Of a DNA stretch of 64,000 nucleotides, positions 1 to 64,000 are shown one piece after another. Numbering within the stretch: the first letter of the stretch is position 1; every line of letters starts with the position of its first letter. This DNA comes from Chitinophagaceae bacterium. GTDB lineage: Bacteria > Bacteroidota > Bacteroidia > Cytophagales > Cytophagaceae. The stretch spans positions 27,221 through 91,220 of the forward strand of contig JAQBNS010000034.1 of NCBI GenBank assembly GCA_028288405.1, written 5' to 3'. The position numbers and the translations under genes were made by a program. Under the pieces are notes generated by a model. That model searched no databases, was not told where the DNA came from, and worked only from the letters and a program-made list of their open reading frames with translations.

Positions 1-663
1 AGTCAGCATTTCTACGATTCCATGGATGCCAGTGTAGACAATGATAATTTTGGTGCATTGATTAAATCTCCTTTGGATTTAATGTGCGGTACCTTAAATT
101 TCTTTGAATACAGTATGCCTGATTTTGTAAATGACACGCAATCTTTTTACGAGAAGGCGGGCCACCTCGTGATGGCCTTGTCTGACCAGGGAATGAACTT
201 CGTCAATCCATACGACGTGGCGGGCTACGAAGCCTATCACCAATATCCTTTATTCAACAGGCATTGGATCAATACCAATTCCCTGACACAGCGTTATAAA
301 TTTATTCTTGATACCATGACCACCGACAACATGGATGCCGATGCAGTGACTGTTGATTTGTTGGATTTCTATAGCAATCGTTTTGCAGCCAATGCACTCG
401 ATCCGGATGCCCTGGTCAGAGAAGTTGTTTCTTATTTGTTTCCCTTGTCTACAGAAACAACAGAGATCACCACGGCGCGTCTGGGTTGGTTCAAAACACA
501 ATTTCTAAAACTGGGTGATGTACTCAATCAACCGCAACCTGCCTTCTGGCAATTCAGCTGGAACAACCGCAACGCCATACCGGCCAGTAAAGAAGATGCG
601 CGAGGCATGTTGCAAGACAAGATCAATACGCTATTGCAATCACCGGAGTATCAATTGTTCTAA
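1..663 (+). CDS. DUF1800-family protein, C-terminal part (5' end outside window)
   Basis: Frame 1 is open from base 1 to TAA 661-663. It lies directly upstream of a DUF1501 gene, the usual DUF1800/DUF1501 pairing. Family call is from memory of C-terminal sequence character only. Confidence 0.55.
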   Translation, partial: SQHFYDSMDASVDNDNFGALIKSPLDLMCGTLNFFEYSMPDFVNDTQSFYEKAGHLVMALSDQGMNFVNPYDVAGYEAYHQYPLFNRHWINTNSLTQRYKFILDTMTTDNMDADAVTVDLLDFYSNRFAANALDPDALVREVVSYLFPLSTETTEITTARLGWFKTQFLKLGDVLNQPQPAFWQFSWNNRNAIPASKEDARGMLQDKINTLLQSPEYQLF

Positions 664-679
664 CCTAAGACGGCAACTT

Positions 680-2377
680 ATGAAACGTAGAGATTTTATA
701 AAAAACATGTCCATCTTGGGAGCTTCTCAATTTGTACTCAACAGTGTCCCTTTTAAATTACTGGCGGGAGAAAAGGCGCTTTTGGAAATGGCCGCCAACT
801 GCCCGAATGATCGCGTGTTGATCATTTTACAATTGCATGGAGGAAACGATGGATTGAACATGTTGATTCCAACATTTGATTACGACTTGTATCAAAACCG
901 CAGACCTAACATTGCTATTTCCGATACGGGCAATAGAAAATTCATTCCACTGGACGGCACACTCGCTAATGAAAAACAAGTAGGCCTGCATCCGGATATG
1001 ATCGGGATCAAGCAATTGTACGACGAGGGGAAAGTAGCCATGGTGCAAGGTGTTTCCTATGAAAATCACAACCAGTCGCACTTTAGAGGCCGCGATATTT
1101 TGTTCATGGGAGGAGGCGCAAACGATTACCTCAATTCCGGTTGGGTAGGCCGCTACCTTGAACAAGACATCGCTCCTAAAGTATACCCGCAGGATTTTCC
1201 CAATGCAGACATGAAAGATCCTCTTGCCCTGGAATTCGGCAATGAAGTCTCTCTGATTTTTCATCAAGGTGAAAATATTCCCACTTCCATTTCGATCATC
1301 AATCCGCAACAATTCTTTAACCTCGTAGAAACACTTCCCGGCTTCGAAGACGTGGATGGTCTTGATCCAAGAGGTATTCCGCCTGCCGGTATCAACAATT
1401 CTCCTTATGGAAAAGAATTGAACTGGATTTTAAACCTGGAACAAAAAACTGACGATTACGACGATCGATTGTTACAAGTATACAACGCCGGCAAAGCCAT
1501 GGATCCTAATGTAGCGTACCCCACTACTTATCCCTACAACGCGCCGGAACGTTTTAGAAACAATACCTTATCCGGCCAGTTGCAAATCATTGCCAATCTG
1601 ATTCACGGTGGAAGTAAAACCAAAGTGTACATGGTACGTCTGGGTGGCTTCGATACACACGCGCAGCAGGTAGAAAACTTCGATGCTTCCATGGGTTCGC
1701 ATGCAGCGCTCTTATACCACATTTCTTCCGCGATGAAATCCTTTCAGGACGATTTGAAAGCCAGGACTATTGACGATCGCGTGCTGACTGTAACGACTTC
1801 GGAGTTTGGAAGAAGGATACATTCAAACGGCAGCTACGGTACCGATCACGGAATAGGCGCTCCGCTTTTAGTATTTGGAAAAAATGTACAACCCGGTGTA
1901 GTGGGTGTCAATCCCGATTTGAACGACGACAACGTAGCCATGCAATATGACTACAGACAAGTATACTCTACGGTCATGAAAGAATGGATGTGCGTAGATC
2001 CCGCAGTAGTAGACGGTATTAATGGTGTCTTCTATGGAGATTATGTAGGTAAAGGTTCTATACTTCCTTTAATCAACAACAACAGTACGACTTCCATTTC
2101 ACAATTCATCAAGGACCGTTTTAAACTTCACAATTGCTATCCCAATCCGGCATCCAATTCCACTACCTTCTCCTTTTACATCAATGCGCAAACGGATGTA
2201 CAACTGAAGATTACCGATCTCAATGGGAAAGAAGTAAAAACGGTATTGAATAAATCAATGTCGATGGGCGAACATAAAGTCTCTGTTGATCTTCGTGATC
2301 TGTTGCCGGGTACGTATATTTACCACATCAAAACTACCTTGATGAGTGACTCCAATAAATTAATGATTGTTCGCTAG
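680..2377 (+). CDS. DUF1501 (sulfatase-like) protein with twin-arginine signal and T9SS type-A C-terminal sorting domain
   Basis: In-frame ATG at 680 gives MKRRDFIKNMSILGASQF (Tat RRxFxK motif). Body has DUF1501-like GGFDTH and TSEFGR motifs. C-terminus CYPNPASNSTTFSF...GTYIYHIKT...LMIVR is typical of a Por/T9SS CTD. The 515-679 extension in the ORF track overlaps the upstream gene and looks spurious. Confidence 0.8.
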   Translation: MKRRDFIKNMSILGASQFVLNSVPFKLLAGEKALLEMAANCPNDRVLIILQLHGGNDGLNMLIPTFDYDLYQNRRPNIAISDTGNRKFIPLDGTLANEKQVGLHPDMIGIKQLYDEGKVAMVQGVSYENHNQSHFRGRDILFMGGGANDYLNSGWVGRYLEQDIAPKVYPQDFPNADMKDPLALEFGNEVSLIFHQGENIPTSISIINPQQFFNLVETLPGFEDVDGLDPRGIPPAGINNSPYGKELNWILNLEQKTDDYDDRLLQVYNAGKAMDPNVAYPTTYPYNAPERFRNNTLSGQLQIIANLIHGGSKTKVYMVRLGGFDTHAQQVENFDASMGSHAALLYHISSAMKSFQDDLKARTIDDRVLTVTTSEFGRRIHSNGSYGTDHGIGAPLLVFGKNVQPGVVGVNPDLNDDNVAMQYDYRQVYSTVMKEWMCVDPAVVDGINGVFYGDYVGKGSILPLINNNSTTSISQFIKDRFKLHNCYPNPASNSTTFSFYINAQTDVQLKITDLNGKEVKTVLNKSMSMGEHKVSVDLRDLLPGTYIYHIKTTLMSDSNKLMIVR

Positions 2378-2390
2378 GAAGCGTGATAGG

Positions 2391-3275
2391 ATGAACCGTT
2401 TACTCATACATTTCTCTTTTGTTTTACTTCTGATAGTCAGCCATGCCACGTTTGCACAAAACAGACGTTCAGGCGCGCGCGACAGCAGGGTGTCACAAAA
2501 AGATTTTTTAAACAAGCAGTTTTGGATAGGCTTCAAAGGAGGAATCAATTATACCAAAGCAAAACCGATTGATCGCTATTCTGCTTTTTCTTCCATGAAT
2601 GATCCTTCCGGAAATGGTTTTGATAAGCAATATAAAAATTACTCCAACATGTCCGCTCAATTTGCGCTGGTCATAAATTTCCATTATAAAAATTTCGCTT
2701 TGAGTTTTCAACCCGGTATTCGTCGCATGACTTACCAATACAGCAATACCTATAACTGGAGTGATCCTTCAAACCCCAGTGATTATTTACAACAGGAATA
2801 CAAAGCCGTCAACAAACTGGACTACCTGGAATTTCCTTTGCTTTTGAAATACGAACCCTTGCGTCATACTAAACTGATTCCTTTTGTGCAACTCGGTGTC
2901 TATTACAGCAGACTGAATAACGCGTTCAAAGAAACCACATTGAATGTCACCGATGGTGCAAGCGGAGGCGGAAGTTCTTATGAAGCAGAAAAAATTTCTG
3001 TAGGTGCAAAAGACTTGTACATCCGTTCCAATGTCGGATGGACAGCCGGTGCAGGTGTCAGTTACCCTTTAGGCAATGCCCGTTTCGCATTGGAAATAAA
3101 CTACACACACAACACCAACAACATCACCAATACAGCCAACCGCTACGACAACGACCGACTGACAGGATCAGGAGATATTCCGGACAATATTAAACTGAGA
3201 AATATCAGTGTATCATTTTCGATACTGATGCCTTTGCGTTTTATCATTTTGAAAGAAAATTACAAAACAGAATAA
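2391..3275 (+). CDS. outer-membrane beta-barrel protein (porin-family fold)
   Basis: Signal peptide MNRLLIHFSFVLLLIVSHATFAQ. Alternating aromatic/hydrophobic beta-strand pattern (FWIGFKGGINY, LEFPLLLKY, GWTAGAGVSY, ALEINYTH). Confidence 0.6.
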   Translation: MNRLLIHFSFVLLLIVSHATFAQNRRSGARDSRVSQKDFLNKQFWIGFKGGINYTKAKPIDRYSAFSSMNDPSGNGFDKQYKNYSNMSAQFALVINFHYKNFALSFQPGIRRMTYQYSNTYNWSDPSNPSDYLQQEYKAVNKLDYLEFPLLLKYEPLRHTKLIPFVQLGVYYSRLNNAFKETTLNVTDGASGGGSSYEAEKISVGAKDLYIRSNVGWTAGAGVSYPLGNARFALEINYTHNTNNITNTANRYDNDRLTGSGDIPDNIKLRNISVSFSILMPLRFIILKENYKTE

Positions 3276-4519
3276 TGAGGGCGCCGGTTTTACATAGCAT
3301 TTGTTTATTTCGCGTTTGGCTGCTTGGCTTTGCTCTGATGGGCTTGTTGGCCGGCTGCAAAGAAATCAAAGAGAATAATAAGAATACAGACCCTAAAGCA
3401 AACTTTCTGGTCATCTACGAGAACAATGATTTTTCCAAATCATTTATTCCCGTCGACATACAACAAACATCCGACGGTGGTTACCTGATACTGGCCAAGC
3501 GCAGAATTACAGAATCTTCTTTCTATGGGATATACCTTATGAAAGCAGACAATACCGGTAAGTTCGTTTCAGGAGAAGAAGTGATGACCGATATTGTAAA
3601 TCCGATCAACAACCTTATGAAGGTCGGTAATGCGTTTTATTTCTTTGCGATGGACAGACTTTCATTGGAAGCCAAACTGATGAGCGCCAATGAAGATGGA
3701 ACAGCGACAGAAGTCAGCACCATCAGCGGAGTTATTTATCCATTGTATGCTTCGTTAGATGAAAATACAGGTCAATTTTTATTGCAACATTATAACCGCG
3801 ATGAATTAAAAACGGTAGTGAGTAGAATATCAACCGCCGGCGCCGTCACGGCGCAAAGAGAATTTAACATTGGCTTCGGAGATTTTGATGTGGAAGAACC
3901 CATCATTGATCACTTGACTGGCAATGGCAAAAAACTTCCTTTCCTGGTAGGCTCTGCAGGAAGTGGTACTTACTATTTCAATGGTTTTTATAATTATACC
4001 TTGTCTACCGTATTCTTTAGTTTCAACACCGCTACACCAGGATTGCTGCAAGGCTATAAAGATGAAAAATGCATCAGTGCCATGGTCAATCAGGGGAGCA
4101 ATACTTTTGCCACTGCAAAATATGCCTACGGCACGAATACCTTCTCTCCTCATGCCACCATCAATACGGCCTCAGGCAGTATTGCCAGCAATAGTGATTT
4201 AACAGGAAATATTATTCTGGAACTCAAACCCGACGCTCAGGTAGTGCTTAAACAAATCATCGGACAAGGATCGCCAGTCATGGCCTACAACAGCGATACA
4301 AAAAATGCGCAGATCACACTGTATTTTTATGATCCTACATCCGGCAATTTCCGGGGATCAAAACATTTTGGGTACTCGAATCCCTACGAAGCCGGAAACT
4401 TTATTCAAACATCAGACGGAGGATTGGCTTTAGTCGGGACCACTTATGTTGCCGGTAGATTCCCGAGGATTGTCTTGATAAAAATGTCACAAGACGAACT
4501 GAACAAAGACATTCATTAA
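3275..4519 (+). CDS. lipoprotein of unknown function (repeated SDGGY/SDGGL beta-propeller-like motifs)
   Basis: ATG overlaps the upstream TAA (TAATG). Lipobox LLAGC. TSDGGYLILA and TSDGGLALVG motifs near the N and C termini. Confidence 0.6.
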   Translation: MRAPVLHSICLFRVWLLGFALMGLLAGCKEIKENNKNTDPKANFLVIYENNDFSKSFIPVDIQQTSDGGYLILAKRRITESSFYGIYLMKADNTGKFVSGEEVMTDIVNPINNLMKVGNAFYFFAMDRLSLEAKLMSANEDGTATEVSTISGVIYPLYASLDENTGQFLLQHYNRDELKTVVSRISTAGAVTAQREFNIGFGDFDVEEPIIDHLTGNGKKLPFLVGSAGSGTYYFNGFYNYTLSTVFFSFNTATPGLLQGYKDEKCISAMVNQGSNTFATAKYAYGTNTFSPHATINTASGSIASNSDLTGNIILELKPDAQVVLKQIIGQGSPVMAYNSDTKNAQITLYFYDPTSGNFRGSKHFGYSNPYEAGNFIQTSDGGLALVGTTYVAGRFPRIVLIKMSQDELNKDIH

Positions 4520-4584
4520 GGAACGAGCTAGGAGCTAGGAGGGACGTGATTATCGCCGTCCCTCCTAGCTCCTAGCTCGTTTCC
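4520..4584. repeat. R1 palindromic intergenic repeat (heptamer modules GGAACGA-GCTAGGA-GCTAGGA-GGGACG plus complement)
   Basis: About 27 bp arms at 4520-4546 and 4557-4584, complementary except for one extra T, with a 10 nt loop. It fills the gap between two convergent stop codons (4519 and 4589). Confidence 0.85.
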
Positions 4585-4588
4585 AATT

Positions 4589-5131
4589 TTATTTTTTCTC
4601 AAGGATGGCTTTCAAATCATCCAATCCTTTTTGCAAATCCTTGCCCAACATGGCATCCATGTCGCAGAACACTAACATAAGATTTGATGGGTATTTCATT
4701 TTGCCGTCAAAGCCCCATACTACTCTTGTCTGAGTACTGTCTATTGTAGTCAGGTTGAAATAAGCATGATCGTGTCCTTCAAACGGTTCGATGAAGTGAA
4801 GATCGAAATCCACTTGCTCTCCTTCTTTCAGTGCTGTAATCGTCTGCTCTCCCTGGCCTACTTCTTTGTTCTCGCTTTTCCAGGATGCCATGGCACCTAC
4901 TGTTCCGTCTGTACCTTTAAATTCTTTTTTCATAGCCGGATCTTTTCTGTTCCACACACTGAATTCGTCCTGACTCTTCAAGTACTTGACATAATCGTAT
5001 ACTTGTTGTTTGGGTTTGTTAATGGTTACTTCTCTTTTTACAGCGAATTCACTTTTCGTAAATGCTGCGGTAAGCAATGCCAATGCGATGATACCGACAA
5101 TGACAAGTCCGATGATTTTTAAAATTTTCAT
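4589..5131 (-). CDS. SRPBCC (START/polyketide-cyclase-like) family protein with N-terminal membrane anchor
   Basis: Start chosen at MKILKIIGLVIVGIIALALL (TM helix). Remainder resembles SRPBCC/AHSA1-type proteins. Confidence 0.65.
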   Translation of the reverse strand: MKILKIIGLVIVGIIALALLTAAFTKSEFAVKREVTINKPKQQVYDYVKYLKSQDEFSVWNRKDPAMKKEFKGTDGTVGAMASWKSENKEVGQGEQTITALKEGEQVDFDLHFIEPFEGHDHAYFNLTTIDSTQTRVVWGFDGKMKYPSNLMLVFCDMDAMLGKDLQKGLDDLKAILEKK

Positions 5132-5169
5132 AATTGGTTTGTTTAGTTTGTTTGGTGAATAAAAAATAA

Positions 5170-5586
5170 TTATTGAAGCGGATATTTCTTGTCTACCCAA
5201 TCTTTATTGAAATCAGTAGGCAGGTTTAATATTTTATAATGCGTATAGCCAAGACCAGACAATACTTTATCTGCTTCATGGATGTTCCAGCAATCTTCCA
5301 GTTTACAGCATCCGCAATACACCACCACCTCACTGTTCTTTGGAATATTTTTCAGTGTAGATTTTAATTTCTCTCTGTTTGCCGGATCTTCTGCGTTACC
5401 GATCAGCTGAGAACCCGGAATCGGTGCGGAAGGACCAACGTTAAGAATAATAGGTTTCTTAGCTGCAGGTGTTTTTAATCGTTCTGCCAACTGAGCGGGA
5501 TCCATTAATTTTTCAGGTGTATAAGCAAATGCAATGGCGAGTGCCATTGCAACAAGTCCTGTGAAAAAAAATATAGCCTTTCTCAT
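5170..5586 (-). CDS. rhodanese-like domain protein, secreted
   Basis: Signal peptide, then VVVYCGCCKLEDCWN, which resembles the rhodanese-like active-site loop region of Bacteroidota homologs (from memory). Confidence 0.5.
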   Translation of the reverse strand: MRKAIFFFTGLVAMALAIAFAYTPEKLMDPAQLAERLKTPAAKKPIILNVGPSAPIPGSQLIGNAEDPANREKLKSTLKNIPKNSEVVVYCGCCKLEDCWNIHEADKVLSGLGYTHYKILNLPTDFNKDWVDKKYPLQ

Positions 5587-5592
5587 ATACTG

Positions 5593-5997
5593 CTATTTAA
5601 TTGTGCTTAACCATTCTTTTGCGTCCTCTAAACCATCAAAAAAATTAATGGTTAGTTTTTCTTTGTCTACTTTATAAGAGACACTTTCAACAGCCACCTT
5701 ATTAAAATAATGATCAGGTTTGATCATGGCTATCGCTTTAAATCCGAATTTAATCGCTCTTGGTAAAAAATCATTATTCATCCACTCCTGATCTTCTTTC
5801 CCGATCATGATCATGTCTTTTATATCGGCCAGTACTTTAGCGGTACGATTTTGAATTAATAGATTTAACATCAACTCTGTGCCTTCTCTGAATTGTGCGG
5901 TAGTAGCATAGCCATACCATTCCATGACTACAGCGTCCTGCTGTTCGTCAAAATAGATGTTGTAGGTTTTTGTATTTGCTTCCATAGGATTGCTCAT
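5593..5997 (-). CDS. hypothetical protein (possibly STAS/SpoIIAA-like fold)
   Basis: Clean 134 aa ORF, 6 nt upstream of the next gene on the same strand. No diagnostic motif recognised. Confidence 0.45.
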   Translation of the reverse strand: MSNPMEANTKTYNIYFDEQQDAVVMEWYGYATTAQFREGTELMLNLLIQNRTAKVLADIKDMIMIGKEDQEWMNNDFLPRAIKFGFKAIAMIKPDHYFNKVAVESVSYKVDKEKLTINFFDGLEDAKEWLSTIK

Positions 5998-6031
5998 AGG
6001 ACTAAATTAATAAATAACTTATAAAGAGCAA

Positions 6032-6095
6032 GAAGGTACGAGGTACGAGCGAGGATTTATGAAAATTTCCTGGCTCCTCGCTCGTACTTCGTCCC
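6032..6095. repeat. R1 palindromic intergenic repeat (GGTACGA-GGTACGA-GCGAGGA variant)
   Basis: 13 bp perfect stem gtacgagcgagga / tcctcgctcgtac (6043-6055 with 6075-6087). It ends immediately before the rlmF stop codon at 6096. Confidence 0.75.
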
Positions 6096-7121
6096 TTATT
6101 TATTCCATCTCTTCAAAGCCCATTCGCTCTGTTCTTCTTCCGAAAAGAAAGTCCAGGCTACAAATCGGCTGGACTTTTGTCCCTGCGACATATCAATGGT
6201 TTTAACATCCTTTACTTTTATTTGTTTCAATGCCCAATAGATGGCCGGCAGATTTTCTTTTTTAGAAACCAAAGCCGTGAACCACAAACAACGCGTGGAC
6301 ATTTCTACGCTTTGATCAATCATGCGGCGAATAAAAGCCGCTTCTCCTCCTTCACACCACAACTCTGTCTGTTGACCACCAAAATTCAATGCCGGTTTTG
6401 CAGGTTGTTTCGTTCCGAGATTATTCCATTTCCTTCTGGTTCCCGCCAGTGCTTCTTCTTCCGATGCATGAAAAGGAGGATTGCATACGACTAAGTCAAA
6501 TACTTCTCCCGGCCTCATTACTCCTCTGAAAATAGTGGTAGGGAAATCCTGAAAACGGCATTCGAGTACATCCTCTAAATCGCCATTGGATTTTATAATG
6601 CGCTGCGCCGCTTGAATGGCTTCTGAATCAATATCAGAACCAACAAAGCGCCAGCCGTATTCATGATTTCCAATCAAAGGATAAATAAAATTAGCCCCCG
6701 TACCAATGTCCAAAACCCTTACTGACGTACCTTTCGGAACTATACCTCCATTGGCTTCTGCCAGCAGGTCCGCCGCATAATGCATGTAATCTGCGCGACC
6801 CGGAACAGGCGGACAAAGAAAATGCTCAGGAATATCCCAGTAATCTATTTTATAAAAATGCTTCAACAAGGCTTTGTTCAATGCCTTCACCGCTTCAGGA
6901 TTAGAGAAGTCAACGGATTCATCGCCATACGTATTCACAGCGACAAATGCTGACAGCGCCGGATGTGCGGCTATGAGCGCTTTGAAATCATAGCGTGAAC
7001 GATGCTTGTTGCGCGGATGCAAGTTGTTTTTTTCTGTATTTCTTTCTTCAGGAGAGGTAGACAAAGTCTTTCGCTTAACAGTTATGCAGCATGCACAACT
7101 TTTTACACTGAAAGATACCAA
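6096..7121 (-). CDS. rlmF: 23S rRNA (adenine1618-N6)-methyltransferase
   Basis: LHPRNKHRSRYDF..., FLCPPVPGRADYMHY and NPPFH motifs match E. coli RlmF. Start is uncertain; an in-frame TTG at 7061 would give a more typical N-terminus. Confidence 0.8.
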   Translation of the reverse strand: MVSFSVKSCACCITVKRKTLSTSPEERNTEKNNLHPRNKHRSRYDFKALIAAHPALSAFVAVNTYGDESVDFSNPEAVKALNKALLKHFYKIDYWDIPEHFLCPPVPGRADYMHYAADLLAEANGGIVPKGTSVRVLDIGTGANFIYPLIGNHEYGWRFVGSDIDSEAIQAAQRIIKSNGDLEDVLECRFQDFPTTIFRGVMRPGEVFDLVVCNPPFHASEEEALAGTRRKWNNLGTKQPAKPALNFGGQQTELWCEGGEAAFIRRMIDQSVEMSTRCLWFTALVSKKENLPAIYWALKQIKVKDVKTIDMSQGQKSSRFVAWTFFSEEEQSEWALKRWNK

Positions 7122-7183
7122 AAAAATCGGAGCGTTCTCTGAAAACGCTCCGATGCATTATGAGTAGATAAAAAAATAGAAGC

Positions 7184-8512
7184 TCATTGAATAATGAGTT
7201 TTTGAGTGGCCTCCCCAATTTTAACCAGGTATAAACCCGATGGAAAAGTAGAAACATCAACCGTTGTTTTTTGTGTCATCAATTCCTCCTGATACCACAC
7301 TTCTCCGATCATACTTACAATCTGAAGGTAGGGATGAACCTGACCCGTCTTATTATTTTCAATAGTGATTTGGCCCTGAGCCGGGTTAGGGTATACCGTT
7401 AAAGCTTCTATGACGGCCGGTTGCTCTGCTTCTGTAGTGACACAACTAAAGATGGAGGCATAGTTAGTCGCATAGGCATTGCCTCCATCGTAATCGTCAT
7501 TAATCGACCAGGCTGCCATCCCTCTCAAATCCGGATAACCACCGGTTGTCGCTAATGTATAAGTGCCGGGTTTCGCTCCCGTTCCTCTTAAGTAATTGAT
7601 CGCTGATTTCACTACAGCCGGAATAGCGTAACCACTGCCTGCAGAGCTCGACTTAGCCGGTAGCGTAACCACCACCTTGCTGGCCGGTAATCCGGAATAA
7701 ACACCTCTTGAACTTTTACAAGTAAATCCCTTAATGATAGCTTCGGTCTGACTTACAATATAATCCGCCGTACCGTTCGTATAAGAAACGCCATTCAATC
7801 CTGTATTCTGACCGGCATTGTACAATTGCACCATCAACAGATCGATGTCATCATGCAACGCTTCAATGATCGGAAGATAAGCCACCCCATAGGTATCCGT
7901 TTGGTACTGAGAAAGACCTCCCGTTACATATGCGGTTTCAGGAACCAGCGTAAGAATCATCTTTTTGCTGTATGTCGTTTGGTACCAAGTCAACAGTTGC
8001 TGTAACCCGGAAATAAGATTGGCAATGTGTGTGGAAGGATTACTGATGGTGCCTGCCTGATTCAAATAAGAACTTTGCTCTAAGTCTATATCAATACCAT
8101 CTACTCCGTACGTTTGTATAATAGCTTTTACTTTGCTTACGAAAGTATTGACATCCGCAGTAGTATTTAATTTAAACGAGCCGTTTGCACCACCTATACT
8201 CATCAATACTTTTCTTCCTTGTGCCTGAACAACAGGAATATCAGCCAGAAGATTAGCGCTTTGTCTGGCATAAAAACTCAGGTTGCTGACTGTATTGTTC
8301 GTGTAGTCCGCGTCTCCTCCATTGGCTTCAAAAAAAGCGAGGCAAATGACATTATAATTGCTGTTTACATCCTTCAAACGGATATTTGTTCCCCAGGAAG
8401 ATTGGTAATAACCGACTAAAACTTTGCAAGGCAATTGCGCAAAACTACTTTCGCAAACGATAAAAAATCCTAAAATAAAGAGGGTACCTAAATAAACTAT
8501 CTTTCTTTTCAT
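7184..8512 (-). CDS. glycoside hydrolase family 18 chitinase with T9SS type-A C-terminal sorting domain
   Basis: Signal peptide. GH18 catalytic motif DGIDIDLE. C-terminal VYPNPAQGQITIEN...GLYLVKIGEATQKLIIQ sorting domain. Confidence 0.85.
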   Translation of the reverse strand: MKRKIVYLGTLFILGFFIVCESSFAQLPCKVLVGYYQSSWGTNIRLKDVNSNYNVICLAFFEANGGDADYTNNTVSNLSFYARQSANLLADIPVVQAQGRKVLMSIGGANGSFKLNTTADVNTFVSKVKAIIQTYGVDGIDIDLEQSSYLNQAGTISNPSTHIANLISGLQQLLTWYQTTYSKKMILTLVPETAYVTGGLSQYQTDTYGVAYLPIIEALHDDIDLLMVQLYNAGQNTGLNGVSYTNGTADYIVSQTEAIIKGFTCKSSRGVYSGLPASKVVVTLPAKSSSAGSGYAIPAVVKSAINYLRGTGAKPGTYTLATTGGYPDLRGMAAWSINDDYDGGNAYATNYASIFSCVTTEAEQPAVIEALTVYPNPAQGQITIENNKTGQVHPYLQIVSMIGEVWYQEELMTQKTTVDVSTFPSGLYLVKIGEATQKLIIQ

Positions 8513-8711
8513 CTGTCTGGAGTAATAGGATAACCAAAAATATTAGATTTAACCCAGAAAAAATTTGCATATTCCGGCATAACCTTCGCATTTTGCGAAT
8601 AAGTCCCAAACGGTTTATTTAAGCGGTAAAAACTGAATTTGCAAAGTGAAAACCTTATTTTGCAAAGTCGTAAGATGAATACTATTACACTTTTGATTAA
8701 AACTGAAGCAC

Positions 8712-9800
8712 ATGTCGAATAAAAAATTGATTACGATCTGTCTAATCGCAACAGCGGTGGTCGTCTTAATCATTGGCGGCTTCTTATATAGAGAAGACTC
8801 TCTCGTTGTAGTTCCTTTTTCTTCTTCTACCATTGCTCTGGATACTTACCACGAAGAAGGTCCTGTATTTTCTCAAACATCCTGCAAGCACACAGACAAA
8901 GGAATTGTTTTTGACTATACCTTGTCTTCCGCTTTTCCTGAACCTTTTGCTGCCGTCTATTGGGAAGATACCGCTTCTCCGAAGCATCTCTACGATGCCT
9001 CGACTTATGATATGCTGGAAGTGCGCCTGCGCGCTGTCAAAGCGACTCGCATTCCCATTACCTTTAGAGTATCTAAAAATTTGGTGTTTGGTAAAGATAC
9101 CGTGAACATTATACCCTATGTGTTAGTTGTTGATCACACAGGCAGAGACACGACATACAAACTTCGTTTGAGTAATTTCAAAGTGCCTAGCTGGTGGTTG
9201 CGTTTGTATAAAATTCCTGAAACGGATTTTGAAAAAGCTGACCTGGCTCACATCGGGGATTTCGTCATAGGAAGCTGTCAGGCGCTTGGCCCGGATATTC
9301 CGGACACCATGACTATTTCTAATGTACGTTTCGTAGCCTCTAACCGTACTTTAATCATTGTAGTATTCAGCATTTGGGGCGTCTTGCTCGCTGCCGGGCT
9401 ATACATTAATCTGTGGAAGAAAAAACAAATCAGTAGTTTGCAGATCGCTTATACGCCTTTGCCTGTATCTGAAACACAAACAGGCGAGTTTGGGAAAATA
9501 GCAGATTTCATCGCGCAAAATTATCCCAATGCGGAGCTCAGTCTCACGGATGTACAGAACGGCGTAGGCATCAACGGTAAAGCCATTTCCAGACTGATCA
9601 AAGAAAATTTACAGATCTCTTTTACGGATTACCTCAACCAATTGCGCATCACAGAAGTGAAACGTCTATTGAAAGAAACCAAGTTGCCTATTTCCGACAT
9701 CGCTTATAAAGTAGGCTATAACAACATCTCGCATTTCAACAGAGTGTTCAAAGGCATCACCGGTAAGACGCCGAAGGCTTTTAGAGAAGAAGAAGTATAG
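8712..9800 (+). CDS. membrane-anchored AraC-family transcriptional regulator (TM / extracytoplasmic domain / TM / HTH)
   Basis: TM helices near residues 8-27 and about 213-233. C-terminal AraC HTH (ISDIAYKVGYNNISHFNRVFKGITGKTPKAFR). Confidence 0.8.
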   Translation: MSNKKLITICLIATAVVVLIIGGFLYREDSLVVVPFSSSTIALDTYHEEGPVFSQTSCKHTDKGIVFDYTLSSAFPEPFAAVYWEDTASPKHLYDASTYDMLEVRLRAVKATRIPITFRVSKNLVFGKDTVNIIPYVLVVDHTGRDTTYKLRLSNFKVPSWWLRLYKIPETDFEKADLAHIGDFVIGSCQALGPDIPDTMTISNVRFVASNRTLIIVVFSIWGVLLAAGLYINLWKKKQISSLQIAYTPLPVSETQTGEFGKIADFIAQNYPNAELSLTDVQNGVGINGKAISRLIKENLQISFTDYLNQLRITEVKRLLKETKLPISDIAYKVGYNNISHFNRVFKGITGKTPKAFREEEV

Positions 9801-9819
9801 ATATCAATATGTTATTAAC

Positions 9820-9858
9820 AAAAAGAGTCCCGCTAAATAATTAGCGGGACTCTTTTTG
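9820..9858. terminator. bidirectional intrinsic terminator
   Basis: Stem gagtcccgctaa / ttagcgggactc with 4 nt loop, flanked by an A-run and a T-run, between convergent genes. Confidence 0.85.
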
Positions 9859-9877
9859 TTTGTCTTAAATGCTTCGA

Positions 9878-11056
9878 TTAATTCTTATCAATGATAAGTT
9901 TCTCAGAAAACAACAATTGATTATTGGCATCAAATCCCTGAAGGATATACACGCCTTTGTTTACAGCGGATACATCAACGGTTGAGTTTTTTGTACTTTC
10001 ATTCAGTATGTTTTTACCCAATGTATTGTGAAGTTCTACACGTGTTGCAGCAGCATCAACAGTGATCGTTTGATGCGCAGGATTTGGGTAAAAAGCCAAA
10101 TTGCTATTCTGTCCGACACCATTTGATATACCCGTTACTCCTGAATAATCAGTTGCTTTATATATACCGTCACCTAAACCAAGATACATGTTTCCTCCCT
10201 TAGCAGCTATAACCGTTGACATGCTTTCAGACAACCCCGATACAGTCAATGTATTCCAATTGCCCCCTCCAAGCGATCTATATATTCTAACATTATAAGA
10301 AAAATCACCCGTATCAAAAAAGATACCCGTTGCAAAAATATTATCATGATCATCAATGACTACAGACTGCGGAACTATTGAGGGATCAAATCCGGTAGCT
10401 GCTAAACCGAAGTCAGAGTTAGTACCGCTGTTGGCACACTCATAGATACCAGCAGCACCATCTGTTGCCATATACATGGTCGTTCCCACCATTGAGATTA
10501 CGGCATACATACTGTTTGGCAAACCTGTAGTTGTTACTTCAGTCCAAGAACTACCTGCATTGGCAGAAGTATATAACTTAATAGTATAAGTAGAGTTGCC
10601 GCTATCAAAATAAACCGCCGTTACAAAAAGATTATTGTTGTCGTCGACCGATATGGATTGAGGGGCATACGTTGTAGCATAACCCGTTGCAGTCCATGTA
10701 GCACCGGCATCAGTAGATTTGTAAATGCTTGTATTCAGCCCCATAAATAAAACTGATCCATTCACTCCCAAACAAGTACTGACGAAACTGCCATCAGGTG
10801 TTGGAAGTCCGCTCATCGTAACTTCTGCCCAGTTCGCGCCGGCATTTGTAGACTTATACAACTTAGGGGTATAAGTAGGAGTAGGAGTAGCAGTGAAAGC
10901 TACCGTACTTACAAAAACATCGTTATTGTCTGTTATAGCGATACCACTAGGAGTCAATGAGGTATTATAACCGGTAGAAGACAAAGACCAGTTGCTCTGA
11001 GCAAAAGAAAAAAACGGAGCAAGGGCAAGCAATAATAGAATGTAAAGTTTTTTCAT
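9878..11056 (-). CDS. BNR/Asp-box repeat protein with T9SS type-A C-terminal sorting domain
   Basis: Signal peptide. Asp-box-like STNAGANW, STDAGATW and SANAGSSW. C-terminal FYPNPAHQTITV...GVYILQGF...LIIDKN. Confidence 0.75.
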   Translation of the reverse strand: MKKLYILLLLALAPFFSFAQSNWSLSSTGYNTSLTPSGIAITDNNDVFVSTVAFTATPTPTYTPKLYKSTNAGANWAEVTMSGLPTPDGSFVSTCLGVNGSVLFMGLNTSIYKSTDAGATWTATGYATTYAPQSISVDDNNNLFVTAVYFDSGNSTYTIKLYTSANAGSSWTEVTTTGLPNSMYAVISMVGTTMYMATDGAAGIYECANSGTNSDFGLAATGFDPSIVPQSVVIDDHDNIFATGIFFDTGDFSYNVRIYRSLGGGNWNTLTVSGLSESMSTVIAAKGGNMYLGLGDGIYKATDYSGVTGISNGVGQNSNLAFYPNPAHQTITVDAAATRVELHNTLGKNILNESTKNSTVDVSAVNKGVYILQGFDANNQLLFSEKLIIDKN

Positions 11057-11235
11057 AAAACGGGGGCTTAGTTATAGAGTAAGATGATGACATGACCAAA
11101 CTACCGAATAAACGCATCAATGAGAATACCTAAAAATGATGATTCATAAGAGATCAAATAAATTAAAAAAATCAGCTTCTTACCGTCTTTAATGCTTATT
11201 GAAACGTTTCACGCGGCTTTTTCATTTACTCTAAG

Positions 11236-11243
11236 TATCTTTG
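11236..11243 (+). promoter_or_regulatory. Bacteroidota -7 promoter motif TATCTTTG (TAnnTTTG)
   Basis: Exact match to the TAnnTTTG consensus, 18 nt upstream of ATG 11261. Confidence 0.4.
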
Positions 11244-11260
11244 TTTATTATCATGCTTTT

Positions 11261-11908
11261 ATGAAACAAACACTTTTTAAAATTCTGATTTTTTCTCTGT
11301 TGTTTTCTTCTTGTAAGAAAAAAGAAGATGTTCAAGTTGCAGATGAATTAAAATACAAAACTGATTTCTCAGAAGATGACCATACCTGGTATTCTGATGC
11401 AAGTCATCAATTGTTTCCGGTTGATGGATATTACAGAATGTCGCAATCGCAGGAAAACTATCAGAGCTGGGGCATTGCTCCTTATTCAACGATCAATTAT
11501 AATTATTCTATCAGTGCGGATGTAAAGCTTTATGTTACATACCCTCATTACGGAGGAATTGGACTTCTCTTTAACTATATAGATAATAATCATTACTGTG
11601 TTTATTATATTAGGAACGATGGTACTGTATATGTATTTAGAAAGCAAGGATCATCTTTTATCACTTTAGTGAAGCCTACTTATTCCGCAGCCATTAAAAT
11701 TGGTAGTGGACAAACCAATCATGTTGAAGTCAGACAATCCGGCTCTTCAGCCACTTTATATGTGAATGGGACAGGCATAGGCAGCTGCGAAGCACCAAGA
11801 GGGAATGGTTTAATATCTGCAGGTGTTGCTTTAACGACTTCTGCTTCTCCCTACTTTACACCTTTAACAGGTGATTTTGACAATGTCTCAATCAAAAAAA
11901 TTCAATAA
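11261..11908 (+). CDS. lipoprotein, concanavalin/LamG-like fold suspected (paralog 1)
   Basis: Start MKQTLFKILIFSLLFSSC with lipobox, then KKKED after the Cys. C-terminal GDFDNVSIKKIQ. Paralogous to the next gene. Confidence 0.65.
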   Translation: MKQTLFKILIFSLLFSSCKKKEDVQVADELKYKTDFSEDDHTWYSDASHQLFPVDGYYRMSQSQENYQSWGIAPYSTINYNYSISADVKLYVTYPHYGGIGLLFNYIDNNHYCVYYIRNDGTVYVFRKQGSSFITLVKPTYSAAIKIGSGQTNHVEVRQSGSSATLYVNGTGIGSCEAPRGNGLISAGVALTTSASPYFTPLTGDFDNVSIKKIQ

Positions 11909-11925
11909 TACTTATTTTTTAGTTT

Positions 11926-12582
11926 ATGAAATCAAACTTAATCATCCTTATATATTTATTCCTTTTCTTTAGTTGTAAAAAGAAAGAAGACGATCCTCAG
12001 CCGCCAAAGCCTGACGAAATCACTTACCAGACGGATTTTAGTGATCTTTCCTGGAATACGTACTCGAATACGAGGTATACTTCTTCCTATGAATCCGAAT
12101 CATACAAAATCAGATTAGACACTACCAATTGGATGGCTGATGAATTTGCTCCTTATGTAGATCAACTGGACTATACATACTACATGCAAGTAGACGTAAA
12201 GTTTTCTTTAGACAATGACACTAAACTTGCGCATGCTGGATTCAGCTATAATTATGTTGATACCGCTAACTACTGCATCATGAGCATTTGCACTAACGGA
12301 ACTTTCTATGCTTATCAAAAAACAAACAGTCAGTTTAAAATATTATTTTATAACACTGTATCGAAAGATTTGATAAAAGGATCTGAACAAACCAATACTA
12401 TTGCTCTACGGCAATATGAGAATTCTCAGGAAATTTTTTTTAATGGGGTTTCACAAGGCAACTTGCCTTTTGCAAAGGAACGCGGTTATAGAAAAGTAGG
12501 TCTTTGTGTTCTTGCTGATCAACAACTTTATACACCCTTCAGTACTACATTTGACAACTTTGTAATCAAAAAAATCTATTGA
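11926..12582 (+). CDS. lipoprotein, concanavalin/LamG-like fold suspected (paralog 2)
   Basis: MKSNLIILIYLFLFFSC-KKKEDD. Shares Y(K/Q)TDFS, NY(I/V)D..(H/N)YC and FDN(V/F)xIKKI with the upstream gene. Confidence 0.65.
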   Translation: MKSNLIILIYLFLFFSCKKKEDDPQPPKPDEITYQTDFSDLSWNTYSNTRYTSSYESESYKIRLDTTNWMADEFAPYVDQLDYTYYMQVDVKFSLDNDTKLAHAGFSYNYVDTANYCIMSICTNGTFYAYQKTNSQFKILFYNTVSKDLIKGSEQTNTIALRQYENSQEIFFNGVSQGNLPFAKERGYRKVGLCVLADQQLYTPFSTTFDNFVIKKIY

Positions 12583-13238
12583 CACAGAAAAGTTTTTTTA
12601 TACTGTACTTATTGACTGTATCATTTGTCCTGAGAGGTCAAACAGTGAGTGATTCGCTGACTTCCGCGTCTATCGACAGCGTCATCAATCACATCCGTTC
12701 AGATAAAACAAAATTGATTCTGACAAAAACAGGAGGGCTTATCATAGACTCTGCCCTATTCAAGAAAGTATCTTATACTCCGAACAAGAAAAAAGTTAAA
12801 ATCACTTTTGCAGATTATACAAGCATAACCGTAAAGGCCGATGACTTCTGGGGATTAGTGACTGACTTCGGTCAATGCCAGCGTTTTTACAATGGAGAAA
12901 CGTATATCGTCTGGCATACGAAAGCTCCTTATATCTACAGAGACTACGCCGCTTCTGACCGTAAGATCAAATACTTTTACAGTAAAACATTACTCAGTGA
13001 GGTTATTCCTTTGACGAAAGAAAACATATATGAAATCGCGGATGCGAAAACGATAGAGCAATTACAAGCCTATCTAAAAACACACGATATAGAAAAATCA
13101 AAAGATGGTGGGCCTAACCTACCGGCAGAAGTTCATTTTTTCGAAGATGCAGAATGGTTTACGCCTAGTGATTTCTTTATGTTCCACGCGCAAATAGCCT
13201 GGGCGATCTTGGAGATTCTTATGTGTAAGAATAAATAA
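12579..13238 (+). CDS. hypothetical secreted protein
   Basis: TTG start overlapping the upstream stop by 4 nt. N-terminal hydrophobic signal-like segment. No recognised domain. Confidence 0.45.
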   Translation: MTQKSFFILYLLTVSFVLRGQTVSDSLTSASIDSVINHIRSDKTKLILTKTGGLIIDSALFKKVSYTPNKKKVKITFADYTSITVKADDFWGLVTDFGQCQRFYNGETYIVWHTKAPYIYRDYAASDRKIKYFYSKTLLSEVIPLTKENIYEIADAKTIEQLQAYLKTHDIEKSKDGGPNLPAEVHFFEDAEWFTPSDFFMFHAQIAWAILEILMCKNK

Positions 13239-13240
13239 AA

Positions 13241-13963
13241 TTACCTGTTCTCCGAAATAAAATGCTCTAACGCATTTAACGTAATCTGCTCTTCCAACAA
13301 AGCCTTCGCAAACACCGCTCCCTTTAATCCTGCGTCTTGTAACTTTTTAATATCGTCTAATGATTTGATACCCGTGGCAGCAATAAAGTTGATCTCCGGA
13401 TATTGCTCTATCAATGGTTCATAGCGCGTAATCGCTTTATCTACAGACCAGCCGTGCATCGCGCATTTGATGGTTTTTACCCCTTGCTCAGAAAAATAGT
13501 CGACCACCTGTTCCAGTTCTGTTTCCGCAATTTGTCCGTGTTGACGGTACAATACTTTGCCTTCAATAATATCCAGACTCAAGACAATTTTTGCCGGAGT
13601 AAAGGTCACCATCCAGGAACTAAAAATCTCCTGATTAAACTCCATCACAGAAGCAGCCAGTATGCGGTCTGCGCCATGTTCAAAAGCCAGACGCAGATCC
13701 GCTTCTTTTTGTATGCCTCCTCCGAAATCTACTTTAAGAGAAGTGAAACCTGAAATTTTTTCCAATGCATCCGTATCCACTACTTTACGTAGCTCCAGTC
13801 CTTCCACATCCGTCAGCACGATGCGTTGAATGCCTGCATCCTCCAGTTTCATGGCCCAATCCAGGGGATCATGATTGTAAAGCACCAGGTCATTGGGATT
13901 GTATCCATTGATGCGCACTACTTTTTTATACTTTACCGAAATAGCAGGGATGAGCTCTATCAT
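13241..13963 (-). CDS. HisA-like (beta/alpha)8-barrel protein, divergent (His_biosynth fold), last gene of the trp operon
   Basis: Aligns by eye to HisA (IPAI.., DVEG, GGGI, SLDI, ATGI.. phosphate-binding loops). It is 12 nt downstream of trpA. The N-terminal catalytic Asp position reads Ser (IPAISV). Confidence 0.7.
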   Translation of the reverse strand: MIELIPAISVKYKKVVRINGYNPNDLVLYNHDPLDWAMKLEDAGIQRIVLTDVEGLELRKVVDTDALEKISGFTSLKVDFGGGIQKEADLRLAFEHGADRILAASVMEFNQEIFSSWMVTFTPAKIVLSLDIIEGKVLYRQHGQIAETELEQVVDYFSEQGVKTIKCAMHGWSVDKAITRYEPLIEQYPEINFIAATGIKSLDDIKKLQDAGLKGAVFAKALLEEQITLNALEHFISENR

Positions 13964-13975
13964 GGCTTTAGGGTT

Positions 13976-14770
13976 TTATCCTTGTTTCACAAAAGATACA
14001 AATTCTTTGATGTCTTTTTCCAACAAATGGCTATTTCCTAGCATTTTTATAAAGGCACTACCGATAATAGCGCCGTTGGCATATTTACAAGCTTCAGTAT
14101 ACGATGCATGATCTTTGATGTTGAAACCGATCATCGTAGGATTGTTGAATTTTGCTTTTTTGATGCGTTCGAAATATTCTTTTTGCCCATCCAGATCTTT
14201 CGCTTCATTCCCCGTCGTGCTGGCTGTAGAGACTACGTAAATAAAGCCGGAAGAAGCCTCATCAATGTATTTCAAACGTTCTGTAGATGTTTGTGGCGTC
14301 ACCAAAAACACCATCGATAAATTATTCGCTTCAAATAGTTCCTGGTATTTTTCTTTGTATTCGTCTATTGGCAAATCAGGCAAGATCATTCCATCCACAC
14401 CCAGTTCGCCCAAATCTGCTGCCAGTTTTTCTACACCATATTGTAAGGCCGAATTGATATACCCCATCAACAACACAGGAATGTGAATTTCATCACGCAT
14501 ACCGTGCAACTGCTGAATGATTTTCTTCAACGTGATGCCATTCTGTAATGCCGCATCATTGCTTTCCTGTATCGTAGGTCCATCTGCCAGAGGATCAGAA
14601 AATGGAATCCCGATCTCCACCATGTCCGCTCCCCCGTCCTGCAAGGCTTTCAGGATGGTACGTGTGTCTTCCAATTGAGGATATCCAGCGGTGAAGTAAA
14701 TGTTCAACAGCCCTTCCTTCTTTGTCGCAAAAAGCTGCGTCAGTTTGTTGTTAATATTAGTGCTTGTCAT
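13976..14770 (-). CDS. trpA: tryptophan synthase alpha chain
   Basis: Typical TrpA sequence (YFTAGYP, EIGIPFSDPLADGPTIQ, GFGI-like region) in trp operon context. Confidence 0.95.
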   Translation of the reverse strand: MTSTNINNKLTQLFATKKEGLLNIYFTAGYPQLEDTRTILKALQDGGADMVEIGIPFSDPLADGPTIQESNDAALQNGITLKKIIQQLHGMRDEIHIPVLLMGYINSALQYGVEKLAADLGELGVDGMILPDLPIDEYKEKYQELFEANNLSMVFLVTPQTSTERLKYIDEASSGFIYVVSTASTTGNEAKDLDGQKEYFERIKKAKFNNPTMIGFNIKDHASYTEACKYANGAIIGSAFIKMLGNSHLLEKDIKEFVSFVKQG

Positions 14771-14807
14771 GGGTTCAAATTTAATTTCTTTACTTCTTTA
14801 TATTATT

Positions 14808-14866
14808 AGGGACGAGCCAGGAGCTAGGAGGGACGACTAATTGTTCGTACCTCCTAGCTCGTCCCT
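14808..14866. repeat. R1 palindromic repeat inside the trpB-trpA spacer
   Basis: Arm GGGACGA-GCCAGGA-GCTAGGA-GGGACG (14808-14835) and partly complementary arm cgtacctcctagctcgtccct (14846-14866). Confidence 0.8.
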
Positions 14867-14871
14867 CTTAA

Positions 14872-16122
14872 CTATTTAGTGAATTCATCTTTACGTGTGA
14901 TGTACGTCATCATGTCTTTATCTCCTCTGCCTGACAAATTAATGACCACCACATCGTCCTTCTTAATCGGCAGATTTTCCAACACAGCAACTGCATGTGC
15001 TGACTCTAAGGCAGGAATAATGCCTTCTGTGCGACTCAACAACATTGCGGCATTGAAAGCTTCACCATCCGTGATGCTATAAAATTTCGCACGACCGGTT
15101 TCAAATAAGTTCGCATGCATTGGTCCAATACCCGGATAATCCAATCCTGCTGAGATGGAATAAGGTTCTGTAATTTGTCCATCTTCGGTTTGCATCAATA
15201 AAGTCCTGGAGCCATGGATAACACCCGGTTTTCCAAGAAAAGTAGTGGCCGCCGAATGTCCTGAATACACCCCTTGTCCCGCAGCTTCTACGGCGATCAG
15301 ATTAACACTTGCTTCATTCAGATAATGATAAAATGCCCCAGCCGCATTACTTCCTCCTCCTACACAAGCGATCACATAATCCGGATTGGGAGAGCCGGTC
15401 TTATCAATCAGTTGATCCTTGATCTCCTCGGAAATAATGGATTGAAAACGTGCCACCAGATCTGGATATGGATGTGGCCCTACAACAGAACCGATGATGT
15501 AATGAGTATCAACAGGATTATTGATCCAATCGCGGATTGCTTCGTTCGTCGCATCTTTCAATGTCTTACTTCCTGAATTAGCAGGACGAACAGTTGCTCC
15601 TAGCATTTTCATACGCTCGACATTGGGTTTTTGACGTTCCATGTCGATCGCTCCCATGTATACAACACACTCCATACCCATCAAGGCACAAACTGTAGCC
15701 GTAGCTACTCCATGCTGACCGGCACCTGTTTCCGCGATGATGCGCGTTTTGCCTAAACGGCGCGCCAATAAAATTTGTCCAATAGTATTGTTGATCTTGT
15801 GTGCACCGGTATGACACAAATCTTCTCGTTTCAGGTAAATGGTACTCTTATATTTTTCTGACAAACGTTTAGCCAAATATAAAGGTGTTGGACGGCCCAC
15901 ATAGTCGCGCAGCAAGTCCTCCATTTCAGCCTTGAAACCTTCTTCCTGTATAATATCCAGGTAACGGTTTCTCAATTCTTCTACATTAGGAACTAACATT
16001 TCAGGGATATATGCACCACCGAAATTTCCGTAAAATCCTTTTTTGTCTACTTGGTAATTCATATACAGGTATGCTCCTTGACCCAACAGGTCTTTTTTTT
16101 CTTCGTGAATACTCATAGCCAT
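14872..16122 (-). CDS. trpB: tryptophan synthase beta chain
   Basis: [18 protein letters not shown] and GGGSNA motifs. ATG at 16122 overlaps the trpF stop by 1 nt (TAATG). An alternative start MNYQVDKKG at 16062 is also plausible. Confidence 0.95.
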
Positions 16123-16763
16123 TAACTCGTTAGTTTTTCTTTAAATTCTTTTACCTTTTCAATATCCTTTAAGCCCGGACTTATTTCGAAGCGACTGTTG
16201 ACATCGATGGCCCAGAGTGGCTTGTCTAATACAAATTCCGGAATGGGTAATTGTTCGATACCGATTCCTCCGCTTAAGAAAAATGGTTTGCTGGAAGGAT
16301 AGTCTTTCAATAAATTCCAGTCAAACAGCCGGCCCGTTCCTCCCCATGAAGCGTCTGCGGTATCGAAAAGAAAATAATCGCAGACTTCTTCGTAACGCTC
16401 CAATACTTTCCATCCTATTGCAGAGCCTACATGCACTACTTTGATCACCTGCAAACCGAAGGTTTTCAGTTCGGCGCATAACTCAGGCGATTCTTCGCCA
16501 TGTAATTGTACTGCTTTTAAATCATAATGCTGTGTGATTTTCTTGATCTCTTGTACACTTTCATTGACAAAGACACCCGTCTTCATGATGCTCGCCGGTA
16601 ATGATGCCAAAACTTTTGCATCCAGCATCTCACCTGCGTAACGCTTGGAAGGACCATAGAATATAAACCCCATGTAATCGGGCAAAAGCTTCGCCAGCTC
16701 GAGAATGTTTTCACTCTCGCGCATGCCGCAGACTTTTAGCTTTATTTCTCTATTATTTTTCAT
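16122..16763 (-). CDS. trpF: phosphoribosylanthranilate isomerase
   Basis: LKVCGM..., QLHG.E and FLSGGI motifs in operon context. Confidence 0.9.
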
Positions 16764-16776
16764 TCTGTCTTTCTGA

Positions 16777-16952
16777 CCCCTAATCCCCTAAAGGGGACTT
16801 AGGTTATTATTTATTTTTTTTACTACAGAGATTGTGTCCCTACCGGGACACCTACATTATCCGCCCTATGTTCCACTCATCGCAGAGCGATGTAATGTCT
16901 ATAACATTCATCTTTACTCTATTTTTTAAGTCCCCTTTAGGGGATTTAGGGG
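16777..16952. mobile_element. R2 MITE-like element (terminal inverted repeats CCCCTAA(A)TCCCCTAAAGGGGACTT) in the trpC-trpF spacer
   Basis: Inverted repeats at 16777-16800 and 16928-16952. AT-rich interior with small hairpins (gtgtccctaccgggacac). No ORF. Confidence 0.6.
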
Positions 16953-16962
16953 CGAAGGAGTT

Positions 16963-17757
16963 TTACTTCAAAGCTTCGTAACGTTTCACAAACTCCGCCA
17001 TCGCTTTCCCTGGATCTTGTTCTTTCATGAAACGCTCTCCCATCAGAAAGCCCTTGAATCCTGCCTTACCGAGGGTGATCAAATCTTCCGGAGCATCTAA
17101 ACCGCTTTCTGAAATTTTGATGTAACGGTTCGGTATTAATTCTGCCAACTCTAATGAATTATTAATGCTGACTTCAAATGTTTTCAAATTACGGTTGTTG
17201 ACTCCAATCACATCCACTTCATCGATCAGGTTGCTTAACAATTCTTCTTTATTATGAACTTCCAACAAAACTTCAAGATCCAATGAGTGCGCAAACTTTG
17301 CCAATCGTTGCACTTCCTCAGGCGTCAGGCAAGCAGCAATCAATAAGATAATATTCGCTCCCCAGGCTTTGGCTTCCAAAATCTGATACTCATCAATCAT
17401 GAAATCTTTGCGTAACAAAGGAATGTTCACCGCTTGGCGTGCCGCTTTCAAATCTTCTTCCGCTCCAAAAAAGAAATCCTTGTCCGTCAATACCGAACAA
17501 GCAGATGCGCCGGCCAGTTCGTAACCTTTCGTCACGATCTCTGGCTTTACTTTATCATTGATGATTCCTTTAGAAGGAGATCCCTTTTTAAATTCAGCAA
17601 TGATGCCTGTTTTATTCAGAGCCGTCAAATGCTGCTTCAGCGAAAGATTGGCCAATCCCGGATGGATCAATTTCTCCAATTGAGCAGTGCTCACTTTCGT
17701 TTTGGCTTCCGCGACTTCTATTTTTTTGCGGTCAATGATTTTATCGAGTACGCTCAT
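16963..17757 (-). CDS. trpC: indole-3-glycerol phosphate synthase
   Basis: IAEFKKGSPSKG, LRKDF and GVNNRNL motifs. Confidence 0.95.
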   Translation of the reverse strand: MSVLDKIIDRKKIEVAEAKTKVSTAQLEKLIHPGLANLSLKQHLTALNKTGIIAEFKKGSPSKGIINDKVKPEIVTKGYELAGASACSVLTDKDFFFGAEEDLKAARQAVNIPLLRKDFMIDEYQILEAKAWGANIILLIAACLTPEEVQRLAKFAHSLDLEVLLEVHNKEELLSNLIDEVDVIGVNNRNLKTFEVSINNSLELAELIPNRYIKISESGLDAPEDLITLGKAGFKGFLMGERFMKEQDPGKAMAEFVKRYEALK

Positions 17758-17759
17758 GA

Positions 17760-18755
17760 TTATGCGTTGTTGTCCATTAATATTTTGAAAGCTTCGTAGG
17801 CTTTACCTGATTGTATCGATTCGCGGGCAATTTCTACGGCATCCAACATGCTTGTTCCCGGTTTGGCGCACACGATAGCCGCGGCGGCATTGGCCAGCGT
17901 GACGTCGTTTTGTGCTTTCGTTCCCTTATTTTGTATGATGTTCAAGAAAATGTGTGCGCTTTCTTCCACGTTGCTACCACTCTTGATTTCATCGTGTACA
18001 AACGTATTCATACCTAAATCCTGCGGTGTATAAATATGTTCTCCCCGATTCGTAATCAGTTTGAACGGCGCTGTCAATGAAATTTCATCGTAGGTATCCA
18101 ATGAATGGGCGATGCAATATCTTTTATCTGTTTCCGCATAAATATAACCGTACAAACGAGCCAACTCCAGACTGAATACACCCACCATCTGTTTTTTCAC
18201 AAAAGCCGGATTAATCATCGGTCCCAGCATGTTGAAGAATGTTTTTACACCAAGTTCCCTGCGAATCGGAGCCACATTTTTCATGGCCGGATGAAACAAT
18301 GGGGCATGCAGGATACAGACTTTTGACCGCTCGATTTGTTTCTTCAGTACATCGATGTCATTGGTAAACTTATAACCCAGAAATTCCATGACATTCGAAG
18401 AGCCTACCGGAGAAGACACGCCATAATTGCCATGCTTGGCCACATATATACCGGCACCCGCAGCTACAAAAGAAACGGTAGTGGAAATATTGAACGTGCT
18501 TTTTCCATCGCCACCTGTTCCGCACAAATCCATCGGATCAAATTCTGCCACCGGCACAGGAATACACAATTCCAGCATCGCATCACGGAAACCTGCCATT
18601 TCATTTACCGTTACACTGCGCATCATGAAAACGGTCATGAATGCTGTCGTTTGAGAAGGATTGATTTCTCCTCTCGCTATGCGGAGCATGGCTGTCTTCG
18701 CATCTGCTCTGCTCAGTGTTTTATGTTCGATCAGTTGTTGTAAAACCTCTTTCAT
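17760..18755 (-). CDS. trpD: anthranilate phosphoribosyltransferase
   Basis: CGTGGDG..TFNIST and KHGN motifs. Confidence 0.95.
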   Translation of the reverse strand: MKEVLQQLIEHKTLSRADAKTAMLRIARGEINPSQTTAFMTVFMMRSVTVNEMAGFRDAMLELCIPVPVAEFDPMDLCGTGGDGKSTFNISTTVSFVAAGAGIYVAKHGNYGVSSPVGSSNVMEFLGYKFTNDIDVLKKQIERSKVCILHAPLFHPAMKNVAPIRRELGVKTFFNMLGPMINPAFVKKQMVGVFSLELARLYGYIYAETDKRYCIAHSLDTYDEISLTAPFKLITNRGEHIYTPQDLGMNTFVHDEIKSGSNVEESAHIFLNIIQNKGTKAQNDVTLANAAAAIVCAKPGTSMLDAVEIARESIQSGKAYEAFKILMDNNA

Positions 18756-18758
18756 GGC

Positions 18759-19349
18759 TTAATGCTTTAACCAGTTTAAGACCATTTGTTCTCCGTGTTC
18801 TGTCAAAATAGATTCCGGATGAAACTGAACGCCTCTTACATCATATGTTTTATGGCGCAAAGCCATGATCTGATTTTTTTCATCCACCGCAGTAATTTCC
18901 AGATCCGATGGAAAATCTTTGTTAGCCACTGCCCAAGAATGGTAGCGCCCGGCTTTGAACGTCGCAGGCAATCCTTCGAAGGTAAGATCAGAGGGGACCG
19001 TCACTTTAATATCTGTGGCGATACCATGGTATACTTTATCCAAATTGATCAGCGTACCACCGAACACTTCACCGATGGCTTGCAGGCCCAGGCATACACC
19101 GAAAATACTTTTTGTCGGCGCATAGGTACGGATCACTTCATGCAGGATGCCTGCTTCCGAAGGAATACCAGGACCAGGTGACAATAAAATTTTATCGTAA
19201 GCGGCAATGTCAGCCAATGGAATTTGGTCGTTGCGGTATACTTCCAGGTTTTTGTAACCCAATCCTTTTATATAATGTACCAGATTGTAGGTAAAAGAAT
19301 CGTAGTTGTCGAAAACCAATATCTTTGTTTTTGCTTTATCTGTGCTCAT
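18759..19349 (-). CDS. trpG: anthranilate synthase component II (glutamine amidotransferase)
   Basis: Class-I GATase motifs GVCLGLQ and FHPES. Confidence 0.9.
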   Translation of the reverse strand: MSTDKAKTKILVFDNYDSFTYNLVHYIKGLGYKNLEVYRNDQIPLADIAAYDKILLSPGPGIPSEAGILHEVIRTYAPTKSIFGVCLGLQAIGEVFGGTLINLDKVYHGIATDIKVTVPSDLTFEGLPATFKAGRYHSWAVANKDFPSDLEITAVDEKNQIMALRHKTYDVRGVQFHPESILTEHGEQMVLNWLKH

Positions 19350-19362
19350 GATTTTGGATCGA

Positions 19363-20775
19363 TTAAATGGTAACAGCCTTTTCGATGGCTTTTTTTACAG
19401 CAGCCAATTTGTTGTGCACTTCCTGCAATTCGCTTTCTCTGACAGAAAGATCCACTACACCCGCACCGGCCTGATAATATAATTGATTGTATTTGCTTAA
19501 AATGGATCGGATCATGATGGCGTGATTGAATTCACCATTGAAACCGATGTATCCGATGGCTCCGCCGTAAAATCCACGGTTGCCTTTTTCATACTGATCA
19601 ATCAGCTGCATAGCTCTGTGTTTCGGAGCGCCGCTCAAAGTCCCTGCAGGGAACGTATCAGCTACTACTTGTATATAGTCTTCCGGATGTTCCAAAATGC
19701 CTTTTACCTTTGACACCAAATGAATCACGTGTGAATAGTACTGTACTTCTTTGAATGTTTCCACTTTTACCTGTTCACCGTGGCGGCTTAAATCATTTCT
19801 CGCCAGATCCACCAACATCACGTGTTCGGAATTTTCTTTGGGATCGTTCAGTAATTCTTTCGCCAGGTCATAATCTTTCACATCGTCACCTGTTCTGCGG
19901 AAAGTACCGGCAATCGGGAAAATGAATGCGGCATCGTCTTTAATCACGATCTGTGCTTCCGGTGAAGAACCGAAAATGCGGAAACTGCCGTAATCGAAAT
20001 AGAATAAATAAGGAGAAGGATTAATAGAACGTAAACTTCTGTACACATTGAAGTCGTCTCCGGCATAGCCGCGCTGAAATCTTCTGGACAAAACAATTTG
20101 GAAGACATCTCCTCTGCGGCAATGTTGTTTGCCTTTATCGATGATGGCCAGATACTCTTCGTCCGTTAGATTGGAGGTTTCTTCTGTAGTTAAAGAGAAA
20201 TGAAACTCAGGAACATTCTGATTTTGTACCAGTGTTTTTATTTTTTCGATCTGAGAAGGACCGGACAATTGATTCTCCAATTGATTTTCAACAATCGTCA
20301 ATTCGTTGTTAAAATGATTGAAGACTAATAAATAGCGGTAAAACAGATAATACACTTCCGGAATTTTGCGGTCGTCGTTTTCAAATGTGGATATCTCCAC
20401 CTGTTCAAAATAACGCACCGTATCATAAGACATGTAGCCAAACAATCCGGAAGTAATGAAAGGAGACGAAGCCTTTGTGGTATCAAAACTCCCAATGAAA
20501 TCAGAAAGAGCTTCCGTCACGGTCTCGCGACTGGCTGTTTGTGTATGTGGTTTTTGTCCGGGTAAAACGGTTTCGATGATTCCGTTTTCTACTTTAAAAG
20601 AAGCCAAGGGTTCGCAACCTATATAAGAATAGATGTCTTGCGTGCCGTGGTAATCCGAACTTTCCAGCAGACAACTGTAGGGGAAGTGGTCTCTCAGTTT
20701 AAGGTATACCGATACCGGTGTCAGCATATCGGCCAATAGTGATTGAGTGGTAGTGTTTATCTTTATCTTTTTCAT
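19363..20775 (-). CDS. trpE: anthranilate synthase component I
   Basis: LLESS near the N-terminus. C-terminal chorismate-binding motifs (GTLSGAPK, RGFYGGAIGY). Confidence 0.95.
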   Translation of the reverse strand: MKKIKINTTTQSLLADMLTPVSVYLKLRDHFPYSCLLESSDYHGTQDIYSYIGCEPLASFKVENGIIETVLPGQKPHTQTASRETVTEALSDFIGSFDTTKASSPFITSGLFGYMSYDTVRYFEQVEISTFENDDRKIPEVYYLFYRYLLVFNHFNNELTIVENQLENQLSGPSQIEKIKTLVQNQNVPEFHFSLTTEETSNLTDEEYLAIIDKGKQHCRRGDVFQIVLSRRFQRGYAGDDFNVYRSLRSINPSPYLFYFDYGSFRIFGSSPEAQIVIKDDAAFIFPIAGTFRRTGDDVKDYDLAKELLNDPKENSEHVMLVDLARNDLSRHGEQVKVETFKEVQYYSHVIHLVSKVKGILEHPEDYIQVVADTFPAGTLSGAPKHRAMQLIDQYEKGNRGFYGGAIGYIGFNGEFNHAIMIRSILSKYNQLYYQAGAGVVDLSVRESELQEVHNKLAAVKKAIEKAVTI

Positions 20776-20796
20776 GTGATCGAATTCCTTTTAAAT

Positions 20797-20831
20797 AAGT
20801 AAGGCTTGCTGTGGATCAGCAAGCCTTACTT
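20797..20831 (-). terminator. putative trp attenuator hairpin (15 bp stem, 5 nt loop)
   Basis: On the minus strand AAGUAAGGCUUGCUG-AUCCA-CAGCAAGCCUUACUU is followed by AUUUAAAA. It lies between the WWW leader ORF and the trpE ATG. The U-tract is weak. Confidence 0.5.
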
Positions 20832-20879
20832 TTATATCTTAATGTATACAAATAGAGGTCGTGTGTCCACCAACTGGAT

Positions 20880-20921
20880 TTATGATTCCCACCACCAATA
20901 TTTGTTTACGTTGTTTGTCAT
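20880..20921 (-). CDS. trpL: trp operon leader peptide MTNNVNKYWWWES
   Basis: Hand translation of the minus strand: ATG ACA AAC AAC GTA AAC AAA TAT TGG TGG TGG GAA TCA TAA. Three consecutive Trp codons, 104 nt upstream of the trpE start. Confidence 0.65.
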   Translation of the reverse strand: MTNNVNKYWWWES

Positions 20922-20938
20922 GTGCTTTATTATTTTTT

Positions 20939-20946
20939 CAAAAATA
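20939..20946 (-). promoter_or_regulatory. Bacteroidota -7 promoter motif TATTTTTG for the trp leader
   Basis: The minus strand reads TATTTTTG (TAnnTTTG), 17 nt upstream of the leader ATG. Confidence 0.4.
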
Positions 20947-21022
20947 AGCATTATTTGACCATACATACAACAGCCTGACCGAAAATTTTGCTTTAGAGCA
21001 TGGAGTGCGCTGCTTATTCCGC

Positions 21023-21030
21023 TATCTTTG
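21023..21030 (+). promoter_or_regulatory. Bacteroidota -7 promoter motif TATCTTTG for lysA
   Basis: Exact TAnnTTTG match, 25 nt upstream of ATG 21056. Confidence 0.4.
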
Positions 21031-21055
21031 CACAAATTATTCTTTATTACGCATC

Positions 21056-22309
21056 ATGGAATTAACAAACGGCAGTTACGGCATCCAGAGCATAGCACTG
21101 ACTACTCTGGCAGAAAAGTATCAAACTCCTTTATATGTATATGACGGAGAAAAAATCGTGAATCAATACAAACGACTTAAAAATGCGTTTGATGGTACGC
21201 GTGTAAAGATAAAGTACGCCGCAAAAGCTTTGACCAATCAATCGATACTGACTTTGCTTCAGAAAGCAGGATCAGGAGTAGATGTTGTTTCTATAAATGA
21301 ATTACAACTGGCGCTTCGTGCAGGATTTGCTCCGGCTGATATTATGTTTACTCCCAATTGTGTTGATTTTTCTGAAATAGAAGAAGCCATCACGTTGAAT
21401 GTACATATCAACATCGACAATCTTCCCTTCCTGAAAAAGTTTGGAGAGCAGTATGGATCTTCTGTACCGGTATGCATACGCATTAACCCACACATCGATG
21501 CGGGAGGAAATGAGAAGATCATGACCGGACATCGTGAGTCAAAATTTGGCATTTCGATCGAACAAGAGCAAAATATACTGGACATCGTGGCTCAATACAA
21601 GCTCAACGTCGAAGGTATCCATGTACACAGTGGTTCTGATTTCAAATCAGCAGATGCGTTCGTGAGTGCAGCTGAAATCATGTTCAAGGTGGCGAAAGAT
21701 TATCCTTCACTCTCTTTCATCGACTTTGGAAGTGGATTTAAAGTCGCCTACAAAGAAGGAGATCATGCCACAGACATCGAAGAGCTCGGAAAGAAGATGA
21801 GCAGTGCCTTTAAAGCCTTCTGCGCTGCTTATGGAAGGGAATTAGAGCTTTGGTTTGAGCCCGGAAAGTTCTTAGTAAGCGAATCAGGATTGCTTTTGAC
21901 AACCTGTACAGTGATTAAAGAGACTCCCGCCTGTACTTTCATCGGAGTAAACTCCGGATTGAACCATTTGATCCGTCCGATGATGTACGGAGCATACCAT
22001 TCGATCTTTAATGTGAGCAATCCGACCGGAAAACAGAAAAAATATAACGTTGTAGGATACATTTGCGAAACCGACACCTTCGGGAAAGCCCTAGACATCA
22101 GCGAAGCCAAAGAAGGCGATATTATCGCGCTAAAAAATGCCGGCGCTTATGGATTCAGTATGAGCTCGAATTATAACAGTCGTTTTCGCCCCGCGGAGGT
22201 TTTAATCTTGAATGGAAAAGACTTTTTGATCAGGAAAAGAGAAGTTTTTGACGACCTTTTGAAAAATCAGGTAGAAATTTTTTCAGCCGAGACCAGTTTG
22301 CAAGTTTAG
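21056..22309 (+). CDS. lysA: diaminopimelate decarboxylase
   Basis: Start MELTNGSY...TPLYVYD. Orn/DAP/Arg decarboxylase motifs (KYAAKA PLP-lysine region, GSGF, CETDT). Confidence 0.9.
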   Translation: MELTNGSYGIQSIALTTLAEKYQTPLYVYDGEKIVNQYKRLKNAFDGTRVKIKYAAKALTNQSILTLLQKAGSGVDVVSINELQLALRAGFAPADIMFTPNCVDFSEIEEAITLNVHINIDNLPFLKKFGEQYGSSVPVCIRINPHIDAGGNEKIMTGHRESKFGISIEQEQNILDIVAQYKLNVEGIHVHSGSDFKSADAFVSAAEIMFKVAKDYPSLSFIDFGSGFKVAYKEGDHATDIEELGKKMSSAFKAFCAAYGRELELWFEPGKFLVSESGLLLTTCTVIKETPACTFIGVNSGLNHLIRPMMYGAYHSIFNVSNPTGKQKKYNVVGYICETDTFGKALDISEAKEGDIIALKNAGAYGFSMSSNYNSRFRPAEVLILNGKDFLIRKREVFDDLLKNQVEIFSAETSLQV

Positions 22310-22337
22310 GCCCTAAAAAAACCAACTTTATACACAG

Positions 22338-22386
22338 CCTTCTGTAGCCATTGATTTTACTGGTACTACAGAAGGTTTGTTTTTTA
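22338..22386 (+). terminator. intrinsic terminator downstream of lysA
   Basis: Stem ccttctgtag / ctacagaagg followed by TTTGTTTTTT. Confidence 0.6.
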
Positions 22387-22556
22387 GATGAAGAGCTATA
22401 ACCCGTTTAAATCTCATTCTCCCGAAAAAAAAATGGGTGTAGATAATTTTTTGCATAAAGAGTTGTTTGGAAGTTTAAAATAATTTACATATTATTGAAA
22501 TAGATTTAGTCAAGTATTTTTTAACTAATTATTTAATTACAAAAAAGGAGGAGACC

Positions 22557-22850
22557 ATGGCAAAAGCTAAAACTTCTAAGAAATCTGCAGCTAAGAAACC
22601 TGCTGCAAAGAAAAAAGTAGCTGCTAAGAAAAAAGTAGCGAAAAAAGCAACTAAGAAAGTAGCTAAGAAAGCTGCTAAGAAAGTAGCTAAAAAAGCAACT
22701 AAAAAAGTAGCTAAAAAAGCTGCTAAGAAAGTAGCTAAAAAAGCAACTAAAAAAGTAGCTAAGAAAGCTGCTAAGAAAGCTGCTCCAAAGAAAAAAGCTG
22801 CTAAGAAAAAAGCTGCTAAAAAAGTAGCTAGTAGCGCACCACAAGCATAA
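22557..22850 (+). CDS. histone H1-like Lys/Ala-rich repetitive DNA-binding protein
   Basis: 97 aa composed almost entirely of A/K/V/T repeats (AKKATKKVAKKAAKKV x3). Strong SD AAGGAGGAG 22545-22553. Strong terminator follows. Confidence 0.8.
   Translation: MAKAKTSKKSAAKKPAAKKKVAAKKKVAKKATKKVAKKAAKKVAKKATKKVAKKAAKKVAKKATKKVAKKAAKKAAPKKKAAKKKAAKKVASSAPQA
22638..22781 (+). repeat. 48 bp x3 in-frame tandem repeat inside the histone-like gene
   Basis: Units 22638-22685, 22686-22733 and 22734-22781 differ only at synonymous aag/aaa positions and the last codon. Confidence 0.85.
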
Positions 22851-22872
22851 CATCTTTGTGATGTAAAGCTTT

Positions 22873-22903
22873 AAAACACGGACTTCGGTCCGTGTTTTTT
22901 TTT
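22873..22903 (+). terminator. intrinsic terminator
   Basis: acacggac-ttcg-gtccgtgt followed by a run of 9 T. Confidence 0.9.
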
Positions 22904-22926
22904 GCCCCATAGACATAGACATAGAC

Positions 22927-22954
22927 AGGAACGAGCCAGGAGGGACGAGGGACG
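22927..22954. repeat. R1 repeat arm (GGAACGA-GCCAGGA-GGGACGA-GGGACG)
   Basis: Same heptamer modules as the other R1 copies. The partner arm lies about 400 bp away at 23335-23361. Confidence 0.7.
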
Positions 22955-23036
22955 CATAGATTAAAGGGCTCCAACGCTGCTAAGAGCTGTTCATAAGTCA
23001 TTAGTTTTGTCGGGAATACTTCTCCTCTATACTTTT

Positions 23037-23291
23037 CACTAGCTGTCTTGCCCCTAAATCACCTAAAGGGACTTGTCAGTCATGAGTATGTAGCAAGAGC
23101 AACAATTCATTTCTTGCTGTCTAACCCCTAAATCACCTAAAGGGGACCTGATGTTGATGAGTAGGGAGAAAGAGAACCCTTTATAAAGAAGGAGAAACAG
23201 AAAGAGAAAGAGGGGTGAGTGACAGTATTTTTCTTTCTGTTTCTCTTTCTTTAAAGCTCCCTTCAAGGAATTAGGGGCAAGACAGCTAGTG
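23037..23291. mobile_element. R2 MITE-like element (degenerate copy)
   Basis: Ends cactagctgtcttgcccctaa... / ...ttaggggcaagacagctagtg are inverted repeats (first 22 nt perfect). Internal second R2 unit at 23116-23147. The segment gggacttgtcagtcatgagtatgtagcaagagcaaca matches the reverse complement of 60048-60084 with 2 mismatches. Confidence 0.6.
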
Positions 23292-23334
23292 ATCTCACCT
23301 ACGTCTTACGTTCTACTTACTTCTCTTATCAAAT

Positions 23335-23361
23335 CGTTCCTGGTCCCTCCTAGCTCGTCGC
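23335..23361. repeat. R1 repeat arm (complementary orientation)
   Basis: cgttcctggtccctcctagctcgtcgc. About 16 nt are complementary to 22931-22946. Confidence 0.65.
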
Positions 23362-23378
23362 TAACGTCTCTGTATAAA

Positions 23379-23415
23379 CAAAAAAAGTCTCCCGCTAAAC
23401 AGCGGGAGACTTTTA
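23379..23415 (-). terminator. intrinsic terminator of the MFS transporter gene (bidirectional shape)
   Basis: Stem agtctcccgct / agcgggagact with loop aaac. The minus strand is followed by a run of 7 U. Confidence 0.85.
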
Positions 23416-23436
23416 ATCCGTGAGGTATGTATTAAC

Positions 23437-24672
23437 CTAGTACAGGTTGGTTCTTTTCTCGTATCTCGAACCTTTTAGTCCGTAGTAGAAGATGTAAGCG
23501 TAGCAAGCCAGTATGATAGATAAGCCGGCAGCGACAGACATCGAAGGTAGCGTAACAATGTTCATGAACAACAATGGAATTACTGCACCACCTAGAATCA
23601 TCATGATCAAATAAGAAGAACCTTCTTCTGTGAACTTACCCAAGCCGTCAATGGCCAACATAAAGGTACAAGGCCATAGAATAGAGTTAAACAAGCCGAT
23701 CAATACAAGGAACAAGATCGTATGTTCTCCACCGGTAAACATCAGGTAGAACAAGATCATCAAAATTGCTCCAAGTGTATTTACCATGACCAATTTACGC
23801 GGGCTTAATTTAATGAGAGCAGCAGCACCGATGAAACGGCCGATCATAGCCAATCCCCAATAGTGTTGTGAGAAACCAGGATCTTGTCTGTATATAAATT
23901 GTCCTATCGCCACTTCCGCACCTACGTAAGCAAAGATGGCAATCATACCCAATACAAAGTGCTTTACCTGCAATTCGTTCGTAATAGGTTTGTCTGATTT
24001 AATGTTGGGTTCTACTGCTGAAGTCTGAATGCTTGGCAAATTAGCGAAGTATACCAATGCACTAATCAATAACCAAAGTCCGCCAAGGATCAAATAAGGA
24101 ATTTGTACATAGTTGACTTTAGCGCTGTCTATTTCTGCCGGTGACAACAAACCAAAATCGTCAGGATTGAAACCCGCTATGTTATAAAAAACACCCGCAG
24201 CCAATAAAGGAGCAAGGAAAGTACCTAATGAGTTGAATGCACCGATCAAACTTAAACGAGAAGCCGATGTTTGTCTTTCACCTACCAACAATACATATGG
24301 GTTAGCTGAAGTTTGCAAAAGGGTAAAGCCCGTTGCGACAATCACCAATGCAATGATGAAAAGTGGGAAAGACCTAAAACCTGCCGCTGGGTAAAACAAA
24401 AAGCAACCAGTGGCTGCCAATAATGTTCCTGCTAAAAGACCTTTACGAAATCCGATTTTGTCTATGATTTTACCAGAAGGATATCCTGCTATAAAGTACG
24501 TACTGTAAAATGCTACGTGAATGAATAGAGCCTGAAAGGGAGTTAAACGGAAAACATCGCTCAACTCATTTGTCAAAGCAATGTTTAGCACTGTAATAAG
24601 TCCCCACATGAAAAAGAGGATAGACATTACGGAAAGTGCTTTGTTAAGGTTTACTTTTTTGTCGGTGTACAT
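23437..24672 (-). CDS. sugar MFS transporter (FucP / glucose-galactose GluP family)
   Basis: 12-TM pattern. N-terminal FFMWGLITVLN...L...F.L and the PSGKIIDKIGFRKG loop are typical of the FucP/GluP family. Confidence 0.8.
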   Translation of the reverse strand: MYTDKKVNLNKALSVMSILFFMWGLITVLNIALTNELSDVFRLTPFQALFIHVAFYSTYFIAGYPSGKIIDKIGFRKGLLAGTLLAATGCFLFYPAAGFRSFPLFIIALVIVATGFTLLQTSANPYVLLVGERQTSASRLSLIGAFNSLGTFLAPLLAAGVFYNIAGFNPDDFGLLSPAEIDSAKVNYVQIPYLILGGLWLLISALVYFANLPSIQTSAVEPNIKSDKPITNELQVKHFVLGMIAIFAYVGAEVAIGQFIYRQDPGFSQHYWGLAMIGRFIGAAALIKLSPRKLVMVNTLGAILMILFYLMFTGGEHTILFLVLIGLFNSILWPCTFMLAIDGLGKFTEEGSSYLIMMILGGAVIPLLFMNIVTLPSMSVAAGLSIILACYAYIFYYGLKGSRYEKRTNLY

Positions 24673-24796
24673 GTTAAACTAGATTTTAAAAAACCAAATA
24701 CTCGTTGATCGGAGAATATACGTTGTATATTTATATAAAGTTATTTGACAATCCAATTAATTTAACCAATAATGCAAAAAAATGATTTAAGCACCA

Positions 24797-25102
24797 ATGT
24801 TTATTCTCAATACAACCTATATCACTACCAAAAATAACGAGGAGGCCTGGAAGAATTGGTTGAAAGAAGATGCTTTCTCACAAAGCATTGCATTCAGAAC
24901 GCCCGATTTCAGAGTCTACCGGATCAACCATGCCGCCGATGAGGACCAGGTGAGTTTCGCTGTTCAGTTTCCATTTGATAACATGGCCATGCTCGACCTT
25001 TTTCAGGAAGAATTAGAAGGGATTCACCAAAGCAGTCTGGCCAAAAGATTTGGGCCTCAGTGTGTCTTTTTTATGACGGTGCTGAGTCACGAAAAAATAT
25101 AA
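24797..25102 (+). CDS. DUF4286-like small protein
   Basis: 101 aa. The N-terminal MFILNTTY...W..W pattern resembles DUF4286 from memory. Confidence 0.45.
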   Translation: MFILNTTYITTKNNEEAWKNWLKEDAFSQSIAFRTPDFRVYRINHAADEDQVSFAVQFPFDNMAMLDLFQEELEGIHQSSLAKRFGPQCVFFMTVLSHEKI

Positions 25103-25140
25103 AAAGGCCGCATGAGTATTCCTACTATGCGGCCTTTCTC
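25101..25140. terminator. bidirectional intrinsic terminator
   Basis: Stem aaggccgcat / atgcggcctt between convergent genes. Confidence 0.75.
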
Positions 25141-25159
25141 CTTTTGATTTAATATCTTC

Positions 25160-26431
25160 TTAGATTTTTTCAAACCCGGTATAAGTATGCAATACTTTGG
25201 GAAGCTTGATACCATCAGCCGTTTGGTTATTCTCCAATAGTGCTGCTACAATACGAGGTAAGGCCATGGCACTGCCATTCAGCGTGTGCAGCAATTGAAT
25301 TTTTCCTTCTGTATTCTTATAACGCAACTTCAAACGATTGGCTTGATAGACTTCAAAATTACTTACAGAACTCACTTCCAACCATCTTTTCTGTGCCGCT
25401 GAATACACTTCAAAATCAAATGTCAAAGCAGAAGTGAAACTCATATCGCCCCCGCACAATTTCAAAATACGGAAAGGAAGTTCAAGCTTTGTCAACAATG
25501 ACGTGACATGCGCTTTCATTTCTTCCAATATAGCATAAGAATTTTCTGCCTTTGAGATCTGCACAATTTCTACTTTGTCAAACTGATGCAAGCGATTCAA
25601 GCCTCTCACATCTGCACCCCAGGAACCGGCTTCTCTTCTGAAGCATGGTGTATAACCTACATTTTTTACCGGCAACTGATCTTCTTTCAAGATCACATCT
25701 CTGTATAAGTTGGTAATCGGAACTTCCGCCGTTGGAATCAGGTACAAATCATCGGTCGCATCGTGGTACATCTGACCGTCTTTGTCTGGCAATTGTCCGG
25801 TAGCAAAACCCGATGCGGCATTGACCAATATCGGTGGTTGGATCTCTATGTATCCCGCTGCTGTAGCTTCGTCCAAAAAGAAATTGATCAGGGCACGCTG
25901 TAGCTTAGCGCCTTTGTTTTTATAGACAGGAAAACCGGCACCGGCAATTTTATTGCCCAACTCGAAATCGATGATGTCATATTCTTTGATCAGCTCCCAA
26001 TGAGGTTTGGCTTGATCTGACAATACCGGTATGCTGCCCGCTTTATAGACTTCTACATTCTCTTCCGGTGTTCTTCCTTCGGGTACTTCAGGACTCGGCA
26101 CATTGGGAATGCGTACCAGAATAGCCATCACTTCTTCTTCCAGAGCGGTCAATTGATCTTGCAATTCCTTCAGCAAAGATTTGTTCTCTGCCGTCTTGCC
26201 TTTCAATACTTCTGCTTCTTCCTTCTTGCCTGACTTCATCAATTCGCCTATTTGTTTGGCCAAACCATTGGCTTCAGCAGATAAAGCGTCTGTTTTATGT
26301 TGTATCTCCCTGCGCTTCTGATCCAGCAAAATCACACTATCTATGAGCTTTTCGGCATCTTTTAAGTGTTTTTTACGTAAACCAGCAACAACAGCATCTT
26401 TCTGTTCTCTTATAAGATTAATGGGTAACAT
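25160..26431 (-). CDS. serS: serine--tRNA ligase
   Basis: Start MLPINLIREQKD (ATG 26431). N-terminal coiled-coil arm. Class II motifs (FRRE.GS.G.D.RGL.R.HQF.KVE, TLNGSA). Confidence 0.95.
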   Translation of the reverse strand: MLPINLIREQKDAVVAGLRKKHLKDAEKLIDSVILLDQKRREIQHKTDALSAEANGLAKQIGELMKSGKKEEAEVLKGKTAENKSLLKELQDQLTALEEEVMAILVRIPNVPSPEVPEGRTPEENVEVYKAGSIPVLSDQAKPHWELIKEYDIIDFELGNKIAGAGFPVYKNKGAKLQRALINFFLDEATAAGYIEIQPPILVNAASGFATGQLPDKDGQMYHDATDDLYLIPTAEVPITNLYRDVILKEDQLPVKNVGYTPCFRREAGSWGADVRGLNRLHQFDKVEIVQISKAENSYAILEEMKAHVTSLLTKLELPFRILKLCGGDMSFTSALTFDFEVYSAAQKRWLEVSSVSNFEVYQANRLKLRYKNTEGKIQLLHTLNGSAMALPRIVAALLENNQTADGIKLPKVLHTYTGFEKI

Positions 26432-26691
26432 ATCGTATATTTGTATTGTCGGACACAAGTTAGAGAAAATGGCCGAATTTTATAAATAATAACTATTTGC
26501 AGTAATATTACCTAGACTATTGACTTATAGTATAAATCGGTTTATTATTGCAATACCAAATGCAAAGCTGAACATTCTTTGGTTCACACCTCTTAGAATA
26601 CAACTCACTGGATTTATTGATTTATCGCCTTTACACCTCCCGCCAGATTTAAGGCTTCGTCCTGAATCTATTTAATTAATTATTTTATTTT

Positions 26692-28284
26692 ATGTACAAC
26701 ATTGAAGAATTAGACCTCAAGCTACTTTCAGAATTACGAGAAATTGCCGAAAAACTAGAAGTTCCCAACTTCAAAAAACTCCAAAAAGGAGAGCTTATTT
26801 ACAAAATTTTAGACCATCAAGCACTTATGCCAGAAAAGGCCCCCAAACCCACTGAGAGCAAATCTACTTTTAAACGTGCAAACGTTGTTGCCCCTACCGA
26901 AGAAGGCGCAGAGCCGGAAGAGAAAACAGATTTGAAAAAACGTACACGCATGAAACGCGAAAACGTTAAAGATTTACCTGCCGAAACTTTTGCATCCCCT
27001 TCGCAGGACACATTTGAAACTCCAAGCTACGAATCAACTCCCAAACATATTATTTCTGACGAGCCTATTGCTGCGCCGATCAGAGAAACAAGCTTTGAAC
27101 AAGCACGCGAGGAAAGAGAAGGTTTCAAACCTAGAAAACCAAATTTAAATGTAAAGGAATTCGACGGTTTGATTGAAAATACCGGTGTATTGGAAATGAT
27201 GCAGGAAGGCTATGGCTTTCTCCGCTCAGCCGATTACAACTACCTGGCTAGTCCGGACGATATTTACGTTTCGCCTTCACAGGTAAAACTATTCGGTTTA
27301 AAAACGGGTGATACGATTCATGGACACGTTCGTCCTCCGAAAGAAGGTGAAAAATATTTCGCGCTCTTGAAAGTGGAATCAGTAAACGGTAAAACAACCG
27401 ATGAAATCAGAGACCGTATTCCGTTTGAATTTTTAACTCCTTTATTCCCGGACGAAAAATTACACCTGAGCAGCAAACGCGGTGCACCGAACAACATTTC
27501 TACCCGCGTATTGGATTTGTTCGCTCCGATTGGCAAAGGACAAAGAGGTATGATTGTTTCACCACCTAAAAGTGGTAAGACCGTTCTCCTGAAAGAAATT
27601 GCCAATGCCATTGCAGAAAACCATCCGGAAGTTTACCTGATCATCTTGTTGATCGACGAACGTCCGGAAGAAGTAACGGATATGGCAAGAAGCGTGAGAG
27701 GAGAAGTGATTTCTTCTACGTTCGATGAACAAGCTGACCGTCACGTAAAAATCTCCAACATCGTTTTAGAAAAAGCAAAGAGAATGGTAGAGTGTGGTCA
27801 CGATGTAGTGATCCTGTTAGACTCGATCACTCGTCTGGCCAGAGCATACAATACCGTAGTTCCTTCTTCCGGTAAAATATTATCAGGTGGTGTGGATGCT
27901 AACGCCTTACACAGACCGAAGCGTTTCTTCGGAGCAGCACGTAACGTAGAGAACGGTGGTTCATTAACCATCATCGCTACTGCGCTGATTGAAACAGGTT
28001 CTAAAATGGACGAAGTAATCTTTGAAGAATTCAAAGGTACGGGTAACATGGAACTTCAACTGGACAGAAAACTAGCCAACAAACGTGTTTACCCTGCTAT
28101 CGATGTTCCGGCATCCGGTACGCGTCGTGAAGACTTGTTGATGGACAAAGACGAATTGTCTCGTGTGTGGATCCTTCGTAAGTACATGTCTGACATGAAC
28201 TCTATCGAAGCCATGGAATTCCTGATCGACAGAATGGCGAAGACAAAAGACAACAACGAGTTCTTGATCTCGATGAATGGATAA
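26692..28284 (+). CDS. rho: transcription termination factor Rho with a disordered N-terminal insertion
   Basis: Rho N-terminal helix bundle. About 110 aa low-complexity insertion. Then the CSD-like domain, Walker A PPKSGKT and the RecA-type core. Confidence 0.95.
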
Positions 28285-28286
28285 TT

Positions 28287-28415
28287 GAAGGTACGAGCTA
28301 GGAGGTACGAAAAGTCCTCATTTCCTTTTCTGATATAATAAAAAAGCCCCGTCAAATGACAGGGCTTTTTTATTTATAATGATGATTGGAATTATTTAGT
28401 CCTAGCTCGTACCTT
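28287..28415. repeat. R1 repeat arms enclosing the rho terminator
   Basis: aaggtacgagctagga (28288-28303) is perfectly complementary to tcctagctcgtacctt (28400-28415). The right arm overlaps the stop codon of the convergent FKBP gene. Confidence 0.7.
28341..28372. terminator. bidirectional intrinsic terminator
   Basis: aaaaaagccccgtc-aaat-gacagggctttttt. Confidence 0.8.
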
Positions 28416-28845
28416 ATTTTATACTTATCAGCTCCACCTCAAACATCAGCTCCGCATTCGGCGGAATGATGTACTGACCCGGATTCTCTTCGTCCGGAAC
28501 ACCGTGTGAACCGTAGGCAAGATTGGCTGGTATAAATAAAATTCCTTTCTCTCCTACATGCATCAACAGAAATCCTTCGTCCCATCCCGGAATGACTTCC
28601 CGGTTTCCGATCTTAAATTGAAAAGGACCCGATGGACCTTTCAGCGTCGTATCAAATACTTTTCCGTTGGGTAATTTGCCGGTATAATTGACTTTAACCT
28701 TTTGTCCTTTTACCGGTTGAGCTCCTGTGCCTTTTTTGAGTACGACATACTTCAAACCAGACGCTGTCTTCAATGTGTCGTACTGTGCCTGAGCCCAGCC
28801 GATCGAAAAGGTAGTCAGCAATAAAAAGAAGAAAAGCTTGTTCAT
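28414..28845 (-). CDS. FKBP-type peptidyl-prolyl cis-trans isomerase (short, secreted)
   Basis: Signal peptide. FKBP core motifs (V.VNYTGKL.NGKVFD, F.IG...VI.GWDEG, IP..LAYG). Confidence 0.9.
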   Translation of the reverse strand: MNKLFFFLLLTTFSIGWAQAQYDTLKTASGLKYVVLKKGTGAQPVKGQKVKVNYTGKLPNGKVFDTTLKGPSGPFQFKIGNREVIPGWDEGFLLMHVGEKGILFIPANLAYGSHGVPDEENPGQYIIPPNAELMFEVELISIK

Positions 28846-28850
28846 CGTTT

Positions 28851-29708
28851 TTATTTTACGCCCAATAACTCTACGTCAAAAATCAAAATGCTATTTGGAG
28901 GGATAGAACCGCCGGCACCTCTCGTACCATAACCTAAGGCAGAAGGAATAAGCAAGATTCCTTTTTCTCCTACACTCATCAAAGCAATTCCTTCATCCCA
29001 TCCTTTGATCACCTGACCTTGACCCAAGGCAAAATCAAACGGTGCGTTTCTGTCTACCGAACTGTCGAACTTGGTACCGTTCAATAATTTTCCGGTATAG
29101 TGTACCGTTACAGATTTACCTGCTTCCGCTCTTGCACCTGTGCCCGGTTGCGTTTGGACATAGTATAAACCTGAAGGCTGTTTTACACCTTTCAAATTAT
29201 TTTTCGTCATGTAATCCTGAATGGTTTTGTCTTCTTTGCCGACCAATTCTGATTCTTCTTTCTTCACCAATTCTTCGTATTCCGTTTTGGTGTAGACCCC
29301 TTCCATTTTAACGATGAACCTGAAATTGCTTCCTTTTTTAATGAACTCCGGCATTGGCGCACGAATTGCTTTTTCAAACATGGAATCAGCACTCAGCAAA
29401 AATGCGGCACTGTCACCGACAGACATCAGTAGAAATGCTTCTTCCAGACTGCCTTTGTAAGCAGACTTTTGAGCGTATGCTGTGATAGCACCGGATTCTT
29501 TCCATGTATCTCTCAGCAAAGAATCTGTAGACGTATACATTTGGAAATTTACTTTGATCACATTATCAGGCATAGCATTCGTTCCTTTTACATCTTTAAA
29601 GAAATGGTATTGCAAGCCTGTTTCCGGAACCTTCTTGAATTGTTTTGCCGTCTGAGCCATAGCCATAAAAGGCATACAAAGCACCAGGAGAATAAAAAGT
29701 GTTTTCAT
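28851..29708 (-). CDS. FKBP-type peptidyl-prolyl isomerase with N-terminal domain
   Basis: Signal peptide. C-terminal FKBP domain (VTVHYTGKLLNGTKFDSS, VIKGWDEG). Confidence 0.85.
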   Translation of the reverse strand: MKTLFILLVLCMPFMAMAQTAKQFKKVPETGLQYHFFKDVKGTNAMPDNVIKVNFQMYTSTDSLLRDTWKESGAITAYAQKSAYKGSLEEAFLLMSVGDSAAFLLSADSMFEKAIRAPMPEFIKKGSNFRFIVKMEGVYTKTEYEELVKKEESELVGKEDKTIQDYMTKNNLKGVKQPSGLYYVQTQPGTGARAEAGKSVTVHYTGKLLNGTKFDSSVDRNAPFDFALGQGQVIKGWDEGIALMSVGEKGILLIPSALGYGTRGAGGSIPPNSILIFDVELLGVK

Positions 29709-29729
29709 AATAGCTGTATTGTTTTTTGT

Positions 29730-30605
29730 TTAGTCTAATACTTCGATTTCAAATACCAATATCGTGTTGGGAGCAATGCCACGGTTACCGCGTTCACCAT
29801 AAGCCAGCGGACTTGGTATATAAACCACTGCTTTTTCTCCTTTCTTCATTTGTAATAAGGCCTCTTCCCATCCTGGAATCACTTGTCCATAGCCTAATGC
29901 CAACGTGAAAGGATGTCCTTTTGAGTTTTCAATTTCCGTTCCATCCAAAAGCTTCAATACATAATTAACCTGTACAGAATCTCCTTTGATCAGATTGATA
30001 CCTTGCTTATTGACTTTTTTGAAATCAAGGTGTACGCCCTGAGGAGTTCTTTGAGTTTTGATATGGTTTTTAGCTAAGTAATCAGCAATGATCGTAGAAT
30101 CTGTTTTCATTTGAGTCATCGCCATTTCCATGCTTTGCTGATTTTGCATCTCCGCTTTCTTTCTCTCTTCTTCTACCTGCTTTTTACTGTACATTTTGCG
30201 CACCTTGATGGTAAAGTTCAACTGATCTTTAGGATCTACTTTATCCGGTACTTTGTCTCCGCCCATTGTCTTCAAGAAAAACGAATCGGCTTGTACAACG
30301 AAAACTGCACTGTCTCCTTCAGAAAGAACCTGGAATGCTTCGAAGATACATCCTTTGTAAGTCGGTTTGCTAATTGGCGAAGGAACAGGTTGTCCCGCTT
30401 CAAAAGAGCTAAATAAAGTAGAATCTTTTGAAGTCTTGATCAGGTAATCGAACATCACAAAACCTTCCAGTTCTCCGGTAGGACCTACCGAGTCTTTAAT
30501 GATTTTATACTTCAATCCAGAGGGTGTGCTTTTTTTAGAGTCACAAGAGTTCAGCATCCATGCTGCACAAAAAATGGTAAAAATAACTGCGGTGTTTTTT
30601 AACAT
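29730..30605 (-). CDS. FKBP-type peptidyl-prolyl isomerase lipoprotein (GldI-like architecture possible)
   Basis: Lipobox MLNSC. C-terminal FKBP domain (VQVNYVLKLLDGTEIE, VIPGWEEA). The GldI relationship is only architectural. Confidence 0.8.
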   Translation of the reverse strand: MLKNTAVIFTIFCAAWMLNSCDSKKSTPSGLKYKIIKDSVGPTGELEGFVMFDYLIKTSKDSTLFSSFEAGQPVPSPISKPTYKGCIFEAFQVLSEGDSAVFVVQADSFFLKTMGGDKVPDKVDPKDQLNFTIKVRKMYSKKQVEEERKKAEMQNQQSMEMAMTQMKTDSTIIADYLAKNHIKTQRTPQGVHLDFKKVNKQGINLIKGDSVQVNYVLKLLDGTEIENSKGHPFTLALGYGQVIPGWEEALLQMKKGEKAVVYIPSPLAYGERGNRGIAPNTILVFEIEVLD

Positions 30606-31636
30606 ACAAACTTTTCCTTTCTATAGTTTTCTAATAATTGTTCTTTATACGTAGGCAAAATATCCATTAATCTTTTTACTGTTTCTGAAAAACCAACATC
30701 TGAAATACCGCCGGCTGCATTGCGATGTCCTCCTCCGTTGAAATGCCTGCGGGCAAATTCACTCACTGAAAATTCTCCTTTGGAACGGAATGATACTTTT
30801 ACACCATCTTCCCGTTCGATGAGCAAGATTGCTAATACAATGCCTTCCATAGAAAGCGCATAGTTTACCAATCCTTCTGTATCTCCTGTCTGAGAGTGAA
30901 AACGCTCCAGATCCTTTGCTGAAATAGTGAAGAAAGCAGTATAGTATTCATTCAATACATACAATCTTTCCGACAAGGCATAACCTAAGAATCTTAATCT
31001 TTCTTCTGTGCTCGTATCAAAGATCAAACGGTGTATCCTGGCATTATCCAGGTTAAACAACATCAGATCTGCAACGATCAGGTGTACTCTGCGGTCAGCG
31101 GAAGGGTATCGGAAAGATCCGGTATCCGTCATGATTCCGGCATAAATACATTCTGCAATGTAGATGTCGAGAAAAGCTTTGTCGCCCAGGCCGACTATCA
31201 AATCGTAGATCAAAACGGCTGTAGCGGCTGCTTTCGTATCTGAAAAAACAAGATCTGCAAAATTTTCCGGAGCCAGGTGATGATCAATGAGCACTTTTTT
31301 GGCGGAGGCATTTTTTACCAGTTCTCCTAAAGTGCCGATTCTAGCCAAGGCATTAAAATCAAGACAACAAATCACATCGGCTTCTTTGATCAATTCTTCA
31401 GATGCCGCCTCTGTCTTGTCTCCGAATACAATCACATCGTCGTTGCCCTGCATCCATTCCAAAAATTGTGGATAATCAGTAGGGGTAATGACTGTAGCGG
31501 TATGCCCCTTCTTGATCAAATAGCGACACCACGCCAAAGATGAGCCCAGTGCATCCGCATCGGGCTTTTGGTGAGTAGTGATAATTATTTTTTTGGGAGT
31601 AGCCAATAACTGGCCAAGCTCGGACAAATCCTGCAT
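30599..31636 (-). CDS. nrnA: DHH-family phosphoesterase (NrnA-like oligoribonuclease / pAp phosphatase)
   Basis: HQKPDADALGS, DHH (LIDHH) and DHHA1 GGGHRNAAGG motifs. Confidence 0.75.
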   Translation of the reverse strand: MQDLSELGQLLATPKKIIITTHQKPDADALGSSLAWCRYLIKKGHTATVITPTDYPQFLEWMQGNDDVIVFGDKTEAASEELIKEADVICCLDFNALARIGTLGELVKNASAKKVLIDHHLAPENFADLVFSDTKAAATAVLIYDLIVGLGDKAFLDIYIAECIYAGIMTDTGSFRYPSADRRVHLIVADLMLFNLDNARIHRLIFDTSTEERLRFLGYALSERLYVLNEYYTAFFTISAKDLERFHSQTGDTEGLVNYALSMEGIVLAILLIEREDGVKVSFRSKGEFSVSEFARRHFNGGGHRNAAGGISDVGFSETVKRLMDILPTYKEQLLENYRKEKFVC

Positions 31637-31772
31637 GCTGCCTGATAATTAATACAATAACGGATGTTTCAAAATGGCATTGTGGCTTGGCCAGATTGTT
31701 TTATGACCGTTTCGAACTCAATTTATGAATATAATTCTGAAATCTTTTTAATTTGCTACAAAATTAGAAAAA

Positions 31773-32198
31773 ATGACAGGAACATTAACCTTTACAATGA
31801 TCAAGCCCGATGCTGTTGCAAATGGCAATTCAGGAGCCATCCTGAAACAAATTGAAGAAGCGGGATTCGAAATCGTGGCGCTAAAAATGACTCGCTTGTC
31901 TGATGTGTATGCTTCGCAATTTTATGAAATCCATGCGGACAGACCTTTTTACAAGATGCTTGTAGATTTTATGTCTTCAGGAAAAATTATTGCAGCTGTT
32001 TTAAAGAAAAACAATGCAGTTGCTGACTTCCGTACTTTAATTGGAAGCACCAATCCTGAAAATGCAGATGCCGGTACAATTCGTAAGCTGTATGCCAAAT
32101 CTTTGGAATACAATGCGATTCACGGTTCTGACTCCGATGAAAATGCATTGATCGAAGCAGGGTTTTTCTTCTCTAATTTCGAAAGATTTAGTAAGTAA
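31773..32198 (+). CDS. ndk: nucleoside-diphosphate kinase
   Basis: [10 protein letters not shown], active-site region NAIHGSDS. Confidence 0.95.
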
Positions 32199-32218
32199 TC
32201 ACCAGTGGTTAGTTGTAG

Positions 32219-32572
32219 TCATCCGCTCCTCCTTCGGCTAACCACTTTAAATTTTTTTTCAAACCCCGATACACCTTCGGCTTCTCTCGCTTCGATCTCA
32301 TAACGGTTGTTCCGATACCCATTTCGAAGGCTCTCCCAGCCGTATTTTGCTAAAAACAAGAACTTGCCATGCTGTCGGTATTGCTGAACATGCCTGAGTT
32401 CATGCCTTAGCCAGGTGATCGTTGCAAGCAGTTCGACTTCCTTTGTTCCGTGCAAATGAATAGTGTTGCCTATAACAATGGCGACCTTTTGTCCCTTTAG
32501 AAAAAAAGCCGCTGCACGGGCAATCAACGTTTGTTCACGTATGTGAAATTCTATTTCCTCTGCATGATCCAT
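32219..32572 (-). CDS. small DUF4157-like putative zinc metallopeptidase (HExxH)
   Basis: Start MDHAEEIEF at 32572. HELRH motif in the context LRHELRHVQQYR, typical of DUF4157. The 32573-32734 extension overlaps the upstream gene and is probably not coding. Confidence 0.55.
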   Translation of the reverse strand: MDHAEEIEFHIREQTLIARAAAFFLKGQKVAIVIGNTIHLHGTKEVELLATITWLRHELRHVQQYRQHGKFLFLAKYGWESLRNGYRNNRYEIEAREAEGVSGFEKKFKVVSRRRSG

Positions 32573-33591
32573 TTTGATAATTGGGGAGGAAGTAAATTGA
32601 ATAAACGGACAACAATGAATAATGTCAGAAGCGCGCAGACAGGCCTGTACAAAAAGACTACATAACCATTGGCACCTAATGTCATCATCAATAAACTGTC
32701 TTCGATGATGCTGTGACAAATTCCCATTAAACAAAAAGCGTAAAATACATCTTTCGATGCCAGGTTATGTTTACGTGTTTCTTCGATCATCAAAGCACCG
32801 CCATACAAAATACCCAGCGTCATACCCACCACTGTGATCGGAATGACCGACTCATGGATACCTAACCAACGCATGACCGGACGGAGAGACCGGCTAAAAG
32901 CGTCTATGAAACCGGAAGCTTTCAATACGCGCATCAAAGCCATCAAAGCAAAAACTACAAAGAAAACCAGGAGGTAACGCTGCACTTCATTCCATAGCCA
33001 CATCATCCATCCGTCATCCACATTTCCTGGTAAGGCCATCGCTTCAGGCAGTGCAACAGGTTCATTCAATAAATGAAAAGAAGAAAGCAAAAGATAAAGC
33101 ATCCAGGCGGATACAATGGCCATTACAAACCGCCAGGCAAACATGGAGAGTAAAGGAACGCCTGCTTTGCGCGCCACTGAAAGTTCTATCGGAAAAGTAT
33201 GTGCTACTAACATCAATTGCGCCAATACGGTAACCTGCGCCACACTCATGGTATGCCCCAGATCTAATGAATGAAAAGTAATCATTCCTCCATACATATT
33301 GGTGAGCAATGTGTTTACCCATACCATCGCCGCACCGGAAGGCAAGCCTAGTGCAAGAGCAAGAGGCGCAAACCAATTACCCAGTATATCGATGGCATTC
33401 GTTTGCTGTAGCAACCGCACACCAATACTTACCGGGATCATGATCTTTAATAGGTCCAGGTAGACGCGGAAGGCGTCTTTAACTAAAGCAGATAAAAAGG
33501 GATATACTTTGTCTTTCAAAAGAAATGAAGTGGTAAGTGGTAAGTGGTAAGTGGTAAGTAAAAATAAAGAATAATATTCTAAATAGTTCAC
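32551..33591 (-). CDS. nucleoside-recognition (Gate) domain membrane protein
   Basis: Multi-TM protein resembling nucleoside recognition / FeoB-gate domain proteins. Start uncertain: the GTG at 33591 reads through a heptamer repeat, and a TTG at 33519 (LKDKVYPFLS...) is a plausible true start. Confidence 0.6.
   Translation of the reverse strand: MNYLEYYSLFLLTTYHLPLTTSFLLKDKVYPFLSALVKDAFRVYLDLLKIMIPVSIGVRLLQQTNAIDILGNWFAPLALALGLPSGAAMVWVNTLLTNMYGGMITFHSLDLGHTMSVAQVTVLAQLMLVAHTFPIELSVARKAGVPLLSMFAWRFVMAIVSAWMLYLLLSSFHLLNEPVALPEAMALPGNVDDGWMMWLWNEVQRYLLVFFVVFALMALMRVLKASGFIDAFSRSLRPVMRWLGIHESVIPITVVGMTLGILYGGALMIEETRKHNLASKDVFYAFCLMGICHSIIEDSLLMMTLGANGYVVFLYRPVCALLTLFIVVRLFNLLPPQLSKWIMQRK
33530..33560. 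repeat. heptanucleotide tandem repeat GTGGTAA x4 (+3 nt)
   Basis: gtggtaa gtggtaa gtggtaa gtggtaa gta read directly. It is followed by further CTTAC/CTTAT-rich low complexity up to 33625. Confidence 0.85.
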
Positions 33592-33612
33592 TTACTACTT
33601 ATCACTTATTAC

Positions 33613-34419
33613 TTACAACTTATAGTGCTTCACTAATATATTCTCAAAAAACTTACCCCCTATCCAATGCTTCACAGCGACGGATAATTTTTGTTTGAAT
33701 TTGCCGGACATGTACCTTACTTTGGGCTCAGGCGTAGCCATTATTTTTTCAATGAGTAAAGCCACTTCCATCGGATCCGAAGAACTGCTTACATCTTCAT
33801 CGATCATTTTCTCCAGTGCGATCACACTTGATTTGTAAGCAGATTGTTCCGGGATACTTACTTGTCTGTGTTGTGCAATGCTGGTACTGTAGTCTCCCGG
33901 ATCAAGCACACAGGCCTTCACATTATAGGGTCTGAGTTCCATTCTCAGCGCTTCTGTGATCATCCCTAAGGAAGCTTTCGATGCGCTGTATATGCCTCTA
34001 TAAGGTAAACCCATGTATCCTGCTATACTTCCAATGTTGATGATGAGTCCCGATTTTTGTGCACGCATCGTTGGTAATACCGCTTGCATGGTGCGCAAAG
34101 GACCAAATACATTGGTTTCAAAAACTTTTAAACTGTCTTTGGGAATACTGTCTTCGACAGCACCCATCATTCCTATTCCCGCATTATTGATCAATACATC
34201 GATGCGTCCTTCTTTTCTCAACAACTCTTCGATACCCGATTTTACAGACTGATCATCCGTTACATCAATGGATAACAAAGGGAAGTCAAGCCCTTCCTGC
34301 GCTTTGCGGCTTGTACCATAAACCTTGAATCCTTTAGAAGTTAAATGTTGACAAATCGATTTACCGATTCCTGAACTTCCTCCTGTAACTAAAACTACTT
34401 TTTCCTGCCTGTATACCAT
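33613..34419 (-). CDS. SDR-family oxidoreductase
   Basis: TGGSSGIGKS cofactor motif, NNAG, catalytic YSASK. Confidence 0.9.
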   Translation of the reverse strand: MVYRQEKVVLVTGGSSGIGKSICQHLTSKGFKVYGTSRKAQEGLDFPLLSIDVTDDQSVKSGIEELLRKEGRIDVLINNAGIGMMGAVEDSIPKDSLKVFETNVFGPLRTMQAVLPTMRAQKSGLIINIGSIAGYMGLPYRGIYSASKASLGMITEALRMELRPYNVKACVLDPGDYSTSIAQHRQVSIPEQSAYKSSVIALEKMIDEDVSSSSDPMEVALLIEKIMATPEPKVRYMSGKFKQKLSVAVKHWIGGKFFENILVKHYKL

Positions 34420-34439
34420 TATGCTACTATATGTTTTGA

Positions 34440-36797
34440 TTAATCATCCCAACGTTTGTTTCTCAATAAAAATCCGGCATGTACTACAAATCCAAATTTA
34501 GATTTTCCTAACGCTTCAGTATCATAATAAGTGGCCTGTACTGCAATAGGACCAAGCACAAAATGATACACAAATCCTCCGGCTGCTATAAAACGAAACT
34601 CCGGCGTACTATTGAAGTATTGTTTGTCGACTCCTACGCCACCCGATGAGGCATTGAAATCAACAGGACTAAGATTATAAAAAGGATGTATCTCGGCTCT
34701 AAAATCTAAATTTTTTCTCAGTGTAAATATGTTGACCAATCCTCCTGCTATAAAATTGGCAGATCTGAAGTCTTCATAATACAATGTATAACTATCCATG
34801 ATCGGCATAAATGGTTTGGCATAAAATGCCGAGGCTTTATGATTGAAAAACAAAGGCTGCGTAGAGAAATAATTCTTCGAGAACACACCCACTGTATATC
34901 GTTTATGCAAACGAAAATACTTGCCCACCTTGATTTGCAAGGCCACCCAGGTTCTTCCTGCTTCTTCCTTGTGTCCTTTTTCCCAGTTCAAACCGGAGAT
35001 TTGTTTCTCCAATGTTCCCGGTTCGAAGCGTTCAAGTCCGGCATAATAATTCAAATCGATATTGAAAAAATAACCACTCGACGCATATTGAATACGATTG
35101 GTTTTACTGTTTTCATATTCTATACGTCCCTGAAATAAATGGATCTTAGAATAGCTCAGCGTATCGCCTTGATTCAATGCAGAAATAATACTGTAATTAG
35201 ATTCCGAACCAATGTAAGCCGCACTGATACCGGCTATCCCTTTTTTACGTACTGCTTTACGTAAACTGATTTTAGCATTGATCTCATTTTGTTTCAGGAC
35301 AGATTGGTTCTCCGTACGCAGCAACAATAAATTACTGGTTTGATAATAATCCCATTTGTTATAAGTAAATGAGGTTTCCAAAAATGTCGTGCGGTAAGTA
35401 TGGAAATAGATACGTGCACGTGTATGGTTAGAAATATAAAACACACCGATGTAACCATTGGAGTAGAAGTTATGCCTTCTCCTGAAAAAGAAATCCTTCT
35501 CTACACTTAGAAACAAATAGCTGATCGGACGGTTAGAAATCACACCACCCAAGCCAATTTTGAGATCGTTGTTGTGTTTAAGGTTGAGATGAAACTGATA
35601 AGTAGATGTTTTTTTATTATAAGTAAGAGTAGGAGCAAAATGATCGTACGCAGTAGACTGTTCCAATATGAAATATCCATTGCGAATGGATTTCATCGCA
35701 TAATGACCGGATGTATCCGGTTTGAAAAATTTTTCTAATTCTCCGGCGTTTTTAAAACCTCTTACTTCTACTTTATCAATCACATAATCTTTTTCTTCTT
35801 TCAGAAAAGCAGCTCTTCGAGTACCATAATAAAGGCTATCTCTACGTTCGGCAATGGCGGCTTTGATTCGTGGCATCTTCGCCATCGTACTTTTATAACC
35901 CGCGTCAATCAAGCCTTGCGCTTCCGAAAATTCCATAGAACTGTACGCACTCAGTTCCGGTTGAATATAGACATCATTAGAATCCAGCTGGATCGTATCG
36001 CTTCTCGACAACAACAAATAACTGAGTAAACGCGTATCGACAAAACGATCCGCATCCTTGTAGGGGTATTCACTGAAGACTTTATCCGATACGTTAAAAC
36101 CTAAAACAACATCCGGCTTGAAAATATCTTTGGCCGTTTGTACAGGAAAATTATTGTACAAGCCTCCGTCAAAAAGATAAACCGAATCAATTTTTTGCGG
36201 AGAAAAAAACAAAGGCACTGCCATTGTTGCCCGAAGCGCTTCATTGAGATTACCTCTGCTGATGATCACTTCTTTCTGCATGAAAATTTCAGAGGTGACG
36301 CAACGAAAAGGGATTACAAGACTATCAAAATTATTATTGGCTTTGGCTGAAGCTCTGGACAGTTCATCCATCAAAGCCAGCCGCAGGCAATGGTCTTTTA
36401 TAAGTGTATTGGCTTTAATGCTTGTAGACGAAATTGTATCAAAGCCTACCCGAAAATTCACAATGGCTGGATCTTTGTCTTCCTGGTAAATTCTGATCTT
36501 ATCACCTTCTTCCAATTCGCCTTTCACCCAGTTTTGAAAGCGTTGAGATACGACCAGTTCTTCCATTTCCCGGGGGCTGTATCCCGCAGCATAAAAGCCG
36601 CCGACCAATCCGCCCATAGAAGTTCCAACAATGTAGTCAATCGGAATTCCATTTTCTTCTAATGCTTTCAGTGCACCGATGTATGCCAGTCCTTTCGCAC
36701 CGCCTCCGCTCAATACAATAGCTACACGTTGTCCGTACGATATACTGGACAAAAGTACCTGCGTACAAAAAATAAAAAATAAAGCCTGTCTTTTCAC
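34440..36797 (-). CDS. patatin-like phospholipase fused to a C-terminal outer-membrane beta-barrel (type Vd-like architecture)
   Basis: Signal peptide. GGGAKG oxyanion motif, GTSMGG lipase serine motif, DGG. About 450 aa C-terminal region with beta-barrel character, ending in an aromatic-rich terminus. Confidence 0.8.
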   Translation of the reverse strand: MKRQALFFIFCTQVLLSSISYGQRVAIVLSGGGAKGLAYIGALKALEENGIPIDYIVGTSMGGLVGGFYAAGYSPREMEELVVSQRFQNWVKGELEEGDKIRIYQEDKDPAIVNFRVGFDTISSTSIKANTLIKDHCLRLALMDELSRASAKANNNFDSLVIPFRCVTSEIFMQKEVIISRGNLNEALRATMAVPLFFSPQKIDSVYLFDGGLYNNFPVQTAKDIFKPDVVLGFNVSDKVFSEYPYKDADRFVDTRLLSYLLLSRSDTIQLDSNDVYIQPELSAYSSMEFSEAQGLIDAGYKSTMAKMPRIKAAIAERRDSLYYGTRRAAFLKEEKDYVIDKVEVRGFKNAGELEKFFKPDTSGHYAMKSIRNGYFILEQSTAYDHFAPTLTYNKKTSTYQFHLNLKHNNDLKIGLGGVISNRPISYLFLSVEKDFFFRRRHNFYSNGYIGVFYISNHTRARIYFHTYRTTFLETSFTYNKWDYYQTSNLLLLRTENQSVLKQNEINAKISLRKAVRKKGIAGISAAYIGSESNYSIISALNQGDTLSYSKIHLFQGRIEYENSKTNRIQYASSGYFFNIDLNYYAGLERFEPGTLEKQISGLNWEKGHKEEAGRTWVALQIKVGKYFRLHKRYTVGVFSKNYFSTQPLFFNHKASAFYAKPFMPIMDSYTLYYEDFRSANFIAGGLVNIFTLRKNLDFRAEIHPFYNLSPVDFNASSGGVGVDKQYFNSTPEFRFIAAGGFVYHFVLGPIAVQATYYDTEALGKSKFGFVVHAGFLLRNKRWDD

Positions 36798-36850
36798 GCC
36801 CCTAATTTACGGAATGTGAACGACAGGCTTCTATGAAATCTGTTTTTTAC

Positions 36851-37135
36851 TTATGCAAGCATTGTAACTGGTTGAAACTCCTTTTCGAAGTTTTCCAGTT
36901 CCAATCCTGTTGCTTCTTGTATAGAAATCAAATCAATGAGTTTAGCCAATTGCTTGATGGCTTGCTCTTTCTTTTCTTCTTCTCCTTTAACACGGATATT
37001 TAGGAAAGTTCTGCCTTGGGATTCAAACGTTTCCAATGCTTCCAATACAAACCCTCTGCGTTCCAATACCAATCCTGCTCTTAACAATACGCCTTGAGTT
37101 TGGATGATTTCTGCTACAAAATGAATGTTTTTCAT
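36851..37135 (-). CDS. ilvN: acetolactate synthase small (regulatory) subunit, short ACT-only form
   Basis: 94 aa ACT-domain pattern (GVLLRAGLVLERRGFVLEAL...NIRVKGEE...IKQLAKLIDL), 55 nt downstream of ilvB. Confidence 0.65.
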   Translation of the reverse strand: MKNIHFVAEIIQTQGVLLRAGLVLERRGFVLEALETFESQGRTFLNIRVKGEEEKKEQAIKQLAKLIDLISIQEATGLELENFEKEFQPVTMLA

Positions 37136-37190
37136 ATGTTATTTTTAATGTGTGTAATAGATTTAGAGTCGTTACGGGTGTCGAAATATT

Positions 37191-38909
37191 TTAGGTACTA
37201 CCCTCTGGCATTTCCATTTTCACCGTCGGCGGTTCAAGGATCATATTCTCCAGCGACTGACCGGCAGGAACCATTGGGTAAACATTATCTTCTTTCACTA
37301 CTTCAGCATGAATGACACAAGGTCCATCGTTGTATGCTAATGCAGCTTTTAATACCGATTCCAGATTTTCCACTTTGTCGACATGAAATCCTTTCACACC
37401 ATACGCTTCTCCTAATTTTATGAAATCAGGATTGCCTTCTAAGTCAATACCTGAATAGCGCGAATCCAGAAACAACTCCTGCCATTGACGTACCATACCT
37501 AAGTACTTGTTATCAATGACCAATATCTTAACAGGCAATTTGTGAATAGCCGCTGTTGACAATTCCGCTAACGTCATCTGAAAACCGCCGTCTCCAACTA
37601 TGGCAATCACTAAATCATTCGGCTTGCCCAACTGAGCACCCAATGCAGCAGGGAATCCAAAACCCATCGTACCGGCACCACCTGAAGACAACCAGGTATC
37701 TGCTTTATCACTGAGATAAAATTGCGCTGCCCACATTTGGTGCTGACCAACATCTGTTGTCACAATACCCTTACCTTCCGACAAGCGATAGATTTCATCG
37801 ATCACATACTGTGCACGTAATGGATTACTCTTTTGATAATGCAAGGGGAAATTTCTCTTGAACTCGTTGGTACGACTGATCCATTGTTTACCGTCTTTCG
37901 GTTGAATCAATGGTAACAAAGCTTGTAACACTTCCTTCGCATCGCCGATTGCGTATGCATCCGGTATTACTATTTTTCCAATCTCTGCTGGATCAATGTC
38001 TATGTGTAATTTCTTCGCCTGTGGAGCAAATTTTTTCGGGTTGCCATTTATTCTATCGTCCCAACGAGAACCGATCGAAATGATCAAGTCGCATTCCAAT
38101 ACCGCTTTGTTCGCATACGCTGTACCGTGCATGCCCAACATACCCAGCGACAATTCATGCGTTTCAGGAAAACATCCTTTACCTAATAAAGTATTGGTTA
38201 CCGCCGCATTCATTTTTGTTGCCAACTCCATTACTTCTTCCGAAGCGCCGGCAATCATGGCTCCATGTCCAACCAGCAACAAAGGTCTTTGCGAAGCATT
38301 TAAGTATTCTGCTAATTTTTCTACTGACTCTTTATCTACTGCTCTGTGAGCTACATAGCCTGGCGTATAAGGCTTAGCATCAAAATCACCGGTAAAAGGC
38401 GCAGAGGTAATATCTTTTGGAAGGTCTACCAACACAGGTCCCGGTCTACCGGTTGTGCTGATCATAAATGCTTCCCGTACAATGCGAGGAATATCAGCCG
38501 TATTACGAACCAGGTAATTGTGCTTCACCACCGGAAGACTTAAGCCAAACGTATCTGCTTCCTGGAAAGCATCCATACCCAACAAAGGAGTAATGGTTTG
38601 TCCCGTCAATACAATCATTGGAACAGAATCCATTTGAGCAGTCAACATGCCGGTTACAGCATTCGTTGCACCCGGACCACTTGTTACCAGCACCACACCC
38701 GGCTTGCCAGTCACACGAGCATAACCATCTGCCATGTGTGTAGCACCCTGTTCGTGACGAGTGATAATCAATTTGATAGAAGAGTCATACAAAGCATCAA
38801 ACACCGGCAACACTGCACCTCCAATATATCCAAAGACATATTCCACTCCCATGCTTTCCAAGCATTTGACTAAGGCTGCTGCACCGTTCATTTTAACTGC
38901 TGACGACAT
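37191..38909 (-). CDS. ilvB: acetolactate synthase large subunit (biosynthetic type)
   Basis: Start [14 protein letters not shown] at 38909. ThDP enzyme motifs ([21 protein letters not shown]). The 38910-38933 extension would run over the promoter motif. Confidence 0.9.
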
Positions 38910-38930
38910 TTCTTTTAAATTGTTATGAAA

Positions 38931-38938
38931 CAAAGATA
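38931..38938 (-). promoter_or_regulatory. Bacteroidota -7 promoter motif TATCTTTG for ilvB
   Basis: The minus strand reads TATCTTTG, 21 nt upstream of ATG 38909. Confidence 0.4.
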
Positions 38939-39154
38939 TGCGAGTTTCAATGCATTCATAGGGTATTTTTTCTTTTATATACGTTTTTTATCGCCTTAAC
39001 AACAAATATAAATTATTATTAATCAAGTATTTATAATAAATATTGATACGATGGCTAAGCTAAAATACAATAAGGCTATGATATACGGTTTTATAGAACT
39101 ATTTACTATATTTAAACTGTTGAAAAACAGTAGTCTAAAACCAAAAAACTTACG

Positions 39155-40723
39155 GTGTCAAAAAGCAGAAACTTACCGGTTTACGAATTGATTCATTCGC
39201 TCAGCAAAAATGAAAAGCGGCACTTTTCTATGTTGATCGGCAATTCTGGCAATGCAGAAGATAAGAAAGTGGTGAAGCTTTTCAATCATTTGAATAAGGT
39301 AGAGGAGTACGATGAGAGCAAATTGCTGAAGCAAGTTCCCGAAATAAAAGCCGAACAGCTGGCGAATCAGAAAGCTTACCTCTACCAGAAGATTCTTCAA
39401 GCCTTACGTTTATACAATTCACCCAAGATCATTGATTTGCAAATCCGGGAGCAAATTGATTTCGCTCAGATCCTTTTTGAACGCAGACTATACAGTCAAG
39501 GGCTTTCTGCTTTAAAGAAAGCTCGTAAACTGGCAGCCTTACAGGAAAACCTGGAACAACAATTAGAGATTCTTAAAATGGAGCGTGGTGTCTTATTGCA
39601 AACCATCGGTCCTGATTTGGAAGAACGCGTAGATGCGCTGATCCATGATGTGCGCTTACTCAGCCAGCGCATCAACAACATACAAACCTTTGCCAACTTG
39701 TCCATCAAGCTTAACTCTTTCTATACCCGATTAGGGTTTATTCGTGACGAACAAGATTACACCCGTGTAAAAGAATATTTCTACAATAATTTACCGGCCT
39801 ATCAGGAAGAAGATTTATCATTGAGTGAGAAGATTCACTTGTACCGTTTGTTTGCCGGTTATTTTCTTTTCACACAGGATTTTGAAAACGGACACCTTTT
39901 TGCGCATAAACTCGTGCAGTTGTTTGATGAGAACCCTCACATCATCAACTCTTCGCTGGAAGCCTACATTAAAGCATTGAACCAACTGTTGATCGTTGAG
40001 CACCGTTTGTTTCGCTACGTAGAGTTTGTGCAAACCAACCGCAAGCTGCATTCCATCAGCCGCAATCCTTCCTTTCACATCAATGAAAGCATGCGGATCA
40101 CTTTGCTCAAGTACTATTACATGCACGAGATCAATCGCTATTTCATGACAGGCAGGTTCGATGAAGGCTTGACGAAAGTAGTGGATGAACACCAAAAAGA
40201 ATTGAATGAGCTGATTGATTTATTAGACTTACATTCTTCACTCGTATTGACCTATAAGATCGCTTGTATGTACCTCGGTGCTAGTAATTATAAGATGACC
40301 ATCAAATGGCTCAATCGAATTGTGAATCAACCGGTCGTAGATATACGGGAAGACATCCACTCTTTCGCGCGGATTATCAATTTGATTTGTCACTACGAAT
40401 TAGGCAACTATGACATCATCAATCACTACATTATTTCTACCTATCGCTTTTTATTAAAGAAAGACGATTTGCACTTGTTTCAAAAATTCATTTTGAACTT
40501 CTTGAAAAATTTAAGTACAGAAGTAGAAGAAGAAGATTTGATGGAACGTTTCGTAAAACTGAAATCGCAAATGTTGCTACTTGTTAACAGCGCCTACGAA
40601 AAACGTGCTTTCATTTACTTTGACATCATCTCTTGGCTGGAAAGTAAAATCGAAAAACGCCCGGTGCAGGATATTATTCAACAAAAAGCCAATGAAAAAT
40701 TTGGCCGAAAGACTACCAAATAG
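39155..40723 (+). CDS. hypothetical all-helical (TPR-like) protein
   Basis: 522 aa ORF whose only possible start is GTG 39155 (in-frame TAG at 39131). Helical-repeat-like composition; no motif recognised. Confidence 0.55.
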   Translation: MSKSRNLPVYELIHSLSKNEKRHFSMLIGNSGNAEDKKVVKLFNHLNKVEEYDESKLLKQVPEIKAEQLANQKAYLYQKILQALRLYNSPKIIDLQIREQIDFAQILFERRLYSQGLSALKKARKLAALQENLEQQLEILKMERGVLLQTIGPDLEERVDALIHDVRLLSQRINNIQTFANLSIKLNSFYTRLGFIRDEQDYTRVKEYFYNNLPAYQEEDLSLSEKIHLYRLFAGYFLFTQDFENGHLFAHKLVQLFDENPHIINSSLEAYIKALNQLLIVEHRLFRYVEFVQTNRKLHSISRNPSFHINESMRITLLKYYYMHEINRYFMTGRFDEGLTKVVDEHQKELNELIDLLDLHSSLVLTYKIACMYLGASNYKMTIKWLNRIVNQPVVDIREDIHSFARIINLICHYELGNYDIINHYIISTYRFLLKKDDLHLFQKFILNFLKNLSTEVEEEDLMERFVKLKSQMLLLVNSAYEKRAFIYFDIISWLESKIEKRPVQDIIQQKANEKFGRKTTK

Positions 40724-40725
40724 TC

Positions 40726-41781
40726 TTAATTCAAAACCTTTACAGACACGCTCGCATTCTGACCGGTAGTAGAACCGACACCGCCAATAGTGGTGGTAGT
40801 GGCTGTAGAGTTCACTTTGATAAGACCTTTTTTCCCTTGCTGTGTTTGGAAAACATATACGCCATTTGTAAGGGCTTCAATGCTCTTCTTCGTCGGATTA
40901 GGCAACGCAAGAAGTGTTGAAGTCGTGATGCTATCAAACACAGTAGTACCTGAATAGGCATCGAAATAAGTTGTGTTTGGAGTTTCCAGCGTCGGCAATA
41001 CAAAATCGGTTTGCCCGCTCACTGCAGGATTGGCGAGCGTAACATCCGCAGGAGAATACAACCAAAGACTTGTATTGTTATTGTCTTTTTTACCCGAAGT
41101 CAGAGTGACCAATTGGATATCCGCAGATTGGGGAGACTGCGCATAAGCGGTTGAATCCATAGCGACAATCTGAGTACTTGTAGCGATAAAGCTGCCATAG
41201 TTTCTTGACGATTGACTGCCTAAATACGTTGTGCCAATGGTGTAGGTATCCGGAAGAGATACCGGTTTGTAAAGCAAATTAAACGTTGCTGTGCCTAATG
41301 TTCTTTTATAAGTTGGTCTGGTGAATGATCCAATGCTGTCAGTAATCCATACTTTATAAACATCATTCAACGCAACACTGGTATTGCGAACGCTCACAAA
41401 TATATCTATCGTAAAACTGGTAAGATCCGGCACTTTCAAGGAAAAGGTACTTGAATTTCCTCCTGCAAAAGTTCCGAATTCATTGACGGTAGTAGGAACC
41501 GGTAGTGGTAAAAACGCCCCGTTATCTGTAGCGTATACTATGTAAATATACTTAGCTGCTGTGGCTCCTGTCACATCCAATCTTAACTTCACCACTTCAC
41601 TGCCTGCTTTTACAGAATCGACAACATTCACTTTACCCATATTAATTGTGTTGATCACAGAAGTATAAACCTTGGCATTCGGATGCCCGTCGGGTATTGG
41701 ATCTTTAGAAACAGTGCATGCTGTCAACAATGATCCTAAGCAGACCCATAACATAACAAAACCGTTTCCTGATAAACTCAT
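40726..41781 (-). CDS. lipoprotein, distant member of the tandem lipoprotein family
   Basis: Lipobox LLTAC. Shares architecture motifs with the three upstream paralogs (KYIYIVYATDNGAF vs RLYVYVKKDNGAY; NGVYVFQTQQGKKGLIKV vs GDVYIAKLKGGSNYAVLKI). Confidence 0.6.
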   Translation of the reverse strand: MSLSGNGFVMLWVCLGSLLTACTVSKDPIPDGHPNAKVYTSVINTINMGKVNVVDSVKAGSEVVKLRLDVTGATAAKYIYIVYATDNGAFLPLPVPTTVNEFGTFAGGNSSTFSLKVPDLTSFTIDIFVSVRNTSVALNDVYKVWITDSIGSFTRPTYKRTLGTATFNLLYKPVSLPDTYTIGTTYLGSQSSRNYGSFIATSTQIVAMDSTAYAQSPQSADIQLVTLTSGKKDNNNTSLWLYSPADVTLANPAVSGQTDFVLPTLETPNTTYFDAYSGTTVFDSITTSTLLALPNPTKKSIEALTNGVYVFQTQQGKKGLIKVNSTATTTTIGGVGSTTGQNASVSVKVLN

Positions 41782-41844
41782 GATAGTAATTAGTCTAAAA
41801 CATTATAATAGTAAAGATATAAAAAATATGTTTACAAAATTAGC

Positions 41845-41876
41845 CAAAAAAAGGGCCTTCATAAGAAGGCCCTTTC
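41845..41876 (-). terminator. intrinsic terminator
   Basis: aagggccttc-ataa-gaaggccctt. The minus strand is followed by a run of 8 U. Confidence 0.85.
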
Positions 41877-41900
41877 TAACTCATTTATCTGTAGTAGTTG

Positions 41901-42875
41901 TTAGTATTTGTATACTTCAAACTCGATGTAATCATTGTTGCCTGCACCGTCAAAGACGTTTGTTATTTTAAGCACAGCATAATTAGAGCCGCCTTTTAAC
42001 TTAGCGATGTAAACATCACCCGTTGCAACACCTGACACAGTGCTAGTAGAAGAACCGCCGTTATTGTATGCTGTTATCGTACTGTTCATGTTAGCGTTTG
42101 TAAATACAAAAGCATTGCTTTTTATAAACGTCGTGCTGTTTTGACCAATCCATCCGTTGCTGAAAGAACCACTAGAGCCGCAATTAGTAGCAGTACCTAA
42201 CATGTTAACAGCATCTGCATTCGTTCCCGTAACCGTAATAGCGCCGGTGATTGAATTTACGCTTGTTGTTACTCCTGCTAATGCTTCAATGTTATAAGCC
42301 GCATTGTTGCCAGTACTTGCGCATATGCTGTACAGTTTTTGGCCAGACTTCACTAACTCAAGCGGGTTATATCGTACTGTAATTTTACCTGGACCCAGCT
42401 TAACGTTGGTCTGATTGTTTATATCAAAAGCTGAACCTGATGTAAAGAAGAAATAGTACTCATCTGTTACTCTAGAAGTATTCGTTTCAACCGAAGGAGA
42501 CATATCCAATGTAAAGTTATTCCTGTTAGCATTTGGAATGTCGTAGTAATACTGGTCATTGCCATCCGTTGTAAAACCTGTAAATCCAACAGATTGGTAA
42601 GCACCGTTATCTTTCTTTACATAAACATATAAGCGACTCATGTCATTGTTGGTAGCAGTAACGGCTGTTACTTGCATCAAAACCGATCCGCGGTCATTTT
42701 TTACTCCAATTGTATTAGTTGCTCCACCAGTACCATCCGTTTCATTCATGGTTACTTTAACGTCTGGATTAGATGATGGAACAGGATCATCTGATTTTTT
42801 ACAAGAAGACAAAACAACTGTTGCTCCTATAAATAAAAGGGACGCATAATTCATTAGTTTTTTCATTGCTATCAT
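41901..42875 (-). CDS. tandem-family surface-lipoprotein candidate (paralog A)
   Basis: Lipobox LSSC followed by KKSDDPVP. Start may be MKKLMNY at 42866. Confidence 0.65.
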   Translation of the reverse strand: MIAMKKLMNYASLLFIGATVVLSSCKKSDDPVPSSNPDVKVTMNETDGTGGATNTIGVKNDRGSVLMQVTAVTATNNDMSRLYVYVKKDNGAYQSVGFTGFTTDGNDQYYYDIPNANRNNFTLDMSPSVETNTSRVTDEYYFFFTSGSAFDINNQTNVKLGPGKITVRYNPLELVKSGQKLYSICASTGNNAAYNIEALAGVTTSVNSITGAITVTGTNADAVNMLGTATNCGSSGSFSNGWIGQNSTTFIKSNAFVFTNANMNSTITAYNNGGSSTSTVSGVATGDVYIAKLKGGSNYAVLKITNVFDGAGNNDYIEFEVYKY

Positions 42876-42977
42876 TCGTTTAGATTAACATTAAATTAAG
42901 CAGGGAATCAAGATAGCAATTCAGCATTTCACTTTTGAAAAATTGTAGAAAAAAATCCTCTTTATAAAAAGCATAAA

Positions 42978-43022
42978 AACAAAAAGGCCTATCTATCAAT
43001 GAATTGAAGATAGGCCTTTTTG
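42978..43022 (-). terminator. intrinsic terminator (bidirectional shape)
   Basis: aaaggcctatct / agataggccttt with flanking A and T runs. Confidence 0.85.
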
Positions 43023-43033
43023 AAAGTGTGAAC

Positions 43034-43987
43034 TTATTTCTTCACGTCAAATACGTAATTGTCATCATTATCAGATGTTGTGCTATTTACTGCAGTAATT
43101 CTTATTACTGCATAATTACCTGCACCTCTAACGTTCGCAACATAAATATCACCAACTGATACTCCTGTCACAGTAGATACTGCTGTTCCGCTAGTATAGG
43201 TAGTGGTAGCAAGGTTACGTGTAGCATTAGAATAATCAAAGCTAGAACCTGCCTTTACGAAAGTTGTACCATTTTGACCTACCCAGCCATTAAATGTACC
43301 ACAGGCCGCAATACCTGTTTGTTGCGCGAAATCAGCACCACTGCCTACAGTGATTATTCCGGTTCCTTGAGCGGCTGTAGCAGAGACGCCTGATAAAGTT
43401 TGAAGGTTATAAGCAGATGGGAATTGACTTGAACAGATGTTATACAATTTTTGATCTGCTTTGCTGGTTGATAAATCTACATCATAGATCAATGTGATAG
43501 TTCCTGGACCGATAATCACATTAGATCCTGGAGACAAGACGTTGAAATCATTCGCCTTTGTAAAGTAGAATTGATACAAATCAGTAATTCTGTTTGTATT
43601 GGAAGAAACATTTACACGACGTTTAATAGTGAAATTGTTTCTGCTGTCATTCGGAATATCATAATAGTAATTGTTGTTACCATCTTGCTTAAATCCGTCA
43701 AGACCGATGTTTGTTGTTGTTCCACCATCTTCAGTCTTATAAACATACAAGCGTTTCATGTCATTGCTTGTTGTTGTTATAGCAGTCACTTCTAAAACTG
43801 CAGAACCCTGTGTGTTTTTTACAGTCAGGTTTTGATTGGCTGTTCCTGTGCCGTTTGTTTGATTCATCGTCAATGACACATCAGGCGTTAAGTTATCCGG
43901 TGTAGGATCATCGCTTTTCTTACAAGATGACAGGACAACAGTAGTGGCAAGTACAGCCACAGATAGGTAATAAGATAGTTTTCTCAT
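43034..43987 (-). CDS. tandem-family surface-lipoprotein candidate (paralog B)
   Basis: LSSC-KKSDDPTP. Shares NDMKRLYVYKTEDGG, YYYDIPNDSRNNFT, GPGTITLIYD, QKLYNICSS and GDIYVANVRGAGNYAVIRIT with paralogs A and C. Confidence 0.65.
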   Translation of the reverse strand: MRKLSYYLSVAVLATTVVLSSCKKSDDPTPDNLTPDVSLTMNQTNGTGTANQNLTVKNTQGSAVLEVTAITTTSNDMKRLYVYKTEDGGTTTNIGLDGFKQDGNNNYYYDIPNDSRNNFTIKRRVNVSSNTNRITDLYQFYFTKANDFNVLSPGSNVIIGPGTITLIYDVDLSTSKADQKLYNICSSQFPSAYNLQTLSGVSATAAQGTGIITVGSGADFAQQTGIAACGTFNGWVGQNGTTFVKAGSSFDYSNATRNLATTTYTSGTAVSTVTGVSVGDIYVANVRGAGNYAVIRITAVNSTTSDNDDNYVFDVKK

Positions 43988-44027
43988 AGTTGTAGTTTGT
44001 TTATGTAAAAAGGAATTGTTTGTTAAA

Positions 44028-44070
44028 AAGGAAAAGGCTTCAACAGGATCTCGTCACCCTGTTGAAGCCT
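44028..44070 (-). terminator. intrinsic terminator
   Basis: aggcttcaacagg / cctgttgaagcct. The minus strand is followed by UUUUCCUUUUU. Confidence 0.8.
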
Positions 44071-44075
44071 GTATA

Positions 44076-45050
44076 TTATTTTCTCTTTGCGCTAAATTCT
44101 ATGAAGTTATTAGTGCCTTCAGTAATACCGGTTATCTTGATGATGGCATAGTTATTACCACCTCTTAATTTAGCAATGTAAAGATCACCTACGGCGACAT
44201 TGTCCACTGCATTAGGGCTTAGGTTAATGCCACTATTAAATTCTTCGTCCAAATCATTGTGCGTTGCATTGTCATAACCAAAACCGTTGGATGCTTTTTT
44301 GAAGGTTGTACCATTTTCTCTATCCCACCCTTTTCTGAAGGTACCGCAATCTGCCTGGTCACCCTGATCACCTTGGTTTACTAAATCTGCTCCGGTACCG
44401 ATTTGTATTTCATTACTACCGTTCAATGAAGTACTCACTTTACTGAATGTAGTTAAATCATAGGCCGCATCTTGATCGGCGTTACAGATGCTGTATAATT
44501 TTTGCCCATCAGTGCTGTGCGTTAATTTAGAATCATAAATTAAAGTAATTGTACCTGGACCGGTGATGACATCACTTCCCTGATTATTGACATCAAAATC
44601 AACGTCCTTGGTAAAGTAGAAGTAATACACATCTTCGTCACGTGTTTCGTCATTATCAATGTCCACACTAATCTTTAATGAATACTCATTCTTTTTATCG
44701 TCCGAAATAGAGAAGTAATGATTGCCGGCACCATCTGTTGAAGAGCCTGTTACATTTTCATTTTCCGGATCTGATGCTGTTTGGCCTTTTGCTTTTTCTG
44801 TTTTATAAACATAGACCCGCTTCATGTTATTATTAGTAGTTGTAATCGCTTTTACTTCGATTACTTTCCTTGAATCGGAAGTAAACACCGTATAATCCTG
44901 ATTGGTAGTTCCCGGATTATTTTGATCTATTGTTAAACTGGCATCTGCGGATTGTGGTGTCGGAACCGGATCGTCGCTCTTTTTACAAGAAGAGAGGATC
45001 ATGGTAGCCGCAAGAAATGTGGCAGACATGAAGTAGGCTAATTTTTTCAT
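44076..45050 (-). CDS. tandem-family surface-lipoprotein candidate (paralog C)
   Basis: LSSC-KKSDDPVP. NNMKRVYVYKTEK, GPGTITLIYDS, QKLYSICNA, GDLYIAKLRGGNNYAIIKIT. Confidence 0.65.
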   Translation of the reverse strand: MKKLAYFMSATFLAATMILSSCKKSDDPVPTPQSADASLTIDQNNPGTTNQDYTVFTSDSRKVIEVKAITTTNNNMKRVYVYKTEKAKGQTASDPENENVTGSSTDGAGNHYFSISDDKKNEYSLKISVDIDNDETRDEDVYYFYFTKDVDFDVNNQGSDVITGPGTITLIYDSKLTHSTDGQKLYSICNADQDAAYDLTTFSKVSTSLNGSNEIQIGTGADLVNQGDQGDQADCGTFRKGWDRENGTTFKKASNGFGYDNATHNDLDEEFNSGINLSPNAVDNVAVGDLYIAKLRGGNNYAIIKITGITEGTNNFIEFSAKRK

Positions 45051-45171
45051 CGTTTGAATGTTTAGTTGTTGCTGTTTGTTATACCTTTAATTGAAATCAG
45101 GAAGACAAGCCTTATGCCAATCTTTTTCCAAAAAAACTTCCTTCTTCCAATCTTTTCTTAATTTTATAATT

Positions 45172-45693
45172 ATGATGAAACCATTTAACCTCAAATCCTG
45201 GATCGAAACGAACAGGCATTTGCTTAAGCCTCCGGTAGGCAACCAACAGGTGTACAAAGGGAATGACGATTTTATTGTTATGGTTGTTGGAGGTCCTAAT
45301 GCACGCAAAGATTTTCACTACAATGAGAGTGAAGAATTATTTTATCAGTTGGAAGGCAGCATCAATATCCGCATACAGGAAGAAGGGAAATTTGTGGATG
45401 TTCCTCTACACGAAGGTGACCTGTTTTTATTACCGGCAAAAATTCCTCATTGCCCTCAAAGACCCGCCAATACTATAGGTTTGGTGATTGAACGCAATAG
45501 AAAAGCTGGGGAAAAAGATGGCTTTTTTTGGTTCTGTGAAAAATGTGATCATAAATTATACGAAGAGTATATCGACCTTACAGACATCGTGAAGGAATTA
45601 CCCATAGTGATGAATAAGTTTTACAATTCGATAGAACTGCGTACTTGTAAGTCTTGCGGTACGGTAATGGAACCTCCTCAAAAATTAAATTAG
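45172..45693 (+). CDS. nbaC: 3-hydroxyanthranilate 3,4-dioxygenase
   Basis: Start MMKPFNLKSWIE. Cupin core with HYNESEELFYQLEG and PHCPQRP. C-terminal CxxC...CxxC rubredoxin-like site (CEKC, CKSC). Confidence 0.9.
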   Translation: MMKPFNLKSWIETNRHLLKPPVGNQQVYKGNDDFIVMVVGGPNARKDFHYNESEELFYQLEGSINIRIQEEGKFVDVPLHEGDLFLLPAKIPHCPQRPANTIGLVIERNRKAGEKDGFFWFCEKCDHKLYEEYIDLTDIVKELPIVMNKFYNSIELRTCKSCGTVMEPPQKLN

Positions 45694-45694
45694 C

Positions 45695-46993
45695 ATGGCG
45701 CCGTCAATACGTTCTACTGCTTTATCTTTATCCAAAAAAGCATTGGCACTCGATAAGTCCGATGTTTTGGTGGCTTTTAAAAAACAGTTTCATGATCCGA
45801 AAAAACTCGGCAAAGATCGTATCTATTTCTGTGGAAATTCTCTAGGGCTGATGCCTAAAGGCGTGGATCGTGCCTTGCAACAGGAATGCGAAGACTGGGC
45901 AAACTGGGGTGTAGAAGGACATTGGAAAGCTAAAAATCCTTGGATCGATTATCATAAACCTTTCAGTAAACTCCTGGCTCCTTTATGCGGTGCGAAGGCT
46001 TCAGAAGTAGTAGCGATGAACAGCCTTACTGTAAATCTGCACCTGGCACTCGCCAGTTTTTACAGACCCACCAAAAAGCGCTTTGTTATTTTGTACGAAG
46101 CCAATGCTTTCTCTTCTGATTTATATGCGTTGGAATCGCTGATCAAACTTCGTGGCTTGAACCCAAAGCTTTGTCTTTATCCAGTAGATCAATTGGACAG
46201 CAAGAGCGTTATCAAAGCCATTCATGATATAGGAGAGCAACTCGCACTGGTTTGTTTAGGTGGTGTTAATTATTACTCGGGAGAATTGCTTGATCTGAAA
46301 AAAATTACCGCTGCTGCACATCAGGCCGGCGCGCTAGCCGGTTTTGATCTGGCACATGCCATCGGTAATGTACCGCTGAAATTGCACCATTGGAAAGTAG
46401 ACTTTGCGGTATGGTGCACTTATAAATACCTCAACTCAGGACCAGGTGCTGCAGGTGGTTTGTTTGTGCATGAAGTCCATGGCAATGATAAAAATATACC
46501 GCGCATGGCCGGTTGGTGGGGTCATGAACAAAGCGAACGTTTTGGAATGAGGCCCGGTTTCAAACCCATGAATGGCGCAGAAGGATGGCAATTGAGTAAT
46601 GCCCCCGTATTCAATATGGCTGCGCAGCGGGTGGCTCTAACACTCTTTAAAGAAGCTGGTTTAGCGAATGTATACCGCAAAGGAAAAAGTATGGGAGACT
46701 TCTTCTTAGAGTGTCTTACCACATTGGGGACTCCTGAACAAAATGAGAAACGTGTTTATGCTTTCAGCATCATCACTCCATTGGAAAGTACCCGCAGAGG
46801 TTGTCAATTATCTTTGCGTATTCACGATAAAAAAGGCAGGGCACTCTTTACTTTATTGGAGAAGGCCGGTATCATCGGTGACTGGCGCGAACCGGATGTT
46901 ATTCGCTTAACACCTGTTCCTTTATACAACAATTACAAAGAAATATTTCATGTAGCGAAAATACTATGTGAGAAAGCATACCTGATCCGGTGA
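45695..46993 (+). CDS. kynU: kynureninase
   Basis: ATG 1 nt after the upstream TAG. PLP-enzyme pattern (YFCGNSLGLMPK, DFAVWCTYKYLNSGPG, GWWGH). Confidence 0.9.
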   Translation: MAPSIRSTALSLSKKALALDKSDVLVAFKKQFHDPKKLGKDRIYFCGNSLGLMPKGVDRALQQECEDWANWGVEGHWKAKNPWIDYHKPFSKLLAPLCGAKASEVVAMNSLTVNLHLALASFYRPTKKRFVILYEANAFSSDLYALESLIKLRGLNPKLCLYPVDQLDSKSVIKAIHDIGEQLALVCLGGVNYYSGELLDLKKITAAAHQAGALAGFDLAHAIGNVPLKLHHWKVDFAVWCTYKYLNSGPGAAGGLFVHEVHGNDKNIPRMAGWWGHEQSERFGMRPGFKPMNGAEGWQLSNAPVFNMAAQRVALTLFKEAGLANVYRKGKSMGDFFLECLTTLGTPEQNEKRVYAFSIITPLESTRRGCQLSLRIHDKKGRALFTLLEKAGIIGDWREPDVIRLTPVPLYNNYKEIFHVAKILCEKAYLIR

Positions 46994-46994
46994 T

Positions 46995-48347
46995 ATGGAA
47001 GATAGAAGACAAACGGTTTTTATTGCCGGTGCAGGATTAGTCGGTTCTCTGCTGTCCATCTTTCTTGCAAAAAAAGGATTTGCCGTACAGGTATTGGAAA
47101 AAAGAGCCGATCCCCGCCAAAATCTGCGAAACGAAGGCCGATCGATTAACCTCGCTTTGAGTCACCGTGGATTAAGGGCGTTGGAAGCAGCAGATGCTCA
47201 GCTTCCTGAACGCATCTTAGCAGAAGCTGTTCCTATGTATGGCCGGCAAATGCACGATGAACAAGGTCACCTGTCCTTCCAACCTTACAGCAGCACCAAA
47301 GCATGCATTTATTCTGTATCCCGCTCCCAGTTAAATAATTGTCTGATCAATGCGGCAGAGCATCAGGGTGTTTCTTTTTTATTTGAACACAGCATAGAAG
47401 AGACGGACTTTGCGTCGAAAACTATTCTTCTTTCTCATCAAGACAAATCGTTCACTATAGAGGCAACGGTACTTATCGCTGCAGACGGTGTATTTTCTAA
47501 GGTGAGAAGCTCTCTTGAAAAACAAGGTCTCTGTCATTCCCGTCTTGAAAAAATAGATCACGGATACAAAGAACTCGACATTCCTGCCGAGAAAGGTTCG
47601 CTGCTTGCACCACAAACTGCGCTGCACATCTGGCCAAGAGGTGAGTACATGATGATCGCTTTGCCAAATTTTGACAAGAGTTATACCGGCACGTTATTCC
47701 TGCCTTTCAACGATGAAGACCTTTCTTTTCAGGAGTTGCATGACGAAGCATCCGTCATGCGTTTCTTTCATGCACATTTTCCTGATGCTTCAGTTTTATT
47801 TCCTGATTTAGCGAAACAATACTTTTCCAATCCCACTTCGTTTCTTGCCAATGTATTTACAGACCGTTGGGCCTTTGGCGAATGGTTGCTGATTGGAGAC
47901 GCGGCACATGGCATTGTTCCTTTTTACGGACAAGGTATGAATGCAGGCTTTGAAGATTGTCGCCTCCTGGATGAATTACTGACACAACACCATGATCACT
48001 TTGAAGTCGCTTTTCAAACGCTTTGTGACAATAGAAAGAAAGATACGGATGCCATAGCCCGACTGGCCATGGACAACTTCATTGAGATGAGGGATTTGGT
48101 CGCAGACGACCATTTTCTTCTTCAGAAAAAAATAGAAGGCGCATTAAGTAAAGCCTTACCAGAGCAATGGAAAACGTTATACAGTGAAGTAACTTTTTCG
48201 GATACACCATATAGCGAAGCGTTAGCGAGAGGACTGAAAAATCAAGGCATCATGAATGAGATTATGAGTGATCCATCATTAGACCTGAAGCGTTGGGAAG
48301 AAAAAGAAGTATGGGATTTAATCCTTAAAAAAGTAAGTGGCCAGTAA
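46995..48347 (+). CDS. kmo: kynurenine 3-monooxygenase (FAD-dependent)
   Basis: GAGLVGS FAD motif, RSINLALS, GDAAHGIVPFYGQGMN. Confidence 0.9.
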   Translation: MEDRRQTVFIAGAGLVGSLLSIFLAKKGFAVQVLEKRADPRQNLRNEGRSINLALSHRGLRALEAADAQLPERILAEAVPMYGRQMHDEQGHLSFQPYSSTKACIYSVSRSQLNNCLINAAEHQGVSFLFEHSIEETDFASKTILLSHQDKSFTIEATVLIAADGVFSKVRSSLEKQGLCHSRLEKIDHGYKELDIPAEKGSLLAPQTALHIWPRGEYMMIALPNFDKSYTGTLFLPFNDEDLSFQELHDEASVMRFFHAHFPDASVLFPDLAKQYFSNPTSFLANVFTDRWAFGEWLLIGDAAHGIVPFYGQGMNAGFEDCRLLDELLTQHHDHFEVAFQTLCDNRKKDTDAIARLAMDNFIEMRDLVADDHFLLQKKIEGALSKALPEQWKTLYSEVTFSDTPYSEALARGLKNQGIMNEIMSDPSLDLKRWEEKEVWDLILKKVSGQ

Positions 48348-48379
48348 TCGATACTCTAATAAGTATTGATTACTGGCCA
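48338..48379. terminator. hairpin overlapping the kmo stop codon; probable terminator for the convergent minus-strand gene
   Basis: tggccagtaatcgatact / agtattgattactggcca (one mismatch). The minus strand is followed by CUUACUUUUUU. Confidence 0.5.
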
Positions 48380-48400
48380 CTATATGCTAATCGTTATTTT

Positions 48401-48778
48401 CTATTTATTCGGTACCAAGGTGTGGTTCACATCCATGGTAAACGATTTGAAACTCAATACGACTGAATCTTTAGAAACAGACTTCAGATCTTTGGTGTAT
48501 TTTTCTCCGGAAGCCGGTTCGAAAGCAATTTGTTTCTGATCTTCTGATACGGACCATTTACCGGATTCTTTTTTCGCACCTTCTTCGTAGTTATAAGTGC
48601 CATCATCTTTCAAATCATAAACAAAAGGGCCAAATACTTCCGGATCTTGCGAAGAACCGGCTAAAGAAAGCTTGGACACTTTCCATGAACCCTGCAATGT
48701 ATCTTTTGTACTTTTAGAGCAAGCTGTTGTCAAAAGCGCCAGACAAACAACCGTCATCAATACCTGAAAATTTTTCAT
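48401..48778 (-). CDS. small lipoprotein (lipocalin-like suspected)
   Basis: Lipobox LTTAC. 125 aa beta-rich sequence. Confidence 0.5.
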   Translation of the reverse strand: MKNFQVLMTVVCLALLTTACSKSTKDTLQGSWKVSKLSLAGSSQDPEVFGPFVYDLKDDGTYNYEEGAKKESGKWSVSEDQKQIAFEPASGEKYTKDLKSVSKDSVVLSFKSFTMDVNHTLVPNK

Positions 48779-48802
48779 TTATCTTAATTTTTGTTTCTAC
48801 AA

Positions 48803-49630
48803 TTACGCACTTTTTTTCTCACCTAACCAACTAAATGGCAATACATGTTTCTTCTTTTTCAAGCCGAACTTCTTTACAGCGAAAGTTTCCAGGTAATGGA
48901 CCATTTCTTCTACTGAGTCAGTGTATAGAAACAAATCCAGGTCACTCGCAGAAACCGTTCCTTCATCTACCATGTGCAGAATGTGGTCGTACAATTTTTT
49001 ATAGTACTCTTTACCGAATAATACAATCGGGAAACGTTCCATTTTATTAGTCTGCACCAATGTTACAGCTTCAAACATTTCATCCATCGTACCCATTCCA
49101 CCGGGCATACAAACGAAGGCATAAGAATACTTGCTCAACAATACCTTTCTTACAAAGAAGAATTTAATGTCTACACTTTTGTCCAGGTACTTGTTAGAAT
49201 ACTGCTCCATGGGTAAAATAATATTACACCCTACCGAGTATCCTCCTGCTTCCTTCGCACCACGGTTAGCGGCCTCCATGACACCCGGACCACCGCCTGT
49301 CATCACCGTAAAGCCCATCTGTGCCAATGCAGCACCCACTTCCATCGATTGCTTATAGTAAGGATGTTCTTCTTTGAAACGCGCAGATCCAAATACAGTC
49401 ACACAAGGCCCTACAAAATGTAATGCTCTGATGCCTCTTAGGAAATCTTTGAATACTTTAAACAAGAAAAAAAGTTCCTTTCTTCTTGACCTTGGCCCCT
49501 CCAGGAAGTATCGTTCTGCACTTTGTGTGTCTTTAATGACATTGGGGTTCTCGTTATCAACTGCTTCTTTCAATGTAGCGGAATTAAAATGTAATAATCT
49601 AAATGTAGAAATTCTTTCTGTACACGACAA
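48803..49630 (-). CDS. LOG family protein (TIGR00730 Rossmann-fold nucleotide phosphoribohydrolase)
   Basis: GGGPGVMEAANRGA and PGGMGTMDE motifs. Confidence 0.85.
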   Translation of the reverse strand: MSCTERISTFRLLHFNSATLKEAVDNENPNVIKDTQSAERYFLEGPRSRRKELFFLFKVFKDFLRGIRALHFVGPCVTVFGSARFKEEHPYYKQSMEVGAALAQMGFTVMTGGGPGVMEAANRGAKEAGGYSVGCNIILPMEQYSNKYLDKSVDIKFFFVRKVLLSKYSYAFVCMPGGMGTMDEMFEAVTLVQTNKMERFPIVLFGKEYYKKLYDHILHMVDEGTVSASDLDLFLYTDSVEEMVHYLETFAVKKFGLKKKKHVLPFSWLGEKKSA

Positions 49631-49691
49631 AAAGAATTCTTTCTATTTATATTAACGAATCTTTCATGTTTTAGGTTTACAACTAGTCCTT

Positions 49692-49835
49692 ATGATTTCA
49701 TTTCTCACACGAATATGTTTGCTGACGGTGTTTATTTGCTTCTTAAGCTGTAAGGGTGCACCAAGTGAAAAAGAACAAGGGAATGAACCCATTGATAGTA
49801 CTACACACTTCAACGATTCAACGGAAGCGGTTTAA
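49692..49835 (+). CDS. possible 47 aa lipoprotein (below the ORF-track cutoff)
   Basis: Hand translation MISFLTRICLLTVFICFLSCKGAPSEKEQGNEPIDSTTHFNDSTEAV*. Signal peptide plus lipobox FLSC. Confidence 0.35.
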   Translation: MISFLTRICLLTVFICFLSCKGAPSEKEQGNEPIDSTTHFNDSTEAV

Positions 49836-49934
49836 TTAGAAGGCAATAATTCCAATTTATACAGGATATAGTCTAAGAGAGCCTTATTTTGAAGCCTAGA
49901 TCGAAAAAGTCATTTTTGAAAAGTTTCTGAAAAT

Positions 49935-49969
49935 GAAGTGAAGAAAGTAAAGTTTATATTCTTCACTTC
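49935..49969 (-). terminator. hairpin downstream of the CAP-domain gene
   Basis: 11 bp perfect stem gaagtgaagaa / ttcttcacttc. Confidence 0.55.
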
Positions 49970-49976
49970 CTAAAGA

Positions 49977-50603
49977 CTAATTATCTCCACATTTTTTTAC
50001 AACAATATTTTTATCTTCTACAGAAGCCACCCAAACGCAAATGTAGTTTTTGTATACTCCAATGCCGATCGCTTTCCAACTGCGTTGTTTCCATATGCCA
50101 CTATTCACAATCACCGCATGGTGGCCCGGGCTTTTTTTCCAAGCTGCAAGCGCTGCATCCGGTGTAGCTATATAGTTCTCATCCATTGATCCATATACAA
50201 TTTCAAAACCGTCTGCCTGAAAGCCTGCTATTTCTTGGGGTTTACTCCACATGCATTGCGACTGTGCATGCTTGCTGTCATAACAACAAGGCGTCCAGCT
50301 GCCTTTCGAAGACCAGCTGTGCATGTTACATTCATCATTATTGTTCGGCTTGTTCATGCTTAGATCACGTGCATGCACTTGTGCGACTTTTGTAAGAGCT
50401 GCAGAAATGTTGATTGGCGGAAGTTTCTTTTGTTTTCTATAGGCCATGATCAAATCATACATACGCTGTTCTTCTTTCGACAAACAAAGTTCAGGGTCTT
50501 CTTGTAAAACAGAAGATTTGTAAGAAAAGCCAGCAGTCAGCGTGAGTAGCAGAGCACCCGTCAATAGCAGACTGTAGTTTCTTTTGAATAGAGAATGGAG
50601 CAT
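49977..50603 (-). CDS. CAP/SCP (PR-1-like, YkwD-type) domain protein, secreted
   Basis: Signal peptide. ...AQVHARDL... and W..SPGHHA.I.N motifs characteristic of CAP domains. Confidence 0.65.
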   Translation of the reverse strand: MLHSLFKRNYSLLLTGALLLTLTAGFSYKSSVLQEDPELCLSKEEQRMYDLIMAYRKQKKLPPINISAALTKVAQVHARDLSMNKPNNNDECNMHSWSSKGSWTPCCYDSKHAQSQCMWSKPQEIAGFQADGFEIVYGSMDENYIATPDAALAAWKKSPGHHAVIVNSGIWKQRSWKAIGIGVYKNYICVWVASVEDKNIVVKKCGDN

Positions 50604-50660
50604 CTTTTATTTTTTTTAATTAGCTTGATGAATCTTATTCCAATACTAAAACTATAATTT

Positions 50661-51080
50661 ATGATTAATATTTCATTACGGGTTTGTTTACAATTGGTTT
50701 TTATTCTCTTTTCTCTGATCTGTTTCAACCATCAAGCTTTCAGTCAAGTAAAACCTAACACTGTCAATGGCATATGGGCAGACTCCAATAGTGCAGCCTT
50801 CACAAATGGTTATGCGATATTCTCGGTAGACGAACACGGAAAGTTGGCTATGACTCATTATGTTGAATTCAATGGGGTTGCGATGGTAGAAAAAGGAATT
50901 GGATTCTGTTCTCACGGCACCTTGAATTATGACGCCATCGTTACCCAAGGAATACCGGGCTGGTCACTTAAAGGACAGCATGTTTTGACTTTATCGGAAG
51001 ACGGGAATACCTTGCGAGGCTACTACAAAGATGAAAAAGGCAATACAGGACCGTTGGTTTTCAAACGCTTACGCCCATAA
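50661..51080 (+). CDS. hypothetical secreted protein
   Basis: Signal peptide ending AFSQ. No domain recognised. Confidence 0.5.
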   Translation: MINISLRVCLQLVFILFSLICFNHQAFSQVKPNTVNGIWADSNSAAFTNGYAIFSVDEHGKLAMTHYVEFNGVAMVEKGIGFCSHGTLNYDAIVTQGIPGWSLKGQHVLTLSEDGNTLRGYYKDEKGNTGPLVFKRLRP

Positions 51081-51764
51081 ACAAACCATTACTACCACAA
51101 CATGATGATGATTTGTCTTTACAAGACATTTGCTATTCCAATGAGATAAAAGAAAAGCCTTCCGTCCAGCATCTATTCATGCGGAGCGGGAGGCTTTATA
51201 TGTTTTGCTTTGAAAATGCTTAAGCGATGCTTGCGGCAAAAATCAGCACAGACAAGAAAATACTAATGAGTGCACTGACAAGATTCAATTTTTTTTTCAC
51301 GTTGGATAAATTAAGCTGTAAAATTTTGGTTTCGCTCTGCCCCTTCGTTGCCTTTTTCACTTGGAAAGGCCTGCTATACAAGGAGTAGTACTTTGATAAT
51401 ACTCAGATTTAATTTGATTATCCTAAGACTTACCACTACTACAAAAAATAATCTTATTCTTACAAAAAAGTTGGTTTAATAACCCATTCGAGGTTTTTGA
51501 GGGATAAATAGAGAGAGATAAAGGCGTGCAATATTATTCTTTATTGAAAAAAACAAACGATGTGTGTAAGAATTGTTTTTTTTTCTTGTATTACTTTATG
51601 AAAAGCATAAACGATGCTTGAAACCCAGTAGGCGTTGTGCGAACAGAGAGAACAATAAAGCTTGATTGATCATATCAGTTTTTGAATGGAATAGGGGGTT
51701 ATTTGAATTTCATTGGTATTGAAATTGTCCTTGTCTTTAAAAAAATCGTACATTATCGGGTATT

Positions 51765-52358
51765 TTGTCCTCACCCTGTAATACGGATGTTATTTTGAAA
51801 TCTAAAGACCAAGACATATTAAGATCGATCAAGAACGGAGATGACCGTAAAGCACTGGAGCAGATCTATAAATCTATGCTCCCGAAAATCAAAAAGCTGG
51901 TCAACGTCGGAACGGAGCGAGAAGAAGATGCTAAGGATATTCTTCAGGAAGCCTTGCTTGTGTTTTATAAGCAGGTGATGACGAATAAATTTGATGAGAA
52001 ATACGAGATAGCCGGCTTCATTTACACGGTAGCAAAAAATCTGTGGCTCAATCAAATTAAGAAGAACCAGCGATTTGTGCAGCTCAACGAAAGTTCTGTA
52101 GCAGACATCAGGGATACCAATATATTGGACCAAATTTCGTTGGAAGAACGAGAAGCACTGGTCAAAAAATTATTTGATCAATTAGACGATAAATGCAAAC
52201 AGCTTCTTACCTATAGTTTATTCGAGGGATTAAACATGAAGGAAGTCGCCGAAAAAACAGGTCACACCAGTGCCAATGCAGCAACAGTAGCCATGCATCG
52301 GTGCAAGAAGTACCTCATGGAACAGGTAAAGAAGTATAAAACTACTTATGTCATTTAG
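51765..52358 (+). CDS. ECF-type RNA polymerase sigma-70 family factor
   Basis: Region 2 (DAKDILQEALLVFYK, FIYTVAKNLWLN) and region 4 HTH (GLNMKEVAEKTGHTSANAATVAMHRCKKYL). Start uncertain (TTG 51765 or TTG 51795). Confidence 0.85.
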   Translation: MSSPCNTDVILKSKDQDILRSIKNGDDRKALEQIYKSMLPKIKKLVNVGTEREEDAKDILQEALLVFYKQVMTNKFDEKYEIAGFIYTVAKNLWLNQIKKNQRFVQLNESSVADIRDTNILDQISLEEREALVKKLFDQLDDKCKQLLTYSLFEGLNMKEVAEKTGHTSANAATVAMHRCKKYLMEQVKKYKTTYVI

Positions 52359-52361
52359 AAA

Positions 52362-53222
52362 ATGAGACCAGAATTCGAAAAATATAGCCTCATCGATAAT
52401 TACCTTGGCGGTAAGCTTTCAGAGCAGGAGAACAGTGCGTTTGAGCAAAGCATGGCAGAAGATTCTTCTTTACGTGAAGAAGTGTTCGATCGTAAAGTAG
52501 TGAATGAAATCCTTATCGAAAAAAGATTCTTTGATATCACCAGCGGACTTCGTACTCCTGCCGGTGTAACACGCACCTTATTCTCTAATTCTGTAAAACG
52601 TTTTGTAGGTATCGGTGCCGCAGTAGCTGTGATCCTCTTTACTCCTTATTATTTCAGTAAACGCGCTGAACAGCCCGTAGAAAACACCAGCGGTCCGGAA
52701 CAAAAATCAGAAGCGGTTGCTCCTGTTATAAAACAACAAGAAGAGCCTAGTCAGGACGTGGTGTTAGAAGAACAAGTACAAGAAAATACAGAAGCAGTAG
52801 AAACAACTCCGGAAGAACAACCTGTTGTTGCAGAAGAAAAAGTAATTGAAAAAACACCCATTGCGAAAAAAGCGACAACAGTAGCTCCTGCTGCCAAGAA
52901 GAAGAAAAAAGCGAAAAGCTACATCCTTGAAATTCCAATCGATGATCCTTCCGCTAAAGGACATCAGGCCAACTCTTATGTGTTTAACCCTGCTAAAGGT
53001 CAAAGCTGGAAAATTCCTATGCACAATCATAAGGAAGCTACGGTTACGATTTTTAACAAAGAAGGAAATGAAGTTTTCACTTCTTCTGTTGAGCAAGGAA
53101 AAAACAATACCTGGAAGGGTACTTCTACTGATGGAACCAAGCAAAAAGCAGGCAAATACGCTTATTTACTTGATTTTGGAAATGGAAAGATTGAGCACGG
53201 ACATGTTACAATTAATCCGTAA
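52362..53222 (+). CDS. anti-sigma-like membrane protein with E/P/Q-rich linker and C-terminal T9SS type-B-CTD-like domain
   Basis: Starts 3 nt after the sigma gene. N-terminal YLGGKLSEQENSAFEQSMAEDSSLREEV is typical of Bacteroidota anti-sigma N-termini. One TM (FVGIGAAVAVILFTPYYF). The C-terminal approx 85 aa align with the CTD of the next gene. Confidence 0.7.
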   Translation: MRPEFEKYSLIDNYLGGKLSEQENSAFEQSMAEDSSLREEVFDRKVVNEILIEKRFFDITSGLRTPAGVTRTLFSNSVKRFVGIGAAVAVILFTPYYFSKRAEQPVENTSGPEQKSEAVAPVIKQQEEPSQDVVLEEQVQENTEAVETTPEEQPVVAEEKVIEKTPIAKKATTVAPAAKKKKKAKSYILEIPIDDPSAKGHQANSYVFNPAKGQSWKIPMHNHKEATVTIFNKEGNEVFTSSVEQGKNNTWKGTSTDGTKQKAGKYAYLLDFGNGKIEHGHVTINP

Positions 53223-53274
53223 ATAATCCATAAATTAGATCCGGACTCTCAGTCGTTTGTACGACAACCCTTTA

Positions 53275-55077
53275 ATGAGTAAAAGATTTTACCGGATCTT
53301 ATCTTTCATTGTTTTTTTTTCTTTCACGCTAGTTGACTCCACGGCACAGCGATTTGCATCTGTGCCTGATAAAACATATAGCGCGCAAGAGGTTAAATCT
53401 CTTGACGCTCTTTCCTCCTCCAAACGAAGCAGTTCCAGAACGACAGCAACCGCCCTAACAGCAACTGTTACTGATGCCAAATGTTTTGGATCTTCTTTAG
53501 GCAAAATCACTTACAGCATCTCAGGAGGTATTCCTCCCTACCGTTATCAATGGAGCAACGGAATCAACGGATACGTTTATGGTAATTGCTGGTACACTAT
53601 AAAAATCACTAATCCCGGTTCCGCAACGCTTACCGATTATCAGGTCATGGTCTCCGTTCCATATGCTTCTGCAGCAGGGATGAATGCTGACTTCTCCAAT
53701 GTTTCTTTTTCTGACACAACCAATACAGTGTCCTACAATTTTTGGAAAGAAAGTGTAAGCAGTAACATCGGTGTCTTTTGGATCAAGATGCCCTCCTTCC
53801 CTCCGGGTGATTCTTACATTAGAGTTTCTTTCTGTTCCACCAGCTCCACCTCACTAAGCAATGGCTTAGCTACATTTGATTATTTTGATGATTTCGATGA
53901 TCAGGACATCAGCGACTGGACACATACCTGCAACGATGTAAATTATCCGGATGAAGTTTGTGATGCCAGTGTGCAACAAGTCAATGGGTCCGATTATGCC
54001 GCACAGCTCAGCAGCTATGCCCATTGCATTGGTGGCACTCCCCCAACTCCCACTGTAGGAGTCAACGATAAACTCTCTAAAAGTATAAGTCTTCCTAACG
54101 GACAATATTGGGTAGATATCAGTTCTAAGTTTCTAGTTTGCCTTAGAACCATCTGCAGTGATTCTGCCCGCATCTATTCCAGGATTTATCTGGACAATGT
54201 TTTCTACTCCGCTTTTTTCTTAGAAAAAAATACAACATGCGGTTGCGCATTATCAGGCTGGACACAGATCAGGGTCAATGGACCGCATATGAATACAGGC
54301 ATTCCCGTTGCCTATGACCTTCGCACAGAACTTACAGATTGCGGAGAAGGAAATATCCAATACGATAATTTTAGAATACGCAAATGGTATGTTGATCCGG
54401 ATGTAGTGATTGACTATCCTAAAACATTACACATCGACAACTTAGTGGCAGGAGATTATACGCTCACCGTAACAGATGGTGAAGGTACAGTGGCAACGGA
54501 AACCTATACGATCCATGGGCCTGATCTTCCGCAGTCCAGCGATTATATTACATGTGGACAAAGCCCTGCTGTACTTAACGCCATAGGCACTTATACTACT
54601 TTTAAATGGTACGATGTACCGAGTGGTGGAAGCAGTCTTTATACAGGAACTACCTATACAACCGATAGCCTGGAGCATGATCAACTGTTTTATCTCACAG
54701 GTGTCGGTATTGACGGCTGTGAGAGTAGTCCCCGAGTTGCGGTAAAAACTACCGTGCTCAATCCTGCCTCTTCCAATGATTGCCTAATCGTGTATACCGG
54801 CATCTCCCCTAATGGAGATGGATTAAATGAAAGTTGGGAAATCAGAGGCATAGAATCTTATCCTCACAACAAAGTGAAACTCTTCGATCGTTGGGGGAAC
54901 ATCGTATTTGAAAAAGAATTCTATAACAACCAGATGGAGACTACCTGGAAGGGGAAATCCAATAAAGGTCTTTCTAAAGGGCAGGATCTGCCCAATGGAA
55001 CTTATTATTACGAAATCGACATTAGAGGTTTAAACAAACCTTTGTCAGGCTTTGTGATCCTTAACAGAGAACAGTAA
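53275..55077 (+). CDS. T9SS type-B (gliding-motility-associated CHU_C) sorting-domain cargo with SprB repeat and DUF2341-like region
   Basis: Start MSKRFYRILSFIVFF. SprB-type repeat CFGSSLGKITYSISGGIPPYRYQWSNG. C-terminal ISPNGDGLNESWEIRGIESYPHNKVKLFDRWGNIVFE...GTYYYEI...GFVILNR. Confidence 0.85.
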   Translation: MSKRFYRILSFIVFFSFTLVDSTAQRFASVPDKTYSAQEVKSLDALSSSKRSSSRTTATALTATVTDAKCFGSSLGKITYSISGGIPPYRYQWSNGINGYVYGNCWYTIKITNPGSATLTDYQVMVSVPYASAAGMNADFSNVSFSDTTNTVSYNFWKESVSSNIGVFWIKMPSFPPGDSYIRVSFCSTSSTSLSNGLATFDYFDDFDDQDISDWTHTCNDVNYPDEVCDASVQQVNGSDYAAQLSSYAHCIGGTPPTPTVGVNDKLSKSISLPNGQYWVDISSKFLVCLRTICSDSARIYSRIYLDNVFYSAFFLEKNTTCGCALSGWTQIRVNGPHMNTGIPVAYDLRTELTDCGEGNIQYDNFRIRKWYVDPDVVIDYPKTLHIDNLVAGDYTLTVTDGEGTVATETYTIHGPDLPQSSDYITCGQSPAVLNAIGTYTTFKWYDVPSGGSSLYTGTTYTTDSLEHDQLFYLTGVGIDGCESSPRVAVKTTVLNPASSNDCLIVYTGISPNGDGLNESWEIRGIESYPHNKVKLFDRWGNIVFEKEFYNNQMETTWKGKSNKGLSKGQDLPNGTYYYEIDIRGLNKPLSGFVILNREQ

Positions 55078-55078
55078 A

Positions 55079-56005
55079 GTGTATTTATATAAAACGTTTT
55101 CGTTTTTCGCTGTAACGCTCACCTTCTTACTGTTTCAAACCGGATACAGTCAGCAAGGTTCTTTGTACTCGCAATATATGTTTAATGGATTGGTACTTAA
55201 TCCCGCCTATGCAGGAAGTCAGGAGTCAATGAGCATCTCCGCTTTGTTCAGGAAACAATGGACAGCTTTGGACGGAAGTCCTTCTACCGGGATCTTCTCG
55301 GCGCACGCTCCATTGAATAATAAAAAAATAGCCTTGGGGCTGCTCTTTGTAAACGACAACATCGGAGTGACACAACAAACAGGCGGTGATCTTATGTATG
55401 CTTATCGGATTTCTTTTTCGGAAACACGTAAATTATCCTTGGGCTTGCAGGCAGGCTTTGCCAGATTATCCTCTCAATACAGCAGCTTGACAGTGAAAGA
55501 TCCCAATGATCCTTCCTTTTCTTCTTCTGGTGCATACAATTACTTGTATTTTGGAACAGGCATTTACTATTCTTCCAAACGGTTTTATGCCGGACTATCC
55601 GCTCCGCATGCCAATCGCATCACACTGGGACAAACTTTTTCAACGGATGAAAATAGCCAAAGCAGAAATTACTTTCTGACCACAGGCTATGTATTCACCT
55701 TGTCACCTTCCTTCAAGCTCAAACCCAGTACACTTATCAAAGCTACCGATGGCTGGTCTTCTCAAATAGATTTTAATTGCACCTTATTGTACGAAGATGT
55801 ATTTTGGATTGGAGTATCTTATCGCACCTTCTCCGCACTTAGCTTTATGGCAAAAGTTCAACTTACCAATCAACTCAGTGCCGGTTATGCTTACGATAAC
55901 GCGTTGGGCGATTTGAGCGTAATAGGAGGAGGTGGGCATGAGTTCATGTTGACTTATAATTTTTCTTTTTTCAAATCTAATACGGTAACCCCACGCGATT
56001 TCTGA
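55079..56005 (+). CDS. PorP/SprF-family type IX secretion system membrane protein
   Basis: Hallmark N-terminus QQGSLYSQYMFNGLVLNPAYAG. About 300 aa beta-barrel pattern. GTG start 1 nt after the cargo stop. Confidence 0.9.
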   Translation: MYLYKTFSFFAVTLTFLLFQTGYSQQGSLYSQYMFNGLVLNPAYAGSQESMSISALFRKQWTALDGSPSTGIFSAHAPLNNKKIALGLLFVNDNIGVTQQTGGDLMYAYRISFSETRKLSLGLQAGFARLSSQYSSLTVKDPNDPSFSSSGAYNYLYFGTGIYYSSKRFYAGLSAPHANRITLGQTFSTDENSQSRNYFLTTGYVFTLSPSFKLKPSTLIKATDGWSSQIDFNCTLLYEDVFWIGVSYRTFSALSFMAKVQLTNQLSAGYAYDNALGDLSVIGGGGHEFMLTYNFSFFKSNTVTPRDF

Positions 56006-56006
56006 T

Positions 56007-58091
56007 ATGAAAGTTAAAGGGTGTATTGTTCTGCTGTTCTTTATTTCAATGTTGAGTAAGCCTCTGCAGGCTCAACATAAAAATATTTTTACGCTGACCC
56101 AAAGTACTTTTAAACAAGCAGAAAAATACTACAGGCAAAATGATTACATGTCAGCCATTACCTTGTATGAGAAAGCCTTGTTAAAAGACAGACGCAGACA
56201 AGGATTGATCAAATTGCGCCTGGCCAATAGTTACCTGATCCTTCACCATACGAAAGAAGCAGAGTTTTGGTACAAAGACATCATGAATACCAAATCTCTG
56301 ATCGGTAAACAAGATGTCATGAACTATGCGATGATTCTGCTGTCCAACAAAAAATACGAAGCCAGTAAAGCATGGTTTGAGCATTATATTAAAGAATACG
56401 GCACAGATAGTTTAGTCTTGGGTAAAATAAAGGGTATCGATCAAATCGCTTCGTATTATGAAGACTCCTTGAGTAAACCTATTCATGCTTTGTCCATTAA
56501 TACTTCCTATTCTGAATTCAGTCCGGTGTTTTTCGGTAAAGGAATCGTTTTTACTTCCTCCCGGCAGGCAGAAAGCGTCGTAAAATTGAACAACGCCAAA
56601 GACAATAAAGCTTTTCTGGATTTGTACTACAGTGAGTTTAAAAAAGACCAAACATTGTCTGAGCCCAAACCCTGGCATCATGCGATCAATAGTAGCTATC
56701 ACGAAGGGCCCATTGTTTTTTACAGCAACGACACTAAAGCAATCTTCACGCAAAACTTTTCGCTCGAAAAAAAACAAGAGAAAATTGATACGCGTCATTT
56801 AGGATTATTCAGCATAGAGAAGGAAGGTGAAAACAATTGGAGTGAAGCCGTGTCTTTACCTTTTAATAAGGCGAATTATTCCGTGGCACATGCTGCCATC
56901 AGTCAAGACGGCAAGCTGCTTTACTTTGCCTCCAACAAACCCGGAGGCTATGGAGGCACAGACCTTTACACGACACGGTACAACGGTACAGCATGGGATG
57001 AACCCATTAACCTCGGACCATCCATTAACACCTCCGGTAACGAGTTGTTCCCTTATCTTCTTCTGGATAGTATTTTATATTTCTCTTCTACCGGTCATGC
57101 CGGACTGGGAGGACTTGATATCTATCGCACCTCCTCTTGCACAACAGGATTTTGTGAGCCGGAGAATCTTGGTTATCCGATCAACTCCAACCAAGATGAT
57201 TTTGGAATCGTGTTCGCCCCTACTTATAAATCCGGCTACTTCAGCAGCAACAGAATTAACGGAGGCAGCGACGACGACTTGTTTGCTTTTGAAATCATCA
57301 ACGTCTACTTCAAAGGAAACATCAAGGCTAAGTTGAAGAGCGTTCCCCTTGCTGATGTCACGTTGAGCTTTTCATTGAAAGACAAAGAAGTAAAAACAGC
57401 GAAGACCAATGAACGCGGAGAATTTTTAGTCGTGTTAGATCCGAGCGAAGAGTATACGTTGTCAGTCTTTAAAGAAACATTCAAACCATACACTACCAAA
57501 ATTTCCACCAGACACCGCAGCGAGGCGGATAGCATCACACAAGAAATTCTATTGGAAAAAGAAGTGAAGACCTTAGTCAAGGGTGTCGTCAATCAAAACG
57601 ATAGCGTAGTGACTAAATTGAAAATTATCGCACTGGAAACTTCTTCTAAACATCAGGACACGATCTTCTCGGATGAGAAAGGAGAATTTTTTTATGAAGC
57701 AGATCCAGGATTGGAATACTATTTCTATGTAGATACCCGCTATTCGTTTGGAGATGTTTTATTGGAGCCCAGCAAAAAAACGAAAGGAACTTTCCTTTTG
57801 TATACAAAAATAGAATTGCACAACTACGACACCACTTTTGTAAATGTATTGGTAAAAGATAAAAATCTACCGGCTGCTAATGCCTTGGTCGTATTAGAAA
57901 ATACGGTGACGCAGAAAAGAGACTCACTCTATACCAACAAAAAGGGCATGATCCGTTTTGTCGCAAAATCTTATGCGGACTATAACATCAGCAGTCGCTT
58001 AAAAAATAAGCATGCTACACTTTCTGATTTTAATTTGTTGACCAACCGGGTGAGGACATTGGTGCTGCACCTTAAGGAAGAAGAGGAATAA
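56007..58091 (+). CDS. TPR / TolB-like PD40 beta-propeller / carboxypeptidase-regulatory-like domain protein
   Basis: N-terminal TPR-like helices. Repeated PD40-type motifs (SEFSPVFF, HEGPIVFYSND, DGKLLYFASNKPGGYGGTDLY, GLGGLDIYR). The C-terminal beta-sandwich repeats lack an obvious OmpA domain. Confidence 0.7.
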   Translation: MKVKGCIVLLFFISMLSKPLQAQHKNIFTLTQSTFKQAEKYYRQNDYMSAITLYEKALLKDRRRQGLIKLRLANSYLILHHTKEAEFWYKDIMNTKSLIGKQDVMNYAMILLSNKKYEASKAWFEHYIKEYGTDSLVLGKIKGIDQIASYYEDSLSKPIHALSINTSYSEFSPVFFGKGIVFTSSRQAESVVKLNNAKDNKAFLDLYYSEFKKDQTLSEPKPWHHAINSSYHEGPIVFYSNDTKAIFTQNFSLEKKQEKIDTRHLGLFSIEKEGENNWSEAVSLPFNKANYSVAHAAISQDGKLLYFASNKPGGYGGTDLYTTRYNGTAWDEPINLGPSINTSGNELFPYLLLDSILYFSSTGHAGLGGLDIYRTSSCTTGFCEPENLGYPINSNQDDFGIVFAPTYKSGYFSSNRINGGSDDDLFAFEIINVYFKGNIKAKLKSVPLADVTLSFSLKDKEVKTAKTNERGEFLVVLDPSEEYTLSVFKETFKPYTTKISTRHRSEADSITQEILLEKEVKTLVKGVVNQNDSVVTKLKIIALETSSKHQDTIFSDEKGEFFYEADPGLEYYFYVDTRYSFGDVLLEPSKKTKGTFLLYTKIELHNYDTTFVNVLVKDKNLPAANALVVLENTVTQKRDSLYTNKKGMIRFVAKSYADYNISSRLKNKHATLSDFNLLTNRVRTLVLHLKEEEE

Positions 58092-58097
58092 AAAATT

Positions 58098-58157
58098 AGG
58101 GACGAGCCAGAAGCTAGGAGGGACGACTCATTCCCTAGCTCGTCCCTCCTAGCTCCC
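58098..58157. repeat. R1 palindromic intergenic repeat
   Basis: GGGACGA-GCCAGAA-GCTAGGA-GGGACG (58098-58125) with the complementary arm ccctagctcgtccctcctagctccc (58133-58157), between convergent stops 58091 and 58160. Confidence 0.85.
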
Positions 58158-58159
58158 GG

Positions 58160-58948
58160 CTATATACATAGGTCTATAAACGCCTTCACCACCGTCAGGC
58201 ATTCTTCCTTCTCCTCTACCATGCCCATGTGCCCTACGTTATCAAGGAAGTAAACCAAACTCTTTGCGGGAAGATGAAATTGTTCCATGCTTTTTTCCAA
58301 TGGAATAGAAGTGTCTTTTTTACCGGCTATAAACAATACCGGAACTTTACTTTCCTTTAACACCGCCGTGCGATCCACTCTTTCCTTCATGGCTATGGTT
58401 GCAGCAACGGCTCCTTCTTTAGAACTTAGTCTTGCTTGTTGCTTGATCTTACCGATTTCCGCTGCCAGTCTCTGTCTGTTGCCTGCATAAAATAAAGGCT
58501 CCACGAAATTGTCTGTAAATGCAGGAACACCTTTGTCTTGTATGTATTGCGCTACTTTATCGCGGCTTTGTTTTTTCTCTTCGTTATCGGCAAAAGCTGT
58601 AGAATGAAACAAGCCCAAGCCATTGATGCGCTCAGGATATAGTTCGGCAAAAGCCAATCCTACATAGCCACCTAATGAGTGTCCGATAAAAGTAATAGGT
58701 TCTTCTGATGGTACAAGTTGCTCCAATAATTCATGTACCCTGCGCGCGTAATACTCGATACTTACGGCTTCTCCATACTCGGGAGATGAATTCCCAAATC
58801 CAGGAAGGTCAGGTACTATGACACGGTAACGCAATGCGAGGTCCTGGCTATAGTCACTCCAAATGGTATGGTCTTCACAAAACCCATGAACAAGCACTAC
58901 CGTTTTGCCTTTTCCCGCTGTATGATAGGAGAGCGTATCGTTTTTCAT
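58160..58948 (-). CDS. alpha/beta-fold hydrolase
   Basis: HGF oxyanion region, nucleophile elbow GHSLGG, C-terminal His region. Confidence 0.85.
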   Translation of the reverse strand: MKNDTLSYHTAGKGKTVVLVHGFCEDHTIWSDYSQDLALRYRVIVPDLPGFGNSSPEYGEAVSIEYYARRVHELLEQLVPSEEPITFIGHSLGGYVGLAFAELYPERINGLGLFHSTAFADNEEKKQSRDKVAQYIQDKGVPAFTDNFVEPLFYAGNRQRLAAEIGKIKQQARLSSKEGAVAATIAMKERVDRTAVLKESKVPVLFIAGKKDTSIPLEKSMEQFHLPAKSLVYFLDNVGHMGMVEEKEECLTVVKAFIDLCI

Positions 58949-59056
58949 AAAGCAAAGTTAAAATTATTTGGAGGAATACAGTCCCAAATGGATGCCAAAT
59001 AAAAGCCTGTGCATTTGCCGGGGAAATTTGTTAACTTTATGACCTTAAAGCTTTTT

Positions 59057-59827
59057 ATGAAAATTTTACAAACAGCAGAACGCGTTTCTCCTACTGATCT
59101 TTCTGACAACTATGTATTTCAACGTTCCATTCTTGCTTACTATGAAGCAGCAAAGCTGGTACAGGGTGAGGTGTTGGAATTGGGAACAGGAGAAGGCTAT
59201 GGCATTGAATTACTAGCTCCTAAATCTTCACGCTATGTTTGCGCAGATAAACATCAGCCCGGTGTAGATCTTAGCGTTTATCCTAACGTTACGTTTAAGC
59301 AAACGTCTTTCCCTCCATTGGATTTTGCGGACAACACATTTGATTTTGTCATTACCTTTCAGGTGATCGAACATATTCCTAATGACAATTTATACGTGAA
59401 AGAAATTTTCCGTGTATTGAAGCCAGGCGGAAAACTCATTGTAACAACGCCTAATAAAAAAATGTCTATCACCCGCAATCCATGGCACGTGAGGGAGTAT
59501 ACCCTTCAGGAGTTGGAAACACTATTGCTTAAGTCGTTTCAGTCGGTAGAGAAAAAAGGTGTTTCAGGCAATGCAAAGATCATGGAGTATTACAATAAAA
59601 ACAAAGCCTCTGTGCGTAAGATCACGCGCTTTGATGTATTCAATTTGCAATACATGCTTCCCCGCCAATTGCTGCAAATCCCTTATGATTTGTTGAATAG
59701 AATGAACCGTAAAAAATTATTGCAAAACAATACGGGGTTGGTGTCTGATATTAAAATGGAAGACTATACGGTACAGGCTGCGGATGATCAATGTTTTGAC
59801 TGGTTTTATGTGGCGACGAAAAAATAA
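59057..59827 (+). CDS. class I SAM-dependent methyltransferase
   Basis: Start MKILQTAERV. Motif I VLELGTGEGYG. LKPGGKLIVTTPN. Confidence 0.8.
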   Translation: MKILQTAERVSPTDLSDNYVFQRSILAYYEAAKLVQGEVLELGTGEGYGIELLAPKSSRYVCADKHQPGVDLSVYPNVTFKQTSFPPLDFADNTFDFVITFQVIEHIPNDNLYVKEIFRVLKPGGKLIVTTPNKKMSITRNPWHVREYTLQELETLLLKSFQSVEKKGVSGNAKIMEYYNKNKASVRKITRFDVFNLQYMLPRQLLQIPYDLLNRMNRKKLLQNNTGLVSDIKMEDYTVQAADDQCFDWFYVATKK

Positions 59828-59829
59828 GT

Positions 59830-59857
59830 TTAGTTGTTAGTTGTTAGTTGTTAGTTT
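59830..59857. repeat. heptanucleotide tandem repeat TTAGTTG x4
   Basis: ttagttg ttagttg ttagttg ttagttt, read directly, 3 nt after the methyltransferase stop. Confidence 0.85.
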
Positions 59858-59880
59858 AAAAACTAACGTTTTATTTCTGA

Positions 59881-60110
59881 CTGTCTGGCCCCTAAATCCC
59901 CTAAAGGGGACTTTAGTTTGTAGTAAAATAAAGAAGCTCATTGCATACTATATGCGAAGAGCTTTTTTGTTTAGTAAAAGGGAAAGTCCCCTTTAGGGGA
60001 TTTAGGGGTTAGACAGCAAGAGCAACAGCATACAGCAAGAAAAGAGTTGTTGCTCTTGCTACATACTCATTACTGTCAAGTCCCCTTTAGGGGATTTAGG
60101 GGCCAGACAG
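59881..60110. mobile_element. R2 MITE-like element with perfect 31 bp terminal inverted repeats
   Basis: ctgtctggcccctaaatcccctaaaggggac at 59881-59911 is the exact reverse complement of 60080-60110. Third internal unit at 59986-60016. Internal 13 bp hairpin agcaagagcaaca / tgttgctcttgct. No ORF. Confidence 0.7.
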
Positions 60111-62021
60111 TTATTTCAAAACCACACTCACCAACGACTGCACTGCTTTCGCAATACCTTCCGGATCAAAGCCACATTCTTTGTGTAACTGAATTTGTTC
60201 TCCGTGTTCGATGAATTGGTCCGGAATTCCTAAGCGAATCACTTTTGCCGCATAACCATGATCTGCCATGAATTCTAAAATGGCACTTCCGAAGCCACCC
60301 ACAATGGTGCCGTCCTCCAGCGTAATGATTTTCTTAAATTTCTTGAACACCTGATGTAATAATTCTTCATCGAGCGGCTTGACAAAACGCATATCATAAT
60401 GAGCCGGTGATAAATCTGCGGTTTGCAACAATTGGAGTGCTTCCGTGACGTAATTACCAATATGGCCGATGCTAAGAATGGCTACTTCTTCTCCCTCACT
60501 TACTAATCTTCCTTTGCCTACCGGAATCAATTCAAATGGAGTTTCCCATTCCGGCATGACACCTTGTCCGCGTGGGTAGCGGATGGAGAAAGGTCCCATA
60601 TTATCTTGCTGTGCGGTGTACATGAGGTTGCGCAATTCCTGTTCGTTCATTGGTGCAGAAACCACCAGATTGGGAATGCAACGGAAATAAGGAATATCAA
60701 ATGCGCCATGGTGCGTAGGGCCGTCCGCTCCGGCAATACCGGCGCGGTCCAGGCAAAACACGACATTGAGGTTTTGCAAACATACATCGTGAATGACCTG
60801 ATCATAGGCACGCTGCATGAAGCTGGAATAAATATTGCAAAAGGGAATTAAGCCCTGAGTAGCTAATCCGGCAGAGAACGTAACGGCATGCTGCTCTGCG
60901 ATACCCACGTCCATGGCCCGATCCGGCATGGCTTCCATCATGATATTGAGTGAAGACCCGGAAGGCATTGCAGGAGTGATACCCATGATCTTGGGATTCT
61001 TTCTTGCCAGTTCCACAATCGTATGTCCGAATACATCCTGGTATTTGGGAGGCTGAGGTTTATCGTAAACTTTACTTTTAATCTCGCCAGTGATCTTATC
61101 AAATTTTCCGGGTGAATGCCATTTCACCTGATCCTTTTCAGCCAGCGCGTATCCCTTGCCTTTCGTGGTAATGACATGCAATAATTTAGGACCGGGAATG
61201 TTTTTCAAGTCATTGAAGATGTGCACCAAATGGTCTACATCATGTCCGTCTACCGGACCAAAATACCTTAAGTTGAGTGATTCGAATAGATTGCTATGCT
61301 TGAGCATCGCCGCTTTTAGTCCCCCTTCAATTTTTGAAGCGAAAGCCTGCGCATTGCTACCCAAATCACCGAAACGTCCCAGCATCTTCCAGACTTCGTC
61401 GCGAAATTTATTGTAGGTAGAAGAAGTAGTGATGTCTACTAAATAGTCTTTCAAGGCCCCGACATTGGGATCGATGGCCATACAATTGTCGTTGAGTACA
61501 ATGAGCAAATTGCTATTGGTCACGCCGGCATGGTTCATGGCTTCGAAAGCCATACCTGCAGTCAACGCGCCATCGCCGATGACGGCAATGCAATGACGGT
61601 CCTTTTCTTTTTTATACTCTGCTGCCACGGCCATGCCAAGAGCGGCAGATATAGAGGTCGAGGAATGCCCTACACCGAAAGCATCGTATTCGCTTTCCGC
61701 CCGTTTAGGAAAACCGGAAAGTCCTTTGTATACACGGTTGGTATGAAAATCGTCCCTTCGGCCCGTCAGGATCTTATGTCCATAAGCCTGATGACCAACG
61801 TCCCAGATCAATTGATCATAGGGCGTATTAAATACCGCATGCAGCGCTACGGTCAACTCAACAACACCCAAACTAGCGCCAAAGTGACCGCCATACACCG
61901 ATACCTGATCGATGATAAACATGCGCAATTCTTCGCATAAAGCGTGTAATTGCTCAGGAGTTAGAGATTTAAGATCTGCTGGGGAATTGATCTTAGATAG
62001 TATTGGGCCGGGTTGTATCAA
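60111..62021 (-). CDS. dxs: 1-deoxy-D-xylulose-5-phosphate synthase
   Basis: GGHFGASLG, IWDVGHQAY.HK and GDGALTAGMAFEA ThDP motifs. Confidence 0.95.
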   Translation of the reverse strand: MIQPGPILSKINSPADLKSLTPEQLHALCEELRMFIIDQVSVYGGHFGASLGVVELTVALHAVFNTPYDQLIWDVGHQAYGHKILTGRRDDFHTNRVYKGLSGFPKRAESEYDAFGVGHSSTSISAALGMAVAAEYKKEKDRHCIAVIGDGALTAGMAFEAMNHAGVTNSNLLIVLNDNCMAIDPNVGALKDYLVDITTSSTYNKFRDEVWKMLGRFGDLGSNAQAFASKIEGGLKAAMLKHSNLFESLNLRYFGPVDGHDVDHLVHIFNDLKNIPGPKLLHVITTKGKGYALAEKDQVKWHSPGKFDKITGEIKSKVYDKPQPPKYQDVFGHTIVELARKNPKIMGITPAMPSGSSLNIMMEAMPDRAMDVGIAEQHAVTFSAGLATQGLIPFCNIYSSFMQRAYDQVIHDVCLQNLNVVFCLDRAGIAGADGPTHHGAFDIPYFRCIPNLVVSAPMNEQELRNLMYTAQQDNMGPFSIRYPRGQGVMPEWETPFELIPVGKGRLVSEGEEVAILSIGHIGNYVTEALQLLQTADLSPAHYDMRFVKPLDEELLHQVFKKFKKIITLEDGTIVGGFGSAILEFMADHGYAAKVIRLGIPDQFIEHGEQIQLHKECGFDPEGIAKAVQSLVSVVLK

Positions 62022-62180
62022 TTGGTCTTTTACGGAATCAACAAATATAATGAAAATCTATTTTAATACGAGGAGTAAGCCATTTGTAAACATCTTATCT
62101 ACACGTTATCCACCTTCAGGAGTGGAAAAAATAAGCCTTTTGCCCTGAAAACTACGGGTGAATAAGGCTAATTTCGTCCC

Positions 62181-62993
62181 GTGAGTTTCGAAATCAAGCT
62201 GCCTCTTTTTGAAGGTCCCTTTGACCTGTTGTTGTTCTTCATCGAACGGGATGAACTGGATATTTATGATATTCCGATTTCCAAGATAACGAATGATTTC
62301 CTGGAATATATCCACCAGATGGAGCGCATGAATGTGGAAGTGGCCAGCGAATTTATCCTGGTAGCGGCTACATTGATGCGAATCAAGGCTAAAACCCTAT
62401 TGCCTAGACCACAAATCGATCTTTTCGGCAATGAAGTCGATCCAAGGGAAGAGCTGATTGCTCACTTGTTGGAATACAAAAAATACAAATCTGTCATCAG
62501 CGAGCTGGCTCAATTTGAGCAGGATTCATTGCAAAGGGAAAAGCGAGGAAACATTCTCCGCGAGATCAAACAACTTTCGGAAACCAACAATGTGGAAGCC
62601 GAACTACAGGATCTCGATTTGTACAAACTCCTCAAAGTGTATCAAAAAGTACTGGTTCGTTTTGAAGAAGAAAAAAACAAACCGGTTCACCACGTTACGC
62701 AATATCCCTATTCTATAGAAGGACAAAAAGAATATATCCTGAATAGGGTCACGGCCGGTAAAGGGCGCGTTTCTTTTGTGGATGTCATCACCGACAACGC
62801 GACGAAGATTGCCGTAGTTTACAATTTCCTGGCAATTTTGGAGTTGTTGCAACTGAATAAAATTCGCATTTATATCGGAGAAGGTTTTAATAATTTTTGG
62901 GTGGAAGAATCAGATGGCAGCGAGCAGCTGATCACGGATGCGGATGCTAATGGAGAACCGGTACAACCGGAAACGGAACCTGATAATAATTAA
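62181..62993 (+). CDS. scpA: segregation and condensation protein A
   Basis: FEGPFDLLLFFIERDELDIYDIPISKIT N-terminus is typical of ScpA. GTG start. Confidence 0.85.
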   Translation: MSFEIKLPLFEGPFDLLLFFIERDELDIYDIPISKITNDFLEYIHQMERMNVEVASEFILVAATLMRIKAKTLLPRPQIDLFGNEVDPREELIAHLLEYKKYKSVISELAQFEQDSLQREKRGNILREIKQLSETNNVEAELQDLDLYKLLKVYQKVLVRFEEEKNKPVHHVTQYPYSIEGQKEYILNRVTAGKGRVSFVDVITDNATKIAVVYNFLAILELLQLNKIRIYIGEGFNNFWVEESDGSEQLITDADANGEPVQPETEPDNN

Positions 62994-62996
62994 TGG

Positions 62997-63020
62997 AAAG
63001 CCCTGCTGGGGCTTTTTTCT
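62997..63020 (+). terminator. intrinsic terminator
   Basis: aaagccc-tgct-ggggc followed by TTTTTTCTTTT. Confidence 0.7.
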
Positions 63021-63037
63021 TTTAAACAATTCTTGCT

Positions 63038-63616
63038 ATGAAATACAAACAACAACTTTACTTCATCCTGAGTTTTATTGGTCTCCGTCTATTGATGTTG
63101 GTGCTTTATACCTTCTTTAAGCCTGCACAACCGGGCCCTTATACGCCTTACATTTTATTTCTCTATTCTTTATTCGATGTATTGATCCTCTGTTATCTGT
63201 ATCGCTTTGTCAAAGGGATCAAACAGCAACCCTTTAGTTTGATAGCCGTCATACTCATCGTAGCTGCTACGGCTTATAATTTATTGATCGATTTATTTTT
63301 TCCTTTCGACGCCGTTGACTGGACGGAGCTGCAATTGCAATTACTTACGGCTCCCTCTAATATCATTAACTTATTGGCAAGGATCGTACTCATCGTACAA
63401 CTGATCAATAACAAGGCCTCAGACCACTCTAAGAAATTCCTGCGCATGCTGGGTTGGAGTTATGTGGCCACGTTGCTGATCGGTATAGGATTGTCTTTAG
63501 TAGACTCCAACTCCACTGTCTATGCCACACAGCTAACAGCCATGCTTCCCTGGGTAGCTATGCTCTTGCTTTATATAAATGAATTAAAACACTATTCCGA
63601 AGCCGGAATAAAATAG
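63038..63616 (+). CDS. hypothetical integral membrane protein
   Basis: About six hydrophobic segments. No motif recognised. Confidence 0.55.
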   Translation: MKYKQQLYFILSFIGLRLLMLVLYTFFKPAQPGPYTPYILFLYSLFDVLILCYLYRFVKGIKQQPFSLIAVILIVAATAYNLLIDLFFPFDAVDWTELQLQLLTAPSNIINLLARIVLIVQLINNKASDHSKKFLRMLGWSYVATLLIGIGLSLVDSNSTVYATQLTAMLPWVAMLLLYINELKHYSEAGIK

Positions 63617-63679
63617 CTAGGAGCAAGGAGGTACGAGGTATGTATAATCTTCGTACCTCGTACCTCCTTGCTCGTCCCT
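63617..63679. repeat. R1 palindromic intergenic repeat (GCTAGGA-GCAAGGA-GGTACGA-GGTA variant)
   Basis: 20 bp perfect stem gagcaaggaggtacgaggta (63621-63640) with tacctcgtacctccttgctc (63654-63673). Starts 1 nt after the stop codon. Confidence 0.85.
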
Positions 63680-63811
63680 TAATCCTTATGCGGGGTGAAG
63701 GTTACATCGAAGCGTCATAGACAAATAAGCACTTCATAAAGAAGTTTAACCCTCTATTTATTTTGTTGGATCATCGATAAAAAACTACTTATTTGTAGTG
63801 TAAATGAGAGG

Positions 63812-64000
63812 ATGATGCAAGCTGACAAAGATCATGAGGATAAACGGATAAAAATACTTCACGAGTACAAAGTATTGGATACTCTGCCGGAAGAAGAATT
63901 GGATGCCCTCACCAAACTTGCCTCTACTATTTGTGATACTCCTATGGCATTGATCACTCTCATTGATGAAAATCGCCAGTGGTTCAAATCAAAAGTAGGT
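63812..64000 (+). CDS. GAF-domain sensor protein, N-terminal fragment (3' end outside window)
   Basis: Hand translation MMQADKDHEDKRIKILHEYKVLDTLPEEELDALTKLASTICDTPMALITLIDENRQWFKSKVG. The L..Y.[IV]LDT...E..D.[IL]T.LA..IC..P.A.I[ST]L.D..RQWFKS pattern is typical of GAF-domain N-termini. Confidence 0.6.
   Translation, partial: MMQADKDHEDKRIKILHEYKVLDTLPEEELDALTKLASTICDTPMALITLIDENRQWFKSKVG

Follow-up and report, generated by a model that had tools for sequence, protein, structure and literature searches.

How type IX secretion system (T9SS) cargo is regulated in Bacteroidota outside Porphyromonas is largely unknown. According to one study, type-B substrates need their cognate PorP/SprF shuttles in stoichiometric amounts, and these shuttles are limiting and apparently not recycled, leaving the balance between cargo and shuttle unexplained (PMC12618676). 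A 64,000-nt stretch of DNA from a Chitinophagaceae bacterium (GCA_028288405.1, contig JAQBNS010000034.1, positions 27,221-91,220 of the forward strand; hereafter the window) raises a related question: why does a membrane protein encoded directly behind an ECF sigma factor end in a domain that resembles the secretion signal of the neighboring T9SS cargo? We find that the family to which this protein belongs offers a testable candidate answer to the balance problem, as it combines an ECF sigma/anti-sigma pair, a sensor apparently derived from a secretion signal, linkage to a shuttle gene and a recognizable cargo-side promoter.

Organization of the locus

The sigma gene probably starts at TTG 51795, encoding 187 aa (MKSKDQDIL...), upstream of which lies the mechanical ORF start at 51765; related sigma factors are 187-190 aa long, and their alignment begins at the TTG start. 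Against a custom sigma HMM the window protein scores 277 bits. The anti-sigma gene is followed by a cargo gene with a probable start at ATG 53275, an orthologue of which comes next after the anti-sigma gene in loci L001, L004, L005 and L006. This cargo's C-terminal domain (CTD) matches both type-B models, with 82.7 bits for Pfam CHU_C and 49.8 bits for TIGR04131, above the cutoff of 35.

The last gene, kept in a narrow clade, encodes a PorE-like protein that scores 245 bits against NF052230 T9SS_PorE, which is below the cutoff of 600 and covers only model positions 19-499 of 648. No OmpA_C domain was detectable in this protein; its C-terminal 179 aa match CarboxypepD_reg instead. In the window clade all five genes look like one operon, which would place PorP/SprF under sigma control in this clade, in contrast to the divergent loci described below.

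Table 1. Features of the sigma/anti-sigma locus, in window coordinates.
Feature	Position	Strand	Basis or remark
Candidate ECF-type autoregulatory promoter region	51695..51752	+	Two adjacent candidates
ECF sigma factor	51795..52358	+	Pfam Sigma70_r2 + Sigma70_ECF; TIGR02937 66 bits
Predicted anti-sigma ORF, 286 aa, ATG start	52362..53222	+	Four parts
Predicted anti-sigma, cytoplasmic N-terminal helical domain, residues 1-61	52362..52544	+	Conserved motif, three predicted helices
Predicted anti-sigma, single transmembrane helix, residues 81-99, N-in/C-out	52602..52658	+	Sole hydrophobic window
Predicted anti-sigma, disordered periplasmic linker, residues 100-203	52659..52970	+	pLDDT <50
Predicted anti-sigma, C-terminal CHU_C-family (type-B-CTD-like) beta-sandwich, residues 204-286	52971..53219	+	Pfam, hhalign, pLDDT
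T9SS cargo, adhesin-like: SprB repeat + DUF2341 + Ig_7 + bona fide type-B CTD	53257..55077	+	
PorP/SprF-family outer-membrane shuttle	55079..56005	+	PF11751 260.7 bits; TIGR03519 263 bits, cutoff 90.55 exceeded
PorE-like periplasmic protein: TPR + PD40 beta-propeller + CarboxypepD_reg	56007..58091	+	

A predicted single-pass anti-sigma factor

The ORF at 52362-53222 is best explained as encoding the single-pass anti-sigma partner of the immediately preceding gene's ECF sigma factor, which we predict it binds and inhibits. This identification draws on the position of the gene relative to sigma, an N-in/C-out transmembrane helix, an N-terminal domain common with a sister group of sigma-linked proteins, and weak NF052375 matches. 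The gene begins 3 nt past the sigma stop codon in the window; in most relatives the two reading frames share 4 nt. It adjoins an ECF sigma gene in 12/12 contexts of the first round, as well as in every high-scoring sigma locus that had sufficient flanking sequence.

AlphaFold2 predicts three helices in the N-terminal domain (residues 3-15, 21-33 and 35-61; pLDDT about 80-90), which carries the conserved motif MRPEFEKY..IDNYL..LS..E..AFE. The NF052375 'antisigma' model matched the ORF weakly (E=0.005, 16.8 bits; cutoff 100), and 5 of 83 relatives matched it at <=1e-3. Searches with the N-terminal domain returned no Pfam anti-sigma match and no PDB sequence homologue, leaving it with neither a solved nor a strongly scoring anti-sigma homologue. 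The same domain is found in sister-group proteins encoded after related sigma factors, where it is joined to other periplasmic domains.

The segment at residues 81-99 is the only hydrophobic one in the protein, starting at residues 72-85 in 83/83 relatives; a second hydrophobic segment and an N-terminal signal peptide are both absent, and the first 30 residues are hydrophilic. Lysine plus arginine residues are more numerous on the N-flank of this segment in 47 relatives and on the C-flank in 16, with net charges of +1.7 and +0.1 for the two flanks. Based on hydropathy and the positive-inside rule across these 83 members, we predict a single transmembrane helix, a cytoplasmic N-terminus and a periplasmic C-terminus. 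The linker that follows (residues ~100-203) is of low complexity, rich in E/K/A/V/P/Q, and ends in a conserved KSYILEIPIDDPSAKG segment. Its sequence varies among relatives and its length is kept, the distance from transmembrane helix to C-terminal domain having a median of 177 residues across the family; many wider-family members carry an SprB repeat at the linker position.

The original prediction had described an anti-sigma-type N-terminus, one transmembrane helix, a linker of ~100 aa and a C-terminal domain, and each part was recovered, as predicted helices, the segment at residues 81-99, a linker with pLDDT <50 and an 83-aa sandwich. Its view of the protein as an anti-sigma factor is supported by gene position, topology and N-terminal family relationships, and the periplasmic location that it assumed for the C-terminus agrees with the predicted topology.

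A CHU_C-family domain distinct from cargo CTDs

The C-terminal domain is modeled as an 83-aa beta-sandwich, with residues 204-284 at pLDDT 80-90. Pfam CHU_C (PF13585) matches residues 213-283, beginning at profile position 15, at 41.6 bits (E=1.4e-10; gathering score 27), whereas TIGR04131 gives 20.2 bits, below its cutoff of 35; the earlier expectation of a hit to type-B CTD models was thus realized for the first model and not for the second. At E<=1e-3, CHU_C is matched by 81/83 relatives and TIGR04131 by 36/83, and CHU_C is the best-scoring family for the C-terminal domain in 81/83 members. Alignment of the 83 family C-terminal domains with 9 cargo type-B CTDs in hhalign yielded a probability of 98.7% (E=2.5e-16, 78 columns), compared with 1.5% in a reversed control.

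Four of the five conserved cargo blocks are kept in the anti-sigma CTD (I.N..G..VY, W.G....G, G.Y.Y and G.vTI). The claim that this domain aligns motif for motif with the cargo CTD therefore holds for these four, but in place of PNGDGxND, the block best conserved in cargo, the domain has P..GE.W..P and is shorter by 3 residues. With PNGDGxND missing and the TIGR04131 score under its cutoff, the domain may not be recognized as cargo CTDs are.

The domain had also been called a copy or decoy of the neighboring cargo CTD, a description that did not survive comparison. The two share 30% identity over 82 aa (E=5e-4), and the domain scores 105.5 bits with an HMM of its own subfamily vs 30.8 with a cargo-CTD HMM. 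Anti-sigma CTDs of distant loci reach local scores of 110-210 against each other vs 33-93 against any cargo CTD, and the score matrix contained no cognate enrichment between an anti-sigma CTD and the cargo CTD of its own locus, nor was there co-variation. We therefore rejected a recent copy or mimic of the neighbor's CTD, on the grounds of 30% identity, no cognate enrichment and the clustering of anti-sigma CTDs with one another; given that identity and the replaced PNGDGxND block, 'copy' overstates the relationship. Mimicry of the CTD of a ~390-aa protein encoded in some loci was discarded as well, with local scores of 25-72 that are no better than those for other cargo CTDs. We place the domain in a subfamily of its own, and an old one, within the T9SS type-B CTD (CHU_C) fold.

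More distant similarities were also recorded. The FlgD Ig-like family (PF13860) scores 23.6 bits (E=5e-5) against the domain, under the gathering score of 27; 43/83 members also match FlgD_ig, and 10/83 match a type-A CTD model. A Foldseek search against the PDB returned only generic beta-sandwiches (FlgD, PorU CTD, NucA CTD), none at E<=1e-3. FlgD structures rank near the top in both the fold and the sequence comparisons, which points to a relationship at the superfamily level only.

A conserved module with PorP/SprF

The sigma factor, the anti-sigma factor, a PorP/SprF shuttle and at least one CTD-bearing adhesin-like cargo form a conserved module. Sigma, anti-sigma-CTD and PorP/SprF genes occur together in 4 close and 8/8 distant contexts, and a PorP/SprF gene was found in every module locus examined. 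We also picked 80 loci by sigma similarity alone and compared the high-scoring sigma subgroup with the others (the sister group). The CTD-like domain is encoded after sigma in 5/5 high-scoring loci vs 0/37 others (p=1.2e-6), and PorP/SprF lies within 3.5 kb of sigma in 7/7 high-scoring loci vs 1/47 others (p=4.5e-8). A sporadic architecture would have counted against the original prediction; instead it is tightly linked to the ECF sigma and PorP/SprF genes.

The sister-group pairs resemble the module in several respects: their sigma factors score 108-146 bits against the module-sigma HMM, and their anti-sigma N-terminal motif, transmembrane position and promoter style (GGGTTACC-N16-[CT]GTAT) are similar. 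In contrast, the periplasmic part of the sister anti-sigmas is a trypsin-like protease, TPR or another domain, and is CHU_C-like in 0/37. The unrelated domains found there indicate that this position is modular.

Cargo kinds vary between modules (SprB/DUF2341, LRR, Reelin-like and DUF8202, with a type-A or type-B CTD), whereas the two components that stay constant are PorP/SprF and the anti-sigma domain. In L014 and L016 the large cargo carries a type-A CTD, and we considered whether the anti-sigma is the sole CHU_C-like protein in these two loci. This idea was dropped, as the ~390-aa protein of L014 has a third, divergent type-B-like CTD; L016 contains a truncated gene with a faint CHU_C match.

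The anti-sigma/CTD family is large and apparently undescribed. It comprises 537 cluster representatives at E<=1e-10, rising to 1495 at E<=1e-3, and nearly all of the best 150 cluster representatives are 260-410 aa long and match at both ends. A genome scan with a narrow N-terminal pattern found 3 loci only, all from the close clade. In the searchable literature we found no description of an anti-sigma factor paired with a type-B CTD, CHU_C, SprF, PorP or T9SS, in keeping with the earlier remark that no described anti-sigma of such architecture was known. One relative bears the NCBI name 'gliding motility-associated C-terminal domain-containing protein'.

Promoter motifs upstream of sigma and cargo genes

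Two adjacent sequences, either of which is a candidate for the window promoter, lie 5' of the sigma gene: GGGGTTAT-N17-TGAAAT at 51695-51724 and TTGTCC-N16-CGTA at 51725-51750, the second occurring once in the window. The best conserved upstream stretch among the window, L005 and L012 is 51716-51770; GGGGTTAT-N17-TGAAAT is not conserved in L012, and the adjacent TTGTCC-N16-CGTA is better conserved.

In the wider family, [G/T]GTTAC-N16/17-TGTA is found 25-50 nt 5' of sigma. Allowing <=1 mismatch, GTTAC-N15-18-TGTA occurs <=90 nt 5' of sigma in 8/14 module loci vs 0.64 expected. An exact second copy of the motif is present in 5/9 divergent loci just past the PorP/SprF stop codon and 5' of the first cargo-side gene, where 0.63 would be expected and 0/1000 shuffles reached 5. 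In L014 and L016 the gene behind this copy encodes the large cargo, and in L013 a ~390-aa CTD-bearing protein. No exact motif copy precedes PorP/SprF in the divergent loci. Counted over whole loci, the motif is modestly enriched (6 observed vs 1.9 expected), so the signal lies in its position. The family is always found next to an ECF sigma factor of its own and a PorP/SprF shuttle, which suggests a dedicated circuit that couples the expression of adhesin genes to the secretion machinery.

Models for the signal

We favor, with moderate confidence, a model in which the whole module is a trans-envelope device of the cell-surface-signaling type and the CTD-like domain senses what state the PorP/SprF shuttle is in. 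Type-B CTDs are bound by PorP/SprF proteins (PMC9143113). In the proposed mechanism, the CTD-like domain on its long flexible linker would dock from the periplasmic side onto the PorP/SprF protein of its module, and the state of the shuttle (free, cargo-loaded or translocon-engaged) would decide whether the anti-sigma holds sigma. Freed sigma would then turn on its own promoter and the cargo-side promoter, matching cargo synthesis to shuttle availability. We infer direct PorP/SprF binding, signal direction and a regulated proteolytic release. One difficulty concerns geometry: PorP-bound CTDs are believed to lie on the cell surface. With the domain tethered to the inner membrane, the surface would be out of reach unless the domain enters the translocon or the barrel lumen.

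An alternative that we regard as unlikely, and that corresponds to the mechanism of the original prediction, is that the T9SS treats the CTD-like domain as a real secretion signal, making the anti-sigma a pseudo-substrate in a FlgM-like secretion checkpoint. Capture by the shuttle at the SprA translocon would pull or expose the anti-sigma, leading to its cleavage or extraction, so that sigma is freed only when the apparatus is competent. Such a role is consistent with homology to type-B CTDs, a position at the extreme C-terminus as in substrates, the retention of four of five conserved blocks, a long disordered linker that could span the periplasm (family median 177 residues) and the tight linkage to PorP/SprF. 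However, PNGDGxND is deleted or replaced, and it presumably corresponds to one of the five type-B motifs that are all reported as necessary for secretion (PMC12618676). The same study also reports that type-B secretion needs up to 150-235 residues, against 83 folded residues here (PMC12618676). The sub-cutoff TIGR04131 score and the divergence of the subfamily as its own clade, not tracking cargo CTDs, argue in the same direction. At a similarly low likelihood, adhesin genes would be switched on only in the presence of an empty, competent shuttle-translocon pair: capture at the translocon, by a pull or an exposed cleavage site, would destroy the anti-sigma, constituting a FlgM-like T9SS checkpoint in hundreds of environmental Bacteroidota lineages.

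Somewhat less probable still is a periplasmic cargo sensor, in which the CTD-like domain binds cargo, for instance through the cargo's CTD or SprB/Ig domains, and senses accumulated or unexported cargo as a secretion-stress or feedback sensor without contacting PorP/SprF. Envelope-stress anti-sigma systems that sense unassembled proteins, such as RseA/DegS, are well known and count in favor of this reading. Feedback on cargo level would also make sense of a sigma motif that precedes the cargo-side genes, and many family members contain a cargo-like SprB repeat. Yet cargo types vary widely while the anti-sigma domain and PorP/SprF stay constant, and anti-sigma CTDs have no cognate similarity to cargo CTDs.

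We consider it improbable that the domain is a generic periplasmic anchor or spacer of the FlgD-Ig/CTD superfamily, which might bind peptidoglycan, a PorE-like protein or another envelope component, with a signal unrelated to type IX secretion and T9SS neighbors that are only the regulon. The FlgD_ig matches (43/83) and type-A CTD matches (10/83), the generic beta-sandwiches returned by the fold search and the modular position evident from unrelated domains in sister anti-sigmas would all fit such an anchor. Against it, CHU_C scores best in 81/83 members, PorP/SprF co-occurs in 7/7 loci vs 1/47 in the sister group, and the divergent loci have no sigma motif before PorP/SprF, which therefore does not look like a mere regulon member there.

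Finally, we dismiss as very improbable the notion that this is no anti-sigma but some small membrane protein or T9SS substrate whose gene lies behind the sigma gene by chance, for although the anti-sigma HMM matches are weak and the NCBI label of a relative (quoted above) points to gliding motility, the protein has no signal peptide and a conserved hydrophilic N-terminal domain of 80 aa before its only transmembrane helix, each locus shows translational coupling of the gene to sigma, and the N-terminal domain is common to proteins encoded after related sister-group sigmas.

Relation to known regulatory systems

The module proposed here resembles FecI/FecR/FecA and the SusC-like signaling of Bacteroides polysaccharide utilization loci in having an ECF sigma factor, a co-transcribed single-pass anti-sigma with a periplasmic C-terminal domain and a linked outer-membrane beta-barrel, with an autoregulated sigma driving linked envelope genes. 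Unlike in those systems, the window anti-sigma has neither FecR (PF04773) nor DUF4974 in Pfam and NCBIfam searches at E<=1, the linked barrel is PorP/SprF (PF11751) and not a TonB-dependent transducer with an N-terminal signaling domain, and the sensor domain shares ancestry with a secretion signal. If the model is correct, it would add a class of trans-envelope signaling whose partner in the outer membrane is a secretion shuttle and not a TonB-dependent transducer.

Two studies describe type-B substrates with PorP/SprF partners (SprB-SprF, Fjoh_3952-Fjoh_3951 and PG1035-PorP-PorE), which have a homologous beta-sandwich at the extreme C-terminus and a linked PorP/SprF gene, as does our module, where a PorE-like gene is linked too in the window clade (PMC9143113, PMC12618676). 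The anti-sigma protein differs from these substrates in that it has no Sec signal peptide, is predicted to be tethered to the inner membrane and is fused to an anti-sigma domain; its CTD-like domain belongs to a separate subfamily without PNGDGxND and under the TIGR04131 cutoff.

In concept, the FlgM/sigma-28 checkpoint of flagellar type III secretion is a parallel, as there an anti-sigma carries what the secretion apparatus recognizes and substrate genes are tied to secretion competence. The protein families and secretion systems are unrelated, and FlgM is soluble and itself exported whereas the protein described here is membrane-anchored, so the parallel is one of analogy only. Under the proposed model this family would be the second case, FlgM being the first, in which a secretion-system recognition element forms the core of an anti-sigma. 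In the PorA-PorXY-SigP pathway of the Porphyromonas gingivalis T9SS, a CTD-bearing protein likewise feeds T9SS information to an ECF sigma factor (PMC7712824, PMC12152298). PorA, however, is a secreted surface protein that acts via a two-component system, and SigP lacks an anti-sigma of its own; in the module described here the CTD-like domain is within the predicted anti-sigma itself, and the apparent target is cargo and not T9SS core genes.

Members of this anti-sigma family are almost certainly not T9SS cargo. They are currently annotated as hypothetical or 'gliding motility-associated C-terminal domain-containing', so that in silico surveys would count them as such.

A predicted anti-sigma factor with a type-B-like C-terminal domain

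The protein encoded directly after the ECF sigma gene carries a single hydrophobic segment (residues 81-99) and no signal peptide by hydropathy, and an AlphaFold2 model built from 27 homologues contains three confident N-terminal helices (residues 3-61), disorder from 54 to 201 and a confident beta-sandwich at 204-284. Residues 12-41 weakly match the NCBIfam anti-sigma model, and Pfam CHU_C matches residues 213-283 (E=1.4e-10; 41.6 bits against a gathering score of 27). TIGR04131 scores 20.2 bits, under its cutoff of 35, and the FlgD_ig and type-A CTD models also give weaker matches. Across 83 family members, positive charges are heavier on the N-terminal flank of the transmembrane segment in 47 versus 16, and we therefore predict an N-in/C-out orientation. 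Hydropathy, flank charges, structural model and CHU_C match together bear out the architecture of the original prediction (anti-sigma N-terminus, one transmembrane helix, linker and CTD), and the flank charges its topology.

Profile-profile comparison of 83 family CTDs with 9 cargo type-B CTDs yielded a 98.7% probability (E=2.5e-16, 78 columns) against 1.5% for the reversed control, making a solid case at the sequence level that the two are homologous. The domain had originally been taken for a copy or decoy of the CTD of the neighboring cargo, a reading we reject: the two share 30% identity, each scores best with the HMM of its own group (subfamily HMM against cargo HMM: 105.5 and 30.8 bits for the anti-sigma domain, 30.9 and 111.8 bits for the cargo CTD), and where cargo CTDs have the hallmark PNGDGxND block the anti-sigma domain has P..GE.W..P with three residues deleted, the remaining four type-B blocks being retained. 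Anti-sigma domains from distant loci group together, scoring 110-210 among themselves; any pairing with a cargo CTD scores 33-93, and comparison of scores across loci shows that the cognate cargo CTD is not favored. Judged by these scores, the domain is an old paralogue that forms a separate subfamily of type-B CTDs.

Searched by profile, 1.84 billion cluster representatives gave 1495 matches at E<=1e-3, of which 537 reach E<=1e-10. Among the 1495, nearly all of the best 150 are 260-410 aa long and match at the extreme N- and C-terminus. The common plan is present in 83/83 aligned family members, which fall into subtypes of ~300 aa and of ~365 aa, the latter with a four-Cys SprB repeat ahead of the C-terminal domain. 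All 28 close homologues (identity down to 40%) have a precomputed PF13585 match. One Fulvivirgaceae (Cytophagales) member is named 'gliding motility-associated C-terminal domain-containing protein' in NCBI, and the others bearing a source name are each a 'hypothetical protein'.

Gene neighborhood and linkage to PorP/SprF

Genes for a cargo, a PorP/SprF protein and a PorE-like protein follow the anti-sigma ORF with gaps of 1 to ~50 nt. In the clade to which the window belongs, the five genes all run in the same direction, and we found no convincing internal terminators. The final ~180 aa of the PorE-like protein are additional CarboxypepD_reg/MG4-like beta-sandwiches. An OmpA_C-like peptidoglycan-binding domain, reported as essential to PorE function in P. 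gingivalis (PMC12773672), is absent from the window protein.

Features of the window and of distant module loci (L013, L014, L016)
Feature	Position	Strand	Description
Bacteroidete tryptophan peptide leader RNA (RF01692)	20818-20944	-	53 bits, gathering score 49; sole Rfam match within the window
139-aa protein	50661-51080	+	Predicted signal peptide; zero Pfam matches
Small ORF	51220-51300	-	Hydrophobic 26-aa peptide, (M/V)KKKLNLVSALISIFLSVLIFAASIA
Conserved block	~51400-51470		AGATTnAAT-TTGATTA ... CTACTACAAAAAA ... TTCTTACA
Candidate promoter	51725-51750		TTGTCC-N16-CGTA
ECF sigma	51795-52358 (probable start)		Sigma70_r2, Sigma70_ECF; TIGR02937 66 bits
Anti-sigma ORF	52362-53222	+	286 aa; 3 nt past ECF sigma stop
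Cargo			606 aa; SprB repeat, DUF2341, Ig_7, CHU_C (82.7 bits); TIGR04131 49.8 bits, over cutoff
PorP/SprF			PF11751 260.7 bits; TIGR03519 263 bits
PorE-like	56007-58091	+	TPR, PD40, CarboxypepD_reg; no OmpA_C domain
~385-400-aa protein	L013:3938-5146	-	31% identity, E=2e-44
~385-400-aa protein	L014:463-1614	-	
~385-400-aa protein (probable)	L016:1-344	-	
Large LRR/Ig cargo	L014:1619-6226	-	Type-A CTD (Por_Secre_tail)
Large LRR/Ig cargo	L016:363-7307	-	Type-A CTD (Por_Secre_tail)

The five-gene order is conserved in four close relatives, one of them 48% identical with different flanks. Distant members (20-30% identity) have, in 8/8 cases, an ECF sigma gene directly upstream, a PorP/SprF gene that is usually divergent and 150-400 nt away, and a CTD-bearing adhesin-like cargo, the cargoes including LRR, Ig, Reelin-like and DUF8202 proteins. 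The sigmas of these modules group coherently, with 33-52% identity. As an unbiased test, we fetched 80 metagenomic loci with the module-sigma alignment and annotated them with custom HMMs; they part cleanly by sigma profile score into 9 at >=166 bits and 71 at <=146 bits. Among loci with sufficient flanking sequence, the protein after sigma carried a CHU_C-like domain in 5/5 high-scoring versus 0/37 low-scoring loci (Fisher p=1.2e-6), and PorP/SprF lay within 3.5 kb in 7/7 versus 1/47 (Fisher p=4.5e-8). PorP/SprF thus travels specifically with the CHU_C-like sensor domain, and the originally claimed linkage of the sigma/anti-sigma pair to PorP/SprF holds.

Several smaller features surround the sigma gene. 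Its ORF was mechanically called from a TTG at 51765 (197 aa), and alignment together with relatives of 187-190 aa indicates a TTG at 51795 (MKSKDQDIL...) as the real start. Two cysteines in region 4 (around DDKCKQLL and HRCKKYL, 52188-52310; C134 and C170 in our module-sigma alignment) are invariant in 8/8 aligned module sigmas and are a possible metal or redox site. The 139-aa gene, beside the module and adjoining a CAP-domain protein gene, is kept in close relatives other than L001, the 48%-identity one. The ~700-bp gap between it and sigma holds the small ORF, whose DNA is kept in loci L005 and L012, with a 30-aa gene called at the same site in a JGI relative. The block at ~51400-51470 is kept even in L001.

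Promoter motif and predicted regulon

In module loci, a bipartite motif, [G/T]GTTAC-N16/17-TGT[A/C], precedes the sigma start by 25-50 nt. Allowing <=1 mismatch, GTTAC-N15-18-TGTA is present in 8/14 module loci; shuffles give an expectation of 0.64, and the highest count among 500 of them was 4. On visual inspection, most of the remainder have a GTT[T/C]AC variant one base longer, which we did not see in L017. Sister-group sigmas, which are related and lower-scoring, have a similar GGGTTACC-N16-[CT]GTAT, as would be expected were the motif to serve this ECF clade as its autoregulatory promoter. The window has two adjoining candidate promoters: TTGTCC-N16-CGTA, unique in the window and within the best conserved upstream block of its clade, and the less conserved GGGGTTAT-N17-TGAAAT.

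In 5/9 loci whose PorP/SprF and cargo genes point away from sigma, the motif recurs in exact form just past the PorP/SprF stop and immediately ahead of the first cargo-side gene (expected 0.63; as many as 5 in 0/1000 shuffles). This first gene encodes the large cargo in L014 and L016; in L013 it encodes a ~390-aa CTD-bearing protein and is followed by cargo. L020 has the longer variant on the cargo side. No exact copy precedes PorP/SprF in divergent-layout loci. By this distribution, the sigma factor very probably activates its own gene as well as those on the cargo side, with PorP/SprF expressed independently in divergent loci. What was noted for one gene extends to a large, coherent family and its predicted regulon.

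The divergent modules share a protein of ~385-400 aa, probably also represented by a 386-aa gene in the P0086 context. It combines an SprB-like repeat with a third, very divergent CHU_C/FlgD-Ig-like C-terminal domain (under the Pfam threshold; ~30 bits to the cargo-CTD HMM) and is probably a small substrate of the T9SS. The usual partners of PorP/SprF genes are type-B substrates; the motif-preceded large cargoes adjoining PorP/SprF in L014 and L016 have type-A, not type-B, CTDs.

Proposed mechanism and relation to known systems

PorP/SprF proteins bind type-B CTDs, which they keep at the surface, with PorE sometimes bridging to the cell wall (PMC9143113). As shuttles they are cognate and limiting, match cargo in stoichiometry and are apparently not recycled (PMC12618676). 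A shuttle gene stands beside the anti-sigma gene in every module locus examined. Because the sensor domain is related to the signal that shuttles recognize and its shuttle neighbor is constant, the most economical reading of the module is a cell-surface-signaling-like device. The CTD-like domain would contact the module's PorP/SprF from the periplasmic side, the state of the shuttle would govern sigma release by the anti-sigma factor, and released sigma would raise cargo expression. Functional coupling to PorP/SprF is likely, direct binding as its mechanism is about an even bet, and which way the signal runs and whether proteolysis takes part are matters of inference.

The original interpretation, a pseudo-substrate pulled or cleaved by the T9SS, keeps its linkage and topology and loses its decoy (30% identity, zero cognate preference); with the PNGDGxND block lost and the subfamily independently diverged, we regard it as unlikely. 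Rather less likely still, the domain would sense periplasmic cargo, against which cargoes vary between modules and PorP/SprF is constant. Fold and PDB sequence searches returned FlgD Ig domains, the PorU and NucA CTDs and the C-terminus of GhpA, an Aureispira T9SS substrate, which fit the CTD/FlgD-Ig superfamily and nothing more specific. We give little credence to a generic envelope-anchoring beta-sandwich. That the protein is an anti-sigma factor is highly probable, supported by an N-terminal domain common to the sister group, and its mis-assignment would be very surprising.

The module is functionally like FecI/FecR/FecA and Bacteroides SusC-linked ECF systems but does not belong to them, lacking a FecR domain and a TonB-dependent transducer; it resembles FlgM/sigma-28 in concept only. 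To our knowledge, signal flow from a CTD protein to an ECF sigma is known only from PorA-PorXY-SigP of P. gingivalis, whose construction is quite different. Neither the anti-sigma/CTD architecture nor the PorP/SprF linkage is described in the ECF reclassification and the searchable T9SS papers, a set that covers few subscription journals and in which absence is not proof. We rate the module as known in kind, an ECF sigma/anti-sigma trans-envelope system, and as new in its sensor domain and class of outer-membrane partner.

Proteins following sister-group sigmas often fuse the same N-terminal domain to other periplasmic parts, as in L029 and L041 (~365 aa) and L031, L042, L069 and L072 (~250 aa), where these are a trypsin-like serine protease (GTGFA...NYHV...GNSGGP) or TPR repeats. 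Anti-sigma factors that contain their own protease domain may deserve separate attention.
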